Below, piece after piece: positions 1-35,140 of a DNA stretch of 35,140 nt. Position 1 is the stretch's first letter, and the number at the start of each line of letters is the position of its first letter. The position numbers and the translations under genes were made by a program. This DNA comes from Escherichia coli (lineage in GTDB: Bacteria; Pseudomonadota; Gammaproteobacteria; Enterobacterales; Enterobacteriaceae), in assembly GCF_003334405.1 (NCBI RefSeq), contig NZ_QOWM01000027.1; one strand, 5' to 3'. The notes beneath the pieces are model-generated. The model worked only from the letters and a program-made list of their open reading frames with translations, did no database searches and was not told the origin of the DNA.

Positions 1-200
1 CAGATGCCTGATGCGACGCTAACGCGTCTTATCAGGCCTACAAATTCCCGCGCCATCCGTAGGCCGGATAAGGCGTTCACGCCGCATCCGGCAGTCGTGC
101 GCAGATGCCTGATGCGACGCTAACGCGTCTTATCAGACCTACAAATTCTCACGCCATCCGTAGGCCGGATAAGGCGTTCACGCCGCATCCGGCAGTCGTG
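1..200. repeat. REP/BIME array: two tandem ~101-bp units, each with a pair of REP palindromes
   Basis: cagatgcctgatgcgacgc begins at 1 and again at 102; each unit contains gcctgatgcgacgc...cttatcaggcctac and gtaggccggataaggcgttcacgccgcatccggc, matching the E. coli REP consensus. Lies downstream of mhpE. Confidence 0.85.
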
Positions 201-241
201 CTGGGATGGGCATACAAAATGCACGTTCTCGGCAGTCATCA

Positions 242-1251
242 TTATTTGTTGTTGCGCAGATCCAGCGCCACGTCAACGATCATATCCTCCTGGCCGCCAA
301 CCATCCGGCGTTTGCCCAGCTCAACGAGAATATCCACCGCACTTAAGCCATAACGCGCCGCCGCCGTTTCACAGTGACGCAGGAAGCTCGAGTAAACACC
401 AGCGTATCCCAGCGCCAGCGTTTCGCGATCGACTCGTACCGGTCGATCCTGCAACGGACGCACCAGGTCGTCGGCGGCATCCATTAACGCATAGAGATCG
501 GTCCCATGCTGCCAGCCCAGTTTATCCGCGGCGGCAATAAACACTTCCAGCGGTGCGTTACCTGCGCCCGCGCCCATTCCCGCGAGGCTGGCGTCGATTC
601 GGTCGCAGCCCTCTTCCACCGCCGCGATAGAGTTCGCCACGCCAAGACTCAGGTTATGGTGAGCGTGCATGCCAGTTTGCGTTTCTGGTTTCAGCTCTGC
701 TTTCAGGGCGCGGAAACGGTCACGGATATCGCTCATGTTCATCGCACCGCCAGAATCCACCACATAAATACAGGTCGCACCGTAGCCTTCCATCAGCTTT
801 GCCTGCTTGGCGAGATTCTCCGGCGTGGTCATATGGCTCATCATCAGAAAACCAACGGTGTCCATTCCGAGCTCGCGGGCATACTGAATATGCTGGGCGG
901 AAACATCAGCTTCGGTACAGTGCGTTGCCACACGAACCACCCGCGCGCCAGCCTGCCAGGCATTTTTCAGATCGTGAATAGTGCCGATTCCTGGCAGCAA
1001 CAACGTCGCGATTTTGGCGTGCTTCACCACATCCGCCGCCGCTTCAATCCATTCAAGGTCGCTATGTGCGCCGAAACCATAGTTAAAGCTGGAACCTTGC
1101 AAACCGTCGCCGTGGGCCACTTCAATCGAATCCACGCGGGCATCGTCCAGTGCTTTGGCAATCTGGCGAACGTTTTCCAGCGAATACTGATGACGAATGG
1201 CGTGCATACCGTCACGCAATGTGACGTCCGAGATATAAAGTTTTTTACCGT

Positions 1252-1255
<4 letters not shown>
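242..1255 (-). CDS. mhpE: 4-hydroxy-2-oxovalerate aldolase
   Basis: 337-aa ORF ([25 protein letters not shown]...), HMG-CoA-lyase-like aldolase fold; start overlaps mhpF stop by 4 nt; position in mhp cluster. Confidence 0.93.
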
Positions 1256-3017
<1,762 letters not shown>

Positions 3018-3884
3018 TTAAGGGCGTGCGAGGAAATTCAGCACCAGTTGATTGAAAGCGTCGGCATGTTCCCACTGCGCCCAGTGACCACAGTCGCGGA
3101 AGATATGCAGTTCAGAACCGGCAATGCCGGACAGCAGACGCAGACCCGCATCCATCGGCACAAAGCGGTCGTTGCGCCCCCAGACAATCAGGGTTTGCGC
3201 TTTGATTTCCGCCAGACGTGGGCCAAAATCCGGGAACTGTTTCGGATTAGCTTCCAGGCTCTTAACGAAGTTTTCCAGGTGATCGCGGCGCGACAGCATA
3301 TTATTCAGGCGCGCTTCAAACAGGGCGTCGGTCAAATCGCTGGTATCAAAAACGAAGATATCCATCATCAGCTTCAGGTTTTCGATAGTCGGCTGACGAT
3401 AAAGCTGATTCAGTCGCTTAATACCTTCGGTTGGCATCGGCGTAAACAAACTCATGCCGCCCGTACCGCCGCCCATCAGCACCAGTTTGCCGACGCGCTC
3501 CGGCCATTTAAGGGTGAACGCCACAGAACTATGGCCCCCCATCGAGTTGCCCAGCAGGTGGATTTTGGCGATATCCAGTTGATCCACCACGCTTTTCAGG
3601 ATTCGTGCATTAAGATCCGATCGCGAACCACTATTAACGACCGAATCGCTCTTGCCCCAACCCGGACAATCCAGCAGGATCACCCGATAGCCCGCCTCTA
3701 CCAGCGGATCGATATTGCGGCTGAAGTTCGCCCAGCCAGTAGCACCCGGGCCGGAACCATGCAGCAGGACAACGGTTTCGTCGCCTTGTCCGCAGTCATT
3801 AAAATGGATGCGCAGCGTTTTACCCGCTTCTTCTACATTCAGAAAACGGCTGGTGGCGGCTTCGGTTTGTGGCTGATAACTCAT
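3018..3884 (-). CDS. mhpC: 2-hydroxy-6-ketonona-2,4-dienedioate hydrolase (alpha/beta hydrolase)
   Basis: ORF-track entry extends to 3947; recognised protein starts [14 protein letters not shown] (288 aa) at 3884; GNSMGG nucleophile-elbow motif present. An upstream in-frame ATG (MQEKMM) is an alternative start. Confidence 0.88.
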
Positions 3885-3901
3885 CATCTTCTCCTGCATA
3901 T

Positions 3902-4846
3902 TCAGTTCTCTGTTCTGGCGCTTAACGAGCCAAATCCGGCAATCCACTCCGGGATTGGGCGGTAATAACGCCCTTCGCTACGCCAGTTGCCAAACGCAGA
4001 AATAGCGGCAAAAGCGGCGACCCAGGTTTTGATTTCATGTGTCGACTTTCCGGCAATGGCGGAAAGCTCTTCGTTACTGACGGCATCCAGTTCCTGTATG
4101 CGTCCCTGCTCCAGCAAAGTCATGAACTGGTTATCCCAAATCGGGTTGAGCGGATGCAGCGTTCTCTGATCCTCAACAAACTTCTCAGCGGCGCTAATCA
4201 CCCGTTGCTGACGCAATTCGCGCTCACTGGCGGGTAAATCTTTCCCGCTCCCCAACAGACGGTCGCGCATATGGGCATCGGCTTTCGCCAGTTCGGGCAC
4301 CGGCGGCTGATGGGAAAGCCCACCGGAACCCAGGAACAGCACGCGTTTATTGAGAGTGCTGGTGAAACGTCCAATGGCTTCACCCAACATGCGGGTACGC
4401 TGGAAACCGGGCAGCGGCGTGGCGACACCGTTGATGAACACAGGCAGAACTGGCACCTTATCCAGCCCACCGAGCAGGAACTCCAGCGGCTGGGCGAACC
4501 CGTGGTCCACCTGCATACAGTAAGAAACGGCAAGATCGATCCCGCTCTTCATGACGGCATGCGCACAGGCCTCCGCCAGCTCCACAGGCACGGGCAGCTC
4601 TCCTGCCGCACTGCCGAAATCACCAATTGCCGTCGCTCCAACGCCTAAACAGAACGGTGGCATCACGTCATAGAAAAAGCCGTTGTAGTGATCTGGCGCA
4701 AACAGCACCACCAGTTCAGGGGAGAATGCCGCAATACGCTCGCGGGCGCTGGCAATCACGCCATTGACCTCATCGAGCACCTCTTGCGCCGGGTCGACAT
4801 ACCCCACCAGCGGCGAGTGGGAAAGACAGTGAAGATAAGCGTGCAT
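3902..4846 (-). CDS. mhpB: 3-(2,3-dihydroxyphenyl)propionate 1,2-dioxygenase (extradiol)
   Basis: 314-aa ORF ([21 protein letters not shown]...); position between mhpA and mhpC. Confidence 0.93.
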
Positions 4847-4847
4847 A

Positions 4848-6512
4848 TCAGGCTACCTTTTCGACAGAAACGTCGGCATCAGGGCGGGTCAGCGTCATCA
4901 CCGACGCCAGTTTATTCAGGGTCTTGCCCAGGGTTTGCGGAATGGCGGTGGCGGCAACAAAGCGATCCGGGCGCATCACCACCAGCGAAGCATTGTGTTG
5001 CGCGAACCAGCTACGCAGGCGACCTTGCGTATCGCCCACGCGTAGTACGCCGTCGTGGTTATCCTGTGCGGTATGAATTTGCACTTCCGGCACCACCTGA
5101 ATGAAGCGTGTGCCCAACGCGCGCCACTGCTGGATTTGCTCGTCGCTCATCCCCCACAGTGGATTGCATCCCCAGCCAATTACCGCGAAGTTCGCGCCGA
5201 TCGCGTTATCGAGCAGCGTCACGTCGCCGTTTTCCAGCGTGACTTTCGGCTGAATAAACATCTTGCCGACCGGAGAGTGCTTCGCTTCGCCCTCACGCAT
5301 CAGCGCACCGCCGTAATATTGCGGCATCGGCTTGAAGCGCATTTCGAGGAAGTAGCGTTTTACTGGCGGCAGATAATTCAACAGCCAGGAAACGCCGTCA
5401 CGTAACGTACCCTGCCAGCGTTTCGGCGGAGCCAGCACGTTGCCCGCCGTCACGGACAGGTCAATCATCGCTTTGGCGTGATCGCGACGTTCTTGTTGAT
5501 AGGTATCGAGCAGCGCATCGCGGGCTTTCCCCTGGATAACCAACGCCAGTTTCCATGCGAGGTTAAAGGCGTCGCGCATACCACTGTTATAGCCCTGCCC
5601 CTGCCATACCGGCATGATGTGCGCGGCATCGCCCGCCAGCAGTACGCGATCAATACGGAAACGTTGCGCCAGTCGCGCGTTGTGGGTGTAGACACGCTGG
5701 CGAATCAATTCAACATTGTCCGGATTAGGCAGCACTTTGCTTAACAGCTTGCGCATATTTTGCGGCTCACGCAGCTGCTCTTCGGTTTCTCCCGGCATCA
5801 CCATAAATTCAAAGCGACGTACCGCATGAGGCAGCGCGGCAGAAACATACGGGCGCACCGGATCGCAACACAAATAGATATGCGGCGTACTTAACGGATC
5901 GTTGGCGATATCTACCACAATCCACTGATTTGGCGCAGTTTTACCTTCAAACGGCACATTCAGAGTGCGACGGACAAAACTTGCTCCACCGTCACAGGCT
6001 ACCAGCCACTGGGCTTTGACTATTTCCCGCTGCCCTTCTGCCGTTTTCAGGTGCAAGGTCACTTCGTCATCTTGCTGACTGAAGGCCTCCAGCTCGCGGG
6101 AAAACAAGCAGCGCACATTCGGAAAACGCGACACCCCTTCCAGCATCACCGCATCGACCTGCGGCTGAATAAAGGCGTTACGGCGCGGCCAGCCAAATTC
6201 ATCGGTCATTGGCTGAATATCAGCAAAACAGCGGCCTTTCGGGGTGAGAAAACGCATCGCGTGCCACGGCGTAGTGTGCGGCAGAACATCATCGACCAGG
6301 CCGACCGACTGCATGGTGCGCAGCGCCTCGTCATCAATACCAATCGCACGCGGGTAGTCGATCAACTTATCGAGTTTCTCCACCACCAGCACGTCAATGC
6401 CCATCTGGCCGAGATAGTTCGCCATCATCAGCCCAACCGGGCCGGCACCAGCGATCGCCACCTGAACGCTATGGTTAACAGCAGGCTGGATGTCAGGGTG
6501 TTGTATTGCCAT
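4848..6512 (-). CDS. mhpA: 3-(3-hydroxyphenyl)propionate hydroxylase (FAD-dependent monooxygenase)
   Basis: 554-aa ORF ([35 protein letters not shown]...), N-terminal FAD-binding GxGxxG. Confidence 0.93.
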
Positions 6513-6653
6513 TTCAGTACCTCACGACTCGGACAAAATGTCGTTGCGCGCACAGTACAGCGCAACTTATTTTGTTAAAAACATGTAAATGATTTTTTAT
6601 TGTGCGCTCAGTATAGGAAGGGTGTTTTCGGCTACAATCAAAACATGCCCGAA

Positions 6654-6670
6654 TGTGCACCAGGTGCACC
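6654..6670. promoter_or_regulatory. MhpR operator (17-bp palindrome) in the mhpR-mhpA divergent control region
   Basis: TGTGCACCAGGTGCACC, whose reverse complement is GGTGCACCTGGTGCACA; ~145 bp upstream of the mhpA start codon and upstream of the mhpR start at 6703. Confidence 0.6.
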
Positions 6671-6702
6671 ACGTTGTTTTAACTATAGAAATGTCAATTA
6701 AT

Positions 6703-7536
6703 ATGCAGAACAATGAGCAGACGGAATACAAAACCGTGCGCGGCTTAACCCGCGGTCTAATGTTATTAAATATGTTAAATAAACTTGATGGCGGTGCCAG
6801 CGTCGGGCTGCTGGCGGAACTCAGCGGCCTGCATCGCACCACTGTGCGGCGACTGCTGGAGACGCTGCAGGAAGAGGGATATGTCCGCCGTAGCCCCTCC
6901 GATGATAGTTTTCGACTGACCATCAAAGTGCGGCAATTAAGCGAAGGATTTCGTGACGAACAGTGGATTTCTGCACGGGCCGCCCCACTGCTGGGCGATC
7001 TGTTGCGCGAAGTGGTATGGCCGACAGATGTGTCCACGCTGGATGTTGATGCAATGGTGGTACGCGAAACCACTCACCGTTTCAGCCGCTTATCCTTTCA
7101 CCGGGCAATGGTCGGGCGACGTTTGCCGCTTCTGAAAACCGCCTCGGGCCTGACCTGGCTGGCCTTTTGCCCGGAACAAGACCGCAAGGAATTAATCGAA
7201 ATGTTAGCCTCCCGCCCCGGTGATGACTATCAACTGGCACGGGAACCGTTAAAGCTGGAAGCCATTCTGGCGCGCGCGCGCAAAGAGGGTTACGGACAGA
7301 ACTACCGCGGCTGGGATCAGGAGGAGAAGATCGCCTCTATCGCCGTACCGCTGCGCAGTGAACAACGGGTGATTGGCTGTCTGAATCTGGTGTATATGGC
7401 GAGCGCAATGACCATTGAACAGGCAGCGGAAAAGCATCTTCCGGCGCTACAACGGGTAGCAAAACAGATCGAAGAAGGGGTTGAATCGCAGGCTATTCTG
7501 GTGGCCGGAAGGCGAAGCGGCATGCATTTACGTTGA
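6703..7536 (+). CDS. mhpR: IclR-family transcriptional activator of the mhp operon
   Basis: ORF-track entry starts at 6589 (315 aa) but the recognised 277-aa protein begins MQNNEQTEYKTVRGLTRG at ATG 6703; the longer ORF would read through the MhpR operator. Confidence 0.88.
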   Translation: MQNNEQTEYKTVRGLTRGLMLLNMLNKLDGGASVGLLAELSGLHRTTVRRLLETLQEEGYVRRSPSDDSFRLTIKVRQLSEGFRDEQWISARAAPLLGDLLREVVWPTDVSTLDVDAMVVRETTHRFSRLSFHRAMVGRRLPLLKTASGLTWLAFCPEQDRKELIEMLASRPGDDYQLAREPLKLEAILARARKEGYGQNYRGWDQEEKIASIAVPLRSEQRVIGCLNLVYMASAMTIEQAAEKHLPALQRVAKQIEEGVESQAILVAGRRSGMHLR

Positions 7537-7612
7537 CACCATCGAATGGCGCAAAACCTTTCGCGGTATGGCATGATAGCGCCCGGAAGAGAGTCAATTC
7601 AGGGTGGTGAAT

Positions 7613-8695
7613 GTGAAACCAGTAACGTTATACGATGTCGCAGAGTATGCCGGTGTCTCTTATCAGACCGTTTCCCGCGTGGTGAACCAGGCCAGCCACG
7701 TTTCTGCGAAAACGCGGGAAAAAGTGGAAGCGGCGATGGCGGAGCTGAATTACATTCCCAACCGCGTGGCACAACAACTGGCGGGCAAACAGTCGTTGCT
7801 GATTGGCGTTGCCACCTCCAGTCTGGCCCTGCACGCGCCGTCGCAAATTGTCGCGGCGATTAAATCTCGCGCCGATCAACTGGGTGCCAGCGTGGTGGTG
7901 TCGATGGTAGAACGAAGCGGCGTCGAAGCCTGTAAAGCGGCGGTGCACAATCTTCTCGCGCAACGCGTCAGTGGGCTGATCATTAACTATCCGCTGGATG
8001 ACCAGGATGCCATTGCTGTGGAAGCTGCCTGCACTAATGTTCCGGCGTTATTTCTTGATGTCTCTGACCAGACACCCATCAACAGTATTATTTTCTCCCA
8101 TGAAGACGGTACGCGACTGGGCGTGGAGCATCTGGTCGCATTGGGTCACCAGCAAATCGCGCTGTTAGCGGGCCCATTAAGTTCTGTCTCGGCGCGTCTG
8201 CGTCTGGCTGGCTGGCATAAATATCTCACTCGCAATCAAATTCAGCCGATAGCGGAACGGGAAGGCGACTGGAGTGCCATGTCCGGTTTTCAACAAACCA
8301 TGCAAATGCTGAATGAGGGCATCGTTCCCACTGCGATGCTGGTTGCCAACGATCAGATGGCGCTGGGCGCAATGCGCGCCATTACCGAGTCCGGGCTGCG
8401 CGTTGGTGCGGATATCTCGGTAGTGGGATACGACGATACCGAAGACAGCTCATGTTATATCCCGCCGTTAACCACCATCAAACAGGATTTTCGCCTGCTG
8501 GGGCAAACCAGCGTGGACCGCTTGCTGCAACTCTCTCAGGGCCAGGCGGTGAAGGGCAATCAGCTGTTGCCCGTCTCACTGGTGAAAAGAAAAACCACCC
8601 TGGCGCCCAATACGCAAACCGCCTCTCCCCGCGCGTTGGCCGATTCATTAATGCAGCTGGCACGACAGGTTTCCCGACTGGAAAGCGGGCAGTGA
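7613..8695 (+). CDS. lacI: Lactose operon repressor
   Basis: GTG start (gtgaaaccagtaacgttatacgatgtc) giving VKPVTLYDVAEYAGVSYQTVSRVVNQ..., 360 aa, ends ...RLESGQ; lacI promoter -35 is wild-type GCGCAA (not lacIq). Confidence 0.97.
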   Translation: MKPVTLYDVAEYAGVSYQTVSRVVNQASHVSAKTREKVEAAMAELNYIPNRVAQQLAGKQSLLIGVATSSLALHAPSQIVAAIKSRADQLGASVVVSMVERSGVEACKAAVHNLLAQRVSGLIINYPLDDQDAIAVEAACTNVPALFLDVSDQTPINSIIFSHEDGTRLGVEHLVALGHQQIALLAGPLSSVSARLRLAGWHKYLTRNQIQPIAEREGDWSAMSGFQQTMQMLNEGIVPTAMLVANDQMALGAMRAITESGLRVGADISVVGYDDTEDSSCYIPPLTTIKQDFRLLGQTSVDRLLQLSQGQAVKGNQLLPVSLVKRKTTLAPNTQTASPRALADSLMQLARQVSRLESGQ

Positions 8696-8708
8696 GCGCA
8701 ACGCAATT
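8688..8708. promoter_or_regulatory. lac auxiliary operator O3
   Basis: ggcagtgagcgcaacgcaatt overlapping the lacI stop codon. Confidence 0.8.
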
Positions 8709-8728
8709 AATGTGAGTTAGCTCACTCA
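8707..8728. promoter_or_regulatory. CAP (CRP-cAMP) binding site of the lac promoter
   Basis: ttaatgtgagttagctcactca with TGTGA ... TCACT half-sites. Confidence 0.85.
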
Positions 8729-8743
8729 TTAGGCACCCCAGGC

Positions 8744-8773
8744 TTTACACTTTATGCTTCCGGCTCGTATGTT
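8744..8773 (+). promoter_or_regulatory. lac promoter: -35 TTTACA (8744..8749), -10 TATGTT (8768..8773)
   Basis: ggctttacactttatgcttccggctcgtatgtt; -10 is wild-type TATGTT (not lacUV5 TATAAT). Confidence 0.9.
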
Positions 8774-8779
8774 GTGTGA

Positions 8780-11892
<3,113 letters not shown>

Positions 11893-11898
11893 TAATAA

Positions 11899-13197
<1,299 letters not shown>

Positions 13198-13207
13198 GCA
13201 ATCAATG

Positions 13208-13237
13208 TCGGATGCGGCGCGAGCGCCTTATCCGACC
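13208..13237. repeat. Single REP-like palindromic unit in the lacY-lacA spacer
   Basis: tcggatgcggcgcgagcgccttatccgacc resembles the REP consensus gccggatgcggcg..gcgccttatccggcc. Confidence 0.5.
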
Positions 13238-13262
13238 AACATATCATAACGGAGTGATCGCA

Positions 13263-13874
13263 TTGAACATGCCAATGACCGAAAGAATAAGAGCAGGCAA
13301 GCTATTTACCGATATGTGCGAAGGCTTACCGGAAAAAAGACTTCGTGGGAAAACGTTAATGTATGAGTTTAATCACTCGCATCCATCAGAAGTTGAAAAA
13401 AGAGAAAGCCTGATTAAAGAAATGTTTGCCACGGTAGGGGAAAACGCCTGGGTAGAACCGCCTGTCTATTTCTCTTACGGTTCCAACATCCATATAGGCC
13501 GCAATTTTTATGCAAATTTCAATTTAACCATTGTCGATGACTACACGGTAACAATCGGTGATAACGTACTGATTGCACCCAACGTTACTCTTTCCGTTAC
13601 GGGACACCCTGTACACCATGAATTGAGAAAAAACGGCGAGATGTACTCTTTTCCGATAACGATTGGCAATAACGTCTGGATCGGAAGTCATGTGGTTATT
13701 AATCCAGGCGTCACCATCGGGGATAATTCTGTTATTGGCGCGGGTAGTATCGTCACAAAAGACATTCCACCAAACGTCGTGGCGGCTGGCGTTCCTTGTC
13801 GGGTTATTCGCGAAATAAACGACCGGGATAAGCACTATTATTTCAAAGATTATAAAGTTGAATCGTCAGTTTAA
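13263..13874 (+). CDS. lacA: Galactoside O-acetyltransferase (thiogalactoside transacetylase)
   Basis: TTG start (ttgaacatgccaatgacc) giving MNMPMTERIRAGKLFTDMCEGLPEKRLRGK..., 203 aa, hexapeptide-repeat acyltransferase; ORF-track entry is over-extended to 13212. Confidence 0.93.
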   Translation: MNMPMTERIRAGKLFTDMCEGLPEKRLRGKTLMYEFNHSHPSEVEKRESLIKEMFATVGENAWVEPPVYFSYGSNIHIGRNFYANFNLTIVDDYTVTIGDNVLIAPNVTLSVTGHPVHHELRKNGEMYSFPITIGNNVWIGSHVVINPGVTIGDNSVIGAGSIVTKDIPPNVVAAGVPCRVIREINDRDKHYYFKDYKVESSV

Positions 13875-13886
13875 ATTATAAAAATT

Positions 13887-13950
13887 GCCTGATACGCTGC
13901 GCTTATCAGGCCTACAAGTTCAGCGATCTACATTAGCCGCATCCGGCATG
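13887..13950. repeat. REP pair between convergent lacA and cynX
   Basis: gcctgatacgctgcgcttatcaggcctac ... gccgcatccggcatg. Confidence 0.75.
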
Positions 13951-13976
13951 AACAAAGCGCAGGAACAAGCGTCGCA

Positions 13977-15131
13977 TCATGCCTCTTTGACCCACAGCTG
14001 CGGAAAACGTACTGGTGCAAAACGCAGGGTTATGATCATCAGCCCAACGACGCACAGCGCATGAAATGCCCAGTCCATCAGGTAATTGCCGCTGATACTA
14101 CGCAGCACGCCAGAAAACCACGGGGCAAGCCCGGCGATGATAAAACCGATTCCCTGCATAAACGCCACCAGCTTGCCAGCAATAGCCGGTTGCACAGAGT
14201 GATCGAGCGCCAGCAGCAAACAGAGCGGAAACGCGCCGCCCAGACCTAACCCACACACCATCGCCCACAATACCGGCAATTGCATCGGCAGCCAGATAAA
14301 GCCGCAGAACCCCACCAGTTGTAACACCAGCGCCAGCATTAACAGTTTGCGCCGATCCTGATGGCGAGCCATAGCAGGCATCAGCAAAGCTCCTGCGGCT
14401 TGCCCAAGCGTCATCAATGCCAGTAAGGAACCGCTGTACTGCGCGCTGGCACCAATCTCAATATAGAAAGCGGGTAACCAGGCAATCAGGCTGGCGTAAC
14501 CGCCGTTAATCAGACCGAAGTAAACACCCAGCGTCCACGCGCGGGGAGTGAATACCACGCGAACCGGAGTGGTTGTTGTCTTGTGGGAAGAGGCGACCTC
14601 GCGGGCGCTTTGCCACCACCAGGCAAAGAGCGCAACAACGGCAGGCAGCGCCCACCAGGCGAGTGTTTGATACCAGGTTTCGCTATGTTGAACTAACCAG
14701 GGCGTTATGGCGGCACCAAGCCCACCGCCGCCCATCAGAGCCGCGGACCACAGCCCCATCACCAGTGGCGTGCGCTGCTGAAACCGCCGTTTAATCACCG
14801 AAGGCATCACCGCCTGAATGATGCCGATCCCCACCCCACCAAGCAGTGCGCTGCTAAGCAGCAGCGCACTTTGCGGGTAAAGCTCACGCATCAATGCACC
14901 GACGGCAATCAGCAACAGACTGATGGCGACACTGCGACGTTCGCTGACATGCTGATGAAGCCAGCTTCCGGCCAGCGCCAGCCCGCCCATGGTAACCACC
15001 GGCAGAGCGGTCAACAGGGCAGCCACGCTAAAGCTCATTCCGCTCGCCTGGCGCAATTGCGGTAGCAGTGGCCCGACGGAGGTGAGCAGTGGTCGCATAT
15101 TAAGACCAATCAGCACCAGTACCAGCAGCAT
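13977..15131 (-). CDS. cynX: Cyanate transporter (MFS)
   Basis: Recognised protein starts MLLVLVLIGLNMRPLLTSVGPLLPQLRQASG (384 aa) at 15131; ORF-track entry extends 9 codons further to 15158; multi-TM hydrophobic profile. Confidence 0.88.
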   Translation of the reverse strand: MLLVLVLIGLNMRPLLTSVGPLLPQLRQASGMSFSVAALLTALPVVTMGGLALAGSWLHQHVSERRSVAISLLLIAVGALMRELYPQSALLLSSALLGGVGIGIIQAVMPSVIKRRFQQRTPLVMGLWSAALMGGGGLGAAITPWLVQHSETWYQTLAWWALPAVVALFAWWWQSAREVASSHKTTTTPVRVVFTPRAWTLGVYFGLINGGYASLIAWLPAFYIEIGASAQYSGSLLALMTLGQAAGALLMPAMARHQDRRKLLMLALVLQLVGFCGFIWLPMQLPVLWAMVCGLGLGGAFPLCLLLALDHSVQPAIAGKLVAFMQGIGFIIAGLAPWFSGVLRSISGNYLMDWAFHALCVVGLMIITLRFAPVRFPQLWVKEA

Positions 15132-15163
15132 CGTGAACGTCTTTTGATGGTTGCGCATGGCTG

Positions 15164-15652
<489 letters not shown>

Positions 15653-15664
15653 TTAAAAATAAGG

Positions 15665-16324
15665 TTACGCTGCGGTCGGTTGGCGTAGCGGTATGGCACA
15701 AACGCGAGGATTAGCGGCCAGTGGCACAAACTGGCGGGTTGCGCCGTCAAAAGCTGCGATGCTGCCGCTTTCAATGTCGTAGACCCAGCCGTGCAGGGCG
15801 ATCCGCCCCTCTTCGAGCGCCAGGCGCACCGATGGATGAGTTTGCAAATTAGCCAACTGAGCAATGACGTTTTCACGTACCATCGCCGCAGCTTTTGACG
15901 GTAAATCGGAATGCGGGCGCGCCTCATTAACGACGCGGGCTGAATCGGCATAACGCAGCCAGTGGGAGACGGCAGGCATATGGTCCATGCACTGACAGCT
16001 GGCAATGGCGGTCATCGCGCCACAGTTGGAATGACCACAAATCACAATGTCAGATACCCGAAGCGCAGCGACGGCATACTCCACCGAAGCAGAAACGCCA
16101 CCGGGTTCCGGCCCGTAGGAAGGGACGATATTGCCCGCGTTGCGAATAACGAACAGATCGCCAGGCTCACGTTGCGTCACCAGCTCAGGGACCAGACGGC
16201 TGTCGGAGCAGGAGATAAAAAGTGTGCGCGGGCTTTGCTGTGTCGCCAGCTGTTTAAACAAGGCTTCCCGCTTCGGAAATGCCTCGCGCTGGAATTTAAG
16301 GAATCCATCAATAATCTCTTTCAC
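15665..16324 (-). CDS. cynT: Carbonic anhydrase (beta class)
   Basis: 219-aa [50 protein letters not shown]... with CSDSR and HSNCG zinc-ligand motifs. Confidence 0.95.
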
Positions 16325-16432
16325 CGTTAACCTCTGTCTGTCTCTGGAATGAGAGGCAGACTACTCGCCGATTGTCATAAGGTAAAAGTCTCATTTATGA
16401 TGAGTTCCATTGGATTTACTTATAGGTTGCGA

Positions 16433-17332
16433 ATGCTCTCTCGACATATCAATTATTTTCTTGCCGTGGCTGAACATGGCAGCTTCACCCGTGCCGCCAG
16501 TGCGTTGCACGTCTCCCAACCTGCGCTTTCCCAGCAGATTCGCCAGTTAGAGGAGAGTTTAGGCGTGCCGCTGTTTGACCGTAGCGGGCGAACGATTCGT
16601 CTCACTGATGCAGGAGAAGTCTGGCGACAGTACGCCAGCCGGGCGTTACAGGAACTGGGGGCGGGTAAACGGGCGATTCATGATGTTGCCGATCTGACGC
16701 GAGGATCGCTGCGTATCGCCGTCACCCCCACCTTTACGAGCTACTTTATCGGCCCCTTAATGGCGGATTTCTATGCGCGCTATCCCAGCATCACGCTCCA
16801 GCTACAGGAAATGTCGCAGGAGAAAATCGAGGATATGCTTTGCCGCGACGAGTTGGACGTTGGGATTGCCTTCGCGCCTGTGCATTCGCCGGAGCTGGAG
16901 GCAATTCCTTTACTGACAGAAAGTTTAGCGTTAGTCGTGGCGCAACATCATCCGCTGGCCGTCCATGAACAGGTGGCGTTGAGTCGCTTGCATGATGAAA
17001 AACTGGTCCTGCTCAGCGCGGAATTTGCCACCAGAGAGCAAATTGACCACTACTGCGAGAAAGCGGGGCTACATCCACAGGTGGTCATTGAGGCGAACTC
17101 AATTAGCGCGGTTCTGGAGCTGATTCGCCGCACTTCCCTTTCCACATTGTTACCAGCAGCGATTGCCACACAACATGACGGGCTTAAAGCTATTTCTCTT
17201 GCCCCGCCACTACTGGAGAGAACGGCGGTTTTGTTGCGGCGGAAAAATAGCTGGCAGACAGCCGCCGCGAAGGCATTTTTGCACATGGCGTTGGATAAAT
17301 GCGCGGTTGTTGGCGGAAATGAATCACGGTAG
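16433..17332 (+). CDS. cynR: LysR-family transcriptional activator of the cyn operon
   Basis: Recognised 299-aa protein starts [41 protein letters not shown] (HTH) at ATG 16433; ORF-track entry is over-extended to 16349; divergent from cynT. Confidence 0.9.
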
Positions 17333-17848
17333 CCGCTGACACAGGTCTGCGGCTGGAATTGCCTGATGCGCTACGCTTATCAGGCCTACGAGTTCAGTGC
17401 TCTACGTAGGCCGGATAAGGCGTTCACGCCGCATCCGGCATAAACTACAGCTGGCAGACAGCCGCTGCGAAGGCATTTTTGCACATGGCGTTGGAGGAAT
17501 GCGCGGTTGTTGGCGGGAATGAATCACGGTAGCCGCTGACACAGATCAGCGGCTGGAATTGCCTGATGCGCTACGCTTATCAGGCCTACGAGTTCAGTGC
17601 TCTACGTAGGCCGGATAAGGCGTTCACGCCGCATCCGGCATAAACTACAGCTGGCAGACAGCCGCTGCGAAGGCATTTTTGCACATGGCGTTGGAGGAAT
17701 GCGCGGTTGTTGGCGGGAATGAATCACGGTAGCCGCTGACACAGATCAGCGGCTGGAATTGCCTGATGCGCTACGCTTATCAGGCCTACGAGTTCAGTGC
17801 TCTACGTAGGCCGGATAAGGCGTTCACGCCGCATCCGGCATAAACTAA
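17249..17848. repeat. Three tandem 200-bp repeat units, each = last ~84 bp of cynR + a small hairpin + a REP pair
   Basis: ctggcagaca at 17251, 17451, 17651 and gaatcacggtagccgctgac at 17321, 17521, 17721 (period exactly 200). Units 2 and 3 are identical; unit 1 (the functional cynR 3' end) differs at ~7 positions. Confidence 0.9.
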
Positions 17849-17868
17849 GCTCGCTGTAACCCAGTCGT

Positions 17869-19152
17869 TCAACGTTTGTAATCGATGGCTTCTGGCTGCT
17901 CCAGATATACGGTGGTTTGTGCCGGTTGTGTGCTGGCAATCACCTTGCCGCCACGTACCGAATAACGTACCGGAACCTGACGGCGCAGCGCATCAAACCC
18001 ATTTTCAGCCGGCAGGATAATCAGGTTGGCGCTGTTTCCGGCGGCAATGCCGTAATCCTGCAAATTCAACGTCCTTGCGCTGTGGTGGGTGATTAAATTC
18101 AGGCCATCGTTAATCTGCCCGTAGCCCATCAACTGGCAAACATGCAGCCCCATATGCAGCACTTGCAGCATATTCGCCGTTCCCAGCGGATACCACGGAT
18201 CGAAGACATCATCGTGACCAAAGCAGACGTTAATGCCGGACTCCAGCATCTCTTTAACGCGCGTGATGCCGCGACGTTTTGGATACGTATCGAAACGTCC
18301 TTGCAGATGAATATTGACCAGCGGGTTGGCGACAAAGTTAATACCGGACATTTTCAGCAAGCGGAACAGGCGTGAGGTATACGCCCCGTTATAGGAGTGC
18401 ATTGCCGTGGTGTGGCTGGCGGTGACTCGCGCGCCCATGCCTTCATGGTGCGCCAGGGCAGCAACTGTTTCGACAAAGCGCGACTGCTCGTCATCGATCT
18501 CATCACAGTGAACGTCGATGAGACGGTCGTATTTTTGCGCCAGGGCGAAGGTTTTATGCAGCGACTCCACGCCGTATTCACGGGTAAATTCAAAATGCGG
18601 AATCGCCCCCACTACATCTGCCCCTAAGCGTAACGCCTCTTCCAGCAACGCTTCACCGTTGGGATACGACAAAATCCCTTCCTGAGGGAAGGCGACGATT
18701 TGCAGATCAATCCACGGCGCGACTTCCTGCTTCACTTCCAGCATTGCTTTCAGCGCAGTTAGCGTTGCATCCGAAACATCGACATGGGTACGCACATGCT
18801 GAATGCCGTTGGCAATCTGCCATTTCAGCGTTTGCCATGCGCGTTGTTTCACATCGTCATGGGTTAATAACGCTTTGCGCTCGGCCCAGCGTTCAATGCC
18901 TTCAAACAGCGTGCCGGACTGATTCCAGTTCGGTTGTCCGGCGGTTTGCGTGGTGTCCAGGTGAATATGTGGCTCCACAAACGGCGGTATAACTAAACCT
19001 TGTTCGGCATCCAGGCTGTTTTCAGTTATGGGCATCACGCCGGATTGCGCATCAATGGCGCTGATTTTTCCGTCCTGCAGATGAATCTGCCACAGCCCCT
19101 CTTCGCCTGGTAACCGGGCGTTAATAATTGTTTGTAAAGCGTTATTCGACAC
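17869..19152 (-). CDS. codA: Cytosine deaminase
   Basis: Recognised 427-aa protein begins (GTG start at 19150..19152) [37 protein letters not shown]...; amidohydrolase HxH motif ([10 protein letters not shown]); ORF-track entry extended 5 codons to an upstream ATG. Confidence 0.9.
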
Positions 19153-20401
19153 TGTTAGCCTCCACATGCGTCATTGCTGCTGTCGTTTTACGATTCAAAA
19201 TCGGGTTAAGGATCAGATAGCTCAGCGCGCCACCTAATACCGCGTTGACCGGAACAATTCCCGGTAACCAGTGGCCTGCAGCAATCCCCAAGGCGACCGC
19301 CAGAATCGCCACCCAATTGACACTCATCATACGCGTGGTCGCAAAGTGCTCATAGCGGCGACGGTTCATCAGATAGTCGGCGATGATCACGCCACCCACT
19401 GGAGGAATAGCTGCCGAAAGGAAGGTCAACCAGCCGACAAAATTGTTATACAGCCATAATGCGCAGACCGTACCGATAATACCGTTGATTACCGAAAGGG
19501 TTTTGCTCGACATCCCGGTAATGTTGGCGAAACCTAAACCCGACGCATAGAGTGCGTTATCGTTGGTGGTCCAGATATTCAGCCCCAGCACCACAATCGC
19601 AGGCAGCAGCAGGCCCTGAGCAATCATCACATCAGAGATATCCGCCATGCCCAGTGCCGCAGCGCCCGCTGCACCGAAAATAAACATCAACGAGTTGCCG
19701 AGGAAAAAGGCCACCATCGCCACCAGCACCGCCAGTTTGGCATTGCGACCAAACCGGACAAAGTCAGCGGTGAGCGTACCCGCACTGATAAATGACCCCA
19801 CAACCAGCGCCAGCGCGACATTGAAATCTAACGGTTGTGCGGGAACGACCGCTTTTAATGCGTCCAGGCCGCCCATGCCGTTAACAGCCAGCCACACGGA
19901 ATAACCGCCCAGGCAGGCGATAGCCGGAACCGCAATCACCGAAAGAACCGTCAGCGCCGAAATGCCAAAAAAGACGGTGACGGTCATCAGTAAACCGGAA
20001 ACGGCAATCAGCAAATTAATATCCAGCCCGGTTGCCTTACCCACCGGAATGGCAAACATCGCCACACCGACGCCAAACCAGCCAACCTGAGTTCCGCCCA
20101 GTAGCAGTGAAGGCAGCCATGAGCCTTTAACACCAAACGAGAAGCGAGCAAGAAGATGAGTGGTCAGGCCGGTTTTTGCGCCAATGTAACCGAGAAATGA
20201 AGTGTAAATACCGAGGAGAAGATTACCGATGAGAACTGCGAGGAAGAAATCATGATAGCTAAGACCGGTTCCGAGAGTGCCGCCGGTCCACATACTGGCG
20301 GAAAAGAAGGTTAATCCCAGCATGACGAACGTCAATGCCAATACCCCTTTCCGCGCCGACTGCGGGACTGGCCCCTGGCTAAAGTTGTTATCTTGCGACA
20401 C
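19142..20401 (-). CDS. codB: Cytosine permease (NCS1 family)
   Basis: 419-aa [44 protein letters not shown]...; first codon is GTG (cac on + strand at 20399..20401); 11-nt overlap with codA. Confidence 0.93.
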
Positions 20402-20467
20402 GAAATTCCCCCTTTTTGCTGTTTGAAACCCAAAAAATCCGCCGCATTCTATTCATCTGAAGATAAA

Positions 20468-20483
20468 AAGCAATCGTTTTCGT
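20468..20483 (-). promoter_or_regulatory. Candidate PurR box upstream of codB
   Basis: Minus strand reads ACGAAAACGATTGCTT, close to the PurR operator consensus ACGCAAACGTTTTCTT; 67 bp upstream of the codB start. Confidence 0.55.
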
Positions 20484-20553
20484 GGGGAAATATATTTTTT
20501 ATATGAATGAGTGCAAAAAGGTGGGGGAAAAATTATCGGTGTAAAAACAGTGG

Positions 20554-20632
20554 GTAGGCCTGATAAGACGCGTCAGCGTCGCATCAGGCATCGGCACACA
20601 GTGCCGGATGCACCGCGCGACGCATCCGACAA
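20554..20632. repeat. REP pair between prpE 3' end and the codB promoter
   Basis: gtaggcctgataagacgcgtcagcgtcgcatcaggc ... gccggatgcaccgcgcgacgcatccgac, abutting the prpE stop codon. Confidence 0.8.
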
Positions 20633-20636
20633 TAAC

Positions 20637-22522
20637 CTACTCTTCCATCGCCTGGCGGATCTGATCCAACGACGCAGGATCATCAATGGTCGTCAGATCT
20701 CCAGGATCGCGTCCTTCGCAAATCGCCTGGATCGTGCGGCGCAGCATTTTTCCGGATCGCGTTTTTGGCAATTGCGAGACAAACCAGACGTGCGCCGGGC
20801 GGCCAAAGTTGCCAATCTGGCTGTCCACCAGCGCCATAATCGCCTTCTCTTGCGAGTGCGCCACATCACGATCTTCCAGACTGTCGCTCTCTTTCGGAAT
20901 GACAAACGCCACCGCCACCTGCCCTTTCAGCGCATCTTTCACCCCAACCACCGCCACTTCGGCAACGCCCGGATGGCTGGAGATACTCTCTTCAATCTCG
21001 CGCGTCCCCAGCCGATGCCCGGCAACGTTAATTACATCGTCAGTGCGCCCGAGAATAAAGTGATAACCGTCAGCGTCACGGATGCCCCAGTCAAAGGTGG
21101 CGTACACCGGGCGGGAAAACAGCGACCAGTAAGTCTTCACAAAGCGGCCGTCGTCGCCCCAGATGGTCTGAATACACCCCGGCGGCAGCGGCCCTTCCAC
21201 CACCAGCATCCCTTTCTCGTTGACGCCACACGGTTCGCCGGTGACTTCATTAAGCAACTGCACGTTATAGCCATACATCGGCACACCGGGGCTTCCCAGA
21301 CGCGTCGGCCTGTCGTCCAGACCGCGAGCAATCGCCATAATCGGCCAGCCGGATTCGGTCTGCCAGTAGTTGTCGATGACCGGCACATCCAGCGTATTGC
21401 TCACCCAACTGGCGGTCGGCTCGTCCAGCGGTTCTCCAGCCAGATAGAGCACTTCCAGCGACGAGAGATCGTGTTTGCGAATTTCAGCGGTAGGGAATTT
21501 TTTCAGCACGCGAATGGCGGTCGGCGCTGAGAACATCCGGCTAACCTGATATTTCTCGACGATTTTCCACCACACGCCGCAGTCCGGCCAGGTCGGCAAT
21601 CCTTCGTAAACGATAGTCGCCATCCCCGCCAGCAGCGGCGCGTAAACGATATACGAATGCCCCACCACCCAGCCGATATCCGATGCGCAAAAGAACACGC
21701 TGCCCGCTTTGCCGCCAAAAATGGTGTCCATCGAGGTCGCCAGCGCCACCGCATATCCGCCGACGTCACGCTGCACGCCTTTAGGTTTGCCGGTCGTGCC
21801 GGAAGTGTAGAGAATGCAGGAGGTTTCGTTGGATTCCAGCCACGCCACCGGTACCCGCGCGCCGATGTGTTGATGGCGCAACGACGCGAAATCGACATCC
21901 CGCCCGCTGACGCGCGCCATTTTCGCCAGCCCGCGATCCACCAGCAAAACATGGCGTGGCTGGTGCTGCGCCTGACTTATCGCATCGTCGAGCAATTTTT
22001 ATAGGGAATGATTTTGCCACCGCGCGCTCCGGCATCAGCCGAGACAATCAGCACCGGTTTAGCGTCATCAATTCGCGCCGCCACGCTGTGCGAGGCAAAT
22101 CCACCAAACACCACCGAGTGAATAGCGCCAATGCGCGCGCAGGCCAGCAGAGTAATATGCGCTTCGGCAATCATCGGCATATACACCAGCACCCGATCGC
22201 CGCGCTGCACACCCAATGAACGCAACATTGAGGCCACCGCGTTCACTTCGTCATGCAGCTGACGAAAGGTAAAGGTGCGCTCTTCTTCTGTTTCCGAAGA
22301 GACGGCAATCAGCGCCAGCGCCTCTGGCTGTTTCTCCAGCCAGCGGTCGATGGCGTTGTGGCACAAGTTGGTTCGGCCTTCACAAAACCAACGGGCAAAC
22401 GGCGGATTGCTGTGATCGAGCGTTTGCGTAAAGGGCGTCTGCCAGTCAATACGCCGGGCCTGCTCGGCCCAGAACTGCTCCGGTTCGTTAATCGAACGCT
22501 GATAAAATTCGCTAAAAGACAT
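20637..22522 (-). pseudogene. prpE: Propionyl-CoA synthetase gene interrupted by a frameshift (two ORFs: 21977..22522 and 20637..21995)
   Basis: N-terminal ORF MSFSEFYQRSINEPEQFWAEQARR... ends ...GGKIIPYKNCSTMR-stop; the downstream ORF continues LDDAISQAQHQPRHVLLVDRG... with the AMP-binding motif YTSGTTGKPKG. The frames differ by one nucleotide at an A5 run (T5 at 21996..22000 on +). Confidence 0.8.
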
Positions 22523-22561
22523 AATGCTCTCCTGTTGAACTTACGCCTTACCGCCGTTTAC

Positions 22562-24013
22562 TTAAATGACGTACAGGTCGAGATACTCATTGACCGGCAT
22601 CTGTTCCAGGCGAGCTCTGTCGAGAGAAACCTCCAGAATGCGCTGCTGTTGGCGAGTCGGGAACTGGCGCGCGAGATTGATTTTGAATTTATCGACCAGT
22701 TTCGGAATACCATCCTGACGGCGGCGAGCATGACCAATGGGGTACTCCACCACCACTTCTTCAAATCGTGTGCCGTCGGTGAACTCAAGGGTAATGGCAT
22801 TGGCGATGGCGCGTTTTTCCGGGTCGTGGTAGTCAGCGGTAAATGCCGGATCTTCAAAGCAATTGATCTTCTCGCGCAGGGCGTCAATGCGTTTATCTTG
22901 CGCAACGTTGTCCTCGTAATCTGCCGCCGTTAAGCGCCCGAATAGCAGCGGGATCGCCACCATGTACTGAATGCAGTGATCGCGGTCTGCCGGGTTATTG
23001 AGCGGCCCTTTTTTGTCGATGATGCGAATACAGGCTTCGTGGGTGCGAATGGTCACTTTTTCGATATCCGCCGCCGTTTTGCCTGCTGCCTGCATCTGTT
23101 CATAGAGCGTCATCGCTGCTTCAACTGCCGTCTGGGAGTGGAACTCCGCCGGGAAGGAGATTTTGAACAGCACATTTTCCATAACGTAGGAACCGTACGG
23201 GCGCTGGAAGCGGAACGATTCACCTTTAAAGGAGACGTCGTAGAAGCCCCACACCGGCGCAGTCAGGGCTGACGGGTAACCCATTTCGCCCGTTTTCGCC
23301 ATCAGTGCCAGACGTACCGCGCGGGAAGTGGCATCGCCTGCCGCCCAGGATTTACGCGTGCCGGTGTTCGGCGCATGGCGATAGGTGCGCAGCGACTGAC
23401 CGTCCACCCACGCCAGCGAAACGGCGTTGAGAATTTCCTCGCGGGTCAGGCCGAGCATTTCGGCGACCACGGCGGTGGAAGCCACTTTCACTAACAGAAC
23501 GTGGTCGAGGCCGACGCGGTTAAAGGAGTTTTCCAGCGCGATGCAGCCCTGAATTTCATGGGCTTTGATCATTGCGGTCAGCACCTGTTTCATGGTCAAC
23601 GGCGCTTTGCCGCTGGCGACCGCGTTGCGCGAAAGCCAGTCCGCCGTTGCCAGAATGCCGCCGAGGTTGTCGGAAGGATGGCCCCACTCCGCCGCCAGCC
23701 AGGTATCGTTGAAATCGAGCCAGCGGATCATCGCGCCGATGTTAAATGCCGCCTGGACGGGGTCGAGCTGGAACTGAGTTCCGGGGACGCGCACGCCGTT
23801 GGGTACGACGGTGCCGGGAACAATTGGCCCCAGCAGTTTTTTACAGGCCGGGTATTCGAGAGCTTCCAGACCGCAGCCGAGCGTGTCGAGCAGGCAGTAA
23901 TGTGCGGTGTCGTAGGCCACTTTAGAGCTGATTTCGTAGTTCATGACGTAATCGACGATATCAACGATTTCACGATCAAATTCCGGGCGGATGTTGTTGA
24001 TTTGAGCTGACAT
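22562..24013 (-). CDS. prpD: 2-methylcitrate dehydratase
   Basis: 483-aa [62 protein letters not shown]... Confidence 0.95.
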
Positions 24014-24046
24014 TGGGTACGTTTCCTTATTGTTATTCGTAGAGGT

Positions 24047-25216
24047 TTACTGGCGCTTATCCAGCGCGACAAACGGGCGGTCTTCCGGTCCAACATAATT
24101 GGCGGAAGGACGGATAATTTTGTTGTCCTGACGTTGTTCGATAATGTGCGCCGCCCAGCCGGTGACGCGGGCGATAACAAACAGTGGTGTGAACATCTCG
24201 GTGGGAACGCCCATCATGTTGTAGGAAACAGCAGAGAACCAGTCGAGATTGGGGAACATCTTTTTGCTCTCCCACATCACCGTTTCCAGGCGATCGGCGA
24301 TGTTGTACATCTTCAGCGAGCCGCCTTCCTGCGAGAGCTGCTTCGCCACACGTTTAATCACCTGGTGGCGCGGGTCAGCGATGGTGTAAACCGGATGACC
24401 AAAACCAATGACCACTTCTTTGTTTTCCACGCGCTTGCGGATATCTGCTTCGGCTTCGTCCGGCGTTTCGTAGCGTTGCTGGATCTCCAGCGACACTTCA
24501 TTCGCCCCGCCGTGTTTTGGCCCGCGCAGTGCGCCAATCGCGCCAATAATCGCGGAATACATATCAGAGCCGGTGCCCGCAATCACCCGACTGGTAAAGG
24601 TGGAGGCGTTAAACTCGTGTTCGGCGTACAGCACCAGCGAGATATGCATCGCCTTTTCCCAGCTTTGCGATGGCTTTTCGCCGTGCAGCAGATGCAGGAA
24701 GTGACCGCCGATGGAGTCGTCATCGGTTTCCGGTTGGATGCGTTCGCCGTTGTGGCTGTAGTGATACCAATAAAGGAGAATCGAGCTAAGCGACGCCAGC
24801 AGTTTGTCGGCAATATCCCGCGCGCCAGAGACGGTATGCCCCTCTTTTTCTGGCAGCGTGCAGCCGAGCGCGGAAACACCGGTGCGCATAACATCCATCG
24901 GGTGCGACGCCGCCGGTAAGGCTTCCAGCACGGTACGCACGTTAGCCGGTAAACCGCGCAGGGCTTTCAGTTTCGTTTTGTAAGCGGCGAGTTCGTCACG
25001 GGTCGGCAGTTTGCCGTGGATCAGCAGATGCGCCACTTCTTCAAATTCGCAATGTTTCGCCAGATCAAGAATATCGTAGCCGCGGTAATGCAGGTCATTG
25101 CCACTTTTACCCACGGTGCAGAGCGCCGTATTGCCCGCCGGAACGCCAGAAAGTGCCACAGATTTTTTCGGTTTAATGACATGGGTACTGTTTTGCAGGA
25201 TCGTTGTGTCGCTCAT
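24047..25216 (-). CDS. prpC: 2-methylcitrate synthase
   Basis: 389-aa [56 protein letters not shown]..., citrate-synthase family. Confidence 0.95.
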
Positions 25217-25257
25217 GTTGTCCTCGTCATTGTTATCATTTGTAGGGTCGAGATTGT

Positions 25258-25536
25258 TGTCGGATGCGACGCTATGCGTCTTATCCGACCTACAGTTCAG
25301 TTCACCCCGTAGGCCTGATAAGTCGCGTCAGCGGCGCATCAGGCATCGGTTGTCGGATGCGACGCTATGCGTCTTATCCGACCTACAGTTCAGTGCACCC
25401 CGTAGGCCTGATAAGTCACGTCAGCGGCGCATCAGGCATCGGTTGTCGGATGCGACGCCATCCGTCTTATCCGACCTACAGTTCAGTGCACCTCGTAGGC
25501 CTGATAAGTCGCGTCAGCGACGCATCAGGCATCGGC
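25258..25536. repeat. REP/BIME array: three tandem 93-bp units in the prpC-prpB spacer
   Basis: tgtcggatgcgacgc at 25258, 25351, 25444; each unit carries two REP palindromes (ggatgcgacgctatgcgtcttatccgacctac / gtaggcctgataagtcgcgtcagcggcgcatcaggc); units differ at a few positions. Confidence 0.9.
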
Positions 25537-25562
25537 TGTCGAATACAATCAACGGGCGTTTT

Positions 25563-26453
25563 TTATTTCACCTGGCTACGGGCAAACAGGTTGTCGAGCT
25601 TCTCTTCGTACTGGTAGTAGTTGATGCTTTCGTACAGCTCGTTGCGGGTCTGCATGGTGTCGATGACGCTTTTCTGCGTGCCTTCCTGGCGCAGGACGTT
25701 GTAGACATGTTCAGCGGCGCGGTTCATGGCGCGGAACGCTGAAAGTGGGTACAGCGCCATTGCGACATGGGCGCTGCGTAATTCGTCGGTGGTAAACAGC
25801 GGCGTGGCACCAAATTCGGTGATGTTGGCGAGGATCGGCACCTGCACCGCATCGGCAAACTGGCGGTACATGGCGAGTTCGGTAATCGCCTCCGGGAACA
25901 ACATCTCGGCACCCGCTTCAACATAGGCCTGCGCACGCTCGATCGCCGCATCCAGCCCCTCTACCGCCAGAGCATCGGTGCGCGCCATGATCACAAAATC
26001 AGGATCGGTTTTCGCATCCACCGCCGCGCGGATCCGATCCACCATCTCTTCTTTCGAGACGATCGCTTTATTCGGACGATGACCGCAGCGTTTCGCACCA
26101 ACCTGATCTTCAATATGCAATCCTGCCGCACCGGCTTTAATCATCGATTTCACGGTGCGCGCCACGTTAAAGGCCGAAGAACCAAAACCGATATCCGCAT
26201 CCACCAGCAGCGGCAGCGAACAAACGTCGGTGATACGGCGAATGTCGGTCAGCACATCATCAAGGGTAGAAATACCGAGATCGGGCAGCCCCAGCGAACC
26301 TGCCGCCACGCCACCGCCAGAAAGATAAATTGCCTGATATCCGGCACGCTGCGCCAACAGCGCATGATTAGCGTTGATGGTGCCAACAATCTGCAATGGA
26401 TTTTCTTTAGTCAGTGCAGCGCGAAACGCTTTACCTGGAGAGTGTAGAGACAT
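25563..26453 (-). CDS. prpB: 2-methylisocitrate lyase
   Basis: 296-aa [63 protein letters not shown]..., PEP-mutase/isocitrate-lyase family. Confidence 0.95.
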
Positions 26454-26500
26454 AGCCCATCCTTTGTTATCAACTTGTTATTTGCGTTGATAAAGACAAA

Positions 26501-26516
26501 GCAAGGGGTGTGCCAC
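26501..26516 (-). promoter_or_regulatory. sigma54 (RpoN) -24/-12 promoter of prpBCDE
   Basis: Minus strand reads TGGCACaccccTTGCTT, matching TGGCAC-N5-TTGC; ends ~48 bp upstream of the prpB ATG; the neighbouring prpR encodes a sigma54 enhancer-binding protein. Confidence 0.8.
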
Positions 26517-26590
26517 AATTGCCTTAATAAAATTAAATGTTTAATTTCAATTTGTTAGAGATAAAGTCATGAACTAATCCGCAAATATGC

Positions 26591-26648
26591 GTTTCAGTTA
26601 ACGTTTCAGGCAATGTTTCACCGCGTTTCATTGCAACAATTATGAAAC
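26591..26648. promoter_or_regulatory. GTTTCA direct repeats plus an inverted repeat; candidate PrpR enhancer (UAS) in the prpR-prpB divergent region
   Basis: GTTTCA at 26591, 26603, 26615, 26625 (spacing 12, 12, 10 bp) followed by gtttcattgcaacaattatgaaac (GTTTCAT ... ATGAAAC); 75-150 bp upstream of the sigma54 promoter. Confidence 0.45.
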
Positions 26649-26691
26649 AAGACTAAACCCAATATTCGGTTTCTTAACTTTGCGGTGCGCT

Positions 26692-28278
26692 ATGGCACAT
26701 CCACCACGGCTTAATGACGACAAACCGGTTATCTGGACGGTATCTGTAACGCGCCTGTTCGAGCTGTTTCGCGATATCAGCCTCGAGTTTGATCACCTGG
26801 CGAACATTACCCCTATTCAGCTTGGCTTTGAAAAAGCAGTGACCTACATCCGCAAGAAACTGGCAAACGAACGCTGTGACGCCATCATCGCGGCTGGCTC
26901 TAACGGCGCGTACCTGAAAAGCCGCCTGTCAGTGCCAGTTATTTTGATTAAACCGAGCGGCTACGATGTGTTACAGGCACTGGCAAAAGCCGGAAAACTC
27001 ACCTCTTCTATCGGCGTTGTCACCTATCAGGAAACCATTCCAGCGCTGGTGGCGTTTCAAAAAACCTTTAATTTGCGCCTCGACCAACGTAGCTACATTA
27101 CCGAGGAAGACGCACGCGGGCAGATTAACGAGCTAAAAGCTAACGGCACCGAAGCGGTGGTCGGCGCAGGGCTGATTACCGATTTGGCAGAAGAAGCCGG
27201 AATGACCGGAATTTTTATCTATTCCGCCGCCACCGTGCGCCAGGCGTTCAGCGATGCGCTGGATATGACGCGCATGTCGTTACGCCATAACACTCACGAT
27301 GCCACCCGCAACGCCCTGCGTACTCGTTACGTGCTGGGCGATATGCTCGGTCAATCACCACAGATGGAACAAGTACGGCAGACTATTTTGCTGTATGCCC
27401 GCTCCAGTGCGGCGGTGTTGATTGAGGGGGAAACGGGGACGGGCAAAGAGCTGGCGGCCCAGGCGATTCATCGGGAATATTTTGCCCGCCACGATGCGCG
27501 ACAGGGCAAAAAGTCGCATCCGTTTGTTGCCGTCAACTGCGGGGCGATTGCCGAATCGCTGCTGGAAGCAGAACTGTTTGGCTATGAGGAAGGGGCGTTT
27601 ACCGGCTCGCGACGCGGAGGTCGCGCCGGGCTGTTCGAAATTGCCCACGGCGGTACGCTGTTTCTGGATGAGATTGGCGAAATGCCGCTACCTTTGCAGA
27701 CCCGGCTGCTGCGGGTGCTGGAAGAAAAAGAGGTCACCCGCGTCGGCGGGCATCAGCCTGTTCCGGTAGATGTACGGGTCATTAGCGCCACTCACTGCAA
27801 TCTGGAAGAAGATATGCAGCAAGGACGTTTTCGCCGTGATCTGTTTTATCGGCTGAGTATTTTGCGTCTGCAATTGCCACCACTGCGCGAGCGGGTGGCG
27901 GATATTCTTCCGCTGGCGGAAAGCTTTTTGAAAGTGTCTCTGGCGGCGCTCTCCGCCCCATTTTCTGCTGCATTACGCCAGGGGTTACAGGCAAGTGAAA
28001 CTGTGCTGCTGCACTACGACTGGCCAGGCAATATTCGTGAACTGCGCAATATGATGGAACGACTGGCGCTGTTTTTAAGTGTGGAACCGACGCCGGATTT
28101 AACGCCGCAGTTTATGCAACTGCTACTGCCGGAACTGGCGCGCGAGTCGGCGAAAACTCCCGCTCCACGCTTACTGACACCACAACAGGCACTGGAGAAA
28201 TTTAATGGCGATAAAACAGCAGCGGCGAATTATTTAGGCATCAGCCGGACGACGTTCTGGCGGCGGCTGAAAAGCTGA
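26692..28278 (+). CDS. prpR: Sigma54-dependent transcriptional activator of the prp operon
   Basis: 528-aa protein [33 protein letters not shown]... with AAA+ Walker [15 protein letters not shown] sigma54-contact motif and C-terminal HTH; ORF-track entry starts 4 codons upstream at a TTG. Confidence 0.92.
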
Positions 28279-28280
28279 AC

Positions 28281-28313
28281 TGCCGAATGCAGCGCGAACG
28301 CTTTATCCGGCAT
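28281..28313. repeat. Single REP-like unit between convergent prpR and yahO
   Basis: tgccgaatgcagcgcgaacgctttatccggcat, palindromic and REP-like. Confidence 0.5.
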
Positions 28314-28375
28314 AAATTTCAATAGATGATCACCGATAAACTTACGCATCGGAGATGTTTACATAGGATTCAGAA

Positions 28376-28651
28376 TTACTTCTTCTTATAAATATTTGCC
28401 GTGCCGTGGATCTTATTGTCAGTTTGACCGGAGGTCAGTACCAACACATCAGCCCCTTTTTCATCCGCTTTTTTGATCAAATCTTCTTTTGCATCTGCAG
28501 TCGACATTTCATTGCTGGTTGAAATATCACCTATTTTTTCATACTGCGATTCAACTTTTTCAAATTCCGCTTTGGTCATCAATTCAGCGGCATAGACATT
28601 GGTAACGGCTAACGCTAACGCACCGACTAACATTTTAGAGATTATTTTCAT
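28376..28651 (-). CDS. yahO: Small periplasmic protein, DUF1471 (YdgH/BhsA/McbA-like) family
   Basis: 91-aa [42 protein letters not shown]... with a signal peptide ending VYA-AE. Confidence 0.85.
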
Positions 28652-28797
28652 ATTACGGCTCCAGAGTTGTTATCACACTATCACCCACCCACATTATTGG
28701 GTTGATTAATAATTAGTTCAGTCAGGGCATAAACGCCAGTAACCGGAAATAAGACACTTTGTGATCTCTCTCGTACCCGATTATTTTTGGTAGAAAT

Positions 28798-29469
28798 ATG
28801 ATGCAGTTAGTTCACTTATTTATGGATGAAATCACTATGGATCCTTTGCATGCCGTTTACCTGACCGTAGGACTGTTCGTGATTACTTTTTTTAATCCGG
28901 GAGCCAATCTCTTTGTGGTAGTACAAACCAGCCTGGCTTCCGGTCGACGCGCAGGGGTGCTGACCGGGCTGGGCGTGGCGCTGGGCGATGCATTTTATTC
29001 CGGGTTGGGTTTGTTTGGTCTTGCAACGCTAATTACGCAGTGTGAGGAGATTTTTTCGCTTATCAGAATCGTCGGCGGCGCTTATCTCTTATGGTTTGCG
29101 TGGTGCAGCATGCGCCGCCAGTCAACACCGCAAATGAGCACACTACAACAACCGATTAGCGCCCCCTGGTATGTCTTTTTTCGCCGCGGATTAATTACCG
29201 ATCTCTCTAACCCGCAAACCGTTTTATTTTTTATCAGTATTTTCTCAGTAACATTAAATGCCGAAACACCAACATGGGCACGTTTAATGGCCTGGGCGGG
29301 GATTGTGCTCGCATCAATTATCTGGCGAGTTTTTCTTAGTCAGGCGTTTTCTTTGCCCGCTGTGCGTCGTGCTTATGGGCGTATGCAACGCGTTGCCAGT
29401 CGGGTTATTGGTGCAATTATTGGTGTATTCGCGCTACGCCTGATTTACGAAGGGGTGACGCAGCGGTGA
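28798..29469 (+). CDS. yahN: LysE/RhtB-family amino-acid exporter homologue
   Basis: 223-aa hydrophobic ORF MMQLVHLFMDEITMDPLHAVYLTVGLFVITFFNPGANLFVVVQTSLASGRRAG... Confidence 0.85.
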   Translation: MMQLVHLFMDEITMDPLHAVYLTVGLFVITFFNPGANLFVVVQTSLASGRRAGVLTGLGVALGDAFYSGLGLFGLATLITQCEEIFSLIRIVGGAYLLWFAWCSMRRQSTPQMSTLQQPISAPWYVFFRRGLITDLSNPQTVLFFISIFSVTLNAETPTWARLMAWAGIVLASIIWRVFLSQAFSLPAVRRAYGRMQRVASRVIGAIIGVFALRLIYEGVTQR

Positions 29470-29485
29470 GCAGATAATTTACTCT

Positions 29486-29731
29486 CTACGTAATCAACCT
29501 GATTTGCCGAATCACGGCCATCGGCGATGATAGCCCCCGTAATGCGTGGTCCTTATTTCCGATAAGTTTACTTGAGTCTTTAGCTTCCCATTTCAGCCCA
29601 CTCTCCCCTGTGTGGGCTTTTTTCATTGGTCTGCCCCATCCTGAATAGCCAAACAATGGCAATGTTCCACTTTGCAGGGATGATAATAAGGGGATCTGAT
29701 TCAGAAGAGTTTTGAAAAGTTGGACCGCCAT
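29486..29731 (-). CDS. yahM: Small protein of unknown function
   Basis: 81-aa ORF from ATG 29731 (MAVQLFKTLLNQIPLLSSLQSGTLPLFGYSGWGRPMKKAHTG...); the ORF-track entry is 10 codons longer. Coding status is uncertain: a + strand terminator hairpin lies inside it. Confidence 0.5.
   Translation of the reverse strand: MAVQLFKTLLNQIPLLSSLQSGTLPLFGYSGWGRPMKKAHTGESGLKWEAKDSSKLIGNKDHALRGLSSPMAVIRQIRLIT
29595..29623 (+). terminator. Rho-independent terminator candidate (likely for yahN)
   Basis: agcccac-tctcccctgt-gtgggct followed by TTTTTT: GC-rich 6-7-bp stem plus T-run; ~125 bp downstream of the yahN stop. Confidence 0.55.
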
Positions 29732-30143
29732 CGAGGCCTCGAACCCCGTACCATACAACAATCCTGGTTGTCGTCTGCTCTTCCTGATGAGCTAATGGCG
29801 GTTTTTGATATGAGCCTTACAGCATATTTTCTGTCAGGCTTGAGTGCGATGCGTAAGATACAGAAAAGACCCCACACAAACATGATGGAATTATGATTTT
29901 TTTCATATGAATGTCAACCAACACATTCACAAAACATCTGCATGAGATCATTTTTTATACACCGCATGGCTGCGAAACCACTACTGGTGCTTTTTTAAGC
30001 GAAGTGTCGCCGATCACAACAAAATATCGGCGAAAAAAGAGATGGAATGCCAGTTGGCATACAGATATACAGATGAAATGATTACCTGCATTGCGATTCA
30101 CTCTCAGGTGGAATAACAACTTGCAGGTGGAACCCTTTCTGAA

Positions 30144-30959
30144 CTAAAGAGTGTAGCGGATTTTAACGTGCTTATTTACAGGATAATATCTGTCACCTAA
30201 TTCCTGCACTCTATTAGATATCCATTCATTTAATCGCGCATCATCTCTGTATGTTTTTACGTCCAGAACAGAGAGCAATAACATCACCAGTGATTCAGGA
30301 AAAACAGGGTAGATATTTTTTAAGTGTAATAATAATCCATGCGCAAGCGCCTGCTTAATGGGCGCGTCTGTCTCCGGAATAGACGACATTTCGCGAAGCC
30401 ATTTTTCCACATGCATACACTCTTTCCCTTTAGGGAAAATTCTCAGCAAAGGCATATGGTATTCAAGAAGAATACATTTGCAATCTGTTCGCACTGAATC
30501 GATAAACTGCACTAATTTCTTAAGCCCGGTAAAGCGTCCAGCCTGCACGTTTGCTTTAATATCAAGAAACGCATCATCCTGGTCATATACCCAAACTGTC
30601 CCTTTTTGATTTTCAAGTATGTGAAAAACAAACTTAACCGGGTGATCAGGGTAATCCATCCAGTCATAAAATCCAGGGAAATCATTAAACTGCACATTTA
30701 TGGTGAGTGCGTTATCGTCTGACCACTCACAGTCTCGTACGGCAGCCATGAGATGAATGAGTTTGTCGTCATCGACTAAATCATCACGACAATCATAAGG
30801 ATAATCATAATATTGTTTAATCAAAACCTTGAATATATCGACACAGGAAACCAGGGAGCTTTTGATATCCTCTGGTAACTGATTGTTTTTAACCGTATTA
30901 AGTATGCTTTGTTGCGTATATGGCATCAAATTATTGTGCGGAGCTTTTAATGATATCAT
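30144..30959 (-). CDS. yahL: Protein of unknown function
   Basis: 271-aa ORF MISLKAPHNNLMPYTQQSILNTVKNNQLPEDIKSSLVSCVDIFKVLIKQYYDYPYDCRDD...; AT-rich coding region; no recognisable catalytic motif. Confidence 0.8.
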   Translation of the reverse strand: MISLKAPHNNLMPYTQQSILNTVKNNQLPEDIKSSLVSCVDIFKVLIKQYYDYPYDCRDDLVDDDKLIHLMAAVRDCEWSDDNALTINVQFNDFPGFYDWMDYPDHPVKFVFHILENQKGTVWVYDQDDAFLDIKANVQAGRFTGLKKLVQFIDSVRTDCKCILLEYHMPLLRIFPKGKECMHVEKWLREMSSIPETDAPIKQALAHGLLLHLKNIYPVFPESLVMLLLSVLDVKTYRDDARLNEWISNRVQELGDRYYPVNKHVKIRYTL

Positions 30960-31126
30960 CGCGATCTCTCTTAAATAAAAATAAACGTCGCAGATAATAA
31001 AGCTCTGATTAAACCAGGCACTATCAGAAATCGCTCATAACTAACGTGTGAAGTATTGTGTACTGGAGGGCGTTAATTTAACAATTTAAATTTACGTTAT
31101 AGGTTTTACTGCTACTTTGATATTAT

Positions 31127-31164
31127 TTCGCTCTCCTTAACTAAAAAGTTAAGTGGAGAGCGAA
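31127..31164. other. Strong imperfect inverted repeat (hairpin) between yahK 3' end and yahL 5' end
   Basis: ttcgctctccttaact-aaaaa-gttaagtggagagcgaa: 10-bp perfect stem plus a further 5 bp; flanks are not clearly U-rich on either strand. Confidence 0.45.
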
Positions 31165-31201
31165 GTTAATATGTTAAACCACAGGGTATTTATTAATTTT
31201 T

Positions 31202-32251
31202 TCAGTCTGTTAGTGTGCGATTATCGATAACAAAACGATATTTCACATCACCGCGCAGCATTCGCTCATAGGCTTCATTAATTTGATCGGCCCGAATCAT
31301 CTCTATATCAGCCACGATGCCATGTTCGGCGCAAAAATCGAGCATCTCCTGAGTTTCTGGAATGCCGCCAATCATAGAACCGGCTATCGCACGGCGTTTC
31401 ATGATCAGGTTGAAAACTTCCGGCGATTTATGCGGTGTCGCAGGCGCACCAACCAGCGTCATGGTGCCATCACGCTTCAGCAAGGTGGTAAAATCGTCGA
31501 GATTATGTGGCGCAGCTACTGTATTCAAAATGAAATCGAAACTCTTCAGATGAGCCGCCATCTCATCGGCATTGCGTGAGTTAACAACTTCATCGGCCCC
31601 CAGGGCTTTTGCCGCTTCGCGTTTTGCCTCAGAAGTGGTAAATGCCACCACATGTGCCCCCATCGCGTGGGCCAGCTTAATCCCCATATGTCCCAGACCG
31701 CCGATGCCGACCACGCCCACTTTTTTACCCGGCCCGGCCTGCCAGTGACGTAGCGGCGAATACGTGGTGATCCCTGCACACAACAAAGGAGCCACCGCCG
31801 CCAGCTGCTCTTGCGGGTGACGAATACGCAGAACATATCGCTCATGAACGACGATCTGTTGTGAGTAGCCGCCCAGAGTATGGCCCGGTTCGTCCGGCGT
31901 CGGCGAGTTATAGGTGCCGGTCATGTGATCACAGTAGTTTTCCAACCCGTCTTCACACTCTTCGCAATGTTTACAACTGTCGACAATGCAGCCGACACCG
32001 ACCAGATCGCCCGGCGCATATTTTTCTACCTGATCACCAACGGCTACCACACGCCCCACAATTTCATGACCCGGCACGCAGGGGTAAACCGTCCCCGCCC
32101 ACTCGGAACGGACCTGGTGGAGATCGGAATGGCAAACGCCACAGTAAGCGATTTCGATTTTGACATCATTCGGTCCCGGTTCACGCCGGGTGATATCCAT
32201 CGGTTCAAGTGGTTGTTTAGCGGAATATGCACCAACAGCTTTGATCTTCAT
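31202..32251 (-). CDS. yahK: NADPH-dependent aldehyde reductase (Zn-dependent alcohol dehydrogenase family)
   Basis: 349-aa ORF MKIKAVGAYSAKQPLEPMDITRREPGPNDVKIEIAYCGVCHSDLHQVRSEWAGTVYPCVPGHEIVGRVVAVG... with zinc-ADH GHE and CxxCxxC motifs. Confidence 0.9.
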   Translation of the reverse strand: MKIKAVGAYSAKQPLEPMDITRREPGPNDVKIEIAYCGVCHSDLHQVRSEWAGTVYPCVPGHEIVGRVVAVGDQVEKYAPGDLVGVGCIVDSCKHCEECEDGLENYCDHMTGTYNSPTPDEPGHTLGGYSQQIVVHERYVLRIRHPQEQLAAVAPLLCAGITTYSPLRHWQAGPGKKVGVVGIGGLGHMGIKLAHAMGAHVVAFTTSEAKREAAKALGADEVVNSRNADEMAAHLKSFDFILNTVAAPHNLDDFTTLLKRDGTMTLVGAPATPHKSPEVFNLIMKRRAIAGSMIGGIPETQEMLDFCAEHGIVADIEMIRADQINEAYERMLRGDVKYRFVIDNRTLTD

Positions 32252-32627
32252 TGTGTTTACTCCTGATTAGCTATGTGTATTTGGCAACGCCTGATATGTC
32301 ATCGCGGCAAAACGCGTCCATTGAATATAGCCAATATTTAAACCACCCGATCCAGCCCCAACATGCCGCGAGCCTGAATGAAACAGAGCAGCAACGTTCC
32401 CCATAAGGCGAGCGCCTGTAAGTGTGATATTTGCTATCTGTAAAAGACTAAAATCGGCAAAACTGATGATCTTTTCACGTAGACAAATAGTTATCTACAC
32501 AACGTCAATAAGGGCATATTCCTCAAAGATAATGTCCATTTCTGCCGACACACTCATATTCAGATTGCCCCACTCCCTGGGGCTTAAATCTCTTACTATT
32601 CACCGTTGCAGGCGTTTCAAATGCGCA

Positions 32628-34010
32628 TCAACCTGCCACACTCCCCCACACCAGTTGCCCTTTATGGAACGTTGCGGTTCTCGGCGAGATACGCGCCACC
32701 GCCTCGGCGGAACAGGAGGCGTCCACCAGCACAAAGCTGGCGTCATCCTGCGCTTTTGGCCATACACGCTCGCCTTTTTCATTCAGCGGCAATACATCGC
32801 CAGTGGCTAAAAACAGCGAGCGGGAGAGGTTCTGTTCGTTAGGACGAATATAGAGCTGCGCGTACAGATTGGCTTTTTCCAGCATGTCGCCCAGACCATA
32901 AGGCGACCAGTGGTCGATAACGCTGTCAGTGCCAGTCATCACTTTTACGCCTTTGTCGTGCAACTGTTTGAGCGGCATATGCAGCGTGCCAATCGGCACC
33001 GTCGAGGCGATAGAAATTTGTTGCACCACCATCCGGTTCGCCAGTTCATCTACCTGTTGCTCGTTGAGCGTTGCCAGCGCAAAGGCGTGACTGATGGTCA
33101 GCTTGCCCTTCAGCTGTGGCGTTTTCTCTACCGTTTCAACCATATAATTGATGGCTGCCACGCCTGCCGGAGTGGTTTCGTGCAGGTGAATATCGACGCC
33201 TTTGTCGTAGTCCAGCGCAATCTGGAACATGGTGTCGAGGGATTTTTCCATCGCGCCATCAACACTGGTCGGGTCCAGGCCGCCGACGTAATGCGCCCCC
33301 GCCTGCATCGCTTCACGCATTAAAGGTTCAGATTTCGACAGCAGCAAACCGTGCTGCGGGAAGGCGACGATTTCACACTCAAAGCCCGCCTGACGTCGCG
33401 CCAGCACCGCCTGCAAATTTTGCAGATTTTTCAGGCCGGAAACCGGTTCGATATTGCAGTGGCTGCGGGCAATGGTGGTGCCTTTCGACTGCAATAAATC
33501 AATCAGTTTTTCTGCCCGCTCCTGAGTGTACGGTTGCAGTTCCGGCAGCATTTTCTGCTCGAGTTTGATCATGTCCTGGATGGTGGTGCCTGCCGGACGA
33601 TTGAGCGAGCGCCACGGCCCGCCGTAAAAGGTTTTGTCGAGATGAATATGCATGTCGCGGGTGGTGGGCAGCATCAGCTTACCGCCAGCGTCATAGTGCG
33701 GCAGCGTGGCGTCCGGATGCAGCTTGTTCTCGCGCAGGGCGACAATTTTGCCGTCCTGAATCTCCACGGTCTGGCGCGCCGTGCGGGTCTGCACCGCCAC
33801 GCCATTTTCGTAGTCAAAACCGGTTTCCAGCAGCACGTTATCGAGATAGTAATGCGGGTCAGTGATTTTCATGGTGTTGTTCGCTTCGCAGTTTAGGGTG
33901 CCAGCTACCGCCGCATGGGCGAGCGGCACAGAGGTACCAAACAGCGCGGCGGCGGTGACCATCTTACCGCTCTGGCTCAGAAATTCACGGCGGCTATTGC
34001 TTTCTTTCAT
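32628..34010 (-). CDS. yahJ: Amidohydrolase-family putative deaminase with a Tat signal peptide
   Basis: 460-aa ORF MKESNSRREFLSQSGKMVTAAALFGTSVPLAHAAVAG...: twin-arginine motif SRREFL, hydrophobic stretch, AxA cleavage site; metal-dependent amidohydrolase HxH-like motif (RDMHIHLD). Confidence 0.85.
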   Translation of the reverse strand: MKESNSRREFLSQSGKMVTAAALFGTSVPLAHAAVAGTLNCEANNTMKITDPHYYLDNVLLETGFDYENGVAVQTRTARQTVEIQDGKIVALRENKLHPDATLPHYDAGGKLMLPTTRDMHIHLDKTFYGGPWRSLNRPAGTTIQDMIKLEQKMLPELQPYTQERAEKLIDLLQSKGTTIARSHCNIEPVSGLKNLQNLQAVLARRQAGFECEIVAFPQHGLLLSKSEPLMREAMQAGAHYVGGLDPTSVDGAMEKSLDTMFQIALDYDKGVDIHLHETTPAGVAAINYMVETVEKTPQLKGKLTISHAFALATLNEQQVDELANRMVVQQISIASTVPIGTLHMPLKQLHDKGVKVMTGTDSVIDHWSPYGLGDMLEKANLYAQLYIRPNEQNLSRSLFLATGDVLPLNEKGERVWPKAQDDASFVLVDASCSAEAVARISPRTATFHKGQLVWGSVAG

Positions 34011-34019
34011 CTTACGTCC

Positions 34020-34970
34020 TTACGTTTTAATAATATGAGTGCCCGTTTCGCCGCGCAGCGCCGCAGGCAGGCATTCCGGCGTGGTGATAATCACTTCTTT
34101 GCCGCCTTGTTCTAAAAATGTCAGGCTGGCGATGATTTTTGGCAACATGCTGCCGGGCGGGAAATGCCCTTCCTGCATATAGCGGGTCATGGTGGCAATA
34201 TCCACCCGATCGAGCGCCTGCTGCTGCGGTTTGCCAAAGTGAATACACACTTTTTCGACGCCAGTGGTGATCACAAGAATGTCGGCGTGAATTTCACGGG
34301 CCAGCAGCGCGGTAGAGAGATCTTTGTCGATAACCGCGTCCACGCTTTGGTAATCTCCCGCGTCAGTACGCACTACCGGAATTCCACCGCCGCCCGCGCC
34401 AATTACGACAAAACCTTGTTGGATCAGCGCTTTAATGGCAGGTGCTTCGACAATACGTTTCGGTTCCGGCGAGGCGACCACGCGGCGATAGCCCCGCCCG
34501 GCATCTTCAACAAAACACCAGTCAGGGTTTGCCTTTTGTAATTCGTCACGCTGGCTGTCACTAAAGAATGCGCCGATGGGCTTGGTGGGATGGGCAAAAC
34601 CTGGATCGTTTTTATCCACTTCCACCTGAGTCACCACGGTGACGGCTTTCTTCTCGCCGTGACGCGCCAGCCGGTTATTCAGCGCCTGTTGGATCAGATA
34701 GCCGATGCCGCCCTGCGTATCTGCCACACAGTTCGCCAGCGGCGTTAAGGGCAGCCCTTCGCGCTTGTGGGCAATCTCCGCACGGCGTAAATCCAGCCCG
34801 ACCTGCGGCCCGTTGCCGTGGGTCAGCACAATGTCGTAATCGGAAGCCAGCATTTCCAGCACCGTATCGGCGACGGCTTTCACCGCCTCCGCCTGATGCT
34901 CAATCGACTGGCTGGCGTTATCTTTGATAATGCTGTTGCCACCAATGGCAACGACCACAAGCTCTTTCAT
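34020..34970 (-). CDS. yahI: Carbamate kinase-like protein
   Basis: 316-aa ORF MKELVVVAIGGNSIIKDNASQSIEHQAEAVKAVADTVLEMLASDYDIVLTHGNGPQVG..., amino-acid-kinase/carbamate-kinase family; 9-bp gap to yahJ suggests co-transcription. Confidence 0.88.
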   Translation of the reverse strand: MKELVVVAIGGNSIIKDNASQSIEHQAEAVKAVADTVLEMLASDYDIVLTHGNGPQVGLDLRRAEIAHKREGLPLTPLANCVADTQGGIGYLIQQALNNRLARHGEKKAVTVVTQVEVDKNDPGFAHPTKPIGAFFSDSQRDELQKANPDWCFVEDAGRGYRRVVASPEPKRIVEAPAIKALIQQGFVVIGAGGGGIPVVRTDAGDYQSVDAVIDKDLSTALLAREIHADILVITTGVEKVCIHFGKPQQQALDRVDIATMTRYMQEGHFPPGSMLPKIIASLTFLEQGGKEVIITTPECLPAALRGETGTHIIKT

Positions 34971-35020
34971 GTTGTTATGTCCGCTACAGAGGGTGATGGG
35001 GTTATGACCAACGCCAGACT

Positions 35021-35140
35021 GCCTGATGCGCTACGCTTATCAGGCCTACAATTCTCGCGCCACTCGTAGGCCGGATAAGGCGTTCACGCCGCATCCGGCA
35101 ATGGTGACAAATGCCTGATGCGCTACGCTTATCAGGCCTA
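35021..35140. repeat. REP elements upstream of yahI (run off the window end)
   Basis: gcctgatgcgctacgcttatcaggcctac ... gtaggccggataaggcgttcacgccgcatccggc ... gcctgatgcgctacgcttatcaggccta. Confidence 0.85.

Follow-up and report, generated by a model that had tools for sequence, protein, structure and literature searches.

Why should a carbamate kinase, a cytoplasmic enzyme, be encoded directly ahead of a deaminase-like enzyme that carries a signal for export to the periplasm? The question is raised by yahI and yahJ, which lie near one end of the window (the whole stretch of 35,140 nucleotides of Escherichia coli DNA analyzed here). A preliminary description of this DNA took the two genes to be a probable operon to which no substrate is assigned, and the latter point stands: a 2024 review of the y-ome classed both genes as uncharacterised and no biochemical assignment of either was found in the literature searched. 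The genes themselves are known, whereas the pathway model given below is testable but unproven. Most of the apparent conflict of compartments, we conclude, arises from where the window stops: yahE, yahF, and yahG, which encode the likely partners of the kinase, lie just outside it.

The yahI-yahJ gene pair and its transcription unit

The DNA matches E. coli K-12 MG1655 at 100% identity, and in that genome yahI is annotated as a carbamate kinase family protein and yahJ as an amidohydrolase family protein. The outer ends of the two open reading frames are the exact limits of the segment 32628-34970 (Table 1) and the ORF coordinates leave 9 bp between the genes (34011-34019), in keeping with the tight linkage first described. 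The coding-strand junction reads ...ACG TAA GGA CGT AAG ATG, such that the yahI stop codon is overlapped by the AAGGA Shine-Dalgarno sequence, and translational coupling of yahJ to yahI is likely at this junction. YahI-YahJ fusion proteins of 677-780 residues (P0003-5 and P0008) were rejected, each coming from a single contig; at the P0003 fusion junction, the sole one read, the 9-bp spacer is read through as poly-lysine.

Table 1 Features of the yahI-yahJ region; positions are those of the window
Feature	Position	Strand	Description
yahJ	32628..34010	-	460-residue ORF (ORF listing and sequence)
HIHLDK metal-ligand motif of YahJ	33633..33650	-	H121 and H123 are ligands; K126 is the AtzC Lys65 equivalent
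Tat signal peptide of YahJ	33912..34010	-	residues 1-33, MKESNSRREFLSQSGKMVTAAALFGTSVPLAHA; AHA precedes the predicted cleavage site
SRREFLS twin-arginine consensus motif	33975..33995	-	YahJ residues 6-12
yahI-yahJ junction	34011..34025	-	yahI TAA, AAGGA Shine-Dalgarno, 9-bp spacer, yahJ ATG
yahI	34020..34970	-	316-residue ORF (ORF listing and sequence)
Start of REP/BIME array ('yahH', REP23)	35021..35140	.	yahG-yahI gap; continues past the window end
yahD, yahE, yahF, yahG	beyond the window end (MG1655)	same as yahI-yahJ	upstream genes

Among 83 loci that contain a YahJ orthologue, yahI is found immediately 5' of yahJ on the same strand in 40, with a median gap of 13 nt. Between yahD and yahJ, scans gave no promoter- or terminator-like sites on the coding strand, which is weak evidence, and a ribosome-profiling paper on EHEC handles yahDEFGIJ as one operon (PMC4765031). 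Given the conserved order, the lack of a detected internal site and the treatment of the EHEC genes, co-transcription of the pair is probable, as had been proposed. The two genes would be the last of a yahD-E-F-G-(REP)-I-J unit, an arrangement which, with the model built on it, we regard as evenly poised. The divergently transcribed LysR regulator YahB would probably control this unit.

YahEFG as the likely partner of YahI

The MG1655 genes upstream of the pair encode YahD (ankyrin), YahE (DUF2877), YahF (FdrA-like), and YahG (DUF1116). YahF is 38% identical to AllF, YahG is 45% identical to AllG, and YahE is 25% identical to AllH, whereas YahI and AllK (YbcF) share 38% identity. AllFGH, identified in 2024, is the oxamic transcarbamylase encoded in one operon with the carbamate kinase AllK (PMC11326118), and activity requires all three All subunits; the system belongs to the oxamate branch of allantoin degradation under anaerobic conditions, and the yah cluster resembles the final, ATP-yielding part of that breakdown. 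The yah cluster contains the full gene set of the allFGHK type, with a carbamate kinase and homologues of AllF, AllG, and AllH; the FdrA-like, DUF1116/AllG, DUF2877/AllH, and carbamate kinase genes share one operon in the allFGHK system and probably do so in the yah system too. As YahEFG and YahI are paralogous to AllFGH and AllK, the likely partner of the kinase is YahEFG rather than YahJ, and we hold this pairing of putative activities with good confidence. The view of a cytoplasmic kinase truly paired with a periplasm-targeted deaminase needs revision, because the conserved partners of the kinase are the products of yahE, yahF, and yahG, paralogues of the AllFGH oxamic transcarbamylase, which is cytoplasmic like the kinase itself. 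The resemblance to carbamate-kinase catabolic clusters for nitrogenous compounds was rightly perceived in the preliminary description, and the cluster is specifically of the allFGHK type.

The chemical logic presumed to be shared by the two systems is conversion of an acylurea plus phosphate to carbamoyl phosphate and thence to ATP. However, the Yah proteins are merely 25-45% identical to their All counterparts and the Yah type is a widely distributed orthologous group of its own. Beyond the allFGHK set it includes an ankyrin-repeat protein, an amidohydrolase with an export signal and, in most genera, an AGZA-like permease. Unlike allFGHK, it has no adjacent allantoin genes and does not replace AllFGH in vivo. 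E. coli ∆allF, ∆allG, and ∆allFGH strains made no oxamate although yahEFG was intact (PMC11326118), indicating that YahEFG either was silent under those conditions or acts on another substrate.

YahJ belongs to the AtzC/CodA group of amidohydrolases

Profile and structure searches bore out the metal-dependent amidohydrolase/deaminase fold first ascribed to YahJ. The protein matches Amidohydro_3/Amidohydro_1 of Pfam and PRK06846 of NCBIfam (713 bits, cut-off 447), and its closest solved relatives are the AtzC-like protein 6nbo (2e-43), AtzC (4e-30), and cytosine deaminase. The AlphaFold model of YahJ (pLDDT 88.2) gave Foldseek TM scores of 0.88 to 6nbo, 0.85 to AtzC, and 0.75-0.79 to CodA. Profiles, residues, and fold make YahJ a subtype III (mononuclear-metal) amidohydrolase of the AtzC/CodA cluster, with the strand-1 HxH, strand-5 His, strand-8 Asp, strand-6 catalytic His, and Gln of that subtype all present. 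Residues H121, H123, K126, Q219, H275, H277, and D362 are invariant in 25 diverse YahJ homologues, in which H308 is ~90% conserved. H121/H123/K126/Q219 align with AtzC His60/His62/Lys65/Gln160 and H275/H277/D362/H308 align with AtzC His217/His219/Asp303/His249, the roles of these AtzC residues having been described (PMC4577212).

YahJ shares with both AtzC and CodA the (beta/alpha)8 fold, the HxH/H/D mononuclear metal site, the catalytic His (AtzC His249), and the Gln (AtzC Gln160). It sides with AtzC in having equivalents of Lys65 and His219 rather than the Thr66 and Glu217 of CodA. The AtzC pocket residues Lys65, His219, and Trp309 correspond to K126, H277, and W368 of YahJ, whereas Asn304 is replaced by Ser363 at a position that is variable across the family. 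Identity to AtzC and CodA is only 21-29%, one pocket residue differs, and the scores are under the cytosine-deaminase cut-offs (101 versus 438 bits); on these grounds YahJ was not accepted as a true orthologue of AtzC or of cytosine deaminase. AtzC and CodA are cytoplasmic, whereas YahJ has a Tat signal and a linker of ~15 residues, and Enterobacterales commonly have YahJ although they lack an atrazine pathway. Substrates of the CodA-cluster enzymes are amino-oxo pyrimidines and s-triazines (PMC12828455). We lean towards YahJ being a heterocycle deaminase or dealkylaminase.

Distribution of the Yah module and of YahJ

In a comparison that covered ~95 loci, the Yah-type module was found from Firmicutes to Proteobacteria. 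It combines AllH/F/G-like proteins with an ankyrin protein, a nucleobase-type permease, and, in the usual case, a carbamate kinase, and its accessory hydrolases differ between lineages. When Brevibacillus, Janthinobacterium, Bosea, Pasteurella, and Paenibacillus were compared, their YahF-type proteins were 61-83% and their YahG-type proteins 71-90% identical to those of the E. coli yah cluster versus 35-47% identical to AllF/AllG. The carbamate kinase of the module, where present, is 46-93% identical to YahI versus 33-40% to AllK. In these genera the module also comes with an ankyrin protein and with a transporter that resembles 'xanthine permease'. A Tat-YahJ is found at the module in Enterobacterales and Aeromonas and also in Pasteurella (48% identity). 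At this location Bosea has a YahJ-like protein (30% identity) that lacks a signal, and Brevibacillus has a 152-residue protein of cytidine-deaminase fold plus an allantoin-permease-like NCS1 transporter. In Shinella a Tat-YahJ is encoded beside the same permease family, with AllFGH-like genes absent. The yahE gene was undetectable in 11 clusters of the Enterobacter, Lelliottia, and Aeromonas types.

YahJ and the module also occur apart, and YahJ is better regarded as a variable accessory than as the partner of the kinase. This distribution gives weight to a reading in which YahJ acts independently of YahI and YahEFG: it would be a self-contained periplasmic deaminase under LysR control, with the role of detoxifying an external amino-heterocycle or of drawing ammonia from it, and in Enterobacterales it would merely have been appended 3' of the Yah module. 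There is no yahI, yahF, or yahG within 10 kb of YahJ in 43 of the 83 loci, and in 36 of these the adjacent LysR gene is the sole neighbor (Serratia, Photorhabdus, Rahnella, Pantoea, Rhizobiales, Paracoccus, and Halomonas), whereas Shewanella has YahJ alone. Conversely, YahJ is missing from the complete module of Janthinobacterium and from a second, aerobactin-linked copy in E. coli. Independence of YahJ is nonetheless doubtful, because, depending on the lineage, YahJ-family genes of 30%, 46%, 48%, and at least 68% identity adjoin either the module or its permease, a non-homologous deaminase takes this position in Brevibacillus, and the spacing between yahI and yahJ is merely 1-16 nt in most Enterobacterales.

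The permease slot and the REP array

In most other genera (~28 other clusters) the slot between yahG and yahI contains a permease gene. E. coli K-12 has no permease and carries yahC instead; the slot is filled by four tandem REP units in which the sole Rfam match is the REP-derived naRNA4, and tblastn detected no permease remnant in K-12. The permease-less form with yahC is also found in Pseudocitrobacter, Kluyvera, Klebsiella, and Raoultella and, being common to several genera, is an old and maintained variant. The slot permease (515 residues) gave no Pfam match at E <= 10 and no NCBIfam match, has no solved relative by sequence and no similarity to E. coli YbbY, and is placed only by the names given in source annotations ('xanthine permease' and 'AGZA family').

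A transporter lost without trace, a gap filled by REP units, and the inability of yahEFG to replace allFGH would all fit a cryptic or decaying K-12 cluster that has no current role in the strain, as would the in-frame yahJ deletion alleles. We consider such decay improbable. When 5426 complete E. coli genomes were compared, ~93% had intact yahI and yahJ genes, with identities mostly of 95-100%. A 108-nt yahJ block is present in 5043 of the 5426 genomes and the 36-residue deletion allele is found in only ~4 genomes (5039 versus 5043), too few for the deletion to be accepted as a sign of decay. The age of the permease-less form also argues against a remnant, as do EHEC ribosome footprints across the yahH region (PMC4765031) and the small fitness cost of yahJ deletion in mice, measured as a competitive index of 0.70 (p = 0.02) for a ∆yahJ ExPEC strain (PMC7549933).

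The twin-arginine signal of YahJ

The N-terminal twin-arginine signal that had been noted on YahJ (SRREFL...AHA) is present and conserved. Its h-region is mildly hydrophobic (best 12-residue hydrophobicity ~1.6) and the AxA site is AHA at residues 31-33. Twin-arginine motif, h-region, and AxA site were found in 81 of 82 orthologue ORFs of 58-98% identity from Gamma- and Alphaproteobacteria. The linker that follows varies among these orthologues while the signal features remain constant, and this conservation far exceeds chance. Residues 1-45 are unstructured in the AlphaFold model. In 2007 Tullman-Ercek and coworkers (Tullman-Ercek et al.) reportedly observed Tat-dependent export driven by the YahJ signal peptide.

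YahJ is among the predicted E. coli Tat substrates in published lists, in which it is the sole member of the amidohydrolase superfamily (PMC7549933, PMC3027627). Like the cofactor-containing Tat substrates CueO, SufI, and AmiA/AmiC of E. coli, it has an SRRxFLK-type signal and an AxA cleavage site, and as in those proteins folding or metal binding would precede export: YahJ would be folded and loaded with metal in the cytoplasm and then exported. Export of YahJ via Tat is very probable. If the Tat-like motif were not a working export signal, YahJ would remain in the cytoplasm beside YahI, and most of the more distant family members (<=45% identity) indeed lack a signal peptide. Such retention is very unlikely given a signal kept in all but one of the orthologues despite the varying linker, the unstructured N terminus of the model, and the presence of YahJ on the Tat substrate lists.

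YahI as a probable catabolic carbamate kinase

Membership of YahI in the carbamate-kinase family, as given in the preliminary description, is agreed upon by Pfam (AA_kinase, PF00696, 5e-23, residues 4-296), by the NCBIfam carbamate-kinase subfamily PRK12352 (649 bits, cut-off 266), by the sequence motifs, and by an end-to-end alignment with its closest solved relative, the P. furiosus carbamate kinase 1e19 (6e-83). The motifs GGN (residues 10-12), HGNGPQVG (51-58), GGGGIP (193-198), DKD (215-217), and GSMLPK (273-278) are complete. As its score is slightly under the cut-off of the arcC equivalog TIGR00746 (346.2 versus 358.25 bits), YahI is placed in the family without being called an ArcC equivalog. 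YahI would be a catabolic kinase that converts carbamoyl phosphate and ADP to ATP, CO2, and NH3. It is hardly credible that YahI is instead anabolic, making carbamoyl phosphate in the manner of the P. furiosus carbamate-kinase-like enzyme with no ATP harvest: 1e19 is the top solved relative and the iJO1366 metabolic model assigns yahI a reversible carbamate kinase reaction, but carAB cannot be dispensed with on minimal media even though yahI, arcC, and yqeA are present, the authors who discussed carAB and iJO1366 consider the reaction unrealistic, and the conserved linkage with a permease and a transcarbamylase-like module speaks for catabolism.

Discussion

The order of the genes, the family of each product, the intactness of the catalytic and signal motifs, and the comparative distribution are observed; from them we infer the enzymatic activities, the export, the operon structure, and the link between the YahJ product and YahEFG, as in the following scheme. 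YahJ in the periplasm would act hydrolytically on an amino-oxo N-heterocycle of the pyrimidine or s-triazine type, taking off its amino or alkylamino group and releasing ammonia. The oxo product would then be imported, in most genera by the nucleobase-type permease of the yahG-yahI slot, and after ring opening by an enzyme encoded outside the cluster would enter the YahEFG/YahI module. YahEFG, as a cytoplasmic three-subunit carbamoyltransferase paralogous to AllFGH, would use an oxalurate-like N-acylurea and provide YahI with carbamoyl phosphate. As the cluster has no ring-opening enzyme, conversion of the cyclic deamination product to an acyclic acylurea is a missing step.

The combination of a yah unit, YahEFG/YahI catabolism, and a Tat-exported YahJ that feeds into it is our best overall explanation, with about an even chance of being right. 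That YahJ and YahEFG/YahI serve one pathway seems slightly less assured than that. The YahJ loci that lack the module, the module copies that lack YahJ, the clusters in which yahE was not detected, the absence of oxamate from the ∆allFGH strains, the absence of the permease from K-12, and the YahI score under the arcC cut-off count against the explanation as a whole. The arginine and agmatine deiminase pathways have the same logic of a deaminating hydrolase, a phosphorolytic carbamoyltransferase, a carbamate kinase, and a transporter. However, all components except the kinase are non-homologous and the comparison is an analogy only. In the yah case the deamination would be periplasmic, and an acylurea would replace the alkylurea as intermediate.

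A broader reading, put forward tentatively as the less probable outcome, is that the Yah cluster encodes a catabolic route, not described before, by which energy is conserved from a nucleobase-like amino-heterocycle or an amidine. In such a route an AtzC-like YahJ would act in the periplasm, followed by import through the permease, phosphorolysis of an acylurea by an ankyrin-assisted carbamoyltransferase of the AllFGH type, and ATP formation by YahI. The permease would represent a new branch of the nucleobase-type permeases that has no Pfam model and the whole would parallel the arginine deiminase pathway while being made of unrelated parts. A possibility is that the YahD ankyrin protein binds YahJ, either as a Tat chaperone or as a hitch-hiking partner.

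The yahC-yahM region is a dense uncharacterised "y-ome" cluster among those left in E. coli K-12. To tie yahI to a second, widespread paralogue of oxamic transcarbamylase gives an assayable hypothesis for six genes together. Should the model fail, the locus would be an ordinary kinase paralogue that adjoins an exported hydrolase. If it is true, YahJ would be a rare periplasmic enzyme of the cytosine-deaminase/AtzC group, and gut and soil bacteria would have a new ATP-yielding pathway for nitrogen-rich compounds that would be relevant to their anaerobic energy and nitrogen economy and, given the small fitness defect of the ∆yahJ strain in mice, might also affect host colonisation.

The yahI-yahJ locus and its junction

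The window is from E. coli K-12, the 2.8-kb stretch with yahI and yahJ being 100% identical to that of MG1655, and at least 80% of this stretch is present in 5035 of 5426 complete E. coli genomes. The limits given for the pair in the preliminary description, 32628-34970, coincide exactly with two minus-strand ORFs, the coordinates of which give the same 9-bp spacer. The coding-strand junction reads ACG-TAA-GGA-CGT-AAG-ATG, in which the yahI stop codon shares bases with an AAGGA Shine-Dalgarno sequence. A scan of the coding strand from yahD to yahJ found no promoter-like or terminator-like site, and yahDEFGIJ was taken as a single operon, with footprints over yahH, in an EHEC ribosome-profiling study (PMC4765031).

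The same-strand order in MG1655 is yahD (ankyrin repeats), yahE (DUF2877), yahF (FdrA-like), yahG (DUF1116), a REP array annotated as yahH, yahI and yahJ, with yahC (DUF1097) and the LysR gene yahB divergent from them. The array comprises four tandem REP units of ~93 nt each (Rfam match naRNA4, 78 bits), and the window ends inside it.

Features of the yahI-yahJ region and of comparison loci
Feature	Source	Position	Strand	Description
yahJ	window	32628..34010	minus	460-aa ORF; RefSeq "amidohydrolase family protein"
yahI	window	34020..34970	minus	316-aa ORF; RefSeq "carbamate kinase family protein"
Tat-type signal	YahJ	residues 1-33		N-terminal; MKESNSRREFLSQSGKMVTAAALFGTSVPLAHA
Fusion site	window	34011-34019		YahI-YahJ 'fusion' predictions
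Deletion allele	window	33300-33407		rare, in-frame, 108 bp of yahJ; flanked by 9-bp direct repeats (TGCAGGCGG)
Pseudogene fragment	window; L001 (MG1655 locus)	32338-32412; 12039-12113		75 nt, RefSeq 'hypothetical protein, incomplete', in 376-bp yahJ-yahK spacer
REP array (yahH)	window; L001	35021-35140 and beyond; 14721-15080		yahG-yahI gap
REP copies	window	17361-17789		three exact copies of a 29-nt REP sequence from near yahI, spaced 200 nt
yahC	L001	19814-20311		DUF1097 membrane protein
Second cluster copy	L088 (one E. coli strain)	5424-12540		yahD-E-F-G, permease, kinase; beside aerobactin genes, without yahJ
YahD-like ankyrin proteins	L062; L064; L067 (alphaproteobacterial)	8007-8798; 11429-12106; 12416-13093		adjoin Tat-YahJ; own Sec or lipoprotein signal

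The protein database also holds YahI-YahJ fusion predictions of 677-780 aa, each from a single contig (P0003-P0005, P0008). The one junction examined, that of P0003, reads through the spacer and is rich in lysine there, suggesting that the fusions arose by misassembly or frameshift. The deletion allele (P0013 and similar proteins) lacks the FPQHG active-site motif; the block is missing in only ~4 of 5043 complete genomes.

YahI and the oxamic transcarbamylase paralogues

YahI is a carbamate-kinase family protein, as had been proposed. Pfam AA_kinase hits it, and PRK12352, a carbamate-kinase subfamily model of NCBIfam, scores it at 649 bits (cut-off 266); the arcC equivalog cut-off is narrowly missed (346 vs 358 bits). 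YahI aligns over its full length with 1e19 from P. furiosus (6e-83) and keeps the GGN, HGNGPQVG, DKD and GSMxPK motifs.

Identity to the All proteins of allantoin degradation is 38% for YahF/AllF, 45% for YahG/AllG, 25% for YahE/AllH and 38% for YahI/AllK. AllFGH is encoded in one operon with the kinase AllK and was identified in 2024 as oxamic transcarbamylase, an enzyme that had long been sought (oxalurate + phosphate to carbamoyl phosphate + oxamate; PMC11326118). Given this paralogy and the shared AllFGH-AllK operon, the natural partner of YahI is probably the cytoplasmic YahEFG complex. The suggested likeness to carbamate-kinase-containing catabolic clusters for nitrogenous compounds thereby becomes specific, whereas the reported oddity of a cytoplasmic kinase paired with a periplasmic deaminase is largely an effect of the window edge, with YahEFG lying just outside; the tight spacing and the Tat signal stand. 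Strains lacking allF, allG or allFGH make no oxamate despite intact yahEFG (PMC11326118), so the Yah enzyme either stays silent in that setting or acts on another substrate. A ∆allFGH strain is complemented in part by allFG alone (7%) or allGH alone (16%) (PMC11326118 Table 3), and paralogous YahE or YahF could perhaps supply the missing subunit.

YahJ, an amidohydrolase-family protein with a Tat-type signal

The metal-dependent amidohydrolase/deaminase fold assigned to YahJ was borne out by Amidohydro_1/Amidohydro_3 and PRK06846 (NCBIfam) matches and by a structure model. The nearest solved relatives are a Burkholderia AtzC-like protein, 6nbo (2e-43), AtzC (4e-30) and cytosine deaminases (1e-15 to 1e-20). 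The model, built on 25 diverse homologues (pLDDT 88; residues 1-45 unstructured), superposes with TM 0.85-0.88 on AtzC-type structures and 0.75-0.79 on CodA. H121, H123, D125, K126, Q219, H275, H277 and D362 are invariant in that alignment and H308 is ~90% conserved; the conserved residues align with AtzC His60, His62, His217, Asp303, His249, Gln160, Lys65 and His219, of which the first four are Zn ligands and His249 is essential (PMC4577212). At the positions of CodA Thr66 and Glu217, YahJ has Lys and His, as AtzC does. AtzC Asn304 is Ser363 in YahJ, a position variable across the family. CodA-cluster enzymes catalyze hydrolytic substitution on amino-oxo pyrimidines and s-triazines (PMC12828455).

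Of 82 orthologue ORFs (58-98% identity; Enterobacterales, Aeromonas, Shewanella, Halomonas, Rhizobiales, Rhodobacterales), 81 keep the twin-arginine signal in the form of a [S/N/G/Q]RRxF[L/I] motif, an h-region of mild hydrophobicity and an AxA site. The signal recurs in more distant homologues of Pasteurella and Shinella. Family members at ≤45% identity mostly lack any signal, so export is probably confined to part of the family. The YahJ signal reportedly drove Tat-dependent export in a reporter study. YahJ is included in published lists of E. coli Tat substrates (PMC7549933, PMC3027627), and a ∆yahJ ExPEC strain was slightly outcompeted in mice (competitive index 0.70, p = 0.02; PMC7549933). 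Enterobacterial YahD has no signal peptide. The signals of the three alphaproteobacterial YahD-like proteins raise the idea that YahD could meet YahJ in the periplasm, possibly via Tat hitch-hiking.

Gene content of YahJ loci and of the Yah-type module

We compared 83 loci with YahJ orthologues, 80 from a scan of one genome per species and three from single look-ups. In 40, yahI lies immediately upstream on the same strand (median gap 13 nt, range -8 to 141), with yahF and yahG also visible in 38 of these. Another 36 have no tested yah-cluster gene within 10 kb, most having only a LysR gene as a recurrent neighbour, and seven have a YahD-like ankyrin gene alone nearby (four with YahB too). A 515-aa membrane protein is encoded between yahG and yahI in 27 of the 38 and in one more locus, truncated at a contig end, giving 28 clusters in other genera; the K-12 REP array sits exactly at this slot. 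The protein goes by "xanthine permease" or "AGZA family" in public sources but was not recognized in sequence searches against Pfam, NCBIfam and PDB. The permease is absent and yahC present in 10 of the 38 (Escherichia, Pseudocitrobacter, Kluyvera, Klebsiella, Raoultella), the two being mutually exclusive across ~40 clusters (L003-L053 compared); yahC may thus be a transporter replacement in the Escherichia/Klebsiella-type variant. A search of K-12 for a permease remnant found none.

Following the permease into other phyla, we traced a conserved cassette of ankyrin protein (sometimes fused to a C-terminal extension of ~190 residues, TPR-like by eye), AllH-like, YahF-type and YahG-type proteins, permease and usually a YahI-type kinase in Brevibacillus, Paenibacillus, Cytobacillus, Janthinobacterium, Bosea, Pasteurella and Photobacterium, plus the second E. 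coli copy, the kinase of which is 93% identical to YahI. The APEC O1 tkt1 island carries an isochorismatase-yahEFG-kinase-permease set (PMC3349570). Cassette proteins are far nearer Yah than All (YahF 61-83% vs 35-38%, YahG 71-90% vs 46-48%, kinase 46-93% vs 33-40%). The accessory gene varies: Tat-YahJ in Enterobacterales, Aeromonas and Pasteurella; a YahJ-like protein without signal in Bosea; a cytidine-deaminase-fold protein with an allantoin-permease-like NCS1 transporter and PucR regulator in Brevibacillus; an M20 peptidase, or an isochorismatase with an NCS2 permease, in Paenibacillus and Cytobacillus; and no hydrolase in Janthinobacterium. In Shinella a Tat-YahJ (46% identity) adjoins the permease without any AllFGH-like genes.

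A possible pathway

The best-supported reading, which we hold at about even or slightly lower confidence, places YahI, YahEFG and YahJ in one pathway. Exported YahJ would act as a metal-dependent deaminase or dealkylaminase on an external amino-heterocycle, preparing it for uptake and entry into the YahEFG/YahI module; YahEFG would make carbamoyl phosphate from an oxalurate-like acylurea, and YahI would harvest the ATP. Deaminase-type genes of different folds recurring at the module, the linkage of YahJ to the permease in Shinella and the close yahI-yahJ spacing favor the link. Against it, roughly half the YahJ orthologues are free-standing, a deaminase is missing from many modules, the cluster encodes no ring-opening enzyme, and the ∆all strains lack oxamate. 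Moreover, yahE is undetectable in 11 clusters (Enterobacter, Lelliottia, Leclercia, Silvania, Aeromonas; L003, L020-L027, L032, L036, L044), where the yahD-yahF gap is too short for it, although oxamic transcarbamylase needs AllH. That YahJ is instead an independent deaminase seems less likely to us than the single pathway.

The two genes, their families and the Tat signal were already catalogued. A list from 2024 still counts both among the uncharacterised genes of E. coli (PMC11551758), and literature searches found no biochemical assignment for either, in agreement with the earlier statement that no substrate is assigned. New here are the explicit tie of yahI to a Yah-type paralogue of oxamic transcarbamylase, the phylum-spanning breadth of the module, its variable-deaminase pattern and the permease absent from K-12 at the "yahH" slot. 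The cluster would belong, as a new variant, with carbamoyl-phosphate-yielding ureide catabolism, and its value is mainly as a well-posed experimental lead.
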